Virus record (IMG/VR): IMGVR_UViG_3300031867_000008
Span: 76,957-140,956 of that record
Length of the DNA stretch: 64,000 nt
Direction: 5' to 3' (one strand)
Source of the DNA: a virus
Lineage: Duplodnaviria; Caudoviricetes
Part shown: positions 1 through 64,000 of the stretch, piece after piece
Numbering within the stretch: position 1 is the stretch's first letter
Layout of the letters: every line of letters begins with the position of its first letter
Notes under the pieces: model-generated
Database searches by the model: none
What the model saw: only the letters and a program-made list of their open reading frames with translations
Told to the model about the DNA's origin: nothing
Made by a program: the position numbers and the translations under genes

Positions 1-402
1 AACAGGAATTACGAGAGCTTGGCAAATAGCTTTTGTTGTTGGATAAAAAATTACATCGTAGTTTTTAAATCTTTCTATCTCATTTTCGTCACCAATAACT
101 AATAGCTTGTCCGAAGTATTTGTTACAGGCACGAACCACTCGTTTCTGTAACCGCTGTCGATAATACCACATCTCTGAGCTATTCCTTTTGTTCCAGTAC
201 TTCCACGTTCTTTAAGAACAAAACAAAAATCTTCGTCACAAGCAGAAGCAATACCTGTCGGTATCATTTTTGTCTCGTGGGGCATTATAGCGATATAAGG
301 TTTCTTAAAACATGGATATATGTCATATCCAGCATCTTCCTTTCTCTTAGTTGGAATAATTGCGTAGGGGTTTATTTTTGCAAATTTAATTTTGGTAGTC
401 AT
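1..402 (-). CDS. dut: dUTPase (3' end runs off the window; not in the ORF track)
   Basis: Manual translation MTTKIKFAKINPYAIIPTKRKEDAGYDIY...KERGSTG...GIIDSGYRNEW shows dUTPase motifs I-III; AAGGAG RBS upstream. Confidence 0.9.
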   Translation of the reverse strand, partial: MTTKIKFAKINPYAIIPTKRKEDAGYDIYPCFKKPYIAIMPHETKMIPTGIASACDEDFCFVLKERGSTGTKGIAQRCGIIDSGYRNEWFVPVTNTSDKLLVIGDENEIERFKNYDVIFYPTTKAICQALVIPV

Positions 403-424
403 AATCATTCTCCTTTTACATTTA

Positions 425-1513
425 TCAATTCTTTATACTCGTAAGTATTTCGCAAGTCCTCACAAGCGTATTTACAAAATAAATAATATCTTCATCTCGG
501 AACGTTTCGTCAAACGATATTCTTATAGTTCCGTGTTCATAATCTTCTGGAAGGTTGAAACTCTTTACTGTTGGGCTTGCTTCAAGACTTTTGCTGTGAC
601 AAGCAGAACCAGTTGACACGAATATCTCTTTGCTGTCAAGAATAAGAGCAACACTTTCACCCTCGATACCTTGAATAGCAATATTCAAAATGCTTGGAAC
701 GTTGAAGTTTTTATTTTCAAGAATCTTGAAATCACATGGCATCTTGGCACATAGCTGAGTGATAAGTTTGTCTCTGATTATTTTGCAAGCCATTTCTTTT
801 TCTTCGCTGTAATTGTAGAGTTCCGCAGCTTTGCCTATTCCAACTATCGCAGGAACGTTTTCTGTTCCCGATCTGAGATTTGATTCTTGTCCACCACCAA
901 TAATATCTGAATGGAATTTCTTCGGTTCTTTTATATAGAGAACCCCAATTCCTTTTGGAGCGTGAAACTTATGACCGCTGAATGAAGCGAAGTCAACGTC
1001 AAGATGTTCAACGTCTATTGGAACTTTGCCGAAAGCTGCTGTCATGTCGGAATGAAAATAAGCATTGTTCATGTGAGTAATCTGCACTATTTCTTTTATT
1101 GGGAATATCATTCCTGTTTCACTGTTGACATACTGCCATGATAATAGTGTATCACTCATATGACAAATTTTTTGCTTCTGATTCTCATAACTTTCTTTGT
1201 CATAAACGATATGTCCTGCTCTCATTGATGGATGCTCGTATATTGAAGCGTAAACAGTATTCTTGCCAAAGAATCGCCTTACAAGATTATTGCTTTCCGT
1301 TGCTCCGCTTGTAAAGAAAATCTGCTCAGGCTCGGTATTGATCGCCTTTGCAAACTGTTCTCTCGCCTGCTTTATCGCCGCTTTAGCGATTCGTCCATAT
1401 TTGTAAGACGAACTTGGATTGCCGTACATACTAGAAAAATATGGTAGCATGGCATCAAGCACAGGTCTTGTCACTGGTGTTGTGGCTGAATTATCAAGAT
1501 ATAAACTCATCAT
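425..1513 (-). CDS. iscS: Cysteine desulfurase (IscS/NifS family)
   Basis: YLDNSATT, GNPSS, FTSGATESNN, SGHKFHAPKGIG (PLP lysine), STGSAC (catalytic Cys). Confidence 0.93.
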   Translation of the reverse strand: MMSLYLDNSATTPVTRPVLDAMLPYFSSMYGNPSSSYKYGRIAKAAIKQAREQFAKAINTEPEQIFFTSGATESNNLVRRFFGKNTVYASIYEHPSMRAGHIVYDKESYENQKQKICHMSDTLLSWQYVNSETGMIFPIKEIVQITHMNNAYFHSDMTAAFGKVPIDVEHLDVDFASFSGHKFHAPKGIGVLYIKEPKKFHSDIIGGGQESNLRSGTENVPAIVGIGKAAELYNYSEEKEMACKIIRDKLITQLCAKMPCDFKILENKNFNVPSILNIAIQGIEGESVALILDSKEIFVSTGSACHSKSLEASPTVKSFNLPEDYEHGTIRISFDETFRDEDIIYFVNTLVRTCEILTSIKN

Positions 1514-1521
1514 TATTATTA

Positions 1522-1713
1522 TTACCTCTGTATGTATTTTTCTAAATCCAGCGGATTTGTCGTCTTGTATTTTGTGTAAGTCAAGCTATCGCCGTTGACC
1601 TGATAGAGTTTGTATACTTCTCGGTGTAGGTCTGAGGTTATAACGTGGGTCAGCTTATCCTGTGAATCGAATATCTGAACCCACAAAATTTCATTCTTTG
1701 GTGTTTTAATCAT
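1522..1713 (-). CDS. Hypothetical protein
   Basis: 63-aa ORF in operon orientation with GAGGG RBS. Confidence 0.65.
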   Translation of the reverse strand: MIKTPKNEILWVQIFDSQDKLTHVITSDLHREVYKLYQVNGDSLTYTKYKTTNPLDLEKYIQR

Positions 1714-1738
1714 GTTGATCCCTCATAAAATATTTCTT

Positions 1739-1906
1739 TCATTCACAAGCAGCAAATCCCTTGAATGAACCATCGTCGTAAAAGTCTATACAAACACCAC
1801 CAAAAGTAATCATTGAGTCAGGGTGTATCTCAATATAATTGTTTCCTGTTGAGAATTTACATCCAATGTCTCTCAACATTCCACATAGTTTTTTATAATC
1901 AGTCAT
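1739..1906 (-). CDS. Small hypothetical protein, paralog of 4203-4436 (not in the track)
   Basis: 55 aa MTDYKKLCGMLRDIGCKF...IEIHP...IDFYDDGSFKGF aligns by eye with TDYEKFKELFKGIGCKY...IEIDP...IEFDRRGKFKRF; GGAGG upstream. Confidence 0.7.
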   Translation of the reverse strand: MTDYKKLCGMLRDIGCKFSTGNNYIEIHPDSMITFGGVCIDFYDDGSFKGFAACE

Positions 1907-2138
1907 TCTCTTCCCTCCAAAACTCCATTGTCAACGGTTCATCATTTTCAACGGTCAATGTCCACATACGATCTCTGCGATCTTTATAAAAAGTAAACAC
2001 TCCTTGTCTACGTTCGCCATTATATATAAGCTCTTTTCCTATAGAAATGGAATCGTGTGTTTTAAGATATTCGTTTAATCTTGGATCGTTAGAAAACCAA
2101 TTGTCTATATCAACAATAAAGCTATTACCTTCGGTCAT
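1899..2138 (-). CDS. Hypothetical protein
   Basis: 79-aa ORF with AAGGAG RBS. Confidence 0.7.
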   Translation of the reverse strand: MTEGNSFIVDIDNWFSNDPRLNEYLKTHDSISIGKELIYNGERRQGVFTFYKDRRDRMWTLTVENDEPLTMEFWREEND

Positions 2139-2140
2139 AG

Positions 2141-2950
2141 TTATTCTCCTTTATATCTAAATAGTTTTTCAACCGCCCTGCTCTTATCAGATGCGTTAAT
2201 GCTTCTGCTTACCTCTTGTTCCCATATACATTCAAAGTCATCGGGTGCTTGAAGTTCGCTTATGTAAACTATACATTTTCTGCTCCAAATTCTCATTGTT
2301 TCCCAAAAGTCATCATAGTCAAAGTTTTGGGAATTAGAGAATTGTTTTGTGTTTGCATAGGGTGGGTCACAATAAATTAAAGGTTTGTACTTTTCATTGG
2401 TGATTGCATAGCCGTCAAACCATCTATAATCGCCCACCATAAATTCGATGTCCTTTAAATTAGGAACTTGTCTTAGAAGATTGTCTTTTGCTTCTCTATA
2501 ATAATTTCGATAACGTAATCCGTTTTTTGTTTTTTCATAACCTGACTTAGCATAACCGCCATCATAAAAACGGGCATTATAACTTGCAAGAAATCCTATC
2601 GCTCCTAATTCCCACAATTCAAATTCTGACGAATTAAGAATTTCGTATTGTTCTTGCCACGGAGCTTTCTCAATTTTATAATAAACCGCTCTTGCTCTAT
2701 CATATAATTCTTTAGGAACTGATTCAGGTAATCCTCCCCCACTAATAACGTGTTTAAGAAGTGCCATAAGATATGGATTATAGTCATTGGCAATTTTTCT
2801 GCTGCAATTTATCTTATCTATAATCGAGCAACCACCACAGAATGGTTCTATGTAAACATTGATGTTGTTATCGTCTATCTCTTTCTGCAAAATAGGAACA
2901 ATGTATTTTGCTATTCTGCTCTTTGAACCCATGTATTTAATTGAAATCAC
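2141..2950 (-). CDS. DNA adenine methyltransferase (Dam/D12 class)
   Basis: KYMGSK, YIEPFCGG (SAM binding), YCDPPY (catalytic). Confidence 0.9.
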   Translation of the reverse strand: MISIKYMGSKSRIAKYIVPILQKEIDDNNINVYIEPFCGGCSIIDKINCSRKIANDYNPYLMALLKHVISGGGLPESVPKELYDRARAVYYKIEKAPWQEQYEILNSSEFELWELGAIGFLASYNARFYDGGYAKSGYEKTKNGLRYRNYYREAKDNLLRQVPNLKDIEFMVGDYRWFDGYAITNEKYKPLIYCDPPYANTKQFSNSQNFDYDDFWETMRIWSRKCIVYISELQAPDDFECIWEQEVSRSINASDKSRAVEKLFRYKGE

Positions 2951-3704
2951 GCTCCTTTTGTGTTGTGAATATTCTTTCCTTTGCTATCTCAAAATATTCT
3001 TCATTTAATTCCATGCCTATAAAGTGTCTGTTGGTATTTACGCAAGCGACCCCTGTTGAACCGCTTCCCATGCAATTATCTAACACCCAATCTCCCTTGT
3101 TTGTATACGTTTTAATTAAGTATTCCAATAAATCGACAGGCTTTTGAGTCGGATGGACACAGGTTGACGGATGAGGCTTTGAAAATGTTAAGATACTATT
3201 AGGATATTTTTCTGTACTCCCCTGTCGTTCATCATCGGTTATGTAAAAATCTCCATAATTGTTATTGGTGAATGTTTTATTTTTGTATGCCGAACCCTTG
3301 CTATGTAATGGAGAGCCTTGTGTAAATTGGGGATTGTAAGTAGGCAACTTTTTATAAAACACGGCTATCTGTTCATGCTGTCTCAATGGCATTCTTTTCG
3401 CATTAAGAAATCCAGTTTTAAGAACTTTGTCCCAAATTAAATCATAACGAAATTCTTTGCGATTACTATTGACTAAATCAATGAAGAATGTTCCTTGTGA
3501 AAATAGAACTATCGGAGTATCATCTTTAACAATTCTATGATATTCATTCCACAACTTGTCAAATGGTAAACAGCAATCTTTTTTATTATTCGTCACTCCA
3601 TAAGGCAAATCACACAAAATCATATCAATACTTTTGTCCGGAATTTCTTTCATTAGTTCAAGACAATCGCCTTGTTGTAACTGGAAGTGGCTAATTGGAA
3701 TCAC
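2937..3704 (-). CDS. Site-specific DNA methyltransferase (N4/N6, beta class)
   Basis: GDCLELM, ILCDLPYG, HPTQKPV, VLDNCMGSGSTG. Confidence 0.92.
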   Translation of the reverse strand: MIPISHFQLQQGDCLELMKEIPDKSIDMILCDLPYGVTNNKKDCCLPFDKLWNEYHRIVKDDTPIVLFSQGTFFIDLVNSNRKEFRYDLIWDKVLKTGFLNAKRMPLRQHEQIAVFYKKLPTYNPQFTQGSPLHSKGSAYKNKTFTNNNYGDFYITDDERQGSTEKYPNSILTFSKPHPSTCVHPTQKPVDLLEYLIKTYTNKGDWVLDNCMGSGSTGVACVNTNRHFIGMELNEEYFEIAKERIFTTQKERDFN

Positions 3705-3915
3705 TCTCCTTACTCAATTTACATTTCTTATTCCACAATCTGATTGCTCCCAAAAGAGTGAAACGAGCCTCATCATAATTAGCCGCTATAAAACCGCAGT
3801 CGTTACACTCTATAACGTAAGCATCTCTCAGATATAGATAGTGCGATTCACTTACGAATCTCGCTTTGCCCCTACCTTTGCATTTGGGACAAGGGTGTAT
3901 TTTATAGAAGTTTAT
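3691..3915 (-). CDS. Lar-like (restriction alleviation) Zn-finger protein with a probable ATA start (not in the track)
   Basis: 74-aa frame INFYKIHPCPKCKGRG...ECNDCG...EARFTLLGAIRLWN, paralogous to 48306-48533 (EARSTILGAIAVWN). GGAGG lies 8 nt before ATA, and no ATG/GTG/TTG precedes the CxxC motifs. Confidence 0.72.
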   Translation of the reverse strand: MNFYKIHPCPKCKGRGKARFVSESHYLYLRDAYVIECNDCGFIAANYDEARFTLLGAIRLWNKKCKLSKESDSN

Positions 3916-3930
3916 ATAAGTCGCCTCCGA

Positions 3931-4197
3931 TTACTTTTTATTCTCTATATCTGTTGTGTCATCGTAATAAAACGTTTCTACATTCTTCGTAAATGGACAC
4001 AGATTATTAACTAACGCTTTACACCTATGTCCAAGAGAAGTACATACCGAAAACGGGCAATCAATCCAACAAGCACCTTTTCCCGGTGTCCAGTCAATTG
4101 GTGCATCAAATCCGAACTCTACTCTTTGACCTATTGTTTGCTTCTTCGACTTAGTTATAATTGTTTTCTTTATAAATGTTGTTTTCATTTCGCTCAT
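3931..4197 (-). CDS. Hypothetical Cys-rich protein
   Basis: 88-aa ORF in operon. Confidence 0.65.
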   Translation of the reverse strand: MSEMKTTFIKKTIITKSKKQTIGQRVEFGFDAPIDWTPGKGACWIDCPFSVCTSLGHRCKALVNNLCPFTKNVETFYYDDTTDIENKK

Positions 4198-4202
4198 CTA
4201 CT

Positions 4203-4436
4203 TCACCCCGTCACAAATCTCTTAAACTTACCTCGCCTGTCAAACTCTATACCTAAATCGCCGTCAGCTAATATTGGATCAATCTCAATATAAATACGAT
4301 CAGGGTAGAGATAAACAAGATACTTACAACCGATTCCCTTGAATAGCTCTTTGAATTTCTCGTAATCTGTTGGACGAGTCTTTGGTGGCTTAACTTCGGG
4401 CATCGGTGGAGTTTGTGAAGGCTTTACATTAACCAT
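4203..4436 (-). CDS. Hypothetical protein
   Basis: 77-aa ORF; paralog of 1739-1906. Confidence 0.7.
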   Translation of the reverse strand: MVNVKPSQTPPMPEVKPPKTRPTDYEKFKELFKGIGCKYLVYLYPDRIYIEIDPILADGDLGIEFDRRGKFKRFVTG

Positions 4437-4777
4437 TTCTTATACTTCCTTTCTCTGCGTTTATATTTACGCTTGTTCTGCTTGGCAAAATATTTTATTG
4501 CAAATGAATGAAAGTCGGACAATTCGGTTTCTGTGTAGCTGTCGTTATACAAGTTCGGAATAATTGCAACGAGAAAAGCAACCGAAAGTACACTGACACA
4601 TATAATTGCAAATTGTATTTCTGAAATATCTCCGTTAGCTCTTACTCCTCCCAGTATCGGGATAACAACTAAAACAGTAGTTAGAACTGAAATTACAAAG
4701 AACAAATACTCCAATTTGTAGAGTAAGTTGTGCCTGTGATATGCTTTTGCTACTTTTGATTTATGAATATTCTTCAT
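4424..4777 (-). CDS. Hypothetical membrane protein (2 TM)
   Basis: Two hydrophobic segments; GGAGG RBS. Confidence 0.7.
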   Translation of the reverse strand: MKNIHKSKVAKAYHRHNLLYKLEYLFFVISVLTTVLVVIPILGGVRANGDISEIQFAIICVSVLSVAFLVAIIPNLYNDSYTETELSDFHSFAIKYFAKQNKRKYKRRERKYKKWLM

Positions 4778-4810
4778 TTGTATTTACCTCCCACCCACCA
4801 CTACTAACAA

Positions 4811-5989
4811 TCAATTACTTTTTATACCATTTTTAACAATCGCACTCAGAATCAATGCAACGCAATACAATGTTCCAATAAAATAGAACACTGTCATATA
4901 AGACCCACTGTGTCTATGAATAAACATTGAAAGCTGATTGCCTACAAGACCAGCACAGCCCCAAGCCGAAAGAATTAAACCGTGAATCTTGCTTATGTTC
5001 TTCATATCATAAATGTCTGCAAGCAAAGGAGCAATACAACTAAAACCAGCTCCGTAGCAAGCTGATATGATGATTAACGCAATCATTGAAAATCTGTGCG
5101 AGATTATAGATAAGATTACAGTCACTATTGAGATACAGAAAATTAAATAATATATATGTACTCTTTTCTTTAGTTTATCCGACACCGCCGAAAACACCAA
5201 TCTGCCACAACCATTGAACACACCCATGATACTTACTACTAAAGCAATCCATGCTGACTTAACATTAAGTTCTGTAAGCATTGGGCTTGCTATTGGAATA
5301 AGTGCAAGACCACAAGTTATATTTAGGAAGAAGAATAACCACATGGCTATAAACTTCTTGTCCTTTAACATAGTGGTTGCTTTAAAATCAGCATTTGATT
5401 TTGGCTCGATCCAGTCTTTTGGCTTCTGTAATAAGAAGTGTCCTATCATCATAGGAATAAAATAAAGCCCTGCAAGAATCAAAAACGTTGTTGAGATTGA
5501 AACTCTATTTAAAAGGAATGTAATTATTGGTGAGGCTACTGTTGAAGCAAACCCAAAAGCACAAACTGAAATTCCTGTTGCAAGACCTTTATTATCTTTA
5601 AACCAAAGCATTAAAGTTTTGACTGGACTAAGATAACCTAAACCGAGTCCAATGCCACCAATAAATCCATATCCAATGTAGAGTAAAGGCAACGATTTAA
5701 TATGTACTGCCAATGCAGTGAGCGCAAGCCCACCGCAAAAGCATACCGTACTTAACAAAGATGATCTGTGAATGTTTCTCTCTACAAAAGCCCCACCAAA
5801 AGCTGCGGATATTCCTAAGAAGAAAATCGCAAGTGAAAAGGCAAACTGTACAAGTGATTGAGATTTCCCAATATAATCTGAAATCGGTTTAGCGAATAAT
5901 GAAAAACTATAAACAGAACCTATACAAATATGAAGAAATATTGCTGGGATAGCAGCGTTCTTCCATTTATTTTGGGTTGCATTATTCAT
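4811..5989 (-). CDS. MFS transporter, oxalate/formate antiporter (OFA) family
   Basis: About 12 TM segments; CIGSVYSFSLF, YGFIGGIGLGLGY.SP..TL..WF.D.KGLATG, NGCGR...SAVSDK, CYGAGFS. Start placed at ATG 5989 behind a GGGGTGA RBS, overlapping the nrdG stop. Confidence 0.88.
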   Translation of the reverse strand: MNNATQNKWKNAAIPAIFLHICIGSVYSFSLFAKPISDYIGKSQSLVQFAFSLAIFFLGISAAFGGAFVERNIHRSSLLSTVCFCGGLALTALAVHIKSLPLLYIGYGFIGGIGLGLGYLSPVKTLMLWFKDNKGLATGISVCAFGFASTVASPIITFLLNRVSISTTFLILAGLYFIPMMIGHFLLQKPKDWIEPKSNADFKATTMLKDKKFIAMWLFFFLNITCGLALIPIASPMLTELNVKSAWIALVVSIMGVFNGCGRLVFSAVSDKLKKRVHIYYLIFCISIVTVILSIISHRFSMIALIIISACYGAGFSCIAPLLADIYDMKNISKIHGLILSAWGCAGLVGNQLSMFIHRHSGSYMTVFYFIGTLYCVALILSAIVKNGIKSN

Positions 5990-6533
5990 TGGCATCACCC
6001 CACAATACAATTCTTCTTTGTTTAAGAGACTTGTGTACATCTATTATTCTTTGGTTTGATGAACCTCGGAATGGAAGTGTTAAGTCTCTAAGTTTTTCGA
6101 TGTATTCGCCGTCAACTATAATATCACAGTTTTGTATTATGTAATACCAATAAACATCTCCCTCAGTGCTTATACGCAAACCATTTATTTCGCCAAAATC
6201 AGAATCGTGTAAGGTATAACCAGTATACAACCAAATTGTTTTACCAAGTATATACTTGTCTCTTATTTTATTAACAAGACTATAAACACCAGAAAGATTT
6301 TCGTCTGTGAGAGGTTCGCCACCTAAGATTGTAACTCTTTCGATATATGATCTATCAATTAAGTCTATGAATTGATTTTGTGCTTCATCAGTCCATTCTT
6401 TTCCACCATTGAAATCCCATGTCTCAGGATTGAAACAGTTTTTACAATGTCGATTACAACCTTGTACAAAAAGAGCAACGCCTATACCATCTCCATTGCT
6501 TACATCAAGATTCCTTATGCTTGCATATCTCAT
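5982..6533 (-). CDS. nrdG: Anaerobic ribonucleotide reductase activating protein
   Basis: MRYASIR..DVSNGDGIGVALFVQGCNRHCKNCFNPETWDF (radical SAM CxxxCxxC), LGGEPL, FRGSSNQR; GGAGG RBS before ATG 6533. Confidence 0.95.
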   Translation of the reverse strand: MRYASIRNLDVSNGDGIGVALFVQGCNRHCKNCFNPETWDFNGGKEWTDEAQNQFIDLIDRSYIERVTILGGEPLTDENLSGVYSLVNKIRDKYILGKTIWLYTGYTLHDSDFGEINGLRISTEGDVYWYYIIQNCDIIVDGEYIEKLRDLTLPFRGSSNQRIIDVHKSLKQRRIVLWGDANE

Positions 6534-6537
6534 GTAA

Positions 6538-8724
6538 TTATTCCTCCGAATCATGATTGTCAAGATGAACGTATCTCTCTAATATTTCTTCTGTTCTGCC
6601 TTGATTCCAGAAGTTAGTTCCTATATATCCACAGGTACGTCTTGCAACATTTAGCTTGCTTGTATTTCTATTACCACAATTGGGACATTCCCATATGAGT
6701 TTATTGTTTTCATCTATGATCTTTATTTCACCATCATAACCACAGACTTGACAATAATCGGATTTGGTATTTAATTCAGCGTACATAATATTGTTATAAA
6801 TAAATCTAAGTATCTTTATTACACCTTTAATGTTATTCTGCATATCGCAACACTCAATATAAGAGATAGCACCACCGGGACTTAATCTTTGGAACTCACT
6901 TTCAATAGCAAGTTTATCAAAAGGATTGATTTTTTCAAAAACTGGAATATGGTAACTATTGGTTATGTAATCACGGTCTGTTATACCTTTTACTTTTCCA
7001 AATCTCTTTTGAAGTTTCTGTGCAAATTTATAAGTAGCCGACTCTATGGGAGTACCATAAAGTGAGTAGTCGATATTTTCATTCTCTTTCCAAAGTTTAC
7101 ATTTATCATTAAGCCGTTGCATTACTTCTAAACCAAAGACTTTGCCTTTGCCGCCAGAGTGACTTTCGCCAGTCATGTATTTTACGCACTCATAAAGTCC
7201 AGCATATCCAAGGGATATAGTAGAGTAACCGCCATACAGGAGTCGATCTATTGGTTCACCTTTAGACAAACGACCTAATGCCCCATCTTGCCACATTATA
7301 GGGGCTGTATCAGATAACGTACCTTTTAATCTTTCATGCCTAACTCTTAGTGCTTTATGGCAAAGTTCGGTTCTTTCTTCAAAGAGTTTCCAAAATTCAT
7401 CAATGTCACCATGAGAAGAAAGTGCGAGGTCTACAAGATTAAGTGTAACTACGCCTTGATTAAAACGCCCATAGTATTTAGGATTGCCATGTTCATCAAT
7501 ATAAGGTGTTAAGAATGAGCGGCAGCCCATACAAGGGTAGCAATGACCATCGCCATTTTTGTCAACCTTGTATTCGAGCATTTTCTTTTCCGAGATATAA
7601 TCAGGAACCATTCTCTTAGCTGTACATTTAGCAGCTAATCTTGTAAGATAATAATACTTGCCGTATACATTGATATTATCTTCTTCAAGAACATAAAGCA
7701 ATTTAGGAAAGGCTTGTGTTACATATACACCTACCTCATTTTTAAGACCTACTATTCTTTGATTTAAAAATTCTTCAATTAACATAGCAAGTTCCGCTTT
7801 GTATTCCTCAGTTTCACCAAGATACATACAAACACTCAGAAATGGTGCTTGTCCATTAGTGGTAGACATTGAATTACATTGATAATTGAATGTTTGTACT
7901 CCATCTTCAATTTCTTTTCTTAAATCTTCTTTAGCATACTTAACGCAGTCATCAGCAGAAAAACCACGATCTGTGTACTTAATAAGGTAATTATTATAAC
8001 TATCTCGTACAAACGGAGCAAGTGCAGTTAGTGATACGGTTGCGCCACCATATTGACTGCTTGTTACGGCAGTAATGATTTGAGTAGCAATTGTCATAGC
8101 AGTAATTAACCTATGTGGTTTTTCTATCATGACACCATTGATTACAGTACCATTTTGTAGCATATCTTCAAGATTTATTAAGCAACAATTATTTATGTGC
8201 TGAACAAAATAATCTTGGTCATGAAAATGAAGTATGCCTAATTCGTCTGCTTCCTTCACATCTTCGGGCAAAAGAAATCGTTTGGTAATATCAGTGCTTG
8301 TCACACCAGCTATATAATCTCTTTGTACTGTAGCTCTACGGGGATTCTTATTAGAGTTTTCATTGTTCCAATAGTCATTAGTTCCATCAATCAATTCTTT
8401 AATGGTTTTATCGGTAGTATTACTTTCTCTCACAAGTTTTCTTTTATATCTATATGTAATATACGCTTTAGCTGTCTTTCTATCGAAATCAAGAAGGGCA
8501 TCTTCTACCCAGTCTTGTATTTCTTCTATGTCAATAGGAGTGTCATCGTCCGAATATTCACTTTTTACATAGCTTACGATCTTTCTTTCGATATATTCAG
8601 CGGCATTCTGATCGTTTTCTACTCCAACTTCTTTAAATGCTTTTTGGACAGCGTTTCTTATTTTGTTGCTATCGAACGGAACAACACGTCCATCTCTTTT
8701 CTTTACCTTTATTGATTCTATCAA
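6538..8724 (-). CDS. nrdD: Anaerobic (class III) ribonucleoside-triphosphate reductase
   Basis: N-terminal ATP cone (VKKRDGRVVPFD), NCC, MGCRSFL, TPIES, Zn CxxC..CxxC, RRTCGYIG glycyl-radical motif. Confidence 0.97.
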   Translation of the reverse strand: MIESIKVKKRDGRVVPFDSNKIRNAVQKAFKEVGVENDQNAAEYIERKIVSYVKSEYSDDDTPIDIEEIQDWVEDALLDFDRKTAKAYITYRYKRKLVRESNTTDKTIKELIDGTNDYWNNENSNKNPRRATVQRDYIAGVTSTDITKRFLLPEDVKEADELGILHFHDQDYFVQHINNCCLINLEDMLQNGTVINGVMIEKPHRLITAMTIATQIITAVTSSQYGGATVSLTALAPFVRDSYNNYLIKYTDRGFSADDCVKYAKEDLRKEIEDGVQTFNYQCNSMSTTNGQAPFLSVCMYLGETEEYKAELAMLIEEFLNQRIVGLKNEVGVYVTQAFPKLLYVLEEDNINVYGKYYYLTRLAAKCTAKRMVPDYISEKKMLEYKVDKNGDGHCYPCMGCRSFLTPYIDEHGNPKYYGRFNQGVVTLNLVDLALSSHGDIDEFWKLFEERTELCHKALRVRHERLKGTLSDTAPIMWQDGALGRLSKGEPIDRLLYGGYSTISLGYAGLYECVKYMTGESHSGGKGKVFGLEVMQRLNDKCKLWKENENIDYSLYGTPIESATYKFAQKLQKRFGKVKGITDRDYITNSYHIPVFEKINPFDKLAIESEFQRLSPGGAISYIECCDMQNNIKGVIKILRFIYNNIMYAELNTKSDYCQVCGYDGEIKIIDENNKLIWECPNCGNRNTSKLNVARRTCGYIGTNFWNQGRTEEILERYVHLDNHDSEE

Positions 8725-8904
8725 CTTTCATCACCCTTTCGTCAAGTCCTTATAAATCAGTCACCATCATTTCTGTTATCGTCAAATGACTTGTCCGATT
8801 TAATCTCACCTTTTTTGCTTGTTACACACAAGCATATCACAGCGACACCTATCAACCCACCCACTACAAGCCCAAAGCAGAACGCAATACCCACATCAAT
8901 CATT

Positions 8905-9324
8905 TTAGTTCACTCCTTTTGGTCTATCGACAATCTTCATAAAATCAAGTTCATGTTCGTCAAACAATCCTTTATCTGCGTGTTCTTTTATAGGAATCCC
9001 CATAAGTTTCGCAGCTACGATTTCACAATTAGTACCTATGGAATCATCGTACTCTCCCACAGACCACAATTCATCGCACAACCCTAAAAGCTGAACACAC
9101 ATTGTAATGCCCTCCTGCATAGTAGTTTCTTTATAGAGATAACTGAATTGACTAACTCCATTGATATATAAGTTATGCGAAGAACCGTACTTCTCACGGA
9201 ACTTCTTACAACAAAGTTCTATATATTTCTTGTTTGCTTCAACATTCTGAAACTTCCCTGCCACATAAATTATTTTGTCATACTGACGATGATTTATACT
9301 TTTATCTTCTCTCATGTTATCCAT
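8905..9324 (-). CDS. Nucleoside 2-deoxyribosyltransferase-like (DUF4406-like) protein
   Basis: IYVAG...LL..CDELW..G....SIGTNCEI..AK..GIPI pattern. Confidence 0.6.
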   Translation of the reverse strand: MDNMREDKSINHRQYDKIIYVAGKFQNVEANKKYIELCCKKFREKYGSSHNLYINGVSQFSYLYKETTMQEGITMCVQLLGLCDELWSVGEYDDSIGTNCEIVAAKLMGIPIKEHADKGLFDEHELDFMKIVDRPKGVN

Positions 9325-9348
9325 TGGAACAATTTACCTCATATTTTA

Positions 9349-9624
9349 TTAAGTGTTGCCTTTGCGTTTAAGATATACTGAATCCAGTCTTTGAACTTTA
9401 TGAACAAAATTTAATGTTTTGAGTTTATCATACCATTCGTCAAAGCTATCACCATAATTCTCGTTAGGGTTTGCCTTACGAAGATATTCCCAAAATTCTT
9501 TGGCATAAGATTTATCTTTTAACAGCTTTATTGGAATACCGTTTGTAGAAGTATTATTAGCCACATTTGTAGAAGTGTTATCAACTATTCGTGCTTTCAT
9601 AAAATCAACTCCCTGTTTAGTCAA
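9349..9624 (-). CDS. Hypothetical protein
   Basis: 91-aa ORF containing a duplicated NTSTN. Confidence 0.6.
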   Translation of the reverse strand: MTKQGVDFMKARIVDNTSTNVANNTSTNGIPIKLLKDKSYAKEFWEYLRKANPNENYGDSFDEWYDKLKTLNFVHKVQRLDSVYLKRKGNT

Positions 9625-10640
9625 TCTGTTATAGTTTCATCGTCCATTACATCAAACTCCTTGCAGTCACAGTCACAGCAATCACAATCATAGTCGTCAA
9701 GATAACTCTTTGGAACACCATACTTTTCAATAGCTAACTTTTCAGCTTCCTCGGTGAGTTCTTGTGCATAGTATTCATCAGCTATCTGCTTGGCAAGTTT
9801 TTCAATCTCACGCTGCTTTTTGCGCTTTGCTTTCTTAGCATCTCTCTTAGCCTTTGATTCTGCATGAATTTTATCTTCTTTTGCTTTCTTTTCTGCTTCA
9901 ATCTTAGCTTTTTCTTCTGCTTTCTTAGCATCTTCAATAGGTTTGATTACAAGCCTGTCCCATTCAGAGAGCATTTTGCCACCGTTACCAAAGGCTTTCT
10001 TTGCAATAGCTGTAACAAAACCTGTGTACTGATCTGCTGTTTTAGGGTCACAAGTCACTGTTGTAGAAGTGTTGTCAGACCATTTAATAATAGTTACTCC
10101 GTTTTCTGCTATGTATTTGTAATCTACTATCTTCGGAATATTTGTAATCATGTTATTGTCCTTTCTAGCATATTTATTTGTGATTGCTTCAAGATACCAA
10201 TTTGCAAGTATCTCGGTACTTAGTCTCTCACAATCTTCAATTGTTGAATCTATACTCTTTTCAGAATTTGTCCTCGTATCAGAAATTGTCCTCATATCCG
10301 CATTTTCCCTTTCATTATGATAAAATTCATCAAAATAAACACTATCTGCTCGTTTACCATCGCCATAGATTGTATTTGTTTGTAATAAATCTCTTACCTT
10401 TTCAAAAGTTTGTCTGCTAACTTCCACATTGTCTATCATGCACCTTGCTCTAATGGCTATTTCACTGAGCGAGATTCCTCTAAATTCTGCGTTAGCATAT
10501 ACATTGTTTACTTCAAACATCGAAGTTTTTGTAGCGATATGGGCTTGTCCATCAGCACCTAAGTACACTACAAAAATATCATCTGTATCTACATATAAAA
10601 TGTGAGGTTCAATAAAGCGTTGTCCGTGTGTTATATACAT
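9621..10640 (-). CDS. Hypothetical phage protein with a charged coiled-coil C-terminus
   Basis: 339-aa ORF; T.IKWSD.T.T.V motif, K/E/A-rich helix, Cys/Asp tail. Confidence 0.75.
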   Translation of the reverse strand: MYITHGQRFIEPHILYVDTDDIFVVYLGADGQAHIATKTSMFEVNNVYANAEFRGISLSEIAIRARCMIDNVEVSRQTFEKVRDLLQTNTIYGDGKRADSVYFDEFYHNERENADMRTISDTRTNSEKSIDSTIEDCERLSTEILANWYLEAITNKYARKDNNMITNIPKIVDYKYIAENGVTIIKWSDNTSTTVTCDPKTADQYTGFVTAIAKKAFGNGGKMLSEWDRLVIKPIEDAKKAEEKAKIEAEKKAKEDKIHAESKAKRDAKKAKRKKQREIEKLAKQIADEYYAQELTEEAEKLAIEKYGVPKSYLDDYDCDCCDCDCKEFDVMDDETITD

Positions 10641-10646
10641 TTGTTA

Positions 10647-11330
10647 TCACATTCCTCTCTTAATTCTTTTTTGAGCAATCTCAAAATAGCTTTCGTCAAT
10701 TTCTACACCGATGAAATCACGGTTTAATTCAATAGCTGCAATTCCAGTTGAGCCAATTCCCATAAAAGGGTCAAGTACAATTTCATTTTCCAAAGATGAA
10801 TTGTCGATCAGTATTTTCATTAACTCAACTGGCTTTTCAGTATTGTGAAGATTTTGTCCATCCTCACCCTTAGTCTTTTTATTTGGTATTGAAAGAATAT
10901 CCGAAGTTCCACAATGGTTTATTTTCTTACCCTTGCCTTTTCGGAAGAAAAGTATATACTCAAAAGAACTCATGTAGTAATGTCCCATTATCTTATTACC
11001 TTTGCTCCAAATAAGGCTTTTGACAAACTTGAAACCATTTTGAGTAAACACGTTCAACATATGTATTAAGTTGATATGATTGCACATTACATAACAATGT
11101 GAACCATCTTTCAATACTCTGTAAAATTCAGGAGCATAAGATTCACAATCTATATTGTTATAGGTAAAGACTTTGCCTATCATAAATTCTTTTGATTGTA
11201 ACATTCCACCACTATTTCCTGCGTTTCCTCTGGAAGTAACTGGATAGGGGGGGTCAGTTACGATAAGGTCAACACTGTTATTAGGAATACTTTTTATTAT
11301 TTTTAGACAATTATCTTGAAATAATTTAAT
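10647..11330 (-). CDS. Site-specific DNA methyltransferase (N4/N6, beta class) with a probable ATT start
   Basis: The frame extends 42 codons upstream of the track ORF (IKLFQDNCLK...SVDLIVTDPPY) to ATT 11330, with an in-frame TAA two codons earlier; HNTEKPV and VLDPFMGIGSTG downstream. Confidence 0.88.
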   Translation of the reverse strand: MKLFQDNCLKIIKSIPNNSVDLIVTDPPYPVTSRGNAGNSGGMLQSKEFMIGKVFTYNNIDCESYAPEFYRVLKDGSHCYVMCNHINLIHMLNVFTQNGFKFVKSLIWSKGNKIMGHYYMSSFEYILFFRKGKGKKINHCGTSDILSIPNKKTKGEDGQNLHNTEKPVELMKILIDNSSLENEIVLDPFMGIGSTGIAAIELNRDFIGVEIDESYFEIAQKRIKRGM

Positions 11331-11350
11331 TTCTTATCACTCACTTTCTT

Positions 11351-12247
11351 TTAATAATTTGTAATCAGCACTTCTTTAGTTTTAAACTCTTTGTTTTTAG
11401 CTTGATAATTACAGTTATCATAATTGTAGTTCATCGGAATTAGATTATAGTCATACTTCTTAATCCATTCGATTAGAATATCATTAGTCTCGCCCTTATG
11501 TTCGATAACATTTGATAATGCGAATCTTGTGCCATAATTAGTTAGTTCGTTGAGAATATATAGCAAGGTTCTATCATCATTTTCAGACCAACCTCTAAAA
11601 CCTCTCTTACCATCATTATAAGCTGCACAGCCAAGTCTGTAAGGTGGATCACAATAAATGAAACTGTTGGAGTATTTATCAAGAATAGAGTAATCAAAGT
11701 CCACGAAATCTTGTTTTGAAAAATTGATGTTATGATTATTTAATAACTGATGGAATGCTATTAGTCCATCTTCATAAATCTCTCTGTAATAATATCTATC
11801 TTTACCAAAAGAGCTATTATACTCATGATTATTATTAAATCTAATTTGACGATTAAAGCTATAACAAGTTAAAAGAAATAAATCAATCGGACTTCTGTTA
11901 TTAGATTTGTTATACCAATTCCTATATTCTATAAACCCTTGCTCGTTCATTTTGCATAATTGAAATTTGACAATTTGTGAATGAATATAATCTCTTATCT
12001 CACATATATCATTTCGTTGTAAATATTCATAAAGCTCTATTATATGATAATTTATGTCATTCGCATAGGTGATTTTTATGCTTGGCAATTCATAATTGAC
12101 TGCAACATCACAACCACCACAAAACAAATCAACAAAACAATCTGTATCTTTTGGAAAATGTTCAAAAAGTTTGTCTAAGAGTTTATACTTATTTCCTATA
12201 TAATTCATGGGAGATTTAACATATGGTTTTGTCTTTTTATCTTTCAT
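11351..12247 (-). CDS. DNA adenine methyltransferase (Dam/D12 class)
   Basis: KSPMNYIGNKYKLL, FVDLFCGG, YCDPPY, EVLITNY. Confidence 0.92.
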   Translation of the reverse strand: MKDKKTKPYVKSPMNYIGNKYKLLDKLFEHFPKDTDCFVDLFCGGCDVAVNYELPSIKITYANDINYHIIELYEYLQRNDICEIRDYIHSQIVKFQLCKMNEQGFIEYRNWYNKSNNRSPIDLFLLTCYSFNRQIRFNNNHEYNSSFGKDRYYYREIYEDGLIAFHQLLNNHNINFSKQDFVDFDYSILDKYSNSFIYCDPPYRLGCAAYNDGKRGFRGWSENDDRTLLYILNELTNYGTRFALSNVIEHKGETNDILIEWIKKYDYNLIPMNYNYDNCNYQAKNKEFKTKEVLITNY

Positions 12248-12765
12248 ACACCACTCTCCTTAATTTTCAAATCCTCCCTTAATACTTCATAGATCACTGA
12301 ATCATGATACTTACCGTTGAACCAAGCTACTCTACACAGAGTACCAACTTTTCTGCCACCAAACTTCTTAATAAACCTATCGTACAGTTTAATAGCAGGA
12401 TTGTCGGCAAATGCAAAGAACTCCATTCGCTGCGCTCCATGCTCAAACATGGTTTTGATATTTGAAAGCACGTCAATTAGAAAAGGTATGTTGTTCTCGT
12501 TGAATCCTATAAGCCCAAAGTTCCTGAGCGACTTATTACCATCTTCGTAGTTGTAGGTGAAATAACCATCGACTTCTCCTTCGTTGTTTAAGTGAACGAA
12601 GTCTCTGCGCCAATAAGCGTTGTCGGGTATCTCAAACTCATTTCTGTCGTTTGCAAAATACCACTGATATTTCGGATCATACCAACAAGAAATCATCTTG
12701 CGTTTAAGTTCTTCTTTGTAAAGCTGTGCAGGCATGAGCAATTCTACCAACTCCTTACTGTACAT
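12244..12765 (-). CDS. GNAT-family acetyltransferase-like protein
   Basis: NPAIKLY...GGRKVG......NGKYHDSVIYEVL, a RimJ/RimL-like C-terminus. Confidence 0.65.
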   Translation of the reverse strand: MYSKELVELLMPAQLYKEELKRKMISCWYDPKYQWYFANDRNEFEIPDNAYWRRDFVHLNNEGEVDGYFTYNYEDGNKSLRNFGLIGFNENNIPFLIDVLSNIKTMFEHGAQRMEFFAFADNPAIKLYDRFIKKFGGRKVGTLCRVAWFNGKYHDSVIYEVLREDLKIKESGV

Positions 12766-12901
12766 ATTTTATCCAGTCTCGTATACTCTTGAAGAAAAGG
12801 CAAATTGTAGAGCCTATCTTCTGCAAAATATTTAAATCTTTATCAGACCAAACTAACTTGTATTTTGTCATATGTATATATCACTTCCTTACTGTTCTTT
12901 C

Positions 12902-13126
12902 TTAATTTCTAAGATGATGGTCTACAATTAAGTAAATCAATAATATCACCACGACTAACACCAAGGGAATCCATATTGGTGCAAGCACCCATAACCAAGA
13001 CCATTTTATGACCCCACAGAGTTTAAGTGCAATAAACACAATCGTAAGCAAACCACAAAATCCTATACCGCCTGATTGGGTAGACTTGTTGTTGTTATTA
13101 TTATCAGCCATTTTATCTCCTTTCAC
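12902..13126 (-). CDS. Small phage membrane protein
   Basis: GGIGFCGLLTIVFIALKL.GVI.WSWLWVLAPIW; start probably at ATG 13111. Confidence 0.75.
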   Translation of the reverse strand: MKGDKMADNNNNNKSTQSGGIGFCGLLTIVFIALKLCGVIKWSWLWVLAPIWIPLVLVVVILLIYLIVDHHLRN

Positions 13127-14411
13127 TATACTTTATACCTCAAAAAGTCCTCGCCATAAATTTCATTGACTGAATCAAACACATACCGCAATCCGAGTCC
13201 ATGAGAATTGCTTGTCCACAATTTTTTCGGATTCCAGTTCTTCCATTCTCCATCGTACTCAGGAGCATTTGGATCATAATAGGGATTGTCTATCCATTCT
13301 CCACCTTTTAAACAGAAGTCATATTGTTTTGGGTGAGTTCTTGCAAGTGCTTGTATTCTTGTTTCGCCTTTTTCTAAATGGACACCTAGTAGGCAGAAGA
13401 TGCAACCTGACCTTCTTACACCAGTTGTTTCTAACAATCCCTTTTCATTCTCTACAATATCGCCATAAACCGAACATATTTGAATATTGTATCTTCTTAT
13501 GTATTCAAGAATATCCTGTTCAGTCCAAAAACTTAATGGCTGAGAACTTGGTTTCTTTCCCTCAAAAGCGTTACAACCTGTTCTTATCCATGATTGTCTA
13601 CGCATAAGACTTTCTTCTGCCATAGTGCCAAGATAAGGTTTGTTATGACTTGCTCTCTGATAAATACCGATAGGAGATTTTTTCATAACATCACAACATT
13701 TGCCACTTATAAGAAAAGGTGTGTAAACCAAAGGCAACCATTTCTTCTTGTTAAACTTTGACTTAACTTTAACATCGTCATAGCTACCCAGAATCCCAAG
13801 GAGCTGTTTTCGTCTGTAATTCTCCTGCACTACATGAGTCTGTACTGTTGTTACAGTTGTCGATTCTTCTGCCAAGCAACTCTTGTCTCTTTCTGATTGC
13901 TGTCTTGAATTGCTCTGATGGGGGGGGGGATTTGGTAGTAACGCTTGTCGAGTAGTTCTTCTCTCCTGTGTTTCGTTTCCTTGAATCCTCTCTCTGCCCC
14001 CCCCTCAGAGGTATTGCTATTTCGTATTCTTCTTGCATAATAAATAGCATTAGCAACTTCTTTACTGATTAAAGGATAACCATAATTTCTTATGACGTTT
14101 ACAAAATTCATCTTAGGAGTCACAAACGTTGCGTTCTTACTTCTTGCGAATTTCTGAATTTCGGGATATTCAAGCCCTGTGTTGCTAAATACAACAGGAA
14201 GTTCAAACGTAGGGTCAATGGCGGCAAGAGTTTTCTTTACAAGGTCAAGAAGAACTGTGCTGTCCTTGCCGCCCGAGAACGATAGATAAACTTGACCCTC
14301 CCAAAAATTGAACCATTCTATAATTCTTGCTTGTGTAATTGCTATCTTGCGGTCAAGTGGCAAGACTTGCAGTTCTTTTAGTCGAGCTGCATCATGAATG
14401 TCGATTGGCAT
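13126..14411 (-). CDS. PAPS-reductase-domain protein, split by a frameshift at homopolymer tracts (N-part 13851-14411, C-part 13126-13875)
   Basis: N-part has the SFSGGKDSTVL PP-loop and NTGLEYPE; C-part has CCDVMKK, PLSFWTEQDIL, RSGCIFC. One extra base in the G8 tract (13997-14004) or C10 tract (13920-13929) of the coding strand gives a 428-aa fusion. Confidence 0.85.
13920..13929. repeat. G10 homopolymer (C10 on the coding strand)
   Basis: Read directly from the sequence. Confidence 0.9.
13997..14004. repeat. C8 homopolymer (G8 on the coding strand)
   Basis: Read directly from the sequence. Confidence 0.9.
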
Positions 14412-14906
14412 TTATTCATCTCCTTCTCTATCATCTATTTCTTTAAAACCTGTTTTGAATTTAACATTTCTAAAGCAATGTGTATTAACACTCGAAACCC
14501 ATAATAGGAAATTAGAATCGTTAAATAAACTATCAGACATAAGAATGTTTGCTGCTTTCTTACCTTTAAACTGTAAGGGATTTGGGTTTTCACTTGAATA
14601 CCAATGAATTTGAATATCTCTGTGACGATAAATTTCTTCTTTATTGTTTGGCGGCTCTGGAATTAACCAATCTATATAGCGAATATTAGGGAAATTTGCG
14701 ACTCTATATTCAAATCGTCTTTTCTCTAATATAGAAATGATTGATTCTATTACATTGTAAAAGTTGTCAAAATCGTTGTTCTTATCAATGTACACAATAA
14801 AGTTATCACCGAGTTCTTGGCAATAATTATCTATTAACAATGAAATATTATCTTTTGATATTCGATAATATCCATGCTCTTCGTTTATAAATGGTTGCGC
14901 ATTCAT
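14412..14906 (-). CDS. Hypothetical protein
   Basis: 164-aa ORF with AGGAG RBS. Confidence 0.7.
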   Translation of the reverse strand: MNAQPFINEEHGYYRISKDNISLLIDNYCQELGDNFIVYIDKNNDFDNFYNVIESIISILEKRRFEYRVANFPNIRYIDWLIPEPPNNKEEIYRHRDIQIHWYSSENPNPLQFKGKKAANILMSDSLFNDSNFLLWVSSVNTHCFRNVKFKTGFKEIDDREGDE

Positions 14907-14991
14907 AGCCTAATCTCCTATTTGTTCTTTTTACGTTTCTCCATCTCGCAAACCACATCTGCATAGAATTTATTCCATGTAGGTTTGTCTA

Positions 14992-15107
14992 TGAACTACT
15001 CACGAGCTAAAGCTCAATGAGCTTCTTGCTTCCTCGTCCTCGTAACCTACTAACTCCACAAGCGTATAAGTTCGGACAGTTCCTGCCCTACTTTATCATT
15101 ATCTTAT
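14992..15107 (-). ncRNA. IS200/IS605 right end / TnpB omega(re)RNA scaffold
   Basis: Directly 3' of tnpB: GGGCAGGAACTGTCC hairpin ... GAAGCTCATTGAGCTTTAGCTCGTGAGTAGTTCA subterminal hairpin, typical of IS605 right ends. The putative guide follows (TAGACAAACCTACATGG). Confidence 0.75.
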
Positions 15108-16214
15108 TTATCCTGCTACCCTTAATCCTTCATAAAGAATATTAACAGCAGCATTTACATCTCTATCATGATGCTCACCACAATTAGGACAAATCCACTC
15201 TCTTACAGACAAGTCTTTAGTCTCTGTATTCTTATAGCCACAGCAGTTGCACAACTGCGAACTTGGATAGAATTTATCAATTTGCACCACCTGTTTACCA
15301 TACCATTCAGCCTTGTAATACAACATTCTAACAAACTCACTCCAAGAAACATCACTGATAGATTTTGCAAGATTATGATTCTTCATCATATTACTTACTT
15401 GTAAATCTTCTAAGCAGATAATATCATAAGTCCTAATCAGTTCTGTACTCAGCTTCTGTAAGAAATCCTTCCTCTGATTAGTAACCTTCTCCCAAGCCCT
15501 CGCAAATCTCACTCTTGCCTTATCACGATTCTTACTACCCTTTGACTTTCGAGATAGTTGTCTCTGTAATTTAACAAGTTTCTTTTCAGACTTTGTGAGG
15601 TATTTAGGATTGGGTATCTTCTGTCCATAAGAAGTGATAGCAAATTCTTTTAAACCTAAGTCTATGCCTACTGAACAACCGGTTTTGGGTAAAGGTTGTT
15701 CATCATCTTTTTCAACAAGAACTGAAACATAATATTTACCGCTTGAAGTTTGACTGATCGTGGCTGACTTTATCTTGCCCATTATGTTAGGGATTCCATG
15801 AGCTTTAACCCATTTGAATTTGGGGAGTTTTATTTTGCGGTTATCAAAGTCTATTTCTATATTTGTACCAGTTATATTAGTTTTATAAGACTTTTTACTT
15901 ACCTTCTTGCTCTTGAATTTAGGAAATCCAGTATGTTCCTTAAAAAACTTTTGATAAGCAGAATCAAGATTATTCACCGCGTTTTGTAAAGAAAATTTAT
16001 CAACTTCTTTAAGCCATAAATATTCTTGTTTTAACACTCTATTAACATAATTCACTATATCAAATTTAGATAAAGAAATATTCTCATTCTTATACTTATC
16101 AATTCGATAAGCTAAACATTGATTATAAACAAACCTCACACAACCGAAAGTTTTCTGTAATAATATTTCCTGTTCTTTATTAGGGTAAAGTCTAAACTTA
16201 TAGCTTTTATACAT
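15108..16214 (-). CDS. tnpB: RNA-guided endonuclease TnpB (IS200/IS605 family); no tnpA
   Basis: [11 protein letters not shown]...[12 protein letters not shown], RuvC GIDLG / LEDL / DRDVNAA all intact, Zn finger CxxC...CxxC. Confidence 0.95.
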
Positions 16215-16242
16215 TTGCTATCACTTCACTTTATTTTCCCAC

Positions 16243-16797
16243 TCATTCGACTAACGCCCTTTCGTATTTATGTAGTTCTCTCAGTTCCAGCTTACTCGGC
16301 AGAAAATCTCTACAAAAGTAAGCTGAACCAAAAGCTGTTCCCTCAGTAACGTGCTTCATATCACCGTTCATAAAGAACCCGACTCTTGAATCGAAGCAGA
16401 GCATTTGGATTTCATTATTAAATATCTTGAACCTTGACTTTCCTTGAATACTATTGCAAGGGAGCAATAAGGCAAATGGTTTATTGAAATCAAACGCTCT
16501 TTCGAGAACTTTATCTTTCTTACTGAATGGTGGGTTGCTTATCATGATGTCCCAATGATCGGGTTCGCATTTGAAAAAATCTTTGCCTTCGTCAATGTGA
16601 GAGTGAACAACTCTCATGCCCCCCCCCCCTGTGAGGACTTGAACAAATGCGGAATATTCTTTATCGAATGGACACCAAATAATTTTGGACTTGTCTGTGA
16701 GAAATTCAAGGAGAGGGTCTACGGCATAGAAAGGTGTGTACATTTCATCACCCGAACTTGTTCTATTAGACGTTAAGTAACCTTTATTCAACGGCAT
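16243..16797 (-). CDS. Putative adenine DNA methyltransferase (NPPF) with an in-frame G11 tract
   Basis: DEMYTP, IWCPFD, GKDFF, ISNPPFS; the GGGG peptide is encoded by G11 (C11 at 16619-16629). Confidence 0.8.
   Translation of the reverse strand: MPLNKGYLTSNRTSSGDEMYTPFYAVDPLLEFLTDKSKIIWCPFDKEYSAFVQVLTGGGGMRVVHSHIDEGKDFFKCEPDHWDIMISNPPFSKKDKVLERAFDFNKPFALLLPCNSIQGKSRFKIFNNEIQMLCFDSRVGFFMNGDMKHVTEGTAFGSAYFCRDFLPSKLELRELHKYERALVE
16619..16629. repeat. C11 homopolymer (G11 on the coding strand)
   Basis: Read directly from the sequence. Confidence 0.9.
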
Positions 16798-17080
16798 TAT
16801 TACTTCCTTTCTCAATTCCTATTGCGTTTTCTTTCTCCCAATCCCATTTATCTTCATTCCATCCAGAACGTTGTCTTAACCCTAAAGCTGTAAGGTTGAT
16901 TACATTATCACTCATACGATAATCGTCATAATAGGTGTCCACCAAAACTTTTGCATTTCCTTTGAACTTCGTTACAACACATTCTTCAAAAGAAGCCCGA
17001 TAGCCACGAGAATTTCTGCCAGAGAAAAGGATCGTGTCACCAACGCTTATTTCATTACCGAGATAATCTTTCATCATCAA
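16784..17080 (-). CDS. Hypothetical protein
   Basis: KDYLGNEISVGD phage-type N-terminus; AAGGGG RBS. Confidence 0.7.
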   Translation of the reverse strand: MMMKDYLGNEISVGDTILFSGRNSRGYRASFEECVVTKFKGNAKVLVDTYYDDYRMSDNVINLTALGLRQRSGWNEDKWDWEKENAIGIEKGSNNAVE

Positions 17081-17233
17081 CCATCCCCTTTATGATAAAA
17101 CCTCGATTTTATAGGTGTTTATTGTCCATTTTTATGGACAATAAAGCTAAATTTTAGCAATTTTTAAAATATTCGCTAAATAACTGTACAATTATTTGTA
17201 CTATAAATCATTTAACCATCAACTATTTTTGGC

Positions 17234-17500
17234 TCACGCCCCCCCTTGCATTGTGCTAAGAGTAGGAGCAAGATAGTCTTTATCATACACCCTACGGATT
17301 TGTTCTTTACCTTTAATATCAAGCATACCCATTACAACAATTTTTGATTCGGTGTTACCACCACAGCCAATACCATGCAGAGTAGGAGAAATACCTTCTT
17401 GTGAATAAACTCTATGTCTTGATTCAATCCATTCAGGTTTGTCAAGGCTTCCCATTGTTTCAATTTCATTTGCGTGAACACTATTATTTTTAGTATTCAC
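17234..17500 (-). CDS. C5-methyltransferase target-recognition-like modules (two), ending at a G7 tract
   Basis: RVYSQEGISPTLHG and RVYDKDYLAPTLSTMQGG; changing G7 (17239-17245) to G6 or G9 would continue as REPKIVDG. Confidence 0.7.
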   Translation of the reverse strand: MNTKNNSVHANEIETMGSLDKPEWIESRHRVYSQEGISPTLHGIGCGGNTESKIVVMGMLDIKGKEQIRRVYDKDYLAPTLSTMQGGA

Positions 17501-17742
17501 GCTTGCTGAAAATTTTCGTCAGAACACTTGTAATTAGGATTATACTGACTGCGATATAAGTGTTCAAATATTAACTCAACACAGTTACTCACGAGCGAAT
17601 TTCCTGCTTGTTTGTACATCTGTGTATCTGACATTCCTATGTTTTTCACTTTCTGAATATCTTCATCTGAAACACTCATAAGTCTTAAACATTCTGTTGG
17701 CGTAAGTTTTCTAATTCTAAATTTCTTCTTATCAATACTCAT
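17497..17742 (-). CDS. C5-cytosine methyltransferase C-terminal fragment (motifs IX-X)
   Basis: FRIRKLTPTECLRLM, YKQAGNS. Confidence 0.88.
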   Translation of the reverse strand: MSIDKKKFRIRKLTPTECLRLMSVSDEDIQKVKNIGMSDTQMYKQAGNSLVSNCVELIFEHLYRSQYNPNYKCSDENFQQA

Positions 17743-17746
17743 TGGC

Positions 17747-17890
17747 TTATTGCCCCCCCCCCGTTGCGGTTACTAAAGTTGGTGCTATATTCTGTGGATC
17801 ATATACAGCTCCATGTCCAGCTTTAAAGGCGTTTTCACATTGACTGTCATATATTGTTCCAAGAACATTAGGTTTACTTCTGTTAGTCAT
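17747..17890 (-). CDS. C5-methyltransferase TRD-like module ending at a G10 tract
   Basis: GAVYDPQNIAPTLVTATGGG; AAGGA RBS before ATG 17890. Removing one G from G10 (17753-17762) fuses it in frame to motifs IX-X. Confidence 0.7.
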   Translation of the reverse strand: MTNRSKPNVLGTIYDSQCENAFKAGHGAVYDPQNIAPTLVTATGGGQ

Positions 17891-17928
17891 TGTTATCCTT
17901 AACCCTCTCAATTCTATACAAACAACAA

Positions 17929-18144
17929 TTACCACTTGCCATTATGGTAGGACAAATCCCCCCCCACTTCCATATCACACAGAACGATTATTTTAGGTTG
18001 ATTTTTATAATAAGTACTTAATACAGTCGCTGATACTCCAAGCGCAGACAACACTTCTGAGTGTTGATGAATTTTATTAGAATCAGGAATCAATCTGCCT
18101 ATCAACATGGGTTTATGAGTTTCGCTTTTCTGTTTTAGATTCAA
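17929..18144 (-). CDS. C5-methyltransferase TRD-like module with a G8 tract
   Basis: GVSATVLSTYYKNQPKI; GGAGTGA RBS before TTG; G8 at 17958-17965. Confidence 0.65.
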   Translation of the reverse strand: MNLKQKSETHKPMLIGRLIPDSNKIHQHSEVLSALGVSATVLSTYYKNQPKIIVLCDMEVGGDLSYHNGKW

Positions 18145-18571
18145 TAGTTATCACTCCTGTCATTGATTGATTTCCAAAACCACGCCAATCTCTTGCTTCT
18201 AAAGTAGCTGCATAATCAAGTTTCTTATTAAACTGGGTTGCATAATTACTTAGTAACACACCCTGATTAGTTGTTGAACTCAACAACACCGGTGCCGTCT
18301 CGTCTAAAATTTGAAATTCCTGCATCATATCTTGCCTTGATGCAGTTTGCTCGGTCAATTGCTCTTGGTTCGTTAAGTGTGAGGTCGATTGTAATTGCTC
18401 TCTCTCTCTCTCAATCAAAAGATTATCTTTTTGAACAGTAGAAATTGTATTTGTCATACCATCATTTCTCGGAACAGCCTCACGATAATCATTAAAGCCA
18501 TGCTTTATCTTGCCGCTTTCATAGTCTTTTCTTAGCGACTTACCCTGTTCGGTGCGCTGCATTTTAAACAC
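18113..18571 (-). CDS. C5-methyltransferase TRD-like modules with a (GA)7G tract
   Basis: TNTISTVQKDNLL and AATLEARDWRGFGNQ modules; dinucleotide tract at 18398-18412. Confidence 0.7.
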   Translation of the reverse strand: MFKMQRTEQGKSLRKDYESGKIKHGFNDYREAVPRNDGMTNTISTVQKDNLLIEREREQLQSTSHLTNQEQLTEQTASRQDMMQEFQILDETAPVLLSSTTNQGVLLSNYATQFNKKLDYAATLEARDWRGFGNQSMTGVITIESKTEKRNS

Positions 18572-19557
18572 ATACTATCCTTTTGAACAGTAGTCAATGC
18601 GTTTGCGACACTTTCGGTTCTTACTTCAATATTCTGCTCAGTAGAATTATCATCGGTATATCTACCTCTCGAAACTACAGGGTAATCTTCCTCTGATAAA
18701 GTTCCGTTAGCAACAAGTTCATCAATTAACTTGTCAGCTTTTTCGTTATTTATGTAATACTTTTCATCTACTACATCATCAAGAACATCTTTGAGTCTAA
18801 GACCATTATCGAAAGGCTTTGGGAAGGTCATTTTGCCTGTGTCTATATCCTTGCGAATTGCTATTCCAAATACTCTTTCGCGATTTTGAGGAACGCCGCA
18901 GTTCTTAGCATTGAGAACTTCGTAATAGGTATTATAATCAAGCTCATTAAGCACCTCTATTAGTTTCTGAAAATCAGGCATAAATTTCTTTGAAATTAAG
19001 TTTTTGACATTTTCAAAAAATAAATACTTCGGAGCTTTATTATCGGTAACAGCTTTTCTTAACAATCGAACTTGTTGCCACAACAATGACGATCTTGTTC
19101 CGCTACCCTCTGATAAGCCCTTCATTGCTCCCGCGACAGAAATATCCGTGCATGGCCACGAAACTGTCCATAAATCAGCATAAGGTAATTCCTCAATACT
19201 GCTTATGTCTCCAAGATTGTTGGATAACTTCATAGCAAGCCAATACTTTTCAAGTTCCTTACTTTTACTTTTTGTTTTCTTGTTCCAATCGTAAGGCTTG
19301 TTCTTCTTGAAATCAAATCCTATATTTCTATCTAATAGGTCTTGCGCCATTTGTTCTCTACTCGGATAATCGGAATAATTCTCGATCATTTCGTTAGTCA
19401 AACCGTTATGTATAGCCGCATATGAAACCATTACATCTTTATCAATATCAGAAGTACAATTTACTGTTAGGTCAAACAATCCCGTATTCATAATTCCTCG
19501 CTCTTGGTTTCCTAACCCTGAGAAAAGAACATTTGCTGACAATTTAACCTTTTCCAA
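18532..19557 (-). CDS. dcm: C5-cytosine DNA methyltransferase, catalytic N-terminal part (motifs I-VIII plus first TRD)
   Basis: LFSGLG, SWPCTDIS.AG (catalytic PC), FENVKNL, PQNRERVF, ANALTTVQKD; lacks motifs IX-X. Confidence 0.92.
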   Translation of the reverse strand: MEKVKLSANVLFSGLGNQERGIMNTGLFDLTVNCTSDIDKDVMVSYAAIHNGLTNEMIENYSDYPSREQMAQDLLDRNIGFDFKKNKPYDWNKKTKSKSKELEKYWLAMKLSNNLGDISSIEELPYADLWTVSWPCTDISVAGAMKGLSEGSGTRSSLLWQQVRLLRKAVTDNKAPKYLFFENVKNLISKKFMPDFQKLIEVLNELDYNTYYEVLNAKNCGVPQNRERVFGIAIRKDIDTGKMTFPKPFDNGLRLKDVLDDVVDEKYYINNEKADKLIDELVANGTLSEEDYPVVSRGRYTDDNSTEQNIEVRTESVANALTTVQKDSMCLKCSAPNRVSR

Positions 19558-19560
19558 CTT

Positions 19561-20406
19561 TTAATCAATCCTTTCAATACTTACAACATTGCCACCTATA
19601 TTGTCAAGTACTCCACAATCTCCCATTGTCCAAGCAGAAGAATCAAGGCAGTCTGTATCGCATATAAATTCCACCACGTTCAATCTGCCGTCTCCGCAGA
19701 CATGATACCAACTTTTATAGCCATCATAACTAACAGCATCATAGCCTTTGGCATCACTCATGATTACAGAATAGCTGTTTCCTTTGTCGGTAGTGACAAT
19801 AAATCTGTCACCAATTTCGCCATAGTATGTTCCGAGCGCAACGCAATAGTCATTACCTATTCTTCTGAATCCTTGCCAATCAGTCCACGCAGACTGTTGG
19901 AGTTCCCACTGTTTGCTACTCGTATCTGTCAATGTCCGATAGTCCATAAACCCATAACAATCGGTTTCACCCGATGGAATGGCGAGCGATTCAAAATCAT
20001 CTTGTCCAGAATCTGATTCAGATTCAGAATCAATTTCCATGGAATCGCATATCGTTTCTTCATCAGGAATTATCGTTTCAGGCAAATCAGCTTCATTATT
20101 GCTATCATTTGCATTATTTTTATAATATAAATTTGTTAATGTGACAGCATTTTCAGAATCTGTTATTGAAGCGTCATCTGTTTTCAAAGGTTTTAAATCT
20201 TCAAATTTAACCCTTTCCGATTCAACTAACGAAGATGAATAGTATGTAACTGCTTTTTCTTCACTGTCAATAGTATTACTCTGAAAACTTTCACTACTCT
20301 TTTCATCATTGGAACTATCAACTTTAGTGGCTACATTTGCTGTTATAAGCAACGCTGTTCCAATAATAAATAGTGTTGTATACAATTGATATTCATGTTT
20401 AATCAT
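19561..20406 (-). CDS. Membrane-anchored/secreted protein with an acidic linker and a C-terminal 3D/DPBB-like (cell-wall-associated) domain
   Basis: N-terminal hydrophobic helix; YCVALGTYYGEIGDRF.V......Y.VI..D.K pattern. Confidence 0.5.
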   Translation of the reverse strand: MIKHEYQLYTTLFIIGTALLITANVATKVDSSNDEKSSESFQSNTIDSEEKAVTYYSSSLVESERVKFEDLKPLKTDDASITDSENAVTLTNLYYKNNANDSNNEADLPETIIPDEETICDSMEIDSESESDSGQDDFESLAIPSGETDCYGFMDYRTLTDTSSKQWELQQSAWTDWQGFRRIGNDYCVALGTYYGEIGDRFIVTTDKGNSYSVIMSDAKGYDAVSYDGYKSWYHVCGDGRLNVVEFICDTDCLDSSAWTMGDCGVLDNIGGNVVSIERID

Positions 20407-20638
20407 TGTTCACTATCCACTTTCCGAAATCTTCAAGAATATTGTCAAGTTGACATTCAGGAAATTGAATCTTCACCCCGTCAGACAAGTCAATTAAACT
20501 CATCACCGACATTAGTGAGCAGGCTGGAAACTCATAATTTCTTCCTCTCACAATCAGATCGTCACCATACTTGCTTGCTAAATCCACAAAGTTCTTTATA
20601 TCTTTGTAAAACTCAATTTTAATTATTCGGCTTATCAT
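20399..20638 (-). CDS. HPr-like protein (frame also open upstream to ATG 20776)
   Basis: DIKNFVDLASKYGDDLIVRGRNYEFPACSLMSVMSLIDLS resembles the clostridial HPr-like family (AKSIMG region, Ser46 equivalent kept, no His15); GGAGG 8 nt before ATG 20638. Confidence 0.65.
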   Translation of the reverse strand: MISRIIKIEFYKDIKNFVDLASKYGDDLIVRGRNYEFPACSLMSVMSLIDLSDGVKIQFPECQLDNILEDFGKWIVNND

Positions 20639-20876
20639 TTCACAATCCTCCCAAAACTCATCATTATCATATGTTTTTCTTGCTTCTTTATAAAATGGAA
20701 CGTTATCGGAACAGCCGTTATCGCATTCATCGCTCCAATAAATGTCCATAAAATCTCGATAAAATTCCTGTTTCATTTTTTGTCTCCAAGGTATCTTTAA
20801 TGTTCTTTGAACCATACTTTTCACCACCTTTATTGATATTTTCAACAGTAACTCACGCTATAATCTTTTTAAAATG

Positions 20877-20956
20877 GTGCAGTAATAACGTAAAGCGTTT
20901 GTAAAAGACCAAATTTTACAAACTTTTACAAACGGTATTTCACGTTATTACTGCAC
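20877..20956. other. 80-nt long inverted repeat / hairpin in a transcript leader
   Basis: GTGCAGTAATAACGT...ACGTTATTACTGCAC (15 bp perfect) enclosing CGTTTGTAAAAG...CTTTTACAAACG. Confidence 0.8.
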
Positions 20957-21003
20957 TATTTACACTATATCGCTAAAATTACATCTTTTATCTCTGTAAT
21001 TAT

Positions 21004-21074
21004 ATTATACACCACAATAAGCATTTTGTCAAGTACTTTTCAACAGTCATTGACGATTTTACAATTTGTTAATA
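21004..21074 (-). promoter_or_regulatory. Sigma-A promoter with a conserved upstream element
   Basis: TTGACA (21027-21032)-17 bp-TATAAT (21004-21009); the 35 bp from the -35 upstream are nearly identical to 39198-39232. Confidence 0.85.
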
Positions 21075-22732
21075 TTATTAGAAGTAGTTGTCAACGCCAT
21101 CGGTAAAACAGTACCCAAATAATAATTCTGGTTACTTACAGTTTTTTCATAGCTCTTTTCACCCTCAAATTCATTGACAATTTTCTGTTCCTCAGAAGTC
21201 ATATCTTTATAGGTTTTAGTACCATAGTCATTAGGAAGAAAATTCTTTTTCTTTCCTGCAAAGATATTCCATTTCTTTAACAGTTCTTCATTGGTGAACC
21301 ACAAATGAATAGTTCCCTTTTTCTTGAACTCAATATCAAAGAAAGCACAATGTATTTTTTCTCCGTTATAGTTCTTACTGCTCTGATAGCTGCGAATGAT
21401 CCAATCAACTCTATGCTCTGCTGTAAAGCCACCATTTAAAAATATGAGTATCTTTTCTATTTCATCAAGTTTTTCTTCTGCTTTCCACAGATCCCAACTA
21501 TTACAATACCGAGCATCGAATACACCATAGCAAGGAATAATGATTTTCTTATTTAATTTGTAAGCATCATTTGTACACCAACCATTATAATAATGAACGT
21601 TACTGCTGTTACTCATGCTGTTTTTATAAGTGAGTTTATCGAACTGTTTTAAGATAGCATCTTCCATATTAGTTGACATACGTTTTGAAAGTTCAAGTTG
21701 AATTTCTTTAATGTTGCTTAAAGTAAAATCAAATGCTCTGAATTGTTCTAAGTTTGCTCGAAAATAATCTCTTGTTGCCTGTGTGAGCATAGGAGCAATA
21801 GCATCGCTTGAAAACAATATGTTCCAGTATTTAGCTCTAAGTTCTCTAAGAAATGCGTTGTGTTTTGAATACTTTTCATTATCACTATCACGAGAATTTA
21901 TGTGTATACCAATCAAAGCGTTGTCACGTTCTCCTTTTGGAATGATATTTTCAAACCTATCAAACGTGTCAATTAAACTCAATCCTAAAATACACTCGTC
22001 ATTGTACTGTTTAAGAACGTTAGCAATTACATCGTTAGTCGCAAGCTGATAATCGTTGCTCATACTATCATACTTAGGCTTGTATTCTTGCGCTCGATTC
22101 ATTTTGGTGAACATATCGTAATCATACTCTATTGTAGGAATATCAATATAAACAAGAGCTATTTCTACATCAGTTTTACGTTCGCTGTCAATGAACTCAT
22201 CTTGTAAATATTCAATATCAGCGTGATATTCATTTAACTTATTTACAAGGTCTTGTCTTATGTTGCTATAAGGATTCCTTAAAGTTTCAGCGTTGAGAAT
22301 ACAAACAATCTGACCGCCAGTTCTGCATAACTCTATTGCTTTGAGCAAATGCTTATCTCCCTCGATAAAAGGTGGGTTCATAGCAATTAAATCATATCTC
22401 GAAAAGGTGTCCCATGTTAAGAAGTCAGCTTGTGTAACATTATAAGCATTTAGAATTGTTCCACTTATTCTTTCGTCTTTAAGAATAGCTACAAGATTAG
22501 GATCGATTTCTACACAGTCAATTGAAACATTCCATTTGGAAGTCCTGTCATAAAGATCGTACTTTGAACACTTCTCTTTTTCTTCTTTAATAAACGTGTT
22601 TTTCAACCCTTTTATTATGTCACCCTTACCAGCAGAAGGTTCAAGAATTGATTTAACCTTGTGCCATTTTACTTTATTGTACATCTTTTCAACAAGTGAT
22701 AAAGGTGTAGGATAAAACTGTATTCCAAACAT
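21059..22732 (-). CDS. SAM-dependent (adenine) methyltransferase with a DUF4942-like C-terminus
   Basis: QFYPTP, ILEPSAGKG, AMNPPF, C-terminal FKKKGTIHLWF. Confidence 0.82.
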   Translation of the reverse strand: MFGIQFYPTPLSLVEKMYNKVKWHKVKSILEPSAGKGDIIKGLKNTFIKEEKEKCSKYDLYDRTSKWNVSIDCVEIDPNLVAILKDERISGTILNAYNVTQADFLTWDTFSRYDLIAMNPPFIEGDKHLLKAIELCRTGGQIVCILNAETLRNPYSNIRQDLVNKLNEYHADIEYLQDEFIDSERKTDVEIALVYIDIPTIEYDYDMFTKMNRAQEYKPKYDSMSNDYQLATNDVIANVLKQYNDECILGLSLIDTFDRFENIIPKGERDNALIGIHINSRDSDNEKYSKHNAFLRELRAKYWNILFSSDAIAPMLTQATRDYFRANLEQFRAFDFTLSNIKEIQLELSKRMSTNMEDAILKQFDKLTYKNSMSNSSNVHYYNGWCTNDAYKLNKKIIIPCYGVFDARYCNSWDLWKAEEKLDEIEKILIFLNGGFTAEHRVDWIIRSYQSSKNYNGEKIHCAFFDIEFKKKGTIHLWFTNEELLKKWNIFAGKKKNFLPNDYGTKTYKDMTSEEQKIVNEFEGEKSYEKTVSNQNYYLGTVLPMALTTTSNNINKL

Positions 22733-22737
22733 TTATA

Positions 22738-23127
22738 TTATTCCTCATTTTCTAATAATTTTAAATATGTTTCTTTATCAATTATTTTGTTATCGAGCGC
22801 AAAGTACAACCATAAGTCCCGTACTGTTCTAAATGGAGTTTCAACAATGCCATCACCAGTATCGTATTCGCATTTTTCATTATACTCATCACCGAAGTCA
22901 AGTTCATAAATGAAGTAATCAAAAGTATCTAATTCGTCATTTAATACTTTTTCAGTCATATTTATAAGATAACGAAACATTTTCAACATTGGTTCGGTTT
23001 CAAACAAATCAAGTGACTCATTGCTCGCTCCATACACAATATCACAAAATTCCATATATTCCTTAATAGCTTTTGTGATCCTTTGAAATTCATCATAAGT
23101 AATATTATTTATTTTTTCAGGAAACAT
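22738..23127 (-). CDS. Hypothetical protein
   Basis: DYFIYELDFG motif common in phage proteins; AAGGAG RBS. Confidence 0.7.
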   Translation of the reverse strand: MFPEKINNITYDEFQRITKAIKEYMEFCDIVYGASNESLDLFETEPMLKMFRYLINMTEKVLNDELDTFDYFIYELDFGDEYNEKCEYDTGDGIVETPFRTVRDLWLYFALDNKIIDKETYLKLLENEE

Positions 23128-23145
23128 TATTATCTTTCAACTCCT

Positions 23146-23400
23146 TTACTTATCCTTAATCAGCGACTTAATTAAATCAGAATAGTTTGTGATGCAAAGA
23201 TTTTCTAACTCATATTCTTCGACCATTAGAAGAACGTCAGAAAGTATCTTTTTTAATGAGCAAATTTCTTGATTAAGTCGATCAGCAGTCTCCTTTAATC
23301 TGTTTATATCTCGAATGGCATCTGCATACTGATTGGTATTTATTGTGTGCTGTTTAGCAGTATCAAATACAATGCGTTTATAGTTCATAACTACTACCAC
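23146..23400 (-). CDS. Hypothetical coiled-coil protein
   Basis: 84-aa ORF in operon. Confidence 0.6.
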   Translation of the reverse strand: MVVVMNYKRIVFDTAKQHTINTNQYADAIRDINRLKETADRLNQEICSLKKILSDVLLMVEEYELENLCITNYSDLIKSLIKDK

Positions 23401-23427
23401 TTCCCTCTTTTAAAGTCACGTTTTATT

Positions 23428-23958
23428 TCACTTAATTCTAAGCGACTCCCCTTGTGGCTGAATAACACCATACTCACTCACAATAGAGCCATCTTCTTTA
23501 ACCTCTCCATGAGAATTTATAAACTCTCTCAGAGCATCGCCATCAACTTTATCGGGTTGCTTTATCCTAAACTTCTCAGGAAGATCGGTAATGGGAACAG
23601 ACAAATCGAGTTTTCTCTTACCACCATTTTTCTGAATGTTAAATGTAAATAAATCGGTTGTGATTCTTTTTTTACCAGTTATCTCCATTGTAGTTTTAAG
23701 ATTGTTCTTTAATGACTTGATTCGATTCTGGAAAGTAGTCTTTCGCTTCTCCAATCTGTCAAGTTCACTTTCAATACCGATGATTTCATTTTCAAGATTT
23801 CTGATAATGCGACCATAACAATCTGCCTTATAATCAATGTCCATACTTTCTTCTGAACTTTCGAGAGTGTCTTGAATCACATCGTCTGGGATCTCCATGT
23901 CCTCTAACATATACATGAGTTCGAGATACTTTCCTGTTAATTCATATAAACTTGCCAT
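23428..23958 (-). CDS. Siphovirus Gp157-family protein
   Basis: MASLYELTG, KADCYG..IRNL, TDLFTFNIQKNGG, C-terminal ESLRIK. Confidence 0.88.
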   Translation of the reverse strand: MASLYELTGKYLELMYMLEDMEIPDDVIQDTLESSEESMDIDYKADCYGRIIRNLENEIIGIESELDRLEKRKTTFQNRIKSLKNNLKTTMEITGKKRITTDLFTFNIQKNGGKRKLDLSVPITDLPEKFRIKQPDKVDGDALREFINSHGEVKEDGSIVSEYGVIQPQGESLRIK

Positions 23959-23978
23959 AATTCATTTTCCTTTCTGTA

Positions 23979-26351
23979 TTACATTTGATTATTAAGCAGA
24001 GCAGTAAGAAACGTCTGCTTATTATTAACTTCTTTAGTATGAATAGCTTTTCTTACGGCACCAGTCTGACCTACAAGAACGCAATATTTCTGCGCTCTTG
24101 TAATAGCTGTATATAACCATTCTGCATTATTCATTATGTACGAGCTGTTGTCTATTCCAACTATTACAGATTTAAACTGCGAACCTTGTAATTTATGAGT
24201 GGTGCAAGCGTAGGCTAATTCAAGATTCTTACAATCATTCTGTGTAAATACTACCTCTCCAAGACCGATAAAATCTATAATTGTTTCGCCATCGTCTTTT
24301 ATTTCTTTAACGATTCCAATATTACCATTAAACACTGAAACGCTTGTATTATCAATAGATTTTACATCATAATTATTTTTAACGTTTATTACTTTATCGT
24401 TTCTGCGAATATGATATTCTAATTTCTCACCCTCTGAGGTCTTACCCATGTATATAACAATTTCATTACCTTGAACAAACTTAGGATTGTATATCTCTTG
24501 AATAGCGTTATTTATACTATAACAAGACAAATCACCTTGAACTCTCTTAGCTATACAAACCTGAACCTCTGTTATATCATTATCATTCTTTTCTAATTCA
24601 GTCTTAAAATGATTGATTATTAAATCCTTTATAAAAAGTTTGTCTTTTCTTATGTCAAGCTCCATATCCTGTAACTCACCAAGAATTTTGTTACCCTCAT
24701 AGTCATTGTTGAAAATCTGTTCTTGATGAGCAATGCTCATTGAAGTCGGTATAATGCCGCTTCTCATAGCTTGTCTATGAGGTTTTGTAAGTTTCACTAT
24801 CGGAAGAACATCGCTATTGAGAATATCCGCAAACACTTGACAATTTCCGATTGGTGTAAGCTGCTGAACATCACCCAAGATTATAACTTTTGCTCCTGTC
24901 GGAATAGCTTTTAATAAGGCTAAGAACAAGCTACCATTTATCATAGTGGCTTCATCTATTATAACCATATCAGCTTCCAACTTTTCATACTCGTTGTGCA
25001 TAAATCTGTGAATTTCAGGATTCCAACCTAACGTTTTGTGAATAGTTGCGGCAGGAAGTCCTGTCACTTCTGAAATACGAAGTGCAGCTTTACCTGATAA
25101 CGCACATTGAATGATCGTTACTCCCACACAAAGTTTACTAATTGCTAAAGCAACACTTGTCTTACCCGTTCCGGCAGAGCCTGTAATACAAACAACGTTA
25201 TTATTTACCGATTTTTCAATACCTTGCATTTGTTCATCTGTAAAATCAAATCCTTGTTGTTCTTCAATTTCTTTTACTTTTTCTTGCCAACCGTCATATG
25301 AAAACTTCTTGACAGAATAATCTTTCTTAACAAACGAATTATTAAAATCACTACCAAAAGGATCATCTTCATCAAAAGAAAAAGGTTCAACATCTTCTTG
25401 TTCTACAATTTCAACATTACCAACATGAAGGCGTATGAGTTCTTCTTTGATTCCCTTTTCTAACATATAATATTTTCTTAGTGCTACATATTCACCATCA
25501 TCGGTAACTATAATAGACTTTTGATCTATAAGCAACTGCGCCGCTTTCTGTATGGCTTCGTCTGTAATACCTTCTAAGGTATCATATATTGCTGTCAATA
25601 TATCTGAGTAAGATACATAACTTCTACCCATTTCGCCCTCATCAGTAAGAAAATTCACTATAAAACCTTTTGCTCTTTGAGGATCAGTATAACTCATACC
25701 GCCCTTAATAGCTATGCTATCGGCAGTTTTAAAACCTATCCCCTCAACATTTACTAAGTCATAAGGATTGTTTTTTATCACATCGACTATTATATCAGGA
25801 GATTTATAGTGTTCTCTTAATTTTCTAAGCATTGTATCTGTTAAGCCATACTCAGAAAGTTCCATAAACATTGTCGAGTAATCTTTTGAATCCTCATATT
25901 CATCTATAATTCTTTGTGCTTTGATTTCCTTTATACCCTTTATTTTACAAAGCGATTCAATATCATGATTTTCAAGTAAAGGAATAACGTCATCATACAC
26001 TGAGAAAATACTTTCTACAACGCTTTCACTAAGAAAACCTTTGAGAAATTTCCTCTGCTTTTTCGGATCACTCAAATCAAGAACCTTATTCATATATTGA
26101 ATTTGGTATGTATCTCCATACTGCTCATGGTGTTCAGCCAAAACACATTCAACTTTATACTTTTCACCATACTCTAACCGAGGAACATTACCTTTTAGTT
26201 TTATCTTTTTCAAAGGACACGATTCAATGTTTTTTATTACAGACGCTTGAAAAATGGCAAACGAATTACTTTCCACAACACTTTTATTCTTTGGAAAGAA
26301 GATTCTATCCAATAATATCTCACATTTTAATACAATTGGTTCATTGCTCAA
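23979..26351 (-). CDS. recD2: RecD2-like SF1B helicase
   Basis: NPYDL..VEGIGFKTAD HhH, GSAGTGKT, IIDEATM, GDVQQL, TTHKLQGSQF, LYTAITRA. Confidence 0.92.
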   Translation of the reverse strand: MSNEPIVLKCEILLDRIFFPKNKSVVESNSFAIFQASVIKNIESCPLKKIKLKGNVPRLEYGEKYKVECVLAEHHEQYGDTYQIQYMNKVLDLSDPKKQRKFLKGFLSESVVESIFSVYDDVIPLLENHDIESLCKIKGIKEIKAQRIIDEYEDSKDYSTMFMELSEYGLTDTMLRKLREHYKSPDIIVDVIKNNPYDLVNVEGIGFKTADSIAIKGGMSYTDPQRAKGFIVNFLTDEGEMGRSYVSYSDILTAIYDTLEGITDEAIQKAAQLLIDQKSIIVTDDGEYVALRKYYMLEKGIKEELIRLHVGNVEIVEQEDVEPFSFDEDDPFGSDFNNSFVKKDYSVKKFSYDGWQEKVKEIEEQQGFDFTDEQMQGIEKSVNNNVVCITGSAGTGKTSVALAISKLCVGVTIIQCALSGKAALRISEVTGLPAATIHKTLGWNPEIHRFMHNEYEKLEADMVIIDEATMINGSLFLALLKAIPTGAKVIILGDVQQLTPIGNCQVFADILNSDVLPIVKLTKPHRQAMRSGIIPTSMSIAHQEQIFNNDYEGNKILGELQDMELDIRKDKLFIKDLIINHFKTELEKNDNDITEVQVCIAKRVQGDLSCYSINNAIQEIYNPKFVQGNEIVIYMGKTSEGEKLEYHIRRNDKVINVKNNYDVKSIDNTSVSVFNGNIGIVKEIKDDGETIIDFIGLGEVVFTQNDCKNLELAYACTTHKLQGSQFKSVIVGIDNSSYIMNNAEWLYTAITRAQKYCVLVGQTGAVRKAIHTKEVNNKQTFLTALLNNQM

Positions 26352-26365
26352 AAATATCCCACCTT

Positions 26366-29032
26366 TTAATAATCACTACTAAAATAACTTTCCTCACTTG
26401 CTATATTTTTGTATTTAGTATTTCTATAATTTATGTCATAACTCATTATCACATCATAAACTTTTTCCTTATTTTCCTCTATTATGTTAATTCCCTTATC
26501 ATCTTTACCAACAATCTTTTCACCGAACTTTTTACCCCACGATTTCACTTGTATTAAATCACCACCATATAAAGGCAGTATGTTAAAGATTCTTTTATCA
26601 ACCTTGACATATTTATATTCGCCAGTTGCAATAGAATAAATTATAATGTTAGGAGCGATCACATTTCTTACATTTAACACAAAGTATAAATCTTTAGACA
26701 GTGATTGATTAACGTATCTGCACTCTTGAAATTTTAAAATTTGTGCTTCAAGTATTCTATGAATATCTATATGTTCATTTGGAATCCTATCAAACAACCA
26801 TTTTAGAAACACTTCATAATTAAATGATGTATACGTTTTTCCAGTTTTTGATAATTCAGATAATGATATTATCTTATCTTTAAGTGTTTGATTAGTTACA
26901 TTCTTTTCAAGCCATGAAATATTGAACTTTTCTTTCTGATAAAATAATTTGAAATAATCAACAAATGCTAACAATCTCTTAGATTTACCATATTGCTCAC
27001 AACAATTGGCTTCAATATAAGGTTTCAACATATTGTCTGTGATATTTTGTATAGGATTGTTTTTTACATTCTTCATAAACTCATAGAACGTTCCACTTTT
27101 CTGCATACAATCAAACAGTATGTCGGGTACTTTATCTTCTACTACTGGTTCAGGAACAAGAAATTGTTTTATCCTATCCTTTGCCATATCAATATAGTAT
27201 TGCCTGTCAAGATACTCTGGGATAGGTGAATCATGAATATCATCATTGTTTATAAAACATCTATCAGGAGTATAAGAAATCTTTTCAAATGTTTCTTCTC
27301 CCTTTTCCATTCGCATTTTGTATAACCCTTTGTCAGTAGGGCGAGTTGAAGCGAATACCCTATGAACCTTTTCTCTTAGAGGAATGCCATTCTTGACTAC
27401 GATTTTATTTTTAACTTTCTTACCATTCGTAATCTTTACAACTTCTCCATTACCATAAAGAACTTTTCTATAACTTGACGATAGTTTAATTATTTTTTGA
27501 AATTGAATCAGATCATTACATTCGTTTATGGTCGTTTCAACAGGAACATCATTGACAAAATATTCGATCAGAGCTTTATTGATAATAGGCAAGTCATTAT
27601 CTATCGGAGAAAGTTTCTTGACATACGCCCCTTTAGATTTATAATGTGATTTATCGTTCATGTCAATGAGAATATAATTATTTACATCTTTTTGAATAAG
27701 TTTGCCATGTTCAAAAACATCTACTTCAAGTTCAAGTTTTGTTCTCTGCTGCCATTCATCGAGTATGGGTTTTACTTTATCCAGTATATCCATAGAATCC
27801 AACTTCATATAAACACCATCGGTATTCGACTGCAAAATTGAAACTCCAACAACTGCTCCGAGTTTAGCAATAAGTTCTGTCATATACAACTGCCCTGAGA
27901 TACACACATTATTTGACATAAGAGGATCATAGCAATCTGAATGAGGGTCTTTAAGCACTCCATATGCACCATTGATGCAAATCTTTAATGGTTGTTGTCT
28001 TTTGTCTTTCTTAGCTTTAAGCTCCAATCGTCTGTCTCGAATGACCTTGAATTTCTTAGGTTCTTTTAATTTTCTCGAATAATAGTTTTCATTTATCATC
28101 AAACTTGGATATTCTGAACCAACATCAGCTATGAGCAGTATGCCTTCCACAACAATATTATTATCACAACCATGAATGCCACCATAACCATAGTCATGAG
28201 GAACATTAGCAACAATTGTATGCAACTGTCTGTTATCTTGGTGGGAATCATCTTTCAATGGAAGTTTATATGCCTTGTTCATAGGGTTAGTGAACCAATC
28301 GACTATGTATTGATACTCTTTCGGCATACGCAGATTTGCGGGAATTGTTATTTCAAATTCATCATCGAGGGTATGATTATGAACTGCACCTAATACATAA
28401 GATGTGAGCTGTGCCTTTGTTTTATTAAACATCTTTTTGTCTAAGTCAAACATTTCGATCATTGTGACTATCGCTTCAAAATCTCCATGAGTATAATAAA
28501 GAACTTTACAAGTTTCCTCTACATCATGAATGTTATAGTCAATGATTTGTTGTATTTCTTCTTCTGTAAGTTCTCTGTCAATGTCAAAATCAACATCTGT
28601 TTCCTTAATCATATCTCCCATAAAACCTTCAAGTTGCTTTAAGGATTTATCTTGAAGAATACAATCATAATTCTGCAAAGGAATACTATTTGCTTTGCCT
28701 ATAATTTGAAATCCTCTGCCACCATCAATAAGTTTATCGTTTATTTCAGGTGCTTTGCCACCGTTCATGATGCCTTTGTATAAGAATTGATCGTATGCTC
28801 TACTGTTATATCCAGCAAATACATTATCTTTGTACTGATTATAAAAATCTCTAAGTTTAGCAGGATCATTAACAACAGTGACAACAATTGGTTTTTGCTC
28901 GCTTTTGTTTAACCACCAGTCAATAAAGGATTGATATTCAATAAAAGTAACACACCACCAACCACCATTAGGAACTTTAGAATAAACCTCAAAGTCATAA
29001 CACCATGTTTTTATGTTATTTTGTTCACTCAT
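26366..29032 (-). CDS. Family-B-type DNA polymerase (exonuclease + polymerase) with a ~260-aa C-terminal extension
   Basis: Exo YDFEV, GYN...YD, YNIHDV; pol DVGSEYPS, K...NGAYG, SNTDG, QKDVNNY, KSKG. Confidence 0.88.
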   Translation of the reverse strand: MSEQNNIKTWCYDFEVYSKVPNGGWWCVTFIEYQSFIDWWLNKSEQKPIVVTVVNDPAKLRDFYNQYKDNVFAGYNSRAYDQFLYKGIMNGGKAPEINDKLIDGGRGFQIIGKANSIPLQNYDCILQDKSLKQLEGFMGDMIKETDVDFDIDRELTEEEIQQIIDYNIHDVEETCKVLYYTHGDFEAIVTMIEMFDLDKKMFNKTKAQLTSYVLGAVHNHTLDDEFEITIPANLRMPKEYQYIVDWFTNPMNKAYKLPLKDDSHQDNRQLHTIVANVPHDYGYGGIHGCDNNIVVEGILLIADVGSEYPSLMINENYYSRKLKEPKKFKVIRDRRLELKAKKDKRQQPLKICINGAYGVLKDPHSDCYDPLMSNNVCISGQLYMTELIAKLGAVVGVSILQSNTDGVYMKLDSMDILDKVKPILDEWQQRTKLELEVDVFEHGKLIQKDVNNYILIDMNDKSHYKSKGAYVKKLSPIDNDLPIINKALIEYFVNDVPVETTINECNDLIQFQKIIKLSSSYRKVLYGNGEVVKITNGKKVKNKIVVKNGIPLREKVHRVFASTRPTDKGLYKMRMEKGEETFEKISYTPDRCFINNDDIHDSPIPEYLDRQYYIDMAKDRIKQFLVPEPVVEDKVPDILFDCMQKSGTFYEFMKNVKNNPIQNITDNMLKPYIEANCCEQYGKSKRLLAFVDYFKLFYQKEKFNISWLEKNVTNQTLKDKIISLSELSKTGKTYTSFNYEVFLKWLFDRIPNEHIDIHRILEAQILKFQECRYVNQSLSKDLYFVLNVRNVIAPNIIIYSIATGEYKYVKVDKRIFNILPLYGGDLIQVKSWGKKFGEKIVGKDDKGINIIEENKEKVYDVIMSYDINYRNTKYKNIASEESYFSSDY

Positions 29033-29044
29033 TTTTACACAACC

Positions 29045-30787
29045 TTATATTAAGAATCCTACTTTTTTACTACTGGGTCTAAAATTCCAATCCTCAATTC
29101 TTACTTGTGCAGAACCATCGTAAATATCAAATATTCCAACAACGTCAAATTCAACTACATCCGATTTTATATCAAACATTTCCTTATATTCTTTGAGTAA
29201 CGAACTACGACTAAACTTTACAAACGATACGTTTTTATACTTAAACATTATTCTATTATTAGTTTTACCTAAGTTTTGAATCAGTGACTTCTTGATTGGA
29301 ATACCTTTTATAACGAACAAAGGTTCATCTACTGAACAACCCCACACATAATTGTACTTGGCAATATGCTTTACAATGTCACCGGAGAAGTTTTCAGCTT
29401 CATAATCAGCACAAACCGTATACACGTTGTCACCAAACGCTGGAGTTTGTGAAAGCAAGTCGAATAAAAGTTCAGTTTTATCAGTGAAAATTTGCGCTCC
29501 AAAGGCATTTTCATGTCCATCAAGTCCAAAAAATAACCCAGTTGACTTACACCAAGCCTTAAAATCTGTCAGTTCACACTTCAAATAACCTCGTCCACTT
29601 CCCTTACAAACGCCATTATTCTCTCTTAAAAGCAAGCAAGGCTTTTTGTACATAGAAGCTAATCGTCCCGCAATCAGTCCTGTTGAATTACTATCCACAT
29701 CTTCGCCAGCGTTTACTACTAAGATAGGATATTGATTCAAACCATACTCAGCGATTTCTTCACTGAGTTTTTCTGAACTTTCTTCTGTGATGCTTTTCTG
29801 TTTTCTGTTTGTAGATTCACACGCTCGTCTGACATACTCTTGTATACTCATTTCAACTTCGCCTTTACCACGAACTTTTCTCACAAGTTTTTTATCAGAA
29901 TTACAGAACGCTTCAAACATTAAAAGTTTTTCTTCTCTTGTACCAAGTCTTATCAAAGAGTTAATCATGGGACAAATATAAAAGGCAATTCCATTAACAG
30001 TAATTTTGTTACTCATAGAATAAGACTGAGATTGAATAAGTTCTTTAATAAAAAGATTTTTGCTTATCCCTTTAGAAATTTCTTCAAGTCCTCGGAAAAC
30101 ATAATAACGAGATTGATTTTGAAACAGATTACACTTATCACCTATCATTCCAACAGCAATCAAATCATAATAATCATTACTCCAATTACAACCGATTTCA
30201 TTATCAACAGCCCTACAAAATTTATAGACTATTCCTACACCAGTCATAGCTTTGTCTTTTATATTTTCTTCAAGTTGATTGTTTATAATAATCGCTTTAT
30301 TATCTTTTGGGTCAATTGGGTGATGATCTAATATAATTACTTGACAACCAGTATCAATTAAAGAATTACATTCTTTTGCATTACCAGTACCAGCGTCAGG
30401 AACAATGAGCAAATCAAGTTTAGCATCAATAATCTCATTCACAACATCTTCGAGTCCATGAATTTTACGATCATGTATGTAATATTTCAATGTTAAATCA
30501 GATTTAAACTCTTTTTGTATTCTTAAAAGATAACTCATCATGAATGCTGCGGAAGTATAACCATCACAATCACAGTCAACCACAACACCTACTCTTGGAC
30601 GATCCTCTTTTAATTTCATCATAAACAAATCCACAGCCTCTCGCATATGCCGAAATGACTTTACAGATTCATTATACTTTATAGTTGGCTTTAAAAAGAA
30701 ATCAGTATCTTCAACACCTTTAGAAACAAGAATTGATTCTACACTATTATCAAAATTTATATTTTCATCAATTTTATAATCAAACAC
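29045..30787 (-). CDS. recJ: RecJ-like ssDNA exonuclease (DHH)
   Basis: DCDCDGYTS, HGL, PDAG, ILDHH, GSGRG, GHENAFG. Confidence 0.92.
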   Translation of the reverse strand: MFDYKIDENINFDNSVESILVSKGVEDTDFFLKPTIKYNESVKSFRHMREAVDLFMMKLKEDRPRVGVVVDCDCDGYTSAAFMMSYLLRIQKEFKSDLTLKYYIHDRKIHGLEDVVNEIIDAKLDLLIVPDAGTGNAKECNSLIDTGCQVIILDHHPIDPKDNKAIIINNQLEENIKDKAMTGVGIVYKFCRAVDNEIGCNWSNDYYDLIAVGMIGDKCNLFQNQSRYYVFRGLEEISKGISKNLFIKELIQSQSYSMSNKITVNGIAFYICPMINSLIRLGTREEKLLMFEAFCNSDKKLVRKVRGKGEVEMSIQEYVRRACESTNRKQKSITEESSEKLSEEIAEYGLNQYPILVVNAGEDVDSNSTGLIAGRLASMYKKPCLLLRENNGVCKGSGRGYLKCELTDFKAWCKSTGLFFGLDGHENAFGAQIFTDKTELLFDLLSQTPAFGDNVYTVCADYEAENFSGDIVKHIAKYNYVWGCSVDEPLFVIKGIPIKKSLIQNLGKTNNRIMFKYKNVSFVKFSRSSLLKEYKEMFDIKSDVVEFDVVGIFDIYDGSAQVRIEDWNFRPSSKKVGFLI

Positions 30788-30812
30788 TTCATCACCTTAT
30801 CTTTCATCAAAC

Positions 30813-31925
30813 CTAATCTCCAATCGCAGGAACATATATTTTATTATCCATCAACTTTAACAACGTATCTTTCCCTCGATCAGTGGGAGAATCTTTATAT
30901 CCAAGTAACTCATCCGAATCTAAAAGAACTGTGACTTTAACATAAGCAGCTAATGGTTTTATAAAATGCTTAAAGATATGTTCTATCCATAAGTCATATT
31001 CTTCTGTATCAACCTTTTGATATTGTTTATCTAAAGCTACAATCACTTCATTGATGTCAAGTTTGAGTATTGTTTTGCGTTGCCATTCACTTAAATTAGA
31101 ACCACAAACAGCTACGGTAAAATTATCTTCGCCAAACATGGTATCAGTTTGAAGAACAGATTTTTCTCCCTCCACAAGCATGATTTTATGTTTTCTTTGT
31201 ATAGCTTCAAGATTGAAATTCAAACCGTATAAATTCTTTCCCAAAGGATGACTAAAATAATAATCTCCGAGTCTAAATGGGGAATACTTACCAAAATTTT
31301 CTTCATTCTCAGGGATAACATTTCGACCTCTTACTCCGATCAATCTATCATATCTATCCCTATGAGGAATAATTATTTTCTGCTGCCAAGTACAATATTT
31401 GATACTATACTTTTTCATAGATTGAATCGAAATTCCTTCATTGATCCACGAACTACTATATTGCTCTGAAAAAATTCTTAGTATTCGCTCATCATACTCA
31501 GGAATCAATTCATCAGTTGTTCTTTGTTTCTTGCGTTTTTTACTCCAACGATTTATAAAAGACCAATCACTACATTTCTCATTTTTAGGGTTATTTAGTT
31601 TACCAAACTGACCGTAAACATAGTCTTGCCATTTGAGATTGACCTTTATCCATTGAATAGCTTTTGGAAATTCATCCAATGTAAAATCTTTATAGTGCAT
31701 AACCAAACCGATTATGTCCATTGAACCGCATTCGGTATAACAATGAAAAGTTTTAGTCAGTTTATAATAATACAACTTAGGCTTATTGCCGCCGTGACAA
31801 ACAGTATCAGTTATCCAATAAGTATCATTTTCAGAGAACCATGTAGCACCCATTATTTCAAGCAGCAGTCTAATTTCATCTTCTGTGATTCGTTCTTTTA
31901 ATTCTTCGGCAGTCAAAAGATTCAC
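30813..31925 (-). CDS. DNA primase (Zn finger + TOPRIM)
   Basis: TVCHGG...FHCYTECG, GVRGR, LYGLN, LVEGEKSVL, ALDK. Confidence 0.88.
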   Translation of the reverse strand: MNLLTAEELKERITEDEIRLLLEIMGATWFSENDTYWITDTVCHGGNKPKLYYYKLTKTFHCYTECGSMDIIGLVMHYKDFTLDEFPKAIQWIKVNLKWQDYVYGQFGKLNNPKNEKCSDWSFINRWSKKRKKQRTTDELIPEYDERILRIFSEQYSSSWINEGISIQSMKKYSIKYCTWQQKIIIPHRDRYDRLIGVRGRNVIPENEENFGKYSPFRLGDYYFSHPLGKNLYGLNFNLEAIQRKHKIMLVEGEKSVLQTDTMFGEDNFTVAVCGSNLSEWQRKTILKLDINEVIVALDKQYQKVDTEEYDLWIEHIFKHFIKPLAAYVKVTVLLDSDELLGYKDSPTDRGKDTLLKLMDNKIYVPAIGD

Positions 31926-31933
31926 CTCACAAA

Positions 31934-33553
31934 TTATGAATTTGATTTCTTGCTAAGTTCTGAAACAAGATCTGCAACCTCAGTGGCGTTTATCTCATTT
32001 TCTTTATCTATAAGACCTACTTCGCCAACATCATCAAATATTGCTTCCGTTTTTTCAATATCAGTGATTAACTCAAAATTATAATTGGTAACAAAACAGT
32101 CTTTTTCTCTCATTGTACCTAAATTTAACTTAGTCCATACAATAACAGAATACCATTTACCGCCACGGTTTTTAAAAATATAGTAAGCCATGTTAGGTTC
32201 GGTTACACCAAAACTACCATAACTGTGCATAATAGGTTCGAGTTTTTTCAAATCTTTCTTAGTTACCGGAAGAGCAAGTATACCACCATCCGCTTTTTCA
32301 ATGATAGCCTTAGAACCTTTCAGAGCAGAAGCATCTTTATTCATATCATCTTTGTAACTATCGTTGAGCTGTGTAGACGAACCTAAAAATATATCAAACT
32401 TATTCGCTATAAGTTTTAATTCTTGTGAAAACATAAACAATATCTGGTCTGTTCTTAATCGTGTTTTTGATTTTTCATAAAAGTAAGAGTACAGCGACGG
32501 AGAATCGTTTATGTAATCATAAAAACAGTATTCAATGTTCTCGTTTATCACATACTTTTCTATTGTATTGGATATAGTATCAATAGTAAAGTCAGGCATA
32601 TACTCAACAAACAACCTACAATTTTGCATTATTTCCGCTGACTTATTTATCACTCGTATTTCTTCTTCCGTCACGTCCCACGAGGACAATTTATCCTCAT
32701 CAACTCCCGAAATATGAGCCAACAAACAACTTTCTATTTCATCTTCTTCAAGCTCTGTTGAAATGAACAATACAGGTTTTGCTTCACCCATACTAATCCA
32801 TTCCTTTTTAGACCAATCATAAATTGTAGTAGCTGCGATATTTATAGCATCTGCCATAGAATTTCTCGACTTGCCTCCACCAGAGATAGATGATCTTATT
32901 ATAAATTTTTTTGGTCGCATACCTCTAAAAATAGTGGTAAGATAAGCAGATTGAAAAGGATAACCAAAAGAATCATCTTTTGAACTATATAATTCTATAA
33001 GTTCTTTGACTCTATCACCAGCTTTAAAAGCATAACCATCTTGATTTAACGCAGAGAATTTATTTTCAAAATCCAAAAATCTATCCTTAAAAGCATTGAT
33101 TACATCTTTTGAAGTCATCGACTGGAATTTTTCACTTTTCTCGTTGTCTTTTTCATTATAGATGAAGTTAGTGTCGAACTTGAATTGCTCATTGGCGTTA
33201 CGAATAATTGAATACTTACGCACATCATCTCTATATGAAGCGGCATTATCCACCTTATCTTCTACCATTTCAATGGCTTGCTCAATGTAATTCCAACCAT
33301 CGTTTTGTTTCCAACATTCTAACGCTTCAACAGAATACGATAATTCTGTTTCTATCTCAAAGCTATCTATACTTTCAATATTACCTTTCTTAGCAAGATT
33401 GAGAATTGCACCCCATATGATCCTATGAAACTTTTCAGGATAATCAAACTCAAATGTTTCACAGTTTTTATCTAAAACCAATCGAGGGTTTCTACAATAA
33501 CAACCCAATAGTAAGAATATAGCTTTTGTATCTACTTGTTCACGAAATTCTAT
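31934..33553 (-). CDS. Replicative DnaB-like helicase with a probable ATA start
   Basis: SISGGGKSR Walker A, LFISTEL, FYDYI, STQLN, FKNRGG. The frame extends 15 codons beyond the track start to ATA 33553, behind GGTGGTGA and overlapping the upstream TAG. Confidence 0.88.
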   Translation of the reverse strand: MEFREQVDTKAIFLLLGCYCRNPRLVLDKNCETFEFDYPEKFHRIIWGAILNLAKKGNIESIDSFEIETELSYSVEALECWKQNDGWNYIEQAIEMVEDKVDNAASYRDDVRKYSIIRNANEQFKFDTNFIYNEKDNEKSEKFQSMTSKDVINAFKDRFLDFENKFSALNQDGYAFKAGDRVKELIELYSSKDDSFGYPFQSAYLTTIFRGMRPKKFIIRSSISGGGKSRNSMADAINIAATTIYDWSKKEWISMGEAKPVLFISTELEEDEIESCLLAHISGVDEDKLSSWDVTEEEIRVINKSAEIMQNCRLFVEYMPDFTIDTISNTIEKYVINENIEYCFYDYINDSPSLYSYFYEKSKTRLRTDQILFMFSQELKLIANKFDIFLGSSTQLNDSYKDDMNKDASALKGSKAIIEKADGGILALPVTKKDLKKLEPIMHSYGSFGVTEPNMAYYIFKNRGGKWYSVIVWTKLNLGTMREKDCFVTNYNFELITDIEKTEAIFDDVGEVGLIDKENEINATEVADLVSELSKKSNS

Positions 33554-34131
33554 GATTCTTCACCACCCATCAACGAATCAATATCTATCAAATTTATCTT
33601 TTTCTTTTTCCTTTGAGATGTAGATGATAGCTTATGGATAACTTTTGTTTTTATTATTTCTGATTCGTGTTTATTTTCAAGCTGTTCTTTCAACTTATTT
33701 TCCAAACGTTCTTGTTGTTTTTCAAGATTCTCAGTATAGTTCTTTGCTTCATCATAAAACGTTTTGATTAAAGCTACACCATATTTTTCTATAAAAGCCA
33801 TACCTTTTATTTCATGAGCATACCAAAGAGCATTACCCATCCAGCGATATTCGTACCCGAAGTTCTTTTTATAGTTGGCAATCTGACCAAGAATCAATCC
33901 TGTTGGAGCATCAAGTTCATATTGTTCACAAATGTAGTCTATCAATTTTTGATAGTCATTTTCAAGTTCCTTTTCTCGTTGCAGTCTACGTTCAGTTACT
34001 TCCTGCAATTTGATTTCATAATCGGATTTCGCAGTCTCTATACAGGAAGAACAATACTTTTTACCATGAAACAATGTCATCGTTTCTGTTGGGAATTTCT
34101 CACCACACAATTTACAAAGTGATTTCCCCAT
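33550..34131 (-). CDS. Zn-finger replication accessory protein (possible helicase loader; SPbeta yorH position)
   Basis: CKLCG...YCSSC; located between the AAA ATPase and the helicase. Confidence 0.6.
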   Translation of the reverse strand: MGKSLCKLCGEKFPTETMTLFHGKKYCSSCIETAKSDYEIKLQEVTERRLQREKELENDYQKLIDYICEQYELDAPTGLILGQIANYKKNFGYEYRWMGNALWYAHEIKGMAFIEKYGVALIKTFYDEAKNYTENLEKQQERLENKLKEQLENKHESEIIKTKVIHKLSSTSQRKKKKINLIDIDSLMGGEES

Positions 34132-34243
34132 TATGATTTTCCTCCTATTTATTTTGTTTCTCCTAAATTGATATAAAAATAGGAGTAGGGTTTGACCCCA
34201 CCCCTATCATTTACGGTTATTTGTGTGGACATGATTTTATATT

Positions 34244-35245
34244 TTAGGATAGATTGTACTTCTGAATGAGTTCTTCAAGTCTTACAAGAACAACCTTTGC
34301 TACATCACACTGCTGTGAATTAAGATCGTCAATCATTATGGGTGAATCATCTTTATTCACACCAATTTCAGTTCTAAGAATATGAAGAACTTCGTCAAGA
34401 TGATTATTTTCTGTAAGAATAAAAGCATAATCGTTAGCCTTTTTCTTTATATCATCAAAAGAATCTTCTTCAACAATTTCCTCTATTAACGCAGTTTCTG
34501 TTATTTCTTCTTTGCCGTATCTACTATCAAAGAACTTTTCAAGATTGGACTTCAATTCTGACACATACATCTTTTCAGGCAATCCAAACTTATCTTTGAG
34601 ATCAGGGTATGTGTTCGACTTCTTGAAAGTAATGTATCTATCGCTTGTGATTGGGTCTTTAGCCTTATTATCAAGTGTTACACAACCTACGAGAAACGCA
34701 TCGTGATACATCTGTTGAGTCGTTGCTTCATCAAGTTTCGTTTTATAAATCACCTGATTTGTACTAAAATCGGTAGTCTTATAAAGCTGCGCTGTAAAAT
34801 GTACTGGATAACCAAGATTGCGAATGTCGTTCACGATTCCATTTGCAGATCGAAGATACTTCTTACCTCTTGCAAATCCAATGTCCTCGATAATGTCAAC
34901 TTCCTTTTTACTCTGAATAAGTGACTTGTTCATAGCTTCAAATTTATCGGCAGTATCAATAACAACACAACTAAACTTTTTCTTGGCGGCAGGATTCTTT
35001 AACTGATTATAAACCTGTCTAAGTTCTGCTACATCATGTACCCTTGCGGCAATAATATTCGGAACTATCATAGTAGCATCTTCAAGAGCTATAAAGAATG
35101 GCACTTTGCCCTCTGGTGCTACACTTGTAAGAAATCTATTTATACTATCAGTTTTTCCATCTCCTGTTTCACCAAGAAAGATAACAGGATAACTACTAAA
35201 ATCGTGAGAAACCTTATTAGGCTGAATATCAAGAATATTTATCAT
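34244..35245 (-). CDS. AAA-family ATPase (Sak4/AAA_24-like recombination protein)
   Basis: GETGDGKT Walker A, VVIDTAD Walker B, GFARGK. Confidence 0.8.
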   Translation of the reverse strand: MINILDIQPNKVSHDFSSYPVIFLGETGDGKTDSINRFLTSVAPEGKVPFFIALEDATMIVPNIIAARVHDVAELRQVYNQLKNPAAKKKFSCVVIDTADKFEAMNKSLIQSKKEVDIIEDIGFARGKKYLRSANGIVNDIRNLGYPVHFTAQLYKTTDFSTNQVIYKTKLDEATTQQMYHDAFLVGCVTLDNKAKDPITSDRYITFKKSNTYPDLKDKFGLPEKMYVSELKSNLEKFFDSRYGKEEITETALIEEIVEEDSFDDIKKKANDYAFILTENNHLDEVLHILRTEIGVNKDDSPIMIDDLNSQQCDVAKVVLVRLEELIQKYNLS

Positions 35246-35264
35246 TCGTTGTCACCAACCTTTC

Positions 35265-36236
35265 TTACTTAGCAAATGGATTCTTGTTTGCCTTTGCAAA
35301 AGGATTACCAGAAACCTTCGGCTTTTCAGAAGTGTTATTAGAAGAACCATTTTTACGATTATTTTTCACATCGTCAAGATGAATCTTTCTCTTCTTGATA
35401 AGAGCTTCAACAATTTCATCTGTAAGGTCTACATCGTAAATACTCTTAGGTTCATCGGCAGCTTCGATAAGATACTTTCTATCATATGTTGTAAACTCTT
35501 TGACATGATCCTTACCAAGAGCCATCTTCTCGACTACCTTTTCAGTTTTAGTTGTGTTTATTAACCTTCCGACAAACTTAGTATAGCAACCTTCATAATA
35601 TCCTATCTGAGCAAAGCCTTCCACAAGATCGCTCGGAAGTGTCAGTTTAATAGGAATAAGACTGTCTACTTCTAATTCAGCATCTTTGTTCCACTTTCCA
35701 TTTGCGGAAGTCTGTCTAATATTATTAAATGTAATAATCTTGTTTCCGGTAGGAGTATCATTCTTCGTTTCATCTTTAATGCTCTCAATGATTCCTGCAA
35801 CATTAAATTCTGCTTTCATAAGAGTAGAATCAATATCCTTTTCAGGAACTACATTGATAAATCTCGCCCAGATCGCATTAGAAGTAACCACATCAGTCTT
35901 TCCTTCGGGAACATAATCATTAGCTGTAAACGAACCATCTGTTATTCTCACAACGGTAGGTCTTTCGTCACTGTCTGCAACATCAGCAATAGTTTTAGCT
36001 GTTTCAATAAATTCAGCATAGGATTTATATAGCTTGTTTTCCTCAGAAGTATAATTCTTATTTGCATCCTTCTTGTACTTGTCCGCAAAAAATCTAATCT
36101 CATGCTCTGATTCATCATCTGTTCTAAGTACAATCGATCCACCTATGTATTCAGAGCCATCATCTCTTGTCTTTTCTTCAAGGTTATTAGCAACAAGAAC
36201 TCCTGCGATATAAACATTATTTTCAATTTTCTTCAT
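35265..36236 (-). CDS. Putative single-stranded DNA-binding protein (tandem OB-like folds)
   Basis: ENNVYIAGVL...AEFNVAGII pattern; first gene of the replication operon; low-complexity tail with NPFAK twice. Confidence 0.6.
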   Translation of the reverse strand: MKKIENNVYIAGVLVANNLEEKTRDDGSEYIGGSIVLRTDDESEHEIRFFADKYKKDANKNYTSEENKLYKSYAEFIETAKTIADVADSDERPTVVRITDGSFTANDYVPEGKTDVVTSNAIWARFINVVPEKDIDSTLMKAEFNVAGIIESIKDETKNDTPTGNKIITFNNIRQTSANGKWNKDAELEVDSLIPIKLTLPSDLVEGFAQIGYYEGCYTKFVGRLINTTKTEKVVEKMALGKDHVKEFTTYDRKYLIEAADEPKSIYDVDLTDEIVEALIKKRKIHLDDVKNNRKNGSSNNTSEKPKVSGNPFAKANKNPFAK

Positions 36237-36592
36237 ATAATCAAAATCCCTCACTCTTATTATTTTCATTTTAAATCATCTTTAAATTCAAATTTACAAA
36301 TAATCATTCATCTTACATATTCTTTATTATACCACAATCATATTTATCGTCACCTAAACTCTCTCCCAAAATAAAATATCTATATTATTAGCTAAAAGCA
36401 TTTGATACAGACCATAATACTTTAGCCAGTGTAGCCATAAACGCTCGTCTTTCCGAGCTGTCAATATGATTTGTCAATCTTCCACACACTCATTCGGACG
36501 CTCACATATTTTGCGCTGTGTCATAAGCATCGCCTTTCTTGTGCCGATTTACCTTTTAGGTAGCGAAGTAACGTATTATCGGGAACGTTAAA

Positions 36593-36666
36593 TGCCCCCT
36601 ATGAGACTTGAACTCATACTTTACAGATTTTGAATCTGTTTCCTCTGCCGTTTGGGATAAGGGAGC
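36593..36666 (-). tRNA. tRNA-Leu(CAA) with a short variable loop
   Basis: GCTCCCT/AGGGGGC acceptor, ACAGA-TTCAAAA-TCTGT anticodon arm, 5-nt variable loop, ATGAG-TTCAAGT-CTCAT T arm. Confidence 0.85.
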
Positions 36667-36810
36667 AAATGCTATCGGCAATCCTCAACGATAGCTTTGT
36701 ATAATGACATTCCGCAAAATATCTTCTACATTTTTACGCAAAACTCCCGTTGCGGAAGGAGCCGTAGGAGGAATCTCATTGTTCAAATGGACTGTCACAC
36801 TACCAATTTG

Positions 36811-36885
36811 TGTCAAAGGGAATCGAACCAACAGTTGATCCACTTGCTTTCAAGCTGATGCTATCACTTATCAAGTTTAACGACA
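36811..36885 (-). pseudogene. Degenerate tRNA-like remnant (possibly Ser-TGA)
   Basis: GGTTCGATTCC T loop, partial TGTC/GACA acceptor, GC-TTGAAA-GC; stems poorly paired. Confidence 0.3.
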
Positions 36886-36898
36886 TTGACAAGTCGGC

Positions 36899-36987
36899 TG
36901 GTGTTGGCAATAGGATTTGAACCTATAAATCTCTTGTACTTCGAGAACAGTGTTTACACTGCGCCTATGACATTTGGCTATACCAAC
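36899..36987 (-). tRNA. tRNA-Tyr-like gene with an aberrant anticodon loop (possible pseudogene)
   Basis: GTTGGTA/TGCCAAC acceptor plus ACCA, long variable arm, ATAGG-TTCAAAT-CCTAT; the anticodon arm CAGTGTAAACACTG lacks a 7-nt loop. Confidence 0.6.
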
Positions 36988-36994
36988 ATTTTAA

Positions 36995-37067
36995 TGCGCC
37001 TAATGGGACTCGAACCCATGCTCCCTTGATTAAAAGTCAAGTGCTTTACCAACTAAGCTATAAGCGC
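36995..37067 (-). tRNA. tRNA-Lys(TTT)
   Basis: Canonical cloverleaf, CTTGA-CTTTTAA-TCAAG. Confidence 0.93.
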
Positions 37068-37073
37068 ATAATC

Positions 37074-37494
37074 ACTAACCACACAACAGCTTTGTGGACA
37101 ACTAAACGATAACAAAACCAACTCGCAAAACCAATCTCAAAGATTTTCCTAAACTGTAATCTGTAAACTGTAACATTTCAACTTTAACTTCGGCAGCTCT
37201 TACAGGATATGAATTACACATAATCATAATAAAAGCCTATAAACTTTCAGCTTTGTAGCTTTAATTCTTAATCGTTAAGTGTTAAACTTTACAGAATCTA
37301 ATCTAAATAATTTTGCACCCAATGGTGGGACTTTAACCCACATACTCATATTTATCAGATATGCGCCTGTTACAATTCGGCTACATTGGAAGTAATCTTA
37401 ATAATTCCTTTTCATTAAGAACTATTATTATAGCATTATACTTACCCTGTATAATAAGGTGGTTTTAATTTATAGTTTTCGTTGTGCAGTTAGT
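37074..37494 (-). ncRNA. Candidate ~420-nt structured ncRNA with two heptamer arrays and an embedded tRNA-like element
   Basis: The 5' ACTAACTGCACAAC pairs fully (two G-U) with the 3' GTTGTGTGGTTAGT on the minus-strand RNA only; 7-nt periodic arrays at 37234-37290 and 37151-37192. Confidence 0.6.
37317..37390 (-). tRNA. tRNA-Ile(GAT)-like, non-canonical T loop
   Basis: TCCAATG/CATTGGG acceptor, CATAT-CTGATAA-ATATG, T loop TTAAAGT instead of TTCRANT. Confidence 0.65.
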
Positions 37495-37526
37495 AAATAG
37501 AAATATGAAATTAGCTCATTATCTCA

Positions 37527-38162
37527 TCAATACTCTACTGTAATCTTTGTCAGAGCATTACTTATACTAAGAGTAGCATCAACCTTGCTCATAAATGTAT
37601 CGGTTTCAGTAGAAAGGGATTCGATGATCTTTTCGCAACCAATGGGGTCAATGAGGTCAAGGGAATTATCCTCTATGAACTTCGCCTTTGCACTCTCGAT
37701 TACATCCTTATTAACTGACTCCTTGTTAGCGTAAGCTCTTTCAACATATGATATTGCCTTATCAGAGATGGTGTCATTTATAGCGTGAATATTTCTGGTA
37801 GCTATATTGTAATCAGCAGATACTTTATTGAGAAGCATTTCCTTGAACTCTATGCCACTACGCTTGTATTCAATAGCTTCTGCTACGGTCATTGAAACAT
37901 CGCCTATTGTTACAACAGTTGTTGCATTTGAATTGGTTACAGCTTTCTTGATAGCTGTTCTACGTTTAATTAGATCAGTTATCTTCGCATACTTAGCCTG
38001 AATAGTGGTCTTATAATCGTTAATTGCAATACCGTTTATCTTGGTGTTACAACGCTGGTTAAAATCAGCAAACTTGGCTTCTGAGATTTCCTTCTTAATT
38101 CTCTTGTCGAGAACTTTCAGCTCAGACAGTGCTTCGTGAATCGTCATAGTTTCAGTTGTCAT
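37527..38162 (-). CDS. Coiled-coil protein resembling the DIP1984/DUF6847 family
   Basis: MTIHEALSELK.LD.RI, SNATT.VTI...MTVAEAI, VD..LS.SNA.T.I motifs recalled for this family. Confidence 0.65.
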   Translation of the reverse strand: MTTETMTIHEALSELKVLDKRIKKEISEAKFADFNQRCNTKINGIAINDYKTTIQAKYAKITDLIKRRTAIKKAVTNSNATTVVTIGDVSMTVAEAIEYKRSGIEFKEMLLNKVSADYNIATRNIHAINDTISDKAISYVERAYANKESVNKDVIESAKAKFIEDNSLDLIDPIGCEKIIESLSTETDTFMSKVDATLSISNALTKITVEY

Positions 38163-38211
38163 AAATTATTTCTCCTTGTCAAATAAAATTTAAGTTTTAT
38201 ATGCCTATCAT

Positions 38212-38258
38212 ACACAATATATAGTATATGCTTCAATTTACATATCTATATATTGTAT
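38212..38258. promoter_or_regulatory. Tandem NrdR-box-like operator pair
   Basis: ACACAATATATAGTAT and TATCTATATATTGTAT, 31 bp apart, matching acaCwAtATaTwGtgt. Confidence 0.7.
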
Positions 38259-38267
38259 ATAATCAAA

Positions 38268-38338
38268 TCGAAAATGTCGGAGTCGAACCGCTATTCAGCA
38301 TCCCAAACGCTGTGTGTTACCGTTACACTACATTCTCG
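38268..38338 (-). tRNA. tRNA-Pro(TGG), atypical acceptor/T-stem geometry
   Basis: CAGCG-TTTGGGA-TGCTG anticodon arm; CGAGAATG/CATTTTCG 8-bp acceptor with a short CGG-TTCGACT-CCG T stem. Confidence 0.75.
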
Positions 38339-38677
38339 GTGAACAAAACTCAATCTCAAACCTTTACGAATAAATTTAGATCAGTTATTTCTATTTTTAT
38401 TCTGCCTTATCTGTGTGTACATCACAAACCGCCAGTCTGAGATTGAGCGTAGGTTTTCGGGGCGGGTTGTCCTACAACCCTACATCATCGAAGAAAACCA
38501 CTTGTGAACAAAACAGTCACGACCTTTCTTTTATATGATTGTGAATTATTTTCTTTTGTCTCAGCAGTATCTTTTGACTGTCCTACTACTGTTCGCAACA
38601 GCAAAAGACTTACCGAGACAAAAATTATAGGAGGTACACGATGAACAGAAAGCAGATCATCGTAAATTGGAGAAAAG

Positions 38678-38762
38678 CTGGGAAGGTGGGATTTGAACCC
38701 ACGACAGATAAATCATGCAGAGGTCAAAGCTCTGTGTGTTAAAACCACTTCACCACTTCCCA
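38678..38762 (-). tRNA. tRNA-Gln(TTG) with a 15-nt variable region
   Basis: TGGGAAG/CTTCCCA acceptor, CAGAG-CTTTGAC-CTCTG, variable region CATGATTTATCTGTC, GTGGG-TTCAAAT-CCCAC. Confidence 0.85.
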
Positions 38763-38932
38763 ATGAGTGAACCTGATTAACCAATCACAGGCTTAGGTGT
38801 GCTGTCAAATCATATTGACTTATCACTCACGTCTATTGCACACATAGACTAACCTATATTAGTGGCGGCTACCACTCATCAGAACGCATTAACCGAAGTC
38901 ACTCTCGATCTTAGAGCTGTTGTTCTTTTGAA

Positions 38933-39006
38933 TACTCCCACCGAGACTCGAACTCGGACTTTACGCATTTTAAGTGCGCTCTCTCTGCCTATTGGAGTAC
39001 GGGAGC
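38933..39006 (-). tRNA. tRNA-Leu(TAA) with a short variable loop
   Basis: GCTCCCG/TGGGAGT acceptor, GCGCA-CTTAAAA-TGCGT, 5-nt variable loop, CCGAG-TTCGAGT-CTCGG. Confidence 0.85.
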
Positions 39007-39174
39007 AAATGCTGAGTATTGTTTTACATCGCACTCAGCACACGATGTTGAAAGGAGTATCATCGTATAGGTCAAAATTCGGTTTTTTGTAAAGTTTCAA
39101 CAGTCACTCACGCTGTAAGTAGCCAAAAAATAAAGGTTTTATCAAATATTTATCCTGTCCTCTTTACATATATT

Positions 39175-39232
39175 ATTATATCACAACTCATTCTGTATGT
39201 CAAGTACTTTTCAACAGTCACTGACGATTTTA
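39175..39232 (-). promoter_or_regulatory. Sigma-A promoter for the tRNA cluster and replication region
   Basis: TTGACA (39198-39203)-17 bp-TATAAT (39175-39180), extended -10 TG; upstream element shared with 21027-21061. Confidence 0.85.
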
Positions 39233-39243
39233 TATGATTGTAC

Positions 39244-39273
39244 AAAAAGCACCTATTTTAGCAGGCGCTTTTT
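39244..39273. terminator. Intrinsic terminator (potentially bidirectional)
   Basis: AAAAAGCACCT...AGGCGCTTTTT hairpin downstream of the MrpR-like gene. Confidence 0.55.
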
Positions 39274-39341
39274 GTGAACATCATACAAATATTGAAGATA
39301 TAACTTGTGACAAGATATAACCTGTAACAAAGCGAAAAACG

Positions 39342-40259
39342 TTAATTATTGTTCTGATCGTTCTGAGCGTTCATAGCGTTAATCTTCTGCTCTTTCCACA
39401 ATTGATACCTTTCTTCATTTACAATTGTAAAATGGCTTATGGTTGCAGTGACTATCTCTTTGTAACTGATCGTAGAGTTTGTTTTGCTATTGTTTATATC
39501 CTCTGTTGCAAACACTCTAAAAAATTCCCCAGCTTGTATTATATTTGAAGAATTAAGTTTTATATTTGCTAATTTGTTAAGCATTCTTTTTATCGTTTTA
39601 ACATTCATTTTTTTTAGAATGTAATATTGGTCATTATAAGACTTGACCGTTCCTTTTTTCTGATTGTTAGCCCTTACATAAGTTGTTGCAGTTGCCAAGA
39701 GCATTATTTTATCTTTTATCAGTTGATTGTCTATCTTTACACCATTCGGCAATATAAATGTGTTCGTTATGTTCTTCGCAAAAATATTCGTTGCCTGCTC
39801 ATCGCTGCAACCGTAGTAGAGAAGATAGCCATATACTTCGGCAATCAAAAAATAGCTGGAATAATCGAAATCTCTCTTCTTACCATATGCGGCAATAGCT
39901 TTTTTAAATTCATTATATAATTCATTAGGATCAAACACGTAATTACTCTTACCCGAATCAATGACTGCCTTTTTTATATCGTTTTCGTTCAATAAATTGT
40001 ATTGAGGTCTTTTACAAAAAACTCTAAATTCGTTTATGAGTTTTCGGTCTTTACTATAGCATTCATAACTCACACGGTTTTCTTGAATGAATACCTCGTT
40101 AATCTCTTGCTCGTTGAAGTCCAACAAGCTACGTTTCTTATCTTTTTCGTATCCTGCAAAGATGTTGAATAATGCTTCTGCTCGTTTTTTTCGATGATCC
40201 TTTGTCAAATAGTTATTGATAAAATCTTCTTTCAACTCTTTATCATAAATTATTTTCAT
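39342..40259 (-). CDS. MrpR/YopR-like repressor (degenerate tyrosine-recombinase fold)
   Basis: N-terminus YDKELKEDFI...LFN.FAGYEK...RSLLDFN..EI and LLYYG core recall the SPbeta master repressor family; no R-K-H-R-H-Y catalytic set. Confidence 0.55.
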   Translation of the reverse strand: MKIIYDKELKEDFINNYLTKDHRKKRAEALFNIFAGYEKDKKRSLLDFNEQEINEVFIQENRVSYECYSKDRKLINEFRVFCKRPQYNLLNENDIKKAVIDSGKSNYVFDPNELYNEFKKAIAAYGKKRDFDYSSYFLIAEVYGYLLYYGCSDEQATNIFAKNITNTFILPNGVKIDNQLIKDKIMLLATATTYVRANNQKKGTVKSYNDQYYILKKMNVKTIKRMLNKLANIKLNSSNIIQAGEFFRVFATEDINNSKTNSTISYKEIVTATISHFTIVNEERYQLWKEQKINAMNAQNDQNNN

Positions 40260-40431
40260 TTTTAAAAGCCTACCTTTCATGTTAAAATGTCGGCAATAAT
40301 TCTTACACAATTATATAAGTATATACTTATAGTCTTGTTTATAATTATATACCAAAATAAGTAACAGTTTATAGATAGACTTTTATATAATGAAAAAGTA
40401 TGTTTTAAATGCTTGTTAATTGTGTTATAAT

Positions 40432-40836
40432 TCAGCAAATTCCGACCTGAACTAATATTTTTTCATTGACAACATTCATTATTTCCGTAGGCAACGCACC
40501 AATGCAATTACGAAGTCTGCTTTTGTCAACGGTACGCATCTGTTCGACCACAAGGGTGGAATCTTTGGTTAATCCACCAGTTCCTTTCATTAAGGAAACG
40601 TGTGTAGGTATTGACTTCTTATGTGCAGAGGTTATAGGAACTACAAGCACTGTATTACTGTAATAATTTCCTTTATCATTTTGAACAATGAGGACAGGTC
40701 TAATTCCCTGCTGCTCAGAACCACACCCCTGACCTAAGTCAGCGATATACACCTGTCCTCGCTTAACTCGTTCACAATCCGCAAAGGATAAACTCGTTCT
40801 GTTCATAGCGTTTGTTGAAATTGTAGTGTTAGTCAT
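40432..40836 (-). CDS. mazF: PemK/MazF-family endoribonuclease with no adjacent MazE
   Basis: VKRGQVYIADL...GSEQQGIRPVLIVQND.GN..S..V.V.PITS, EQMRTVDKSRL. Confidence 0.93.
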   Translation of the reverse strand: MTNTTISTNAMNRTSLSFADCERVKRGQVYIADLGQGCGSEQQGIRPVLIVQNDKGNYYSNTVLVVPITSAHKKSIPTHVSLMKGTGGLTKDSTLVVEQMRTVDKSRLRNCIGALPTEIMNVVNEKILVQVGIC

Positions 40837-40878
40837 AACAATTTTCCTTTCTGTTTAGGAGATTGCAAAATTGAACGC

Positions 40879-41715
40879 TTAACTACAATCCCCTATGGTT
40901 GTCTGTTTGTTGTCTAATCTATCTAAAGTGTGAACTATAAGTTTTTCAGCTTCCTGCAACGTTTCTAAATACTTGTCCTTGTATCTATGTATAACGTTTT
41001 TGTTTTCCTCGCTAAGTTCATCAATTTCCCCAAACCCGAGAATGTACTCCCCTGTTCTGCTGTCCAATAACCCTATATCAATTCCTCCAACAAACGGATG
41101 TCTAAGTCCATCTGTAAAATCTTCATTCACAATGAACGCCAACACATCATGAACGTTCTTATCTTCAAGTCTTTCCTTTGCATGAGGTGATCTATACCAA
41201 CCAGATTCTTTCATATTCTGTATTATATACTTCAATATCGGGTAATGTTCATATTCGTGAGTGTCAACACCGATGATTACTCGTCCATCTGGCAGTCTAA
41301 AAGTATATTCCTTATTTATAGAATCAACCAGTTCATTTGGTATATCTTTTCCTATCTTTTTGTACTTTCCATTATGGTAAGTAATGTAAACCGTTGCTAA
41401 AAGTACCTGATCGTTATATATTTCAAGAGTTTTGCTTGAATCTGTTTTGCTTGTAACCTTATATGAGAAGTCACCAAAGTATATTATTGTTCCGACTATA
41501 TCAGGGAGAAAAACCGATGAATAATCACCTTTGTAAAAAACCATGTGTCCGATTCCACCCATCGAAACAGCACTGTAAGATGAATTATAATCATTCCCAA
41601 TTGTGCCATTTGTACCGTTTGTTTCTACGATAGTTCCATCAGGCAGTTTAAAAATTGCGCTGTATGAATTATCAAACTCCCTGATAAAAGCCTTGTGAAT
41701 CGTTTTAAGTTTCAT
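40879..41715 (-). CDS. Hypothetical protein
   Basis: 278-aa ORF with its own promoter and AAGGA RBS; F.LPDG occurs twice. Confidence 0.75.
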   Translation of the reverse strand: MKLKTIHKAFIREFDNSYSAIFKLPDGTIVETNGTNGTIGNDYNSSYSAVSMGGIGHMVFYKGDYSSVFLPDIVGTIIYFGDFSYKVTSKTDSSKTLEIYNDQVLLATVYITYHNGKYKKIGKDIPNELVDSINKEYTFRLPDGRVIIGVDTHEYEHYPILKYIIQNMKESGWYRSPHAKERLEDKNVHDVLAFIVNEDFTDGLRHPFVGGIDIGLLDSRTGEYILGFGEIDELSEENKNVIHRYKDKYLETLQEAEKLIVHTLDRLDNKQTTIGDCS

Positions 41716-41769
41716 TATTTATCAATCCTTTCGTTTCTGTATGTTTTGAAATTCATCTTTTATGATGAT

Positions 41770-41798
41770 ATTATACACCCGTGCGAACTCATTGTCAA
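41770..41798 (-). promoter_or_regulatory. Sigma-A promoter
   Basis: TTGACA (41793-41798)-17 bp-TATAAT (41770-41775). Confidence 0.8.
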
Positions 41799-41891
41799 GC
41801 AAAGTTCACATCATTTCTGCGTTCTGTACTAAATGATGTTCACTTTTTTAGTCAAAACGCAGAAATTTTATGAAACTTTTTACCGTTTTAG

Positions 41892-42797
41892 TTACTTTAT
41901 GGAAGAAATGTCAGGCAGTTTATTCTTGTTGCGATAATTGTAAACATCACAGATTGCCCTAACTACTCTATCTGTTTTGGTGAATGCGGCACTATCACTG
42001 TAAGAAGCCTTTACGATTTCAGCAACAGGCTTTTTGGAAAAGACTTTTACAAATTTATTTCTGTCAAACTTATCTCCGTAAAGATGGAAGAACTCACCCA
42101 TACCACCAATGAACGTTGCGCTGATTGAATCCTTATCATCTTTCCAAGTTTCTTTCATGAGTTTAAGCATTACGTTTGTGTTCTCTGAGCCTATAAGGTC
42201 GTATACCTTTTCAAAAGTGCTGACACACAAGATTCTTCTTTTACTGGTTGTCTTATCATAGTTCTTGCTTGTTGCAAGTATATAGCCTGCATCTGCACAA
42301 ACGTTAATCATGTCTTTTGCCTTGCTATCATATTCTTTACGAGAAGTCATGTGTTCTTCGGGTGTAAGTTTGGCACAGTTTTCATACTGCTCGTTGTAAT
42401 AGGCAGCTTCATCATCATAAGTAAGACCTGTGAGAACTCTTGCTGTAACGATATAATCTTCTCCAAATAACATTCTTAAAACTGTAAGAGTATGCTGTCC
42501 ATCAACCACATAATACTTACCGTTGCGCTTAGATACTACAATAGGCTTGACCTTATTCTTGTCGAACTTGCGAATGATTGACTTAATACGACTATCCTTT
42601 GTGTTCCTCTGATAAGGTGCGCTTAGAAGCATTTTTGCAGGCAGTTTTCTTATCTCCATGTCATCGCTCTTAGGGAAGTTGAGTTCTGTTGTCTCAGTTC
42701 CACTGTTGACATTAGATGTGGTGTCGTTCTTAATGGGTCTTGTCCCAGAGGGATCGAACTTTGCACTTACCTTAGTTCCTTTGATTACTGATTTCAT
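41892..42797 (-). CDS. ParB/Srx-fold protein (DUF6551-like)
   Basis: YQR....RI..I...FD...V.PIVVS.RNGKYYVVDGQHT. Confidence 0.75.
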   Translation of the reverse strand: MKSVIKGTKVSAKFDPSGTRPIKNDTTSNVNSGTETTELNFPKSDDMEIRKLPAKMLLSAPYQRNTKDSRIKSIIRKFDKNKVKPIVVSKRNGKYYVVDGQHTLTVLRMLFGEDYIVTARVLTGLTYDDEAAYYNEQYENCAKLTPEEHMTSRKEYDSKAKDMINVCADAGYILATSKNYDKTTSKRRILCVSTFEKVYDLIGSENTNVMLKLMKETWKDDKDSISATFIGGMGEFFHLYGDKFDRNKFVKVFSKKPVAEIVKASYSDSAAFTKTDRVVRAICDVYNYRNKNKLPDISSIK

Positions 42798-42836
42798 TTG
42801 TAAATCCTCCTAAAATTTTAAAATTTTTATGTCACA

Positions 42837-43814
42837 TCACAACTCGAAATAGTCAGTGATGTAATTGGCAAATTGTTTAATCTCGTCAAGAAGTTGACAA
42901 GCTATTTGTTTACTTTGTATGGTGATTTTTGGCTTACTTTCTTCTTCGATAGTATTACTTACCGAAAGTATAGCACTCCTGATATTGTCAATGGATAAAC
43001 GAGCTAAGTCTATATCGTTTAAACTTCTGTCTCGTTCTTCGTCATGCAAATCATCAATATAATCTTGAAGTGTTTTTGCTTCCTGTGTAGGACTATCATT
43101 TTCATTTATTGTTGCACATCTTTGACTTATCCTATGGATTCTGCGATAGAACTCACCCTTACAGGAATACTGTTTACGTATTTCCTCACGTTCTTTATCA
43201 GTCCATGAGTCAATCTGATTTACGAATCCGTTGCGCCTTATCGTAGACACCGAAATGTTATCCAACAGAATGTATAAGCATTCCAAATCATCTATTCTGC
43301 CCTGTTCTTCCAGTTCCCACATTTTTCTACCCACTAAGATATAATCTTCGTAACATTTCGCACACAGCAAATTGTTACTATCGTCTTTCTTGATTGAAAA
43401 TATATTTGGGAGATAAGGTAACAATTGCTTTCCTGTCAAATACATATCATGACCTTTTGGGTATGCTTTGCGGTAGCTTTCATAATACACATAAACAGCT
43501 TTGCAAAGTTCTTCCTTTGAACAGTCTCTATGATCGTAGTTCTTGATTATCTCTACTATAACTTCATCGTCATTTGAGCAATTGCACTTTGTAGCTTTGA
43601 TTTTTCCAAAGCCCTTAGCACCATTGTTATGAAGCTGTGCAAACGCTCTTACAGTATCAATGCCAGCTATGACATTATTATTAGTGTCAACCACTATTGG
43701 AGTATAATCGTTTTTATCCTCAGTGAGAGCGTTTATAAGTTCCGAAATGTCACGTTCATTGTAGATACGCTCATAAATATCGGGTATCTGTATCTCGTCT
43801 ATCGACAACTTCAT
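42837..43814 (-). CDS. Degenerate ParB N-terminal-domain protein
   Basis: MKLSIDEIQIP...ISELINAL......PIVVD.NNNVIAGID.VRA, without the canonical GxxR; start placed at ATG 43814. Confidence 0.55.
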   Translation of the reverse strand: MKLSIDEIQIPDIYERIYNERDISELINALTEDKNDYTPIVVDTNNNVIAGIDTVRAFAQLHNNGAKGFGKIKATKCNCSNDDEVIVEIIKNYDHRDCSKEELCKAVYVYYESYRKAYPKGHDMYLTGKQLLPYLPNIFSIKKDDSNNLLCAKCYEDYILVGRKMWELEEQGRIDDLECLYILLDNISVSTIRRNGFVNQIDSWTDKEREEIRKQYSCKGEFYRRIHRISQRCATINENDSPTQEAKTLQDYIDDLHDEERDRSLNDIDLARLSIDNIRSAILSVSNTIEEESKPKITIQSKQIACQLLDEIKQFANYITDYFEL

Positions 43815-45105
43815 GACGCTCATCTCCATTCTCTCCGTTAGTTTGCACATTATTATCATCTCCAACTGTGTCACTATCACTTACTACACTGTCATTGTCT
43901 GTTATATCATCAGTAACATTTGTCACATCAACGTCACTTATTATTTCAGTTTCGACTTCTTCTTCTTTGCTTTCGTTCTCGATCTCATTCAGGAAAGAAT
44001 AATCACCATTCTCCCAATCAAAATCGTCACCCTTGATTTCTTCCACAAGATCACACATTTTGTCACCAACCACATTTATAAGAGTTTGACAAATGATGTT
44101 TACTCTCGCTTCAACTTTCGTTTTCTTAGTAGTACCTTCCTTACAACCTTTTTCAGTGTACTCTTTCTGATACGTTTTAGTAACCCACTTGTAAAGCCAT
44201 TCCTCAAATTCTTCCTCACTAAATCTGCACTTAGCTACATTATGGAACAACAGCTTTCCACTTTGAATATTAAGGAATACTTTCATGCACATTACTAACG
44301 CTGGAATGTGGAGTTTTTTCAGATAAGATACACATTCTTCATCAGCAGGATAGTATTCATCGAGCTTGTTAAGTAACAGAGCAAGTTCATCAAGGTCTGA
44401 ATCCTTGTAATTATCCTTATAATACTCAGCAAACTTTATTATATCAGGCGAACCATAAGACTTAGTTTCATAGTCAGTCAACAGCATTAAGCACTCCAAA
44501 GCTACACCAAGTTTAGCATCTGTTTTACTGTTTGCAATTGAAGGAGCGCACCTATCCCAGAAAGGCAGATTAAGAATCTTTTCATCAAACTTCGGAGCAA
44601 TCTGAGTTCCGAGTGCCACTTTCGCTTTCTGCGTGGGCTTGAATGAAGTGCCACTGTTCAGACGAAGGAACTGTTCTTCAAGTTGTTCTTCATCATAATT
44701 AGTGATCTGAATTACTTCAAGAGTATAATGCAATATGAGAGTTTGTATTTTTTTATCAAGTTCGGAAAACTTTTTTCCTGCTACATCGTAAAATTCTCCT
44801 TTGTAATAAACAGGCTCAAAGGTCTTAGCCAATTTCCACTCATCATCAATGAATGAAAATATTGTACTTGTTCTCTGCTTACCATCAATGATTGTCCAAG
44901 TTCGGTCTGTGGGAGTGTCATTCACTATCACCCAGATTGAAGGTATAACAAAATTTCTAAGCATACTATCAATAAGAGCGTTCTTCTGCCCCCGATTCCA
45001 CTGTCCACCATCACGTTGTAAAGCATAATCGTCATTCATTTCACCATCATTGTGCATATTATAAAGTGATTCGATTGAATTTCTCACCAGTACAGTCGCT
45101 TCCAT
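43771..45105 (-). CDS. DUF262 (GmrS/ParB-like NTPase) domain protein
   Basis: LQR..GQW...QK..LIDSML....IP, IIDGKQRTSTI, F.RLNSG. The AAGGAG RBS and the promoter place the start at ATG 45105. Confidence 0.85.
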   Translation of the reverse strand: MEATVLVRNSIESLYNMHNDGEMNDDYALQRDGGQWNRGQKNALIDSMLRNFVIPSIWVIVNDTPTDRTWTIIDGKQRTSTIFSFIDDEWKLAKTFEPVYYKGEFYDVAGKKFSELDKKIQTLILHYTLEVIQITNYDEEQLEEQFLRLNSGTSFKPTQKAKVALGTQIAPKFDEKILNLPFWDRCAPSIANSKTDAKLGVALECLMLLTDYETKSYGSPDIIKFAEYYKDNYKDSDLDELALLLNKLDEYYPADEECVSYLKKLHIPALVMCMKVFLNIQSGKLLFHNVAKCRFSEEEFEEWLYKWVTKTYQKEYTEKGCKEGTTKKTKVEARVNIICQTLINVVGDKMCDLVEEIKGDDFDWENGDYSFLNEIENESKEEEVETEIISDVDVTNVTDDITDNDSVVSDSDTVGDDNNVQTNGENGDERHEVVDRRDTDTRYL

Positions 45106-45147
45106 TTTTATTATCTCCTTTCGGGATTTAGGTTTTTCATTGATATA

Positions 45148-45176
45148 ATTATAGCACATCTGCTCATGGTTGTCAA
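45148..45176 (-). promoter_or_regulatory. Sigma-A promoter for the DUF262/ParB operon
   Basis: TTGACA (45171-45176)-17 bp-TATAAT (45148-45153). Confidence 0.85.
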
Positions 45177-45195
45177 CAACCCTGAACATGATTGT

Positions 45196-45266
45196 TGTGA
45201 ATAATTTGTAAATTTTAAGCATCAACCAATTAGCAACTTGACACAATCTGCATTATAAGATATAAT
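45196..45266 (+). promoter_or_regulatory. Sigma-A promoter with upstream box, driving the RHH gene
   Basis: TGTGAATAATTTGTAAATTTT at 45196; TTGACA (45238-45243)-17 bp-TATAAT (45261-45266). Confidence 0.85.
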
Positions 45267-45289
45267 ATAATATAAAAGGAAGTGATTAA

Positions 45290-45517
45290 ATGCCGCATGG
45301 TCAAATCTCATCTCATAAAACTCGCACAGGAATTACACTTACCAAAATTTTAAAATCCGAATTAGAATATCTTGCAAAACAAGATCATCGAAGTCTTAAT
45401 AATTATATGGAAATGGTTCTCACCGATCACGTTGAGCAGCAACGTAAACTTGGTAAACTGCCAGAGAAGATTGAGCAGGAGAGTTCTGATAATAGTTCCA
45501 ATAATGATAATTCTTGA
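45290..45517 (+). CDS. Ribbon-helix-helix (Arc/CopG-like) regulator
   Basis: RTGITLTK.LK.ELE.LAKQD.RSLNNY.E.VL. Confidence 0.8.
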   Translation: MPHGQISSHKTRTGITLTKILKSELEYLAKQDHRSLNNYMEMVLTDHVEQQRKLGKLPEKIEQESSDNSSNNDNS

Positions 45518-45546
45518 CAAAAGAGTTTTTTCGATTCTAATACAAA

Positions 45547-45617
45547 TGTGAATAATTTGTAAATTTTCTGAAAAACTATTGAAAAGTGTTGACAAATTGC
45601 TGTTATTAGTGTATACT
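45547..45617 (+). promoter_or_regulatory. Promoter of type III TA cassette 1
   Basis: Same 21-bp box at 45547; TTGACA (45589-45594)-17 bp-TATACT (45612-45617). Confidence 0.85.
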
Positions 45618-45635
45618 AATATTAGGAAGAATACA

Positions 45636-45775
45636 CCTTCCGAGAACAACGGCGAGAATATTGTTCATGTGTATGTTTGGTCTCCGAGAGCAACGGGACT
45701 TGAATTTAGAATATTGCTCATGTTAGATGTTTAGTCTCCGCGAATGACGGGACTTGAATTTAGAATATCATTCAT
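45636..45775 (+). ncRNA. Type III antitoxin RNA 1 (TenpI-like), about 2.7 repeats, 54-nt period
   Basis: Units GTCTCCG-loop-CGGGAC...AGAATA at 45680 and 45734 plus a shortened first unit. Loop/downstream pairs GAACAA-TTGTTC, GAGCAA-TTGCTC and GAATGA-TCATTC covary (H-type pseudoknot). Confidence 0.88.
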
Positions 45776-45778
45776 TAT

Positions 45779-45810
45779 TGAAGCTCTATGATTTTCATAG
45801 GGCTTCATTC
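45779..45810 (+). terminator. Hairpin/terminator between antitoxin 1 and toxin 1
   Basis: TGAAGCTCTATGA-TTT-TCATAGGGCTTCA. Confidence 0.8.
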
Positions 45811-45830
45811 TATAATAAGGGGAAACGTAT

Positions 45831-46355
45831 ATGAAAATTATTTCTGTGACAGATGATCTGTTCGATTTACTAAATGACCAAGAATTATTACATAATAAAA
45901 ATCGTAGACCTCATGTACTCATATTAAAATTAACGTATAAAGAAACAAAAATAAACTTTGCTGTACCATTCAGATCGAATATTCCACCAAATGCAAACAA
46001 ATTATTTTATTTTTCAATGCCACCTCGTCCAAGTACCAAACCGAAATATCGTCATGGATTACACTATATAAAAGCGTTTCCCATAACAAGTGAATATTAT
46101 ACTAAGTGCAACATTGATGATAGTAAGTATTATGAAACTATTAGAAAAATAGCTAATTAAAAACTAACAGAAATAATACATGGTATGCAGCATTATTTAG
46201 AATTATATGAGCAAGGTTTACGAGAAAAATATTGTGTTGATATTGATAGCGCAATAAAAAAATTAAACATAACTCTTTTTAATAATGCTCAATACACAAT
46301 ACCCAATTCTGTTGCAGCTATTTCGGAAACTGATAATTCCAATAATTTAATATAA
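45831..46355 (+). pseudogene. Type III toxin 1 (TenpN-like) interrupted by an in-frame TAA at 46158-46160
   Basis: ELLHNKNRRPHVLIL...FAVPFRSNI...GLHYIKAFPI. The same frame continues 64 codons after the stop (KLTEIIHGMQHYLELYEQG...VDID) to TAA 46355. Confidence 0.8.
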
Positions 46356-46362
46356 TGAATTT

Positions 46363-46423
46363 TGTGAATAAATTGTAAATATTTTTTAAAAGTATTGACA
46401 ACTGGTAGATTATAATGTATAAT
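46363..46423 (+). promoter_or_regulatory. Promoter of type III TA cassette 2
   Basis: Box TGTGAATAAATTGTAAAT at 46363; TTGACA (46395-46400)-17 bp-TATAAT (46418-46423). Confidence 0.88.
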
Positions 46424-46451
46424 AAATATTAGAAAGAGGAAACTCTATCTG

Positions 46452-46545
46452 TTGTCGCACCACGATAAGCGACTAATAAATTGTCGTGCGCTAAATGTTT
46501 TGTCGCATCATAGTACGCGACTAATAAATTACTATGTGCTAATTT
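46452..46545 (+). ncRNA. Type III antitoxin RNA 2 (CptI-like), 2 repeats, 48-nt period
   Basis: GTCGC-loop-GCGAC-TAATAAAT at 46454 and 46502; the loops CACGATAA/TTGTCGTG and CATAGTA/TACTATG covary. Confidence 0.9.
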
Positions 46546-46546
46546 G

Positions 46547-46573
46547 AAGCCCTGTTCGCAGGGCTTTTCTTTT
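46547..46573 (+). terminator. Intrinsic terminator between antitoxin 2 and toxin 2
   Basis: AAGCCCTG-TTCG-CAGGGCTT-TTCTTTT. Confidence 0.88.
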
Positions 46574-46585
46574 AGGTGAATAGTC

Positions 46586-47038
46586 ATGTTTGCTGGAGAA
46601 TTTTACTTTATTGATAAATCATACGCTGAAAAATACAGCAATGGAGAAATAATGATTAACCCAAAACGTCCTTATATGTTCGCTTTTGTTCAGAATGGAT
46701 TGTTTTGGTTTATACCTATCACTTCCAAGGTCGAAAAGTTTGAAACCATTCGTAATCATAAAATTATAAAATATAAAAAGTGCGACACTATTGATTTTTC
46801 TTATGTGTTGGGGCATAAGAAAGCTATTCTAATTCAGAACATGGTTCCTATAAGATATGAATACATAAAAGAACAGTACACAGACGATCAAGACAATCCG
46901 ATCAGACTACCTTTAAAAGACGAGCGCAGAATTATCAATAACGCCAAGAAAATTCTTGCACTTCATCGAAAAAATCCAGTTTATATTTATGGAAATGTGC
47001 TTGAAATAGAAAAAGATTTCAATACATTACCTATATAA
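46586..47038 (+). CDS. cptN: Type III toxin 2, CptN family endoribonuclease
   Basis: G.FYFID, RPY.FAF, WFIPITSKVEKF, CDTI, A.LIQNM.PI...YI...Y match CptN; repeats and terminator upstream. Confidence 0.9.
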   Translation: MFAGEFYFIDKSYAEKYSNGEIMINPKRPYMFAFVQNGLFWFIPITSKVEKFETIRNHKIIKYKKCDTIDFSYVLGHKKAILIQNMVPIRYEYIKEQYTDDQDNPIRLPLKDERRIINNAKKILALHRKNPVYIYGNVLEIEKDFNTLPI

Positions 47039-47039
47039 A

Positions 47040-47101
47040 TATGAACAAATTGTAAATATTTTCTAAAAATAGTTGACAAATCATATACTTTGGTGTATAA
47101 T
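47040..47101 (+). promoter_or_regulatory. Promoter of type III TA cassette 3
   Basis: Box TATGAACAAATTGTAAAT at 47040; TTGACA (47073-47078)-17 bp-TATAAT (47096-47101). Confidence 0.88.
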
Positions 47102-47137
47102 AAAAATGTAAGGAAATACCTTTACTATATCGCTGAT

Positions 47138-47241
47138 GATGATGTGTGACGGTTCTGACACATCGGTAAAATAAAAATTGACCGAGCGTAGATGATGTGT
47201 GACGGTTCTGACACATCGGTAAAATAAAAATTGACCGAGCG
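47138..47241 (+). ncRNA. Type III antitoxin RNA 3 (TenpI-like), 2 identical 51-nt repeats, 53-nt period
   Basis: GATGATGTGTGACGGTTCTGACACATCGGTAAAATAAAAATTGACCGAGCG at 47138 and 47191; stem GATGTGT/ACACATC, loop CGGTT pairs with GACCG. Confidence 0.9.
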
Positions 47242-47253
47242 ATGAATTACTTT

Positions 47254-47290
47254 GAGTGAGGTTGACGTTTGTTGACCTCACTCTTTTATT
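47254..47290 (+). terminator. Intrinsic terminator between antitoxin 3 and toxin 3
   Basis: GAGTGAGGTTGAC-GTTT-GTTGACCTCACTC-TTTTATT. Confidence 0.88.
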
Positions 47291-47302
47291 AGGAATGATT
47301 CT

Positions 47303-47899
47303 ATGAACTACAATTTTGACTATGAGGTTTACAAACTCTCTGCAAAATTCTACAATGATTATCCACACAACCAATACCCTGAAATATTGGAAAAGCCCAC
47401 AAGAAGATACAACTGTATTTTAGTAGACATAAACACAGATTATTTTATTTGTCTGCCTTTTCGTTCTGACATGAGACACCAGAATGGTTATAGTTTTAAG
47501 AAGTCCAAAAGAAGTAAACACCATAGATCAGGAATTGATTATTCAAAAATGGTCATAATCAAAGATACAAAGTATCTTGAAAAAGGTGCAATCGTTGATA
47601 CCGATGAATATAAGGAAATGGTTCTAAATATCAATACCATTGTTAATGATTCCGTTGAGTATTTATTGAAATACATCAATCATAAAAAGGGAATTTCTGT
47701 ACTACATGAAAGACAATACCAGAGATTATATGGCTTATCTTCACTGCCTTATTTTGACTTAATCATAATTGAGCCTGATATAAACAGCTCATATAAAATA
47801 AATGATAAAAGCAGTTCGACAAACAATAATAATGTTTCTCCATACGCTCTTGCTGTATCGGTAGAACAAAATCAAAGCACATCTTCAAAGTTTACATAA
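47303..47899 (+). CDS. tenpN: Type III toxin 3, TenpN family, with a low-complexity C-terminal tail
   Basis: LS..FY.DYP...YPEILEK..R.Y, LPFRS.M.H, SGIDYSKMVII.D..Y, VD..EY, Y..SSL.YF. Confidence 0.88.
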   Translation: MNYNFDYEVYKLSAKFYNDYPHNQYPEILEKPTRRYNCILVDINTDYFICLPFRSDMRHQNGYSFKKSKRSKHHRSGIDYSKMVIIKDTKYLEKGAIVDTDEYKEMVLNINTIVNDSVEYLLKYINHKKGISVLHERQYQRLYGLSSLPYFDLIIIEPDINSSYKINDKSSSTNNNNVSPYALAVSVEQNQSTSSKFT

Positions 47900-47947
47900 C
47901 CTATTTTAAATAACTTATCGACATCTCCTAAATTCTAAACCTTTTTT

Positions 47948-47987
47948 TGAGAAAGAGTGTATCTTCGGGTATGCTCTTTCTCTGTTT
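47948..47987 (+). terminator. Hairpin/terminator after the TA array
   Basis: GAGAAAGAGTGTATC-TTCG-GGTATGCTCTTTCTC with a C(UUCG)G loop; the wobble pairs work on the plus-strand RNA. Confidence 0.75.
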
Positions 47988-48103
47988 ATAAATATATCAT
48001 GTTCAAAGATGATAGTCAATGCAAAATATTTTCCAATAAGTAAACCAAAAGCAGGAACCACAAAGCTCCTGCTTTTTATTATAGTTTATGTTTTTTATAG
48101 TTT

Positions 48104-48163
48104 AACGAGCCGTGAGCAAGAAGTCCCCCACCTCTAAGCGAAGCGTAGGTCGGGGTGGTTGAC
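48104..48163 (+). mobile_element. Orphan IS200/IS605-type end (no transposase or tnpB adjacent)
   Basis: GAAGTCCCCCACCTCTAAGCGAAGCGTAGGTCGGGGTGGTTGAC subterminal hairpin plus GTTGAC terminus. Confidence 0.6.
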
Positions 48164-48305
48164 GATTATAATTGTTCAACTTTTTTAAAACCTTACGTAA
48201 TTACAGCATTTTTTACATTTTCGCCCTATCCCTTTTTGATTATTCAGACACCCTCTTTCCGCGTAAGTCGGAAAGGCGAGGGTTGGTAAGGGAAACGCCT
48301 TCCCC

Positions 48306-48533
48306 TTACAGTGTCACAACATTTGCTAATTTATTTTTTCTCTCACTATTTCCATTCCAAACAGCAATAGCGCCGAGTATTGTAGACCTTGCTTCACTGT
48401 TCTTAGCTACTGTTTGCTGACAATTTTGACAGCGTATTATGTAGAGATTTTTATTATCTCCTACGGTTTCTAATTTTCCTTTGCCACCACAAAAAGGACA
48501 GGATTTTATATTATAGTATACCATGTTTGCCAT
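48306..48533 (-). CDS. Lar-family restriction alleviation-like Zn-finger protein
   Basis: IKSCPFCGG...IRCQNC...AIAVWN. Confidence 0.75.
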   Translation of the reverse strand: MANMVYYNIKSCPFCGGKGKLETVGDNKNLYIIRCQNCQQTVAKNSEARSTILGAIAVWNGNSERKNKLANVVTL

Positions 48534-48537
48534 TTAA

Positions 48538-48753
48538 TCACTCCAAGTTCTCTGAATCTTTCTGTACATTATCTTTCTGCATATTTAGCTTTAACGCTTC
48601 TTCCAACGTATCATCTTCCATATAAAAGCAATCGTACTTACCTGTGAGATTAAAGATCAACTGACCAAGCCTCCAATCGGGAACCTGTTTCCATACATCT
48701 CTAAGCAGATCGCAAATTACGTCTATTCTATTCGGATCACGCATTAGTATCAT
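48538..48753 (-). CDS. Conserved small phage protein (MRDPNRID...PDWRLGQL)
   Basis: Recognisable DUF1040-like motif; start probably at ATG 48744. Confidence 0.7.
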   Translation of the reverse strand: MILMRDPNRIDVICDLLRDVWKQVPDWRLGQLIFNLTGKYDCFYMEDDTLEEALKLNMQKDNVQKDSENLE

Positions 48754-49177
48754 CTCCTAAGTTATCTTCCAGTAAATCATCAATCATATCAACTACAATA
48801 CTATAAGCATGAGCCTTGCCTTGTAAATATCTATCACTACAACCACTACGTTCAAAACTCTCCCATTTATCATTAGATAATTTTTGCAATGTATCACGCA
48901 GCTTGTAGATTTCTTTAGTAGGAACAACACATAACTTTGCAGGCGCATCATTGTAGACAGGTGTACCTTTAAGAATACAAGTAGAATGAAAACTTTCAGT
49001 CTTTTCAAAAACCTCTGATAACATTTCAAGTAGTTCAATTTCATAGTTACCACTTATGGAATCCTCTGAATAAACCTGAGATATAACATCGGCAGTAATA
49101 CGCCCTATACTATCTTTAAACTTATCTTGATTGAAATGCTCCTCAAAGTCCTTCGGTATATCAATCATTATTTTCAT
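48737..49177 (-). CDS. Hypothetical protein
   Basis: 146-aa ORF, AAGGAGTGA RBS. Confidence 0.7.
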   Translation of the reverse strand: MKIMIDIPKDFEEHFNQDKFKDSIGRITADVISQVYSEDSISGNYEIELLEMLSEVFEKTESFHSTCILKGTPVYNDAPAKLCVVPTKEIYKLRDTLQKLSNDKWESFERSGCSDRYLQGKAHAYSIVVDMIDDLLEDNLGDDTNA

Positions 49178-49234
49178 TATTCTTCACTCCTTACAATCCT
49201 CACAATGAAAATCTCGTTTCATTCTCTCATCTAC

Positions 49235-49621
49235 TCAAATAAATTCTCCCTGTTCAATAAGTATCTTATCCACAGAATTAAGTAGAAAGTCACTCCAGAA
49301 TCCCCACACCCAATCAATTTTATAAAAACGATAGTCCCTTAAAACGTTGACTGTCTCACAGAATAATCTACGCTGAGTATCTTCGTCATTAACTTTGACT
49401 GAGCAACAATAATCCATATCATCATCGTCTATCAATTGTAGTGTAACTCGTTTATTCCCCTTGTATTTATAAGCTTTTACTACCCCATAAAGTCTGCCGC
49501 AACAAATCCGTTCACCCGCACCAACTGTATCAAGTGTCATTGGCTGATCGTACACGAGCATACTGCGGTCAGAATAATAACGATATTCTCCATGGAATGG
49601 AGTAAGGCTCATGAAACACAT
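49235..49621 (-). CDS. Hypothetical protein
   Basis: 128-aa ORF. Confidence 0.7.
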   Translation of the reverse strand: MCFMSLTPFHGEYRYYSDRSMLVYDQPMTLDTVGAGERICCGRLYGVVKAYKYKGNKRVTLQLIDDDDMDYCCSVKVNDEDTQRRLFCETVNVLRDYRFYKIDWVWGFWSDFLLNSVDKILIEQGEFI

Positions 49622-49627
49622 CTCCTT

Positions 49628-49987
49628 TCATTCATTTATCTCAATAATGTTTCTATACCAAGACAGGAAAGGAACTCGCCAACCATTCACTGTCACAGTA
49701 TAAGTCTCGCCAACTTTCAAACTGCCGTAATCATCCGACGAATTAAATCGCCCAAGAAGAAATTCGTCTGTGATTTCAAAAGTCTCATTGTCAGTGTATA
49801 TGATGTACTTGTCGGATTTGTTATAGCGTTTGATCGCTTTATCTGTTACTGTAATAGTCACTGTTTCTTTTGTGCCATACACGCTATAAATACCAAGCCC
49901 AATAAACGAAATGATCGGTATACAAATCGCTATGATTATCAAAACTTTGTGTATAGTTGTTTTTATTTTCCTTGCTTTTTTGCTCAT
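49628..49987 (-). CDS. Membrane-anchored OB-fold-like protein (DUF1523-like)
   Basis: TM helix, then TVTDK...FEITD....RFNSSD.YG.LKVG.TY...V.GWR.PFLSWY.NII. Confidence 0.65.
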   Translation of the reverse strand: MSKKARKIKTTIHKVLIIIAICIPIISFIGLGIYSVYGTKETVTITVTDKAIKRYNKSDKYIIYTDNETFEITDEFLLGRFNSSDDYGSLKVGETYTVTVNGWRVPFLSWYRNIIEINE

Positions 49988-50052
49988 ATATGCTCTCCTT
50001 TATATTTTTGATATACTATCTCTCCTGTTTGTTGTTTTTTCGATCACCAAAC

Positions 50053-50352
50053 TCACAACTCATTTTTTGCCTTTAAACATACGCTTATATTGGTCTTATA
50101 TTCTTTTTCGTCAAAACTAATAGTTATCCACTTCACCAAATCTTTATCATCAAAAGAAAGTTTATTAAGACTGTCATGAAGCCTTACATAAAGAACGTCC
50201 CAAGATTCTCCCGGTTTAACATCACTCTCAGCAACCAAGTCGTGATTCCATCTATTCATCTCACCCCGTCTAATCACAGACAAATGAACAGTTCCAAATT
50301 TACTTATGGAGTCACCTATTCTATTAAACACTTTGATAAATGTATTATCCAT
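50053..50352 (-). CDS. Hypothetical protein
   Basis: 99-aa ORF, GGAGG RBS. Confidence 0.65.
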   Translation of the reverse strand: MDNTFIKVFNRIGDSISKFGTVHLSVIRRGEMNRWNHDLVAESDVKPGESWDVLYVRLHDSLNKLSFDDKDLVKWITISFDEKEYKTNISVCLKAKNEL

Positions 50353-50650
50353 TACTTATTTCCTCCAAATCATACAACGCCTGTCCGCAATGATGGCAAT
50401 AGTTTGTATTTATTACGTCCCAGAGTCCTACATGGCACTTAGGACAACTCCTAATTATCTGAGCGTGATTATCAATATCTGCTAACATCGGCAACCCTAT
50501 ATCCCTTTTAGCCAACTCTTTTACATACTTCAAATCTTCTAAGAAGTCATCATAAACTGTACACTGATGAAAGGTGTTCAGTTTCTTCGACATTTCTTCC
50601 ATATGATCTAAAATAGTTAGTTGACGTTCGGGTGTTAGCCTATTCATCAT
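50345..50650 (-). CDS. Zn-ribbon protein
   Basis: CPKC...NYCHHCGQAL. Confidence 0.7.
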   Translation of the reverse strand: MMNRLTPERQLTILDHMEEMSKKLNTFHQCTVYDDFLEDLKYVKELAKRDIGLPMLADIDNHAQIIRSCPKCHVGLWDVINTNYCHHCGQALYDLEEISNG

Positions 50651-51092
50651 TTTCCTCCTGTATATTATAATTATTTATTTCTATATACTCCAATTCATCC
50701 CAGCCCTTAGCATAAAACCAGTTAGTCCAAAGAGACTTACTATAGTGTTTCTTTTTTCTTATGGTTGCATTGTATGTTACTATATCTTTATATAGCTGAT
50801 TTTGCACTGTAATATCCTTGTTTTCTTTAAGTAACATAATATAGACATTACGACAGTCTCTTGCTTCTTCAACTTCAAATTTACCGCCAGCATTTGCGTG
50901 TAGAATTAACACCGAACAAGTAGCGATTATTATAAAGGATATTATCCCAGAAATAATAGATAAAGTCTCAAAAAAATCACTCGTTACAATTCTTTTCTTA
51001 TCATTCAACTCGTTGTTATAACATATTTTGGCTATGTTATAAAATACAACAGCCAGAATAAAAAGTGTTACTCCTATAATACACCAAATCAT
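50640..51092 (-). CDS. Hypothetical membrane protein
   Basis: Two N-terminal TM segments. Confidence 0.7.
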   Translation of the reverse strand: MIWCIIGVTLFILAVVFYNIAKICYNNELNDKKRIVTSDFFETLSIISGIISFIIIATCSVLILHANAGGKFEVEEARDCRNVYIMLLKENKDITVQNQLYKDIVTYNATIRKKKHYSKSLWTNWFYAKGWDELEYIEINNYNIQEENDE

Positions 51093-51661
51093 ATCTTTTC
51101 CTCCAATTCTTCATTAAGAATATCGCAAACTTTCTGTGCTATTTCTCCCGTAGGAAAATATACTTCACAAATACGATCGCCACATAACGTGCCGTTATAA
51201 CAATATTGCTTGCTCTTTGAATTAAAGTATACAGAATGTTTCCATGTACTTTCATTATTCCAGTCAGGCACATACTCAGGACAATATATATCATGAAGTC
51301 GTTCGAGCTTCAATAAAAAGTTAATTTTATCGGCTATTTCTTCGGCACGTTGCACAGTTTTAAAGTAATTATTATATCTAAAATTGGTCATATCATCATA
51401 GTAATTCTCTCCGTGTTCCATCCTTTTACAAACAGAGGCTCCACCAATAAACGCATTATCAAATTGTATTGACCAATACGGTTCAAATCTACTCCCTCTC
51501 TCAAACTTCGGTTCACTTTCTCTCCGCTGATCCGCAAGCCTGTCTCGTTCTTCTTCCGCTGTTTTTAATGCAGCTTCCATACTCTTGATTGCTTCGCTAC
51601 CAGTCTTTACAAGTTCTGTAAGCTGGGAGATTCTTTCTTCGAGCTGCTTAATATCGTTCAT
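51089..51661 (-). CDS. Conserved phage protein (coiled coil plus NYFKT / PDW / VYF.T.E.A motifs)
   Basis: 190-aa ORF, AAGGAG RBS. Confidence 0.7.
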   Translation of the reverse strand: MNDIKQLEERISQLTELVKTGSEAIKSMEAALKTAEEERDRLADQRRESEPKFERGSRFEPYWSIQFDNAFIGGASVCKRMEHGENYYDDMTNFRYNNYFKTVQRAEEIADKINFLLKLERLHDIYCPEYVPDWNNESTWKHSVYFNSKSKQYCYNGTLCGDRICEVYFPTGEIAQKVCDILNEELEEKI

Positions 51662-51673
51662 TTTTATTCTCCT

Positions 51674-52579
51674 TTATATCTTAGTCCTTGCTATTCCCAT
51701 AGCTATCGAATTAGCTATCTTCCCAAAGTTGTCAATCTGCTTTACTATTTCGGGTTCTTCTTTTATACAGTCAGCATAAACCTCACGAGGAAGATTCTTT
51801 GCAACAATACCCATTTCTTTTGCGCCCCAGTTTTCGGGTAATATTCCCTCATCAACCAATTTTAAAAGTATCTTGTTTACACGAGCCTCAGTTACAATAG
51901 TTTCAGCAAGTGCTTTGTCTGCTTCGAGTTTAGCGAGAACGTCTGCGTCAGTCTGCTTAATTTTATTATGCTTGTGTGCCTTCGTTTCTACAAACTGCTC
52001 GCCAACTATTTTCAGATAAAACGGCTGACGACCATTAGAATCGTTAAGACGAGTTTGATTCTTGACAACGATTCCTTCCCCATATTCGCCGCCGAGTTCA
52101 GTCTTTCCAACAAAACTTATGCAATGTTCCCACGACTGAAACTCCCCCGTATAGAAGATCGGAACATAAGTTAAATCAAGTTTTGTTGCTATCTCAATGG
52201 CTTTTTCCTGCGGCAAATATTCACCCCTGTCTAAATCATAAAGATCGTAAGCGTAGAAGTTACCGTATTTATCATCGGGATATGGAACAGCATGAGATAC
52301 TAACCATTCTCCGAACAGGCAAAGATTGTCTCCGAGAATGTCTCTGACCTTATTTATATCAAGCCCTTGTGTAAACTCGAAGAATCCTCTGAGAGTATTC
52401 GTTGGGGTTAGAATCTGTTTTCTGCTTTGTGCAACAATGGAATCAGTCTCCCCGTCATAACGAATGGCTGCATTTGCACCATCAATTTTTTCTTCGATAT
52501 AGATTAAGTCTCCCTTCTGAAAACAAGACGAATTGTTTTCCTTTATTCTTTCAATATCCATAAATTTCTTGTGATACAT
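51674..52579 (-). CDS. RNA ligase (Rnl2-like nucleotidyltransferase)
   Basis: EEKIDGAN (motif I), LFGEW, FYAYD, EGIVVKN, LKIV. Confidence 0.88.
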   Translation of the reverse strand: MYHKKFMDIERIKENNSSCFQKGDLIYIEEKIDGANAAIRYDGETDSIVAQSRKQILTPTNTLRGFFEFTQGLDINKVRDILGDNLCLFGEWLVSHAVPYPDDKYGNFYAYDLYDLDRGEYLPQEKAIEIATKLDLTYVPIFYTGEFQSWEHCISFVGKTELGGEYGEGIVVKNQTRLNDSNGRQPFYLKIVGEQFVETKAHKHNKIKQTDADVLAKLEADKALAETIVTEARVNKILLKLVDEGILPENWGAKEMGIVAKNLPREVYADCIKEEPEIVKQIDNFGKIANSIAMGIARTKI

Positions 52580-52592
52580 ATTTATTTCTCCT

Positions 52593-52970
52593 TTATCTTA
52601 CATAGCAAATCCACAATACAATTATTTGTATGATGTGTACTATCTGATCTTGGCACAAGTTTATGATTAGTTTATTTGCTTTAGCATTATCAACTACTGC
52701 GTGAATAATCCAATTCGACACAAACAGAATTGCGAATAAGTATATGTTCATGTCGGAATGATGCGCCCAAAACAAAGGAACATGAATCATAAATGTCCAC
52801 GAAAATGCGTGTTCGATCAGAGCCATGATGTAATCATGCTTGTACAATTCTTTAGGCGCATTATCTGCCCACCACTGCTTTTGCTTCATCTGTGCCAGTA
52901 TACCTTGCAAATAATAATCGTCTACTATATGCAAGAATATCATTGACAATAGCAGAATTATATTGCTCAT
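52593..52970 (-). CDS. DUF3307-like membrane protein
   Basis: HIVDDYYLQ, IHAVVD..K, DQIVH. Confidence 0.75.
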   Translation of the reverse strand: MSNIILLLSMIFLHIVDDYYLQGILAQMKQKQWWADNAPKELYKHDYIMALIEHAFSWTFMIHVPLFWAHHSDMNIYLFAILFVSNWIIHAVVDNAKANKLIINLCQDQIVHIIQIIVLWICYVR

Positions 52971-52973
52971 TTG

Positions 52974-53804
52974 TTATTCCTCCTCAAATTTTATCCTACT
53001 TTCAATATAACTCCTATCCTGTGTAAAAATAGGAATCTCGTTGTCAATTATCCAACCGTCATCAGTTTTAACACAACATGATCCACGCTTAAATTTGGGC
53101 GGTACGTCATTCCAATTTATTCCCTTTTCAAGCATGAGCATATCCTGAATCTGACTACAATTCTTTCCTTCAAGCTGTCTCTGGGAAAAATGTTTCTGAC
53201 CCAATCCTTGAACAGAATTTCTTATAGCATCTTGCTGTCTCCATATTAAGCAATTGCATACTTCTTCTTTAGGAATATTAAATACACGAGAATCGAAAGT
53301 GGCTTGATTTATTTTTGTAGACACATACTTTTTATATCTTTCATAATCGTCTTGACGTTCCGGCAAAACTTCATCACCAATATTGTCAGCTTTAGGATCG
53401 TAGCAACAATCAAACATGGCGTCCTGTGTAATTCCAGCGAATATTCGATTGAATGCCAATGTTGCAAGACTTGCCGATACACTACACATTTTTTGAATAT
53501 TGTCATCGAACCATGCTGATGTAGTTATCTTCTTGTAATCACACAACACAAGTGTTATTTCGTCGGACTGAGTATATCCAAGTACGCAGTTCTGAATGTT
53601 TTCGCAAAGATACTTCATTGTGTTCTGCATACTCTTACAAAGTATTTCATCATACGGCTTATCCATTCCTCGTGTAAAGGTGTGGAAATGACAGCCATCC
53701 AGTCTGATGATTACAGGAGTCCTGCGTGTTAAATGTGTGCGAGTCACGTTCTCGTAAGTTTTCATTCGGTCGCCGAGACTATCTCTTTTATTATTTTTTG
53801 CCAT
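52974..53804 (-). CDS. tRNA-His guanylyltransferase Thg1-like protein (3'-5' polymerase)
   Basis: DRMK.YE, IIRLDG..FHTFT, YTQSDEI, FDSR, WRQQDA.RNS, NWND.P..FKRG. Confidence 0.92.
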   Translation of the reverse strand: MAKNNKRDSLGDRMKTYENVTRTHLTRRTPVIIRLDGCHFHTFTRGMDKPYDEILCKSMQNTMKYLCENIQNCVLGYTQSDEITLVLCDYKKITTSAWFDDNIQKMCSVSASLATLAFNRIFAGITQDAMFDCCYDPKADNIGDEVLPERQDDYERYKKYVSTKINQATFDSRVFNIPKEEVCNCLIWRQQDAIRNSVQGLGQKHFSQRQLEGKNCSQIQDMLMLEKGINWNDVPPKFKRGSCCVKTDDGWIIDNEIPIFTQDRSYIESRIKFEEE

Positions 53805-53824
53805 AAAATTCCTCCAATTAACAA

Positions 53825-54847
53825 TTAGCTATAATTTTTCATTAACGTAGCAGGGTCAAGGCTCATTGCCATATCCTGCCAAGCATCTACTGAATATGAA
53901 TGTTCTGTCTGCTCTCTTGTTGAATTGCTATTATAAGACACCGTTTTTCCACGTTTGTCACGCTTATTAAACCTATCTGCCAATGCTCTGCTATCCTGAG
54001 TCATTGCTGCATTATACAAACTTGTTATAAGATAAGACTTCATCGACCTTATCGTTGTTGCAGAACTGTTCATACATTCACACACATATTTCAAATCACT
54101 CTCCTTTAATTTTTCAAACTGTTTAGCTACAGTACTTGTAAGCATACTCTTCCCCGAAACTCTCGTCCACTTGTACTTCTGTGAAGTAACTTCTGCGATT
54201 ATTGCTTTCATTTCTTTCATCAAATCTTCGTCATAATCATTCTCATACTGAGTAAGATTAAGATTAGATTCTGATAGATTAGATGATAGATTATAAGAGA
54301 TATAACTATTATTTTTATTATCTTTATCTATCTTATCTATATCAGTTATATTATTATTATTATTAAATCTATTATCGGTTATAGTTTCAGTTATATCTTC
54401 TATATCTTCCGTAATTTCAGGGGTTTCAGCCACATCATGATAATCAACACATGGATAATCATAACATGGGTAATCACTAACGCAATTCTGCACTATCGGA
54501 GAATCCATATTTGACTCAGCCATATCACGCTCATCATAACGTGGTTCATTAGTATCAAGCTGTTCAACATCATGTTCAACTTCAATGCGATAAACGCAAT
54601 TAGAAAGAACTCCGTTCGCCTTGCGAACCTTTTCACGAACAAGATAATTATTATTTTCCAGTTCTTTCAGCGAACTATTGACCTTATACTGTCCCGTTGT
54701 TGCCAACTCAGTAAGGCTTTTAACGCTTGCGTTCATTTCCATGAACAACAGTTCCAACATTACACCTTTTGCGCTGTAACTGATAGTGCTATCATTTGCG
54801 ATTGTCTGCAATATGCGTTCTCTATTTTTGTAAATAATATTAGACAT
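53825..54847 (-). CDS. Replication initiator-like protein (N-terminal wHTH, DUF6017-like C-terminus)
   Basis: D..IS..AKG....L, SLKELE...YL.R; IRSMKSYLITSLYNA; central low-complexity linker. Confidence 0.65.
   Translation of the reverse strand: MSNIIYKNRERILQTIANDSTISYSAKGVMLELLFMEMNASVKSLTELATTGQYKVNSSLKELENNNYLVREKVRKANGVLSNCVYRIEVEHDVEQLDTNEPRYDERDMAESNMDSPIVQNCVSDYPCYDYPCVDYHDVAETPEITEDIEDITETITDNRFNNNNNITDIDKIDKDNKNNSYISYNLSSNLSESNLNLTQYENDYDEDLMKEMKAIIAEVTSQKYKWTRVSGKSMLTSTVAKQFEKLKESDLKYVCECMNSSATTIRSMKSYLITSLYNAAMTQDSRALADRFNKRDKRGKTVSYNSNSTREQTEHSYSVDAWQDMAMSLDPATLMKNYS
54255..54410. repeat. AT-rich short-repeat tract inside the Rep-like gene (candidate origin/iterons)
   Basis: Repeated TGATAGATTA/AGATTAGA, TTATCT, (TTA)n and CAGTTATAT units. 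Confidence 0.4.
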
Positions 54848-54867
54848 AACCGATACTCCCTTTCTGT

Positions 54868-55074
54868 TTATGAACTGTCTAAGATTTCCGACAGTCTACA
54901 TTGTATTGTCGATTGTCCTGTCACTGGGTCGATCAGACGAGCAGAATAACACAATTGATTATTCCGCTCACCTACAATTATTTCTGAAAGTGTAAACCAT
55001 GAATCAACATAAAGTCTGGGACTTACAAACCTGACTTTTCTTCCGATAAGTTTAACTGCCTTTTCTACTGTCAT
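54868..55074 (-). CDS. Hypothetical protein
   Basis: 68-aa ORF, GAGG RBS. Confidence 0.65.
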   Translation of the reverse strand: MTVEKAVKLIGRKVRFVSPRLYVDSWFTLSEIIVGERNNQLCYSARLIDPVTGQSTIQCRLSEILDSS

Positions 55075-55086
55075 AGTAAACCTCTT

Positions 55087-56082
55087 TCAGAAAAATCTAG
55101 TCTGCGTTCCTGTCTCGTAAATTAGTTCTTTGTCAGCTTCAATAACTAATTCAACAGCATCTTTTCCGAGATTCATTTGAGAAATGACTTTCGAGAAAAT
55201 CTCCTGTTGATCTCTCATGTAATGCGTTTGAGTTAGTTTAAGACTGCTGTGCTGAAAATAACTGGATAACAGCATAGAACTAAAATATTCATCCGCAACG
55301 TCAGCAAGAGATTTGTCATGTTTTAAAACCTGTCTGAACCAATAAGAAAAGGTCTGTCTTATAGTATAAGATGAATAATGACCTTTAATATTAGCAGTTT
55401 CGGCGCAAGCCTTTAAGTGTCTGCTAATGCTATCCGTGTCAATAGGTTTGCGGAGTTTAATAAATCCATCCGTGTCATTTAAAATAACATTTTTATCACA
55501 AACGATAGAACCTTTTTCTGAGTAAGCAAACATAAGCCCTTTTTTCTTGTGAGCGTTATCCTGATGCCACAGCCTATCATTTTCCTTTTCAAGAAAAACA
55601 AAACTGTTCCTGCGGTTTTTTCCATTGACGAATACAAAATCGTCATCAGAAAATAAAGTACCCGCCGTTTTCTTACGTTTCTTGTACCAAGACAGTGTAG
55701 ATTTGACAGTCTCGTTTAGATTAACCATTGTCGTTTTACCCGTCTTGTGTTCAGGCATAGCAAATACTGACATTAAACTGCCGTCAGCGTTCTCTATCAA
55801 CTTCCAACGCCAAGCAAGTATATCCACTGGACGATAACCTGTATTGATTCCGACTATAAAGAAAGCCAAAGTATCAATGTCATTATTGTTATACAGTTCC
55901 AAAACCATATCATTTATATCCGATTCATCTTTCAAAGCATCTGCCGAATGAAGTTCCTTTGAATACTCTTCTTCCGATACTATATTGATAGACAGTCTAT
56001 CTTTTTTTGGCTTATCTTCTCTTCGTGTCATCTCAATAAGAGAACTCAATTCAATATTTTTTGCTGTACTGTTCATTGTCAT
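55087..56082 (-). CDS. Tyrosine recombinase/integrase (catalytic domain)
   Basis: NTGYRPVDIL (R), EHKTGK (K), SYTIRQTF (xxxR), FQHSS (H), THY (Y). Confidence 0.85.
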   Translation of the reverse strand: MTMNSTAKNIELSSLIEMTRREDKPKKDRLSINIVSEEEYSKELHSADALKDESDINDMVLELYNNNDIDTLAFFIVGINTGYRPVDILAWRWKLIENADGSLMSVFAMPEHKTGKTTMVNLNETVKSTLSWYKKRKKTAGTLFSDDDFVFVNGKNRRNSFVFLEKENDRLWHQDNAHKKKGLMFAYSEKGSIVCDKNVILNDTDGFIKLRKPIDTDSISRHLKACAETANIKGHYSSYTIRQTFSYWFRQVLKHDKSLADVADEYFSSMLLSSYFQHSSLKLTQTHYMRDQQEIFSKVISQMNLGKDAVELVIEADKELIYETGTQTRFF

Positions 56083-56103
56083 TCCTCCTAAAAATTACAA
56101 AAA

Positions 56104-56442
56104 TTACAACAATGCCAAAACGATCATCATTGTTACCATAACACCTAAGAAAAGTATACCCTCAAAGGTACGAAAAATGTCTGAGTATGTAATATCACCC
56201 TTTACATTAGCATCGAAAATATCTTCCAGTGTATCGCTGGTGGTTCTGATGTCAGTTAGTTCAAGGTCATACGCATCAATGATTGTATCTTCACTGTCAA
56301 CATCGACTTTCAAAATATCTCCTTCTCGTTCCGCAAACAAGTAGGTCTGCTCATTAAGTCTGAAAGAGATTTCTTCATTTTCCTGCAATTTCAAAATCGA
56401 AGTTATGCAGAAAAATTTATTATCCAAAGTTGCATCAAACAT
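56104..56442 (-). CDS. Hypothetical protein with a C-terminal TM helix
   Basis: 112-aa ORF, GGTGA RBS. Confidence 0.65.
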   Translation of the reverse strand: MFDATLDNKFFCITSILKLQENEEISFRLNEQTYLFAEREGDILKVDVDSEDTIIDAYDLELTDIRTTSDTLEDIFDANVKGDITYSDIFRTFEGILFLGVMVTMMIVLALL

Positions 56443-56515
56443 ATTATCACCACGCTTTCAACAAAGGTTTATATTACATCACGTTTTTAACAGTCGTTCA
56501 CGCTTTTATACTATT

Positions 56516-56571
56516 ATTATACATCAAAGTGCCGTCAAAGTCAATAGGCTATCAACAGTTATTCACGATTT
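56516..56571 (-). promoter_or_regulatory. Sigma-A promoter with a related upstream element
   Basis: TTGACT (56539-56544)-17 bp-TATAAT (56516-56521); upstream AAATCGTGAATAACTGTTGA resembles the element at 21 kb and 39 kb. Confidence 0.8.
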
Positions 56572-56607
56572 AACACATTATTTACAATTGACTATAATTA
56601 TGTAAAA

Positions 56608-56636
56608 ACTCCCTCTCGGTTTATCCAAGAGGGAGT
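56608..56636 (-). terminator. Intrinsic terminator
   Basis: ACTCCCTCT...AGAGGGAGT followed by a T tract on the minus strand. Confidence 0.75.
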
Positions 56637-56667
56637 CTGAAAATATTTATTTGATTAAAACTAACTT

Positions 56668-56874
56668 TTATTCACCGTGTATGGTCTTGCTTGCCGTGTT
56701 CCATATTGACACAAAGCATTCACCTGTATATCCATTCTTCTCACATACATCTTTACAATGTACATATACTTCATGTCTCTTATTAAAGTCTGTTGGTTTC
56801 CCAGATGTTCTCCACATATTCTCTAGTGCGTTTTCGCAATACTTTATACAATCTCCTTTAGTCATTTTATCCAT
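56668..56874 (-). CDS. Hypothetical protein
   Basis: 68 aa, AAGGAGG RBS. Confidence 0.7.
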   Translation of the reverse strand: MDKMTKGDCIKYCENALENMWRTSGKPTDFNKRHEVYVHCKDVCEKNGYTGECFVSIWNTASKTIHGE

Positions 56875-56892
56875 AGTAATCCTCCTTACAAA

Positions 56893-57162
56893 TCACCTTG
56901 CGCCGAACTGTCCTGTACCATAATATGCAGTTCTTAACTTTTCAAAACTTACATCATAGAAAACCTCATGAATATAACCAAACTTCGGTTCATCAATATT
57001 TTCACGAATTTTCTCTACTCTAAACAAATGGGGATTCTTTGATATATCATCAAGGAACTCTTTTGCTTTGTTGCTGTCCTCAAAAACAACATATGTTGTC
57101 TCTGGATGTATAGGTCTACGCGATAATTCGATAACTGTAACTCTATTGTTTCCCATAATCAT
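56893..57162 (-). CDS. Hypothetical protein
   Basis: 89 aa. Confidence 0.65.
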   Translation of the reverse strand: MIMGNNRVTVIELSRRPIHPETTYVVFEDSNKAKEFLDDISKNPHLFRVEKIRENIDEPKFGYIHEVFYDVSFEKLRTAYYGTGQFGAR

Positions 57163-57312
57163 TCATCCTTTCAGGTTGTTAGTTTCCGATCTCTTCAACG
57201 GCGACTTCGTAGCCCCCGGTCAGCTGCTACTCGTTGTATTCTTCGTTGTACTATCTTTTCATAAGTTAATTCTCCTTTCAGTTATAACGGCATTGTTGCC
57301 ACTTTCACATTT

Positions 57313-57341
57313 ATTATACCACATTTTGCACAAAAAGTCAA
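57313..57341 (-). promoter_or_regulatory. Sigma-A promoter
   Basis: TTGACT-17 bp-TATAAT. Confidence 0.75.
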
Positions 57342-57356
57342 CATCAAATCCGTATG

Positions 57357-57740
57357 TTATTTAAGTCTTTCGATCAATTCATCAAGCAAAACCTTGTAAA
57401 AAGCTACGCTGACATAGCCTGCAAAGTACAAATGCAGTTCCTTTATCCATTCGCTCACCAAAGAATCCTCGTCCTCTGGAACGTTGTACCAATGTTTCTT
57501 CGCAAAATTCTGAAACTCGTCTATGTAAAACTTTATGAATCCCGACCAATCAGCCACAGCTTCGTAGTCGTTCTTCTTTCTTATCAGTCGAACTCTTTTC
57601 AGAATTTCGTCCTCGAATATATCCGAATTATCTCTGAACTCTCCGTAATAAGGAGCGCACACAGTTACACACTTGTCAAACTCATTGTCATATATATCAA
57701 AATCCGAGCCTTCACGTTTAATAAATTCATAAACTGTCAT
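57357..57740 (-). CDS. Hypothetical protein
   Basis: 127 aa. Confidence 0.7.
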   Translation of the reverse strand: MTVYEFIKREGSDFDIYDNEFDKCVTVCAPYYGEFRDNSDIFEDEILKRVRLIRKKNDYEAVADWSGFIKFYIDEFQNFAKKHWYNVPEDEDSLVSEWIKELHLYFAGYVSVAFYKVLLDELIERLK

Positions 57741-57742
57741 TG

Positions 57743-58126
57743 TTACTCCACCTTTCTTATAACGCTTACTACAACTTTATCCTGCTCCGATCTGCATTCC
57801 TGCCATAAATAAGACCTTATGCAGCTTGCAATATAACCTTTTGTAAATGTATCATTACTAAGCGAATAGGTTTTTATTCCACCACCGCCCATATAGCCGA
57901 TAGCAAGAGCTTCACCGTCAAATATTTTTATTATCTGGATTCCAAACCAACCAGTAGGCTCAGACTCCAAATCTTCGTCAAATGTGAAGTAAACGCTATC
58001 CTCATTCTTAGTTTTGTCATCGTCAACAGCGTAAGTGTTCAGCACGATCTCAGCAAAATCTTCGATAGTTTCCACACTCAGCGTTTCCATTCCTTCTGCA
58101 ACAGTTCTTGTTATTGTATTTGTCAT
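57743..58126 (-). CDS. Hypothetical protein
   Basis: 127 aa, GGAGG RBS. Confidence 0.7.
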   Translation of the reverse strand: MTNTITRTVAEGMETLSVETIEDFAEIVLNTYAVDDDKTKNEDSVYFTFDEDLESEPTGWFGIQIIKIFDGEALAIGYMGGGGIKTYSLSNDTFTKGYIASCIRSYLWQECRSEQDKVVVSVIRKVE

Positions 58127-58141
58127 CGCTCATTCCTCCAT

Positions 58142-58327
58142 TCACTTTATAATAGTACAAATCTTAGTGGTTCTATATAGACCGTGTAATCGTCTATATT
58201 CACCAGCTTTGCTATACTCACTAAGTATTCTCACGTATTCGTCAAACACCTTTGCGAAATCACTATGCGTTTGGCTCTGTTTCATGTTTCCCTTGTCATC
58301 CTGATATTTCACATAGTATAATTTCAT
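58142..58327 (-). CDS. Hypothetical protein
   Basis: 61 aa. Confidence 0.6.
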   Translation of the reverse strand: MKLYYVKYQDDKGNMKQSQTHSDFAKVFDEYVRILSEYSKAGEYRRLHGLYRTTKICTIIK

Positions 58328-58406
58328 TATTGATTCCTCATTTCTTTCTGCGATAGACCTTGCCGCTACCGCTCGGCATAAGAAGTATTGCTATTGATGT
58401 TATTGG

Positions 58407-59573
58407 TTATGCGATCATATTCCTGAATTTTTCTTTATCTTCGGGGTTCATTATTATCGGAAGATTAAGACACTCATACTCTCCATTAGTCATCAGTATT
58501 GGTGTCAATTCACTGTTATAGCTAATAGAGATCTCATTCTTCCCGAAAACTTTCAGACTATCAAGAATAAAACTGATCTTATATGCACCTATCATCTCAG
58601 CATTTCCGTCAATTTTAGCCATGAGTTTATCAGAAGTCTTTATGTCACTGGCGAATACCGCCGTGTAAAGCTCTCCATTATGACTCCCTATGTACATAGG
58701 CACAGGAGATTTTGCATTGACGTAACCCTTGTATTCCTTTACAACCTCTGTCAACTCAGCGTTGTCAACCTTGATGACAGTTGCGAACGATTTAGGAATG
58801 TTATCTTTAATCGGATGAAAACTTCCCTCATAGTTGCGTACTCCGTATTCCGCAGTCACACCATAATCGGTTTTAGTAAAGACTGTCAGCTTATTATCTG
58901 TAGTTACAGCAACAGTTATTTTTCCAGACTTATCAAAAACGTTCTTAATGTTTTCAAGCTGCTGCTGAACAGTCATATTATAGTCAGACTGCTTTTCAAG
59001 AGTTCTCCACGACTTGCGGATAGCTCTATATCCGTCAATCGTTTCAATGTGTCCTGTTGTACCATTAAAATTAAAGCCTTGAAGAATAGGTCTTGCTTCA
59101 ATGAATGACCTAAACGGAGCAACAGTCTTTATTCCGTCAAGAAGTTCCTCCGCATCGACTGTGAACACTGTTGTTCTATCTTTTTCAAGCTCACAAGTAT
59201 AACTATCATAGTTAAAATCATTATCCGAAGGAGTAAAGCAAGCTAGTTCCATTGTTTTCTTACCGTCAGCAATCTTTATTTTCTTGTCATCGTCAGAATC
59301 ATATGTAACAATAACGTTATTGCCTTTGATGTTTACTATTTTCTTAGCAGTGTTTTCGTTGATTGTAACCTCAAAAATTCCGTCACAGTCACACTTGCAC
59401 TGACCTCTGTACATCTGATCTAAAGTGTTTCCGCATACATACAGAACGTTATCGCAAGCCTTTATCAGTATACTTTCTCCTATACCACTAGCAGACCTCT
59501 TGACTGTCACCGAAAGTGCAGCCTTTACCATTGTTCTAAAGTCGTTTCCATTTACCATTGCTAAAGTTTTCAT
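58407..59573 (-). CDS. dnaN: DNA polymerase III beta-clamp-like protein
   Basis: 388 aa; RPILQGFNF, TIDGYRA, EGSF..I...IP, F.LDSLK, C-terminal P.......Y.CL.LPI. Confidence 0.75.
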   Translation of the reverse strand: MKTLAMVNGNDFRTMVKAALSVTVKRSASGIGESILIKACDNVLYVCGNTLDQMYRGQCKCDCDGIFEVTINENTAKKIVNIKGNNVIVTYDSDDDKKIKIADGKKTMELACFTPSDNDFNYDSYTCELEKDRTTVFTVDAEELLDGIKTVAPFRSFIEARPILQGFNFNGTTGHIETIDGYRAIRKSWRTLEKQSDYNMTVQQQLENIKNVFDKSGKITVAVTTDNKLTVFTKTDYGVTAEYGVRNYEGSFHPIKDNIPKSFATVIKVDNAELTEVVKEYKGYVNAKSPVPMYIGSHNGELYTAVFASDIKTSDKLMAKIDGNAEMIGAYKISFILDSLKVFGKNEISISYNSELTPILMTNGEYECLNLPIIMNPEDKEKFRNMIA

Positions 59574-59612
59574 TATGTAATTCCTCCGTTTTTTAAATAG
59601 TCATTTTGTTTT

Positions 59613-59810
59613 TTAGTACACAGCGGTCAAATCACCAACGTCAAGGAGATAATTCGCTCCCCTTGCGGCTTCTTCCATAAGTTCGTATTCTTCCTTGTCT
59701 GTCTCAGGATCAATGTCACAGTCGATGACCTCAACGTCCAGTCTTTCATCACTGGAATAAACGTCAGTGACAATACCGCCCTTGACAAACACAACTACCT
59801 TTGTTCTCAT
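59613..59810 (-). CDS. Hypothetical protein
   Basis: VVVFVKGGIVTDVYS....V.VID.D phage motif. Confidence 0.7.
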   Translation of the reverse strand: MRTKVVVFVKGGIVTDVYSSDERLDVEVIDCDIDPETDKEEYELMEEAARGANYLLDVGDLTAVY

Positions 59811-60057
59811 AAATAATCATTCCTTTCATTCATTATCTGTTTTTTCTGATCGCATCTTCGAGAAGGGCAAGCAAATAATACAGCCCTAAACCAACTATCC
59901 AAAGCATTCAATCACTCCCCTTTCATTGAGTATTTATTATGTAATGGACACCAATACAAGCTCATGCACTTGCGTAGGTGTTGTCTGCCGTATTGTAAAG
60001 CCCCGACAGTAAGGGTTTATGTGTTGTGGTATTCCGCTATTGTATGAACGTTCAAGG

Positions 60058-60282
60058 TTAGTTCTTTTTCTTAACATTGATTGTCATAGCATCTATGTCA
60101 TCTATGTAAAACCGTTCAACTTTTGCCGTTTTCCATTCTTCGTGCAGACCATCATCAAGTGTCATGTAGTGAGAAGTCGTGTCTATTTCCACATTATTTC
60201 CCACATCATACAGCGTGAGATTTATTTCCTCTCCACCATACATTTCAAGAAACTCTTTAACCGTCATAAGATCACGCTCCAA
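60058..60282 (-). CDS. Hypothetical protein
   Basis: 74 aa. Confidence 0.6.
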   Translation of the reverse strand: MERDLMTVKEFLEMYGGEEINLTLYDVGNNVEIDTTSHYMTLDDGLHEEWKTAKVERFYIDDIDAMTINVKKKN

Positions 60283-60285
60283 TTC

Positions 60286-60510
60286 TCACAGAAATATTTT
60301 AAATGTACCATCTTCTTTGTAAGTCTCTATCCATTCATTAACAATCTGTTTAGCCTGTTTACTTGACTCACAGATCATGACAACATTAGCACCTTCCCTT
60401 TTCCGCTTTTCGCAGTAAGGTATTAAGTTATCGCTTCCAGAAACTTGACCTACATACGCAGACCTGAAACCGTTCTTTTCTACATTGATCGCTAAGTAAT
60501 AATTTTTCAT
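60286..60510 (-). CDS. Hypothetical protein
   Basis: 74 aa. Confidence 0.65.
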   Translation of the reverse strand: MKNYYLAINVEKNGFRSAYVGQVSGSDNLIPYCEKRKREGANVVMICESSKQAKQIVNEWIETYKEDGTFKIFL

Positions 60511-60713
60511 ACTGATTCCACCTTTCTAAAAGCCCAATACATTCTTATTAAGCGTTCTCTCCGCTTACTCAACTTACAATTGAAACGTTCCATACCATTC
60601 CGCATATCACGCTCACGCAGACAAACGAGCTTATTATAGGATTCCTTTGCGTTCATTGGTGTATGCGGCATATACAGACATTCACGTCCGAAGTCACTGT
60701 TATAGTATTTCAT
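60507..60713 (-). CDS. Hypothetical protein
   Basis: 68 aa, AAGGAG RBS. Confidence 0.65.
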   Translation of the reverse strand: MKYYNSDFGRECLYMPHTPMNAKESYNKLVCLRERDMRNGMERFNCKLSKRRERLIRMYWAFRKVESV

Positions 60714-60728
60714 AAATCAACACTCCTT

Positions 60729-60941
60729 TCAAACACTATCCACGTACTTGACAAAAGCCCATCTGCGCTTTGTCTGTCTTACTTCATAACCGTTATCCTT
60801 ATTCCATACCTTACCAGTTTTCTTATTGATAACACTTGTGTTGTCATCGGAAATGATACAGTTAGTAGTGTAATAGAATTCGTTAATCATCTGTTCAAGT
60901 TCCTCTCGCGTAGGCGCACTCATAATAGTTACTCTTTTCAT
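60729..60941 (-). CDS. Hypothetical protein
   Basis: 70 aa, AAGGAG RBS. Confidence 0.65.
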   Translation of the reverse strand: MKRVTIMSAPTREELEQMINEFYYTTNCIISDDNTSVINKKTGKVWNKDNGYEVRQTKRRWAFVKYVDSV

Positions 60942-60956
60942 GTCAAATACTCCTTT

Positions 60957-61163
60957 TCAATACATTTCAAACTCATACACCGAGTTCATGAGCCATTCAT
61001 TATCTATAAATTCCTCATGCAGCTCGTCAAGAACATCACGCCAATTTGAGGGAGCATTGTATGTGCTGGCAAGCTCTCCCATCAAATCACTTGCTATTTC
61101 CGCAAGTTCTAAATTCTGTTCTTCACTTGCCATAATAAGCAATCGCCTAATAATGTCTTTCAT
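60957..61163 (-). CDS. Hypothetical protein
   Basis: 68 aa, AAGGAG RBS. Confidence 0.65.
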   Translation of the reverse strand: MKDIIRRLLIMASEEQNLELAEIASDLMGELASTYNAPSNWRDVLDELHEEFIDNEWLMNSVYEFEMY

Positions 61164-61516
61164 AAATCAGCACTCCTTTCAATAATAAAAACAAATCCAT
61201 CATAATAAGTTATCGCAAAACCCAAATGATCTATTATCCAATCTTTGAAGTTATCATCATAATAATTCAAAGTCTGTTTTAGTATACCCCAAACACTTTC
61301 AATAAATTCTTTCCAGCATCCAGATATTCCCTGACATACTGCCTCCGCAATAACAACAGGATCGTCTGACATAGAACTTATAACAGCAAGAAATTGCACA
61401 CGACCAGTATTATTTCTTTCCACTACTATACAAGCCTTATTTGTCTCATAATTGCTGAATACCTGATAAAAATTTCTCGCGTTCTGTTCACGTTCCTTTT
61501 TTGTAATTCTTTTCAT
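61160..61516 (-). CDS. Hypothetical protein
   Basis: 118 aa, AAGGAG RBS. Confidence 0.7.
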   Translation of the reverse strand: MKRITKKEREQNARNFYQVFSNYETNKACIVVERNNTGRVQFLAVISSMSDDPVVIAEAVCQGISGCWKEFIESVWGILKQTLNYYDDNFKDWIIDHLGFAITYYDGFVFIIERSADL

Positions 61517-61535
61517 ATGTAACTCCTTTCATCGC

Positions 61536-61582
61536 ATACAATATATAGTGTTATAAATTCATGGTTGTACTATATATTGTAT
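61536..61582. promoter_or_regulatory. Tandem NrdR-box-like operator pair
   Basis: ATACAATATATAGTGT and GTACTATATATTGTAT, 31 bp apart. Confidence 0.7.
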
Positions 61583-61606
61583 GCAATTATCCTTAAAACA
61601 ACTGTT

Positions 61607-62251
61607 TTATTCGATTAACTCAGGCATATAAACCTTTATATATGCCTTAAATCTTCCAATATCATTTGTATCTCCACGCTCTTTAGCAATTCGATTTGCC
61701 GTTTCAACAGCTTTTTCTCCACTAAGAGCGTTAAATGATGTTTCGTTATTGATTATTGGATGATTCGCAAAAGAAACAAATAAACCAGTTCCATCATTAT
61801 TTCCAGTTCCAAAAGTTGTAATATAATAAAACGGAGTTTTAGTCTTGATATAAAGTTCGCCATCAACTAATAAATACATCTGTTCTTCTTTTTGAATCGC
61901 TTCCATCATTTTTTCTTTATTCGGGTATTCTCCATCACGCCATTTACGAGGAAAAAACCAACTTCCATGCTCTCTCCACCAAGATAAAGCGGCAATCGGA
62001 GTATCAAACTCTCCTTCGTCAACACAAATATCTCTTATTATTGCCTTTCTCCAAAGAGTTCGTGTTGTCGGATCATAGTAAATTTTGCCTTGTCCTTCAA
62101 AACTATTATCCTCAAAAGCAATAGATAAAGCAGAAAGAGTTGTTTCAAATATGGTGAAAGCAACATATTCTTCTTGTTCTATATACTCATAATGTCTTTT
62201 AACTTTCACTTTATCATAATACTTTATCCATGTTTTAATTTTCATTCTCAT
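61607..62251 (-). CDS. Hypothetical protein
   Basis: 214 aa. Confidence 0.75.
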   Translation of the reverse strand: MRMKIKTWIKYYDKVKVKRHYEYIEQEEYVAFTIFETTLSALSIAFEDNSFEGQGKIYYDPTTRTLWRKAIIRDICVDEGEFDTPIAALSWWREHGSWFFPRKWRDGEYPNKEKMMEAIQKEEQMYLLVDGELYIKTKTPFYYITTFGTGNNDGTGLFVSFANHPIINNETSFNALSGEKAVETANRIAKERGDTNDIGRFKAYIKVYMPELIE

Positions 62252-62419
62252 TCACTCCTTTTAAATCTTATTCAGCAGTTCTTGTAACTCTTTTATATAC
62301 ACGTTGATCTCGTTTTCCGCAGGCTTACAATTAACCAGCTTGTATGCAGTGTACGCATTATCCAAGAGCTGAATAATACCCTGTCTAATCAGATACTTTT
62401 CACGTTCTGTCATTGTTAA

Positions 62420-62827
62420 TCACTCCTTATCCACAACTTCATCAAGACAAACCTCGTCAAGATGATTAACCACAAGATCAGCGACTTCAAACTCAAACCC
62501 ATGAGTGTTGATAAACTTTTGATACTTTACCTTGTCTTTGTTTTCTGCAAACCATGCAAGCCAATCAGTAAAGCCAAGTATATCAACTATCGTTTCATCT
62601 GAAATTCCGTAGTTTGGGGCTTCTTCCTCTAAATCGTCAAGGAAGTAATCGTCTATGTAAATGTCAAGTCTATCCACAATGGATTCCGCAGAATCAAACC
62701 TATCTTCCGCTATACCACCCCAATATGCGCCCTGATAGTCAATCAGAGCGTAACCATTAGGCTCCTTACAAAGCCCAAAGTCCATCGTATGCAGAAAATC
62801 AGCAAAGAGTTTTGTGTATTTGTTTAT
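62420..62827 (-). CDS. Hypothetical protein with a probable ATA start
   Basis: AGGAGG 7 nt before an in-frame ATA at 62827, 14 codons upstream of the track ATG (62785), which has no clear RBS. Confidence 0.65.
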   Translation of the reverse strand: MNKYTKLFADFLHTMDFGLCKEPNGYALIDYQGAYWGGIAEDRFDSAESIVDRLDIYIDDYFLDDLEEEAPNYGISDETIVDILGFTDWLAWFAENKDKVKYQKFINTHGFEFEVADLVVNHLDEVCLDEVVDKE

Positions 62828-62938
62828 GAGTTTTCCTCCTCATCATCGTCATATACATAATCGTCATCGTCATCATCGTCAAGACGGTCAATCAAAGCGT
62901 TAATAAACTGTTCCATGCTCATTGTGGGTCACTCCTTA

Positions 62939-63262
62939 TTACACATTCTCATAAGTTCCGATTGTGTAATCATATCCGCTAATGTTGATTATCATTTCAC
63001 CATTATCTGCATACTTGACCTTTTTTCTTTTCTCAAACATTCCGATAGTTTTGTATATTCTTCTGTTTTCCTTTTCAGAAAAGACCACATCACAAACTTT
63101 TCTAAACTGAACATTAGCATAATATCCAGTTATTCCCGTTACTATGAACGAATCTATTTGCCGCTTCCAGCCGTCATTGTCTGTCATAGTTCTTTGTTTG
63201 TCAAGCCATTTTTCCGACTTGTCAATGTTTACTTTGTATACTTTGTTCTTGATGTTCTCCAT
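62939..63262 (-). CDS. Hypothetical protein
   Basis: 107 aa, AGGAGG RBS. Confidence 0.7.
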   Translation of the reverse strand: MENIKNKVYKVNIDKSEKWLDKQRTMTDNDGWKRQIDSFIVTGITGYYANVQFRKVCDVVFSEKENRRIYKTIGMFEKRKKVKYADNGEMIINISGYDYTIGTYENV

Positions 63263-63387
63263 AGTTCATTCCTCCTATTAGTTGCAGTTCCGTTTACTTC
63301 TTATGTAATAGTACACTTTCAATCCTCATGCGGATAGATCGTGTATAAGTAGCGGAGATTTAAGGCTCTCCGCTAAAGCCTGTTAAA

Positions 63388-64000
63388 TTACAGATTATAT
63401 TTTTCTGCCTGTTCTTTGGTACAGAAGAAATGAAAGCCGGAAGCACATTCATCTTCTGACATATCAAAGTTATCTATTTCGATTTCGTCACCGATTTCAT
63501 AACAAGTGTTTGAATCATATATAGATATACCTATCTTCTGTCCGTAAAAATCGCCTATAATGTCGGTAATTATAGCCTTTGAAGCTCTGCACTTGCTATT
63601 ATATGAACCTCTAACATGAGCATCTTTAGGAATGGAAGCAACTATTATCACTCCATTTAGACACTTCTTGTATACCTTTTCAGGTGGGTCTATAATTCTT
63701 GTTGGTAATCCTCTTTCACCAGCTATTTTCATAGCCGCCTGTCTTACACGCCAATCGTCGTCTTTCAGACCTCTCTCGATGATGTCAAGGGGAACTTCAC
63801 GTCCGTTGCAAGCGTTCATAGCCGCCTGTCTTACACGCCAATCGCCGTCTTTCAGACCTCTCTCGATGATGTCAAGGGGAACTTCACGTCCGTTGCAAGC
63901 GTTCATAGCCGCCTGTCTTACACGCCAATCGTCGTCTTTCAGACCTCTCTCGATGATGTCAAGGGGAACTTCACGTCCGTTGCAAGCGTTCATAGCCGCC
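63388..64000 (-). CDS. HEAT-repeat protein with a DUF5758-like C-terminal domain (5' end outside the window)
   Basis: 29-aa repeats (..GLKDDDWRVRQAAM..) followed by KCRASKA...ECASGFHFF.T...A..Y. Confidence 0.8.
   Translation of the reverse strand, partial: AAMNACNGREVPLDIIERGLKDDDWRVRQAAMNACNGREVPLDIIERGLKDGDWRVRQAAMNACNGREVPLDIIERGLKDDDWRVRQAAMKIAGERGLPTRIIDPPEKVYKKCLNGVIIVASIPKDAHVRGSYNSKCRASKAIITDIIGDFYGQKIGISIYDSNTCYEIGDEIEIDNFDMSEDECASGFHFFCTKEQAEKYNL
63730..64000. repeat. 87-bp coding tandem repeat, at least 3 near-identical copies
   Basis: Units start at 63730, 63817, 63904 and 63991; one substitution seen (D to G in the middle copy). Confidence 0.92.

Follow-up and report, generated by a model that had tools for sequence, protein, structure and literature searches.

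In Bacillus, the hut leader read by HutP and the trp leader read by TRAP are RNAs in which short units at a fixed spacing are recognised by identical protein subunits. The HutP sites consist of UAG plus 4 nt, giving a 7-nt period in two sets, and the proteins with the TRAP and HutP folds form a ring, an 11-mer or a hexamer. CsrA and RsmE are small symmetric dimers, and their sponge RNAs, CsrB and RsmZ, display a short motif at least a dozen times. In ToxIN-like type III toxin-antitoxin systems, tandem repeats of about 36 nt are located upstream of a gene encoding an endoribonuclease toxin. ROOL and GOLLD are large, ornate RNAs that are frequently found close to tRNA genes in phages. Bacterial Y RNAs such as YrlA, which belong with the Ro60 (Rsr) protein, have a long helix that closes their ends, are encoded adjacent to the protein, and sometimes include a tRNA-shaped module (PMC4201824).

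The window, that is, the whole stretch of 64,000 nt (64 kb) that was analysed here, comes from a tailed phage with a complete genome of 141 kb. It contained a single-copy gene (38162-37527; matching PHROG 1491, phrog_1491, E 9e-51) that was predicted to encode a helical protein of 211 aa, the presumed partner of a structured RNA that starts 32 nt past the stop codon and extends over 421 nt (37494-37074, including an embedded tRNA). The gene, the RNA with all its elements, and the tRNA-Ile and tRNA-Lys genes described below lie on the minus strand. The module sits in an AT-rich tRNA cluster of the phage replication module, next to tRNA-repair genes. An earlier note made from the sequence had placed an RNA of about 420 nt some 30 nt past the stop, and both figures were borne out. 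The pair belongs to a large and essentially uncatalogued type of module, in which the gene for a small helical protein and the structured RNA behind it would share one transcript. The interpretation favoured here, with a probability of about 60%, is that the gene and the RNA make a dedicated protein-RNA particle in which several protein dimers sit on 7-nt units of the RNA, and that the RNA of this phage consists of two pieces.

The ends of the RNA are joined by the closing helix P1, in which the 5' arm (ACUAACUGCACAACG, 37494-37480) pairs with the 3' arm (UGUUGUGUGGUUAGU, 37088-37074), and its G-U pairs make it strand-specific. P1 is 14-15 nt long, with two G-U pairs in the 14 nt of the original proposal and three over the 15-bp arm. 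The 5' junction strand (37477-37460), composed of AACUA and UAAAACCA, has its partners in the 3' domain: AACUA (37477-37473) pairs with UAGUU (37104-37100), and UAAAACCA (37467-37460) pairs with UGGUUUUG (37120-37113). The 5' domain contains a putative H-type pseudoknot (37459-37435), in which CCU/AGG (37459-37457 with 37448-37446) is crossed by AUUAUAC/GUAUAAU (37455-37449 with 37441-37435); the same layout, in other sequences, was seen by inspection in the majority of the RNAs that make up alignments A2 to A5. A hairpin with the arms UCUUAAU and AUUAAGA (37420-37396) belongs to a variable region that is different in each lineage. The 3' domain (37147-37089) comprises AAAUC, the helix P3 (CUUUG, 37142-37138, with CAAAG, 37094-37090), a UGG/CCA pairing (37133-37131 with 37097-37095), and a GCGA/UCGU pairing (37126-37123 with 37109-37106), the loop and 3' tail of which take up the 5' junction strand, and it ends with the C (37089) of a conserved CUG. 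P1 was also present in the minimum-free-energy fold of a 432-nt stretch (z = -3.3 against shuffles). The region had been described as free of open reading frames; a mechanical search found one of 41 aa inside the RNA (37227-37102).

The window RNA could be aligned end to end with 29 non-redundant relatives, and the pair statistics of P1 and P3 were obtained from these 30 RNAs as anchored pair counts. Across the family, 15 of the 17 pairs of P1 showed double-sided changes and 94% of the cells were paired, and P3 was 100% paired in 30/30 RNAs, with all three of its variable pairs changed on both sides. For the two helices together, 95.7% of the cells were paired compared with 64.9% in shuffles, both-side changes occurred at 18 of 22 pairs, and the covariation score was 0.70 compared with 0.20 for shuffled alignments and at most 0.17 for slid registers. 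In the raw MAFFT alignments, many rows had the junction helices shifted relative to each other, which left them 64-67% paired; therefore, an alignment-free duplex test was used for these helices in place of pair counts. The 5' junction strand of the window gave -12.3 kcal/mol with its own partner versus -7.0 ± 2.2 kcal/mol with foreign partners, and the family-wide values were -11.5 kcal/mol with the own 3' domain versus -8.2 kcal/mol with foreign ones (permutation p <= 5e-5). The same complementarity was visible by eye in nearly all members. The seed alignments spanned 358-588 columns, and the anchored pair counts and the duplex test stand in place of a full-length covariance model. One junction pair was G-U in 26 of the 30 RNAs and many other pairs were G-U as well, which identifies the strand of the gene as the strand of the RNA. 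The unpaired core stretches GAAAAC, AAAUC, and GCUG were invariant, and members of the family measured 260-430 nt and carried 12-14 repeat units. The closing helix and the nested helices that had been proposed are thus present where they were drawn, all proposed long-range helices covary, and the RNA is real and strand-specific.

Two arrays of heptamers lie between the 5' and 3' domains. Array 1 (37294-37234, of which 37290-37234 are units) has a CUGUAA lead-in and 8 units, and array 2 (37205-37151, units 37192-37151) has a second CUGUAA lead-in and 6 units; the lag-7 autocorrelation was 0.54 in both, with shuffle p values of 2e-4 and 3e-4, respectively. Among the 12 strongest 60-nt segments for lag-7 periodicity across the whole 64 kb, 10 were at 37121-37241. 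The unit consensus over the 30 RNAs was n-U(88%)-Y-A(100%)-A(89%)-a-g, with an A that is invariant every 7 nt and a G in just 65% of the units. The two arrays of about 14 units reported in the earlier note therefore hold at their positions, and their register is conserved across the 30 RNAs, with 7-9 units in array 1 and 4-6 in array 2 within the family. The array 2 of the window aligned with the array 2 of the family, and the spacer of about 40 nt ahead of it is peculiar to the window. Likewise, a lead-in stands before each array as described, but the second one is specific to the window. Pairing between the arrays was marginal in the family (-9.9 versus -9.0 kcal/mol, p 0.025; z -0.85 against shuffles), and a conserved duplex between them was rejected.

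Repeats of this kind in an AT-rich region within a phage replication module could also be read at the level of DNA, as iterons or as packaging or recombination sites, or as chance repeats in the spacer of a tRNA cluster. This reading is extremely improbable and is already contradicted, since covariation preserves the base pairs and not the sequence, the many G-U pairs would be C-A on the opposite strand, every locus has the same orientation relative to the gene, and the periodicity is far beyond that of shuffles. The arrays resemble the TRAP and HutP systems in their fixed spacing and, as for HutP, in the 7-nt period and the two sets. On the other hand, the core of the units is U-Y-A-A instead of an NAG triplet, and the leaders of TRAP and HutP are attenuators ahead of an operon, whereas the window RNA is a separate knotted molecule behind a gene. 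A type III toxin-antitoxin system was considered and rejected, because the units measure 7 nt and are located downstream of the gene, and the protein had no PADLOC match.

The 211-aa protein had no match in Pfam, NCBIfam, or PADLOC. Its AlphaFold2 model (pLDDT 88) was composed of helices and small strands that form an elongated helical bundle. Only generic helical bundles, syntaxin and 14-3-3 among them, came back from Foldseek and two VIA-align searches, the best Z of 9.0 being below the level that is meaningful for helical proteins, and the structure searches revealed no recognisable RNA-binding fold. When four copies were submitted for prediction, the score was 0.55 compared with 0.00 for the best control. 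Of proteins solved as same-chain pairs, 20 of 30 attained this mark, as did 1 of 23 single-chain proteins; these benchmark counts apply only roughly, since a custom alignment was supplied and the number of copies was four instead of two. Contact agreement between the runs was at least 81% and partner pLDDT was at least 83. The sole predicted interface was symmetric and involved copies 3 and 4. The protein is thus predicted to be a symmetric dimer and not a ring. An invariant motif (residues 91-98) falls within this predicted interface and may therefore serve dimerisation instead of RNA contact.

By analogy with TRAP, the earlier note had proposed an oligomeric protein ring in which each subunit binds one heptamer, here taken as a closed ring that wraps the arrays. 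The fairly constant numbers of units (7-9 plus 4-6) and a core that clamps the ends of the array loop together would suit a ring. However, just one two-fold interface was predicted although four copies were supplied, and the elongated helical bundle is unlike TRAP or HutP, neither fold of which was among the structure matches. With a predicted dimer, one subunit per heptamer would require extra stacking, and none was predicted; the ring is accordingly a very improbable arrangement. A dimer together with an RNA that bears many copies of a short motif also recalls CsrA and CsrB, but the window RNA lacks GGA in hairpin loops, the protein has another fold, and the RNA is located directly behind the gene and is inherited with it.

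The label DIP1984/DUF6847-like (PF20935; crystal structure 3KDQ), which had been attached to the gene, traces to a weak profile match confined to the signature motif. The invariant motif SNAvT ... MTVAEAIE of the phage profile aligned with RTNSVTEF ... MTLADAL of 3KDQ at E 0.08, and 2 of 47 relatives touched DUF6847 at E about 0.003. In contrast, the window protein matched neither the Pfam nor the NCBIfam family, and 3KDQ was absent from the structure-search matches. Rad, an anti-retron protein of T5 and SP15, was rejected as the identity of the 211-aa protein: it is 189 aa long, contains a Toprim-like domain, and is another protein (bioRxiv 10.1101/2023.03.15.532788). Literature searches on DIP1984/DUF6847 and on the non-coding RNAs of T5 returned nothing relevant.

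The gene and the RNA are found together over a wide range of genomes. In 57 of 80 IMG/VR viral loci, a lower bound given the strict motif pattern, the 3'-domain motif was located 230-400 nt downstream of the homologous gene and on its strand, and 52 of these 57 loci had a covarying closing helix. The survey of homologues suggested earlier therefore recovered the same RNA architecture in at least 57 of 80 viral loci. The orientation of the RNA relative to the gene was the same at all loci. The RNA was also present in the T5-like phage SP15, in the Vibrio phage pVp-1, and in bacterial genomes; the gene family occurred in 722 phage records, and the T5-type RNA stretch was conserved and unannotated in 451 records. 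A nucleotide search of the region against named phages gave only tRNA-sized matches.

Linkage to the gene would by itself also fit an RNA that works without the protein and is merely co-transcribed with its gene. Such an RNA might soak up or divert a host factor, bind a ligand, or act as a ribozyme. The invariant unpaired stretches and two pseudoknots recall ribozymes and riboswitches, the protein shows no known RNA-binding fold, and the 5' domain of one relative resembles an orphan motif class, RAGATH-27. However, T5-like phages and the genomes of Bacillota and cyanobacteria all retain the pairing of gene and RNA, with protein identities of 30-50%. Furthermore, the heptamer consensus does not change between hosts with few RNA-binding proteins in common, an indication that its partner is inherited with it. 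An RNA acting independently of the neighbouring protein is therefore possible but unlikely.

In a search of 37069-37526 against Rfam 15, nothing but tRNA was found at the gathering threshold and the other matches at E <= 10 were at chance level, so that the window matched no characterised RNA family, ROOL and GOLLD included; tRNA was likewise the one family matched at this threshold in 10 related loci. The window RNA is smaller than ROOL and GOLLD and has a fixed protein neighbour. Like the Y RNAs, it is closed at its ends by a long helix, lies beside a protein gene, and contains a tRNA, but this tRNA is a real gene that is confined to few lineages, and Y RNAs have no heptamer arrays. TROVE/Ro60 (PF05731) was absent from the complete 141-kb genome, and control genomes gave matches. 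The one lead among described RNAs was RAGATH-27 (RF03100), an orphan: the first 86 nt of one relative, L004, matched the whole model with 59.3 bits (E 1.4e-7), below the threshold of 76.1 bits, and the window gave no match to it at E <= 10. The matching segment corresponds to the 5' arm of P1, the GAAAAC junction, and the pseudoknot hairpin. The Rfam model is a single hairpin that has no partner for the closing helix, no arrays, no 3' domain, and no link to a protein. Because the match extends over the full model, RAGATH-27 is most likely a fragment of the present RNA family in one sub-lineage. The literature search found RAGATH-27 in no paper text, and it is absent from the main text of the 2017 Weinberg paper.

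A tRNA-Ile(GAU) gene (37390-37317) is located in the variable loop of the window RNA and was detected by ARAGORN and by the Rfam tRNA model (RF00005) with 53.8 bits, above the threshold of 29. It has a 7-bp acceptor stem, 5-bp anticodon and T stems according to ARAGORN, and a readable anticodon. Its elbow is non-canonical, with the T loop UUAAAGU, a D loop without GG, and a 3-bp D stem, whereas a canonical elbow has G18 and G19 in the D loop and T54, psi55, and C56 in the T loop. The earlier description as a tRNA-like cloverleaf with a mutated T loop was right about the odd loop but understated a full tRNA gene. The variable loop also hosts tRNAs in four other lineages (L002, Gln; L056; L068, Thr; and L160), and the embedded tRNA is a genuine gene inserted in this loop and not a built-in module. 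Past the RNA, a tRNA-Lys(UUU) gene (37068-36994; Rfam and ARAGORN) starts about 5 nt beyond the 3' arm, and a tRNA starts 4-12 nt beyond the RNA in 8 of 31 non-redundant members. Terminator-like hairpins with a T run were seen by eye past the RNA in pVp-1 and several bacterial loci. In the window, tRNA-Lys likely sets the 3' end of the RNA through RNase P.

Since one tRNA lies in the loop and another abuts the 3' end, both tRNA-Ile and tRNA-Lys would be released by RNase P together with processing at the tRNA 3' ends, although cleavage by RNase P is not certain given the non-canonical elbow of tRNA-Ile. The RNA of this phage is thus probably cut into two base-paired pieces of about 104 nt and about 243 nt, which P1 and the junction helices would hold together. 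Such processing should sever the RNA from the mRNA, which weighs against a purely cis-acting role as a 3' untranslated region that keeps the upstream mRNA stable or exerts feedback on it, for example by titrating excess protein, with no free particle. The start of the RNA 32 nt past the stop, the similarly short spacers in relatives, and a spacer in which a promoter-like site was not found are consistent with that role. However, known 3' stabilisers are far simpler than an RNA of 260-430 nt that has a double knot and 12-14 units, and a cis-acting element is a rather improbable explanation.

In the favoured protein-RNA particle, the knotted core (P1, the two helices between the junction and the 3' domain, P3, and the 5' pseudoknot) clamps the ends of a long loop, and this loop displays the two runs of 7-nt units (8 + 6 in the window) outside any conserved duplex. 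Several copies of the symmetric dimer would bind the units, with the 7-nt period fixing their distance, and so assemble into a defined particle. Through the hairpin or spacer that separates them, the arrays could be brought back alongside each other, and each two-fold dimer could then span a unit from array 1 and a unit from array 2. If this is correct, T5 relatives, hundreds of large phages, Bacillota, and cyanobacteria harbour an unrecognised ribonucleoprotein. Its RNA would match the known large bacterial RNAs in intricacy, and its design, in which a knotted clamp presents a ruler of 7-nt sites, would be unusual. It would also provide a function-level handle on the orphan RAGATH-27 and on the uncharacterised DIP1984-like proteins. 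T5-type phages carry the module, and direct testing in E. coli is therefore possible. The window is a natural case of a tRNA gene within a structured RNA, and it predicts an RNA assembled from two processed pieces.

From the position of the module in tRNA arrays beside tRNA-repair genes, one may guess at a role in the metabolism of RNA or tRNA during infection. One very unlikely version is that the heptamers mimic the anticodon loops of UUR-reading leucine tRNAs and that the particle serves as a decoy or sensor for enzymes that attack or modify anticodon loops. The unit n-U-Y-A-A-a-g resembles UUCAAAA and CUUAAAA, the loops of the phage's own tRNA-Leu(CAA) and tRNA-Leu(UAA), and such mimicry would explain the occurrence of the module in these surroundings. 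However, tRNA-Leu(UAA/CAA) was not enriched beside the module (5 of 33 nearest neighbours versus 9 of 95 nearby tRNAs), so that the idea draws on likeness of sequence.

Upstream of the 211-aa gene, between it and a tRNA-Pro, there is a candidate pair of NrdR-like boxes (38212-38258). NrdR operators consist of two 16-bp boxes (acaCwAtATaTwGtgt) about 31-32 bp apart, and 2.6 matches with up to three mismatches are expected per window by chance. The second box of the pair (38243-38258), 31 bp from the first, had 4 mismatches by eye, which makes it a weak partner; the first (38212-38227) differed from ACACWATATATWGTGT by 1 mismatch and is the one good box of the pair that had been reported near the gene.

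The 211-aa gene (38162-37527, minus strand) was followed by a predicted RNA that spanned from 37494, 32 nt past the stop codon, to 37074. The earlier note had described this RNA as closed by a long helix with further pairs nested inside, and its description matched the window sequence. The closing helix (P1, 37494-37480/37088-37074) contained 15 bp with three G-U pairs, including the two within the 14 nt originally proposed, and the nested pairs AACUA/UAGUU and UAAAACCA/UGGUUUUG were present. P1 was also contained in the minimum-free-energy fold of a 432-nt stretch (z = -3.3). Relatives of the 211-aa protein with 29-52% identity were taken from IMG/VR, and a blastn search with the window spacer (query 217-289, window ~37310-37238) revealed that the first heptamer array recurs ~200-300 nt past the homologous gene at many loci. 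These loci shared the same order of parts, including the closing helix, GAAAAC, a variable region, CUGUAAAG with two heptamer arrays, and AAAUCC ... GGCUG; the sequence of the closing helix differed from lineage to lineage. A search for the 3' domain with a strict pattern, in which all 5 bp of a helix had to pair, gave a sole window match at 37146-37087 and matches in 57 of 80 loci. The latter count is too low because the pattern overlooks the SP15, Lysinibacillus, Bacillus, and Moorena versions, which are plainly the same RNA. All pattern matches were on the gene's strand, 230-400 nt past the stop codon, and the closing helix expected downstream of homologs was found in 52 of the 57 pattern-positive loci, where it was anchored to the conserved junction and 8-16 bp long. 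That the RNA is real and linked to the gene is secure.

The helices were evaluated across 30 aligned non-redundant RNAs, one of them from the window. P1 and P3 (a stem in the 3' domain) were 95.7% paired vs. 64.9% in shuffles, and 18 of their 22 pairs had changed on both sides. The covariation score was 0.70; shuffles gave 0.20, and sliding the register by 1-3 columns gave no more than 0.17. G-U pairs were frequent, and the structure is therefore confined to the gene's strand. The junction helices, formed between the 5' junction strand and the 3' domain, were tested without an alignment because MAFFT puts both out of register. Duplexes of the 22 nt after P1 were more stable with the cognate 3' domain than with 3' domains from other members (means of -11.5 vs. 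-8.2 kcal/mol, permutation p <= 5e-5; in the window, -12.3 vs. -7.0 +/- 2.2). The junction helices cross P3, and a candidate H-type pseudoknot in the 5' domain recurs with differing sequences; with both, the core is predicted to be doubly knotted.

The 7-nt periodicity reported for array 1 (37290-37234) and array 2 (37192-37151) was borne out by a lag-7 autocorrelation of 0.54 in both arrays (shuffle p 2-3e-4), and 10 of the 12 strongest lag-7 60-nt windows of the whole 64 kb fell at 37121-37241. In the 30 RNAs, an A was invariant every 7 nt, and the unit consensus was n-U(88%)-Y-A(100%)-A(89%)-a(68%)-g(65%), with 7-9 units in array 1 and 4-6 in array 2 across the family. Pairing between the two arrays was not convincingly conserved, and the arrays are probably displayed unpaired between clamped ends. 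The units also resembled the anticodon loops of the phage's own tRNA-Leu; mimicry of these loops would be a long shot, since leucine tRNAs were not enriched among the neighbors of the module.

The 211-aa protein had no match in Pfam, NCBIfam, or PADLOC. A profile of 47 relatives aligned its invariant motif with PDB 3KDQ (E 0.08), which is annotated merely as an uncharacterized conserved protein and which we take to be the DIP1984 protein; we read this as a distant relationship to DIP1984-like proteins, nothing beyond that. Nothing here supported the PHROG 1491 label "tail fiber protein". The AlphaFold2 model (pLDDT 88) was a helical bundle with small strands, the SNAxT motif occurred twice in the protein, and structure searches returned only generic helical matches. 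The four-copy prediction scored 0.55 (best control, 0.00). Among proteins of solved structure, 20 of 30 pairs of a single kind of chain and one of 23 single chains attained this mark; these counts are only approximate here due to the custom alignment and the submission of four copies instead of two. Contact agreement among the four-copy runs was at least 81%, and partner pLDDT was at least 83. An oligomeric ring had been proposed by analogy with TRAP; however, only a single symmetric interface was predicted, which supports a dimer rather than a ring. The best explanation is that the protein may bind the heptamers, given that gene and RNA have been co-inherited across different hosts, the same unit consensus holds whatever the host, the number of units is defined, and a symmetric dimer is predicted for the protein.

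The tRNA-like element (37390-37317) sits in the variable loop that separates the 5' domain from the arrays, and ARAGORN as well as Rfam (53.8 bits) identified it as tRNA-Ile(GAU). Its T loop (UUAAAGU) was indeed mutated, its D loop lacked GG, and its D stem had 3 bp. A tRNA occupied this loop in five lineages, namely the window (Ile), L002 (Gln), L056, L068 (Thr), and Moorena producens. The tRNA-shaped insert of the cyanobacterium M. producens 3L (L160:2170-2260) carried a canonical GGTTCAAATCC T arm and is the fifth independent case. The closest protein relative (57% identity) had no tRNA in the loop, thus indicating that the insertion was recent and that the loop is permissive. A tRNA began 4-12 nt past the RNA in eight of 31 members, including the window, and a same-strand tRNA was located within 3 kb in 26 of 31. 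Other members ended, by eye, in a hairpin resembling a terminator, with a T run behind it. From these tRNA positions and the terminator-like ends elsewhere, we infer that RNase P would define the 3' end of the RNA in the window. Excision of tRNA-Ile would leave two RNA pieces joined by P1 and the junction helices.

The protein was present in 722 named phage records, including T5-like phages of Escherichia and Salmonella, Vibrio pVp-1, Lactococcus 949, and phages of Bacillus, Klebsiella, Erwinia, and Pseudomonas. It formed more than 1,300 clusters in a large protein collection and was also encoded in Bacillota, cyanobacterial, and other genomes. The T5-type RNA stretch was kept in 451 records, unannotated in nearly all; in T5-like phages, the RNA lies in the ~440-nt unannotated gap past the "tail fiber protein" gp139, as in Escherichia phage SP15 (L083:5502-5943; NC_048627, ~41.8-42.26 kb). 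The gene-plus-RNA modules of a Bathyarchaeia MAG (L121) and the Brevibacillus fortis chromosome (L120) were very similar, terminator included, which suggests MAG contamination or recent transfer. Rfam 15 matched only tRNAs in the window and ten related loci. When the search settings were relaxed, the 5'-most 86 nt of one related RNA (L004) matched the RAGATH-27 model over its whole length (59.3 bits, under the threshold of 76.1); the window itself had no match to this model. RAGATH-27, which models a single hairpin corresponding to one element of the 5' domain, is thus probably a catalogued fragment of that domain from one sub-lineage.

The source record is a complete virus of 140,956 bp with terminal repeats. 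Genes near the RNA were on the minus strand throughout, in a replication/nucleotide module with DnaB-like and RecD2-like helicases, a DHH protein, and a sliding clamp. The tRNA array (39007-36592, minus strand) contained, in order, Leu(UAA), Gln, Pro, the 211-aa gene, Ile(GAU), Lys, an odd tRNA, and Leu(CAA). The odd tRNA (36899-36987, minus strand; 89 nt, Rfam 39.5 bits) had an anticodon not assignable by ARAGORN, and the 86-nt tRNA-Gln(UUG) (38677-38762, minus strand) had a long extra stretch 3' of the anticodon arm. Two tyrosine-recombinase-like ORFs were found on the minus strand, at 39342-40310, directly abutting the tRNA array, and at 55087-56082; an MrpR-type core-binding domain was present in one of the two, and the other belongs to the phage integrase family. 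Three minus-strand ORFs in 41892-45246 comprised a DUF6551-domain ORF (41892-42797), an ORF without a Pfam match (42837-43880), and an ORF with a GmrSD N-terminal domain (43771-45246), a domain familiar from type IV restriction enzymes and here encoded by a phage. An RNA ligase gene (PF09414, E 2e-25) adjoined a Thg1-like tRNA-His guanylyltransferase gene (PF04446, E 5e-30) at 51674-53804 (minus strand); together they resemble a tRNA-repair pair, encoded by the phage that also carries the tRNA array. A second NrdR-box-like pair (61536-61582; 1 and 3 mismatches, 31 bp apart), better than the one near the 211-aa gene, was located immediately upstream of a minus-strand ORF without a Pfam match (61516-61160).

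What the first reader, a model, noticed from the sequence alone, without database searches (positions are those of the whole stretch)
45547..47987. Three tandem type III toxin-antitoxin cassettes of different subfamilies in a phage
Seen: three consecutive complete units of consensus promoter, 2-3 RNA repeats (periods 54, 48 and 53 nt), terminator hairpin and toxin ORF. They form the only plus-strand island, behind an RHH regulator. The three repeat families are unrelated to each other. Known: this is the architecture of toxIN/cptIN/tenpIN abortive-infection systems, which usually occur singly, and phage PhiTE escapes ToxIN with pseudo-ToxI repeats. Inference: this is a cassette-collecting hotspot acting either as a prophage-borne anti-superinfection arsenal or as a library of antitoxin RNAs that neutralises host type III systems. 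A shared upstream box suggests coordinated control or modular acquisition.
Basis: partly seen in the sequence, partly recalled or inferred. Interest (0 to 1): 0.85.

Follow-up and report, generated by a model that had tools for sequence, protein, structure and literature searches.

The report
Swappable type III toxin-antitoxin cassette array
A 141-kb phage of anaerobic, probably gut, bacteria carries three different RNA-antitoxin/RNase-toxin modules head to tail in a slot where related phages hold other such modules, so these phages collect and swap such cassettes like parts.

Summary
On the + strand at 45238-47987 lie an RHH gene and three units of consensus sigma-70 promoter, tandem RNA repeats (54, 48, 53 nt), hairpin terminator and toxin gene.

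- Toxin 2 is a CptN (NCBIfam 124.6 bits, cut-off 90; PDB 4RMO, E 3.5e-13).
- Toxin 3 is a TenpN (152.2 bits).
- Toxin 1 belongs to a distant TenpN-like family (40.8 bits, below cut-off). Its model's five best PDB matches are the solved type III toxins. Its upstream RNA is a covariation-supported pseudoknot.
- In this genome toxin 1 carries an in-frame TAA where a 95%-identical relative has Glu.

Related phage contigs hold other contents in the same slot: RHH plus cassette 3 only, RHH plus cptIN, cptIN without cassette 3 (a precise 868-bp indel), cassette 1 followed by an unrelated repeat RNA, or PemK plus toxIN. Junctions fall at a shared box-plus-promoter.

Toxins 2 and 3 are under purifying selection (dN/dS 0.05-0.25). 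Antitoxin RNAs stay 90-99% identical where toxin genes are 71-78% identical. Two other phages carry toxin-less copies.

The parts are known; the tandem, swappable array is a new variant. Function (defence or retention versus anti-defence decoy) is not settled. This scan has noted phage type III modules and stand-alone antitoxin-like RNAs on other DNA before.

The parts
43771..45108 (-). Flanking DUF262/GmrSD_N (NsnA-like) gene, with its own 12/12 promoter at 45176-45148. It marks the left border of the slot in relatives.
   Evidence: Pfam GmrSD_N 51.5 bits; PADLOC NsnA E 3.5e-25; promoter. Homologues border the slot in L007 and L173.
45196..45216 (+). Box copy 0 (TGTGAATAATTTGTAAATTTT), upstream of the RHH promoter.
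45238..45266 (+). Consensus sigma-70 promoter of the RHH gene (12/12).
45290..45517 (+). 75-aa ribbon-helix-helix (Arc-like) protein, the first gene of the island.
   Evidence: PHROG Arc-like repressor E 1.2e-5; weak RelB-like hit. Homologues occupy the same position in L169, L173 and L174.
45547..45567 (+). Box copy 1, identical over 21 nt to copy 0.
45589..45617 (+). Promoter of cassette 1 (11/12).
45640..45779 (+). Antitoxin RNA 1: a short unit (45640-45666) and two 54-nt units (45673-45726, 45727-45780). Each can form an H-type pseudoknot of the form CCG-N7-CGG ... AGAAUAU-N5.
   Evidence: Family covariation: 98.3% of cells paired, 8 of 12 pairs with compensatory changes.
45780..45806 (+). 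Terminator hairpin 1, with a weak T tail.
   Evidence: Fold; not picked up by the pattern scan.
45831..46355 (+). Toxin 1, a distant TenpN-like family member, interrupted by an in-frame TAA at 46158-46160.
   Evidence: NCBIfam TenpIN 40.8 bits, below the cut-off of 90. Intact 174-aa relative P0001 at 95% identity has Glu at the stop. Family fold matches CptN, ToxN and AbiQ.
46363..46383 (+). Box copy 2.
46395..46423 (+). Promoter of cassette 2 (12/12).
46447..46542 (+). Antitoxin RNA 2 (CptI-like), 2 x 48 nt. Stem 1 is GUCGC/GCGAC. Stem 2 is CACGAU/GUCGUG in unit 1 and CAUAGU/ACUAUG in unit 2.
   Evidence: Three compensatory pair changes between the two units, read directly from the sequence.
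46546..46567 (+). Terminator 2.
46586..47038 (+). Toxin 2, a CptN-family endoribonuclease (150 aa).
   Evidence: NCBIfam CptIN 124.6 bits, cut-off 90. PDB 4RMO CptN, E 3.5e-13. dN/dS 0.05-0.25.
47040..47060 (+). Box copy 3. It starts the 868-bp cassette 3 (47039-47906), which is precisely absent in relative L175.
47073..47101 (+). Promoter of cassette 3 (12/12).
47138..47243 (+). Antitoxin RNA 3 (TenpI-like), 2 x 53 nt identical. It has a 7-bp stem and an A-rich linker. The loop CGGUU can pair with GACCG.
   Evidence: Two compensatory changes in the stem in bacterial homologue L170.
47254..47283 (+). Terminator 3.
47303..47899 (+). Toxin 3, a TenpN-family endoribonuclease (198 aa).
   Evidence: NCBIfam TenpIN 152.2 bits, cut-off 90. 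dN/dS 0.16-0.19.
47949..47982 (+). Terminator closing the island. A facing - strand terminator lies at 48076-48047.
48306..48533 (-). Flanking Lar-family restriction-alleviation gene, at the right border of the slot.
   Evidence: Pfam Lar_restr_allev 36 bits, cut-off 28.6.

Best explanation
The stretch is an array of three separate type III (RNA antitoxin, protein toxin) toxin-antitoxin modules. It sits in a variable accessory slot of a large phage.

How each module most likely works. The architecture is shown here; the steps are inferred from ToxIN, CptIN and TenpIN.
1. Host RNA polymerase starts at a consensus promoter and transcribes two or three repeats.
2. Most transcripts stop at the hairpin terminator, so RNA is made in excess over toxin.
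3. The toxin, an endoribonuclease with a P-x-[R/T]-S active-site motif, cuts the repeats into single pseudoknot units.
4. These units bind and block the toxin.
5. If transcription of the element stops, the RNA runs out and the RNase is freed.

The modules are exchanged as units between related phages by recombination at a shared box-plus-promoter sequence that heads every cassette. Shown here: the slot contents differ between relatives, and the junctions fall at that sequence.

In this genome cassette 1 has lost its toxin to a nonsense codon but keeps its RNA.

Most likely role (inferred, about 50-55%): the array protects the cell that carries the phage against rival phages, helps keep the phage genome in the cell, or both. 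In that case it is a phage-borne hotspot of defence or addiction genes.
For: Family and fold.
- T2 scores 124.6 bits on CptIN and T3 152.2 bits on TenpIN (cut-off 90 for both).
- T2 matches solved CptN 4RMO.
- The T1-family model (pLDDT 84.6) has as its five best PDB hits CptN, three ToxN structures and AbiQ.
- Profile comparison of the T1 family with T3 gives 90.5% probability.
- The motif holding the residues that matter for TenpN activity, R55 and S56 (PMC13682666), is present in all three: T1 P46-F-R-S49, T2 P44-I-T-S47, T3 P52-F-R-S55 (read).

RNA.
- For the cassette-1 RNA family, 98.3% of cells pair and 8 of 12 pairs show compensatory changes. Slid controls give 37-50%.
- The motif lies upstream of 95 of 105 family loci.
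- Compensatory changes are also seen in the cassette 2 and 3 stems.

Canonical layout, three times over.

Hotspot. Slot contents in relatives:
- L169: RHH, then cassette 3.
- L175: cptIN, with cassette 3 precisely absent.
- L173 and L174: RHH, then cptIN.
- L006: cassette 1 with an intact toxin, then the same box-promoter but a different RNA.
- L007: PemK, an RNA-plus-HTH module, then toxIN (Pfam ToxN 125 bits) behind the same box-promoter.

Toxins are kept by selection: dN/dS is 0.05-0.25 for T2 and 0.16-0.19 for T3.

Moron-like setting.
- The modules have their own promoters and terminators and lie on the opposite strand to their neighbours.
- Neighbouring genes are DUF262/NsnA-like, DUF6551, PemK and Lar.
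- The genome has a large serine recombinase and tyrosine recombinases, so a temperate or episomal life is possible.
Against: - No expression, processing, toxicity or rescue data exist.
- Lifestyle is unknown. No prophage copy was found in 399 sampled genomes of one bacterial class; only 32-47% identical polymerases turned up. The recombinases may belong to insertion elements.
- Toxin 1 is broken, so at least one cassette is not a working TA pair here.
- The antitoxin RNAs are far better conserved than the toxins (90-99% against 71-78% nt). One cassette-3 repeat is 98% identical to that of a bacterial chromosomal tenpIN whose toxin is only 57% identical. Other phages carry the RNAs alone. All this fits an anti-defence use of the RNAs at least as well.
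- The box also heads promoters of unrelated genes in other phages. It is therefore not specific to these modules.
Confidence: 0.7

Rival explanations
1. Anti-defence library. The array's selected product is the antitoxin RNA. Made early and in excess from strong promoters, the pseudoknot units top up or replace the host's decaying type III antitoxins when the phage shuts off host transcription. Host CptN/TenpN-type abortive infection then never fires. The phage toxins are carried along, or keep the RNA correctly processed.
For: - RNA segments are 90-99% identical between this phage and distant loci whose toxin genes are 71-78% identical with saturated synonymous sites.
- A bacterial chromosomal tenpIN (L170, next to the S10 ribosomal operon) has a repeat 98% identical to cassette 3's, while its toxin is 57% identical.
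- Cassette 1 keeps an intact RNA and a broken toxin.
- Toxin-less single units of the cassette-1 and cassette-3 RNAs sit in Enterococcus phages (VFW and relatives) and in a gut phage.
- The VFW unit closely matches the antitoxin unit of an E. faecalis plasmid locus of the same toxin family.
- Precedent, from my own knowledge: phage PhiTE pseudo-ToxI (Blower et al. 2012, PLoS Genet).
Against: - Toxins 2 and 3 are intact and under purifying selection.
- Toxin 1 is intact in the closest relative.
- A pure decoy needs no toxin or terminator, as the orphan units in other phages show.
- Cross-neutralisation of a 57%-identical toxin is untested, and type III antitoxins are usually specific to their own toxin (PMC4627078).
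Confidence: 0.2
2. Phage-programme RNases. The toxins are used by the phage itself during lytic growth, for example to degrade host mRNA. The RNAs then act as timers that hold the RNases in check until host takeover.
For: The promoters suit host RNA polymerase, so early expression is possible. An RNA ligase gene lies 4 kb away and could repair collateral cuts.
Against: Slot content varies freely among close relatives, from one to three cassettes of different families. That is not expected of a core step of the lytic programme. I know of no precedent for type III toxins in this role.
Confidence: 0.05
3. Passive cargo. The cassettes are selfish addiction modules that spread by recombination at the box-promoter, with no benefit to phage or host.
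For: They occur as discrete indels. The same families sit on plasmids, chromosomes and integrative elements.
Against: Purifying selection on the toxins. The slot is used recurrently across divergent relatives, next to other defence and anti-defence genes.
Confidence: 0.05

Closest known systems
CptIN of Eubacterium rectale (PDB 4RMO; PMC4627078, PMC3401426)
   Same: - Toxin 2 matches the curated CptIN model and the solved CptN by sequence.
- Two tandem repeats of similar length (48 against 45 nt).
- An H-type pseudoknot with a short first loop and an A-rich second loop can be drawn.
- A terminator lies between the RNA and the toxin.
   Different: The module is carried by a phage, as the middle member of a three-cassette array. 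Its two repeats are only 75% identical, whereas cptI repeats are described as near-identical (PMC13682666).
TenpIN (Photorhabdus luminescens; cryo-EM complex, PMC13682666; survey including viruses, PMC12283969)
   Same: - Toxin 3 passes the TenpIN model and keeps the R-S active-site pair.
- Long repeats in two copies.
- Toxin 1's family is a distant relative (90.5% profile probability). It has non-identical repeats, as described for many tenpI.
- tenpN genes in viral genomes have already been reported (42 operons).
   Different: - Toxin 1's family scores only 41-47 bits against a cut-off of 90.
- It has its own conserved RNA (CCG-N7-CGG ... AGAAUAU) that matched no Rfam family.
- I found no report of tandem stacking with other families.
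ToxIN of Pectobacterium atrosepticum and phage PhiTE pseudo-ToxI escape (own knowledge; cited in PMC5086642)
   Same: Same overall logic: promoter, repeats, terminator, RNase. Some phages carry toxin-less antitoxin-like repeats. Here single units are seen in Enterococcus phage VFW and in gut phage MT835481.
   Different: No ToxN-family toxin is in this window (Pfam ToxN 19.4 bits for T2, below the cut-off of 25). A true toxIN cassette sits in the same slot of relative L007. Here the phage carries whole modules, not only decoy repeats.
Defence hotspots of P2-like phages and P4-like satellites (Rousset et al. 2022, own knowledge) and plasmid-prophage toxIN of Clostridium phage D-1873 (PMC3401426)
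   Same: A fixed slot between conserved phage genes holds varying defence-type cargo. Type III modules on a phage genome have a precedent.
   Different: In the relatives seen, the cargo is mostly type III TA cassettes, stacked up to three deep. Each is headed by the same box-promoter. The host and lifestyle of this phage are unknown.
Promoter-stem-loop 'mobile regulatory cassettes' of T4-type phages (Arbiol et al. 2010, own knowledge)
   Same: Short conserved regulatory sequences at gene-cassette borders serve as recombination joints for modular shuffling in variable regions.
   Different: The phage group and sequence element differ, and the cargo here is toxin-antitoxin modules. Recombination at the box is inferred from junctions, not observed.

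Membership tests
Type III toxin-antitoxin system (general) | Order promoter, tandem repeats, Rho-independent terminator, toxin ORF on one strand. | tested here: met
   Found three times. The cassette-1 terminator has a weak T tail.
Type III toxin-antitoxin system (general) | The RNA repeat folds as a pseudoknot. | tested here: met
   - Cassette-1 RNA family: both helices covary.
- Cassette 2: three compensatory changes between its two units.
- Cassette 3: stem 1 has two compensatory changes in L170, while stem 2 is invariant and therefore unproven.
Type III toxin-antitoxin system (general) | The toxin is toxic, the RNA neutralises it, and the toxin processes the RNA. | not testable with these tools
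   This needs expression and rescue assays and small-RNA sequencing.
CptIN (toxin 2) | The toxin matches the curated CptIN model above its cut-off. | tested here: met
   NF047359 at 124.6 bits against 90. 4RMO CptN, E 3.5e-13.
CptIN (toxin 2) | Active-site serine in the P-x-T-S context. | tested here: met
   P44-I-T-S47 read. It aligns with the 'IPLSS' segment of CptN. Ser52 of CptN is named as active site in PMC13682666.
TenpIN (toxin 3) | The toxin matches the curated TenpIN model above its cut-off. | tested here: met
   NF047358 at 152.2 bits against 90.
TenpIN (toxin 3) | Arg-Ser pair needed for activity (R55, S56 in the studied TenpN). | tested here: met
   P52-F-R54-S55 read, compared with PMC13682666.
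TenpIN (toxin 1) | The toxin matches the curated TenpIN model above its cut-off. | tested here: not met
   40.8 bits against 90. Five other family members score 41-47 bits. It is homologous (hhalign 90.5%) but forms a separate branch.
TenpIN (toxin 1) | ToxN/CptN-type fold. | tested here: met
   Model of intact relative P0001 with its family alignment: pLDDT 84.6. Top five PDB hits are 4RMO, 2XD0, 7D8O, 4ATO and 4GLK, with probability 0.99-1.00 and TM 0.58-0.68.
TenpIN (toxin 1) | Intact toxin reading frame. | tested here: not met
   TAA at 46158-46160 where relatives have E, D, S or K. The truncated product would lack the last three helices of the model.
ToxIN / AbiQ | The toxin matches Pfam ToxN_toxin above its cut-off. 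| tested here: not met
   Only T2 hits, at 19.4 bits against 25. A six-frame search of the whole genome found none. Relative L007 does have one, at 125 bits.

The most novel reading that the evidence does not exclude
Each cassette serves as both weapon and shield, and the slot works as an integrase-free exchange site for such cassettes. Recombination at the shared box-promoter lets phages of this group assemble changing stacks of RNA-antitoxin modules. The RNAs are held nearly identical to antitoxins of bacterial chromosomal and plasmid loci while the toxins diverge. The RNAs would then disarm the host's own type III abortive-infection systems, while the intact phage toxins exclude rival phages. 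Loss of a toxin, as in cassette 1, would be a step on the way to the toxin-less decoy units seen in other phages.
Probability: 0.2. Interest if true: 0.8.

Novelty: new variant of a known kind. Interest (0 to 1): 0.6.

Why it matters
Type III systems are studied as single bacterial anti-phage loci. Phage-borne ones have been reported only as isolated cases (PMC3401426, PMC12283969).

Here a group of large phages keeps a dedicated slot in which modules of at least four toxin families are stacked and swapped as units:
- CptN
- TenpN
- a distant TenpN-like branch
- ToxN in a relative

This gives a natural set of cognate and non-cognate RNA-toxin pairs in which to test specificity and cross-neutralisation.

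The contrast between near-identical antitoxin RNAs and diverged toxins raises a testable question, as does the presence of toxin-less units in other phages: do phages use whole toxin-antitoxin modules as counter-defence against the same kind of host system?

The work also defines a widespread RNA-toxin family that current models leave below threshold. It was found at 504 places in species-representative bacterial genomes and on 21 viral contigs.

Tried and rejected
- Rfam at permissive threshold over 45000-48500 gave only chance-level hits; no antitoxin family matched.
- Single-protein scans of viral contigs with T2 and T3, and of metagenome contigs with T2, found no relatives.
- tblastn against GenBank phages found nothing for T1 or T2, and only two Listeria phage records for T3.
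- PDB sequence search gave nothing for T3 or for the T1 family.
- PADLOC gave only a weak AbiQ hit for T2.
- TRF found repeats upstream of only 3 of 96 T1-family loci. An ungapped self-similarity scan was too insensitive. A motif search then showed the conserved RNA unit in 95 of 105 loci.
- L009, a third large relative, has other genes beside the flanking marker and was not informative.
- I looked for the phage as a prophage in 399 sampled genomes of one bacterial class. Only distant polymerases turned up, so lifestyle and host stay open.
- I considered the box as the RHH operator. It may be, since tandem TGTRAAT half-sites lie 11 nt apart and L173 has TTACAA repeats before its cptIN promoter. 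Against this, L007 has the box but no RHH homologue. The box also heads promoters of unrelated genes in other phages.
- I rejected reading the TAA in T1 as a recoded codon. TAA ends T1 itself and T2 and T3 in the same array, and the relative has GAA at that place.


Full report
**Setting**

The window is bases 76957-140956 of a 140,956-bp IMG/VR virus record with direct terminal repeats, rated complete. The phage encodes its own replication proteins:
- DNA polymerase, helicases, primase, RecJ-like nuclease and a clamp-like processivity factor;
- an anaerobic ribonucleotide reductase.

The nearest isolate phages by polymerase infect Firmicutes, at about 42% identity. I infer that the host is an anaerobic Firmicute; it was not identified. 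The genome has a large serine recombinase and tyrosine recombinases. A temperate or episomal life is therefore possible but not shown.

**The observation**

On the + strand, among mostly - strand genes, lie four consensus or near-consensus sigma-70 promoters. The first drives a 75-aa ribbon-helix-helix gene. Each of the other three is followed by tandem repeats, a hairpin terminator and an ORF of 150-198 codons with a ribosome-binding site.

The repeat families are unrelated to each other. A 21-nt box lies upstream of all four promoters. Its core occurs nowhere else in the genome.

One correction: the first toxin frame has an in-frame TAA at 46158-46160.

**The toxins**

| Toxin | Main evidence |
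|---|---|
| T2 | NCBI CptIN model, 124.6 bits (cut-off 90); solved CptN 4RMO, E 3.5e-13 |
| T3 | NCBI TenpIN model, 152.2 bits (cut-off 90) |
| T1 | TenpIN model, 40.8 bits; five relatives score 41-47 bits |

T1 belongs to a separate but homologous branch:
- Profile comparison with T3 gives 90.5% probability; with T2 it gives none.
- An AlphaFold model of its intact relative (pLDDT 84.6) has as its five best PDB matches CptN, three ToxN structures and AbiQ.
- The family was found at 504 places in species-representative genomes and on 21 viral contigs.

All three toxins keep the P-x-[R/T]-S motif. Its Arg and Ser were shown to matter for TenpN activity (PMC13682666; sequences). No other type III toxin is in the genome.

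**The broken toxin**

A 174-aa protein 95% identical to T1 (P0001, contig L006) has Glu where the window has TAA. Other relatives have D, S or K there. The part after the stop still carries the family's invariant residues. This is a recent nonsense change, unless it is an assembly error; that cannot be told from one record. The truncated product would lack the last three helices of the model.

**The RNAs**

*Cassette 1.* Units follow the pattern CCG-N7-CGG ... AGAAUAU-N5. The same pattern lies upstream of 95 of 105 family loci. On 34 distinct units:
- an H-type pseudoknot is 98.3% paired;
- 8 of 12 pairs show compensatory changes;
- slid registers give 37-50% pairing.

The units were picked by the invariant letters only, not by the covarying ones.

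*Cassette 2.* The two units share stem 1. They differ in stem 2 by three compensatory pairs.

*Cassette 3.* The units are identical. A bacterial homologue shows two compensatory changes in stem 1. Its second stem is invariant and so unproven.

None of the RNAs matches an Rfam family.

**The slot in relatives**

| Contig | Slot content |
|---|---|
| L173 | Same left flank (DUF6551, ParB-like, DUF262); then two RHH genes, one cptIN cassette, and a promoter-RNA-terminator-HTH_26 module |
| L174 | RHH, then cptIN |
| L169 | RHH, then directly cassette 3 |
| L175 | cptIN, then the sequence that follows cassette 3 in the window |
| L006 | Cassette 1, the same box-promoter, then a different repeat RNA |
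| L007 (139.5-kb relative) | A PemK-like gene, the RNA-HTH module, and behind the same box-promoter 38-nt repeats, a terminator and a true ToxN (Pfam 125 bits) |

In L175 cassette 3 is thus a precise 868-bp insertion or deletion (47039-47906). It is bounded by ATAA on both sides.

So the slot is a hotspot, and the cassette headed by its box-promoter is the unit of exchange. The box with a consensus promoter also recurs in other phage contigs, some distantly related, before mostly unknown genes. It is therefore a wider regulatory or recombination element and is not specific to these modules. A relative with the box lacks an RHH homologue. RHH control of the box therefore remains only one possibility.

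**Selection**

- Toxin genes are under purifying selection: dN/dS is 0.05-0.25 for T2 and 0.16-0.19 for T3.
- RNA segments are 90-99% identical in comparisons where toxin genes are 71-78% identical and synonymous sites are saturated.
- A bacterial chromosomal tenpIN next to the S10 operon has a repeat 98% identical to cassette 3's, with a toxin 57% identical.
- The abrupt change of identity at the RNA borders points to recombination as well as constraint.

**Toxin-less units elsewhere**

Enterococcus phages of the genus Vipetofemvirus carry one cassette-1-type unit after the major head gene, with no toxin nearby. It has a compensatory change in stem 1. An E. faecalis conjugative plasmid carries a complete locus of the same toxin family whose RNA unit closely matches that phage unit. 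A gut phage record carries a cassette-3-type unit without a toxin.

**Reading**

That these are type III modules in a swappable slot is well supported.

Their role is inferred. Several features favour defence of the carrier cell, retention of the element, or both:
- intact, selected toxins;
- a moron-like layout;
- defence-type neighbours.

Other features keep the counter-defence reading alive, and the two are not exclusive:
- the conserved RNAs;
- the broken toxin 1;
- the orphan units in other phages.

**Comparison with the literature**

tenpN genes in viruses and a toxIN on a plasmid prophage are on record (PMC12283969, PMC3401426). Several type III loci of different families in one bacterial genome are known (PMC3401426). 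In the papers searched I found no description of tandem stacking in one slot, of cassette exchange at a shared promoter element, or of the RNA-toxin conservation contrast. Earlier notes of this scan have recorded phage-borne type III modules and stand-alone antitoxin-like RNAs on other DNA.

Noticed in passing
L002:2497-2545 (Enterococcus phage VFW; same in L004) and L176:1400-2108 (E. faecalis plasmid pEFT30-2): Vipetofemvirus phages carry a single, toxin-less pseudoknot unit of the cassette-1 RNA family after the major head gene. An E. faecalis conjugative plasmid has a full locus of that toxin family with a closely matching unit; the two differ by a compensatory pair. This is a candidate natural antitoxin decoy, like pseudo-ToxI.
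   Followed up: partly
L003:2500-2575 (gut phage MT835481): About 1.3 units of the cassette-3 (TenpI-like) repeat with no toxin gene beside them. The loop and the GACCG partner are kept, while part of the stem is degraded.
   Followed up: partly
L013-L113, upstream of the toxin genes: The distant TenpN-like family of toxin 1 has a conserved RNA (CCG-N7-CGG ... AGAAUAU plus the complement of the loop) in 95 of 105 loci. Often a short unit is followed by one long unit, which tandem-repeat finders miss. The window's own copy of this RNA matched no Rfam family; the other loci were not searched.
   Followed up: yes
L007:7343-6947 (-) and L173:7470-7865: A module of consensus promoter, roughly 130-nt structured RNA, terminator and a 74-aa HTH_26 gene. 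Its protein is 92% identical between two relatives, although the module sits beside different neighbours (PemK-like in one, cptIN in the other). It looks like another mobile cassette of type III-like layout.
   Followed up: no
L006:700-841: After cassette 1 and the shared box-promoter, this close relative has a different repeat RNA (units starting UUUCCGCUU) in place of the cptI repeats. The contig ends before any toxin gene.
   Followed up: no
window 40432-40836 (-): A PemK/MazF-family toxin gene (Pfam 106 bits) with no obvious protein antitoxin gene beside it. Next to it is a weak MrpR-like recombinase at 39342-40310 (25.3 bits, below the cut-off of 27).
   Followed up: no
window 51674-52579 (-): An RNA ligase gene (Pfam 90 bits) 4 kb from the RNase-toxin array. 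It could repair RNA cut by such toxins, as T4 RNA repair does for anticodon nucleases.
   Followed up: no
window 41892-45108 (-) and 48306-48533 (-): The slot is flanked by three ParB/GmrSD_N-type genes (DUF6551, an unassigned 323-aa protein, and a DUF262/NsnA-like gene) on one side. A Lar-family restriction-alleviation gene lies on the other. It is a defence and counter-defence neighbourhood.
   Followed up: partly
window 21064-21004 (-): A weaker copy of the box core (ACAAATTGTAAAA) 32 nt upstream of another consensus promoter. It faces the methyltransferase gene cluster at 17-21 kb.
   Followed up: no
L143:505-4533, L167:5905-6894 and other loci: The 16-mer TGAACAAATTGTAAAC followed by a consensus promoter recurs, sometimes two or three times within 4 kb, in other phage contigs. 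It precedes mostly unknown small genes. It looks like a widespread promoter-linked element of unknown binding partner.
   Followed up: partly
L005:3810-6500: A cassette-1 homologue whose RNA segment is 99.3% identical (141 of 142 nt) to the window's, while its toxin is 76% identical. It sits beside two serine recombinase genes on a 14-kb contig, so the same module also rides on an integrative element.
   Followed up: partly
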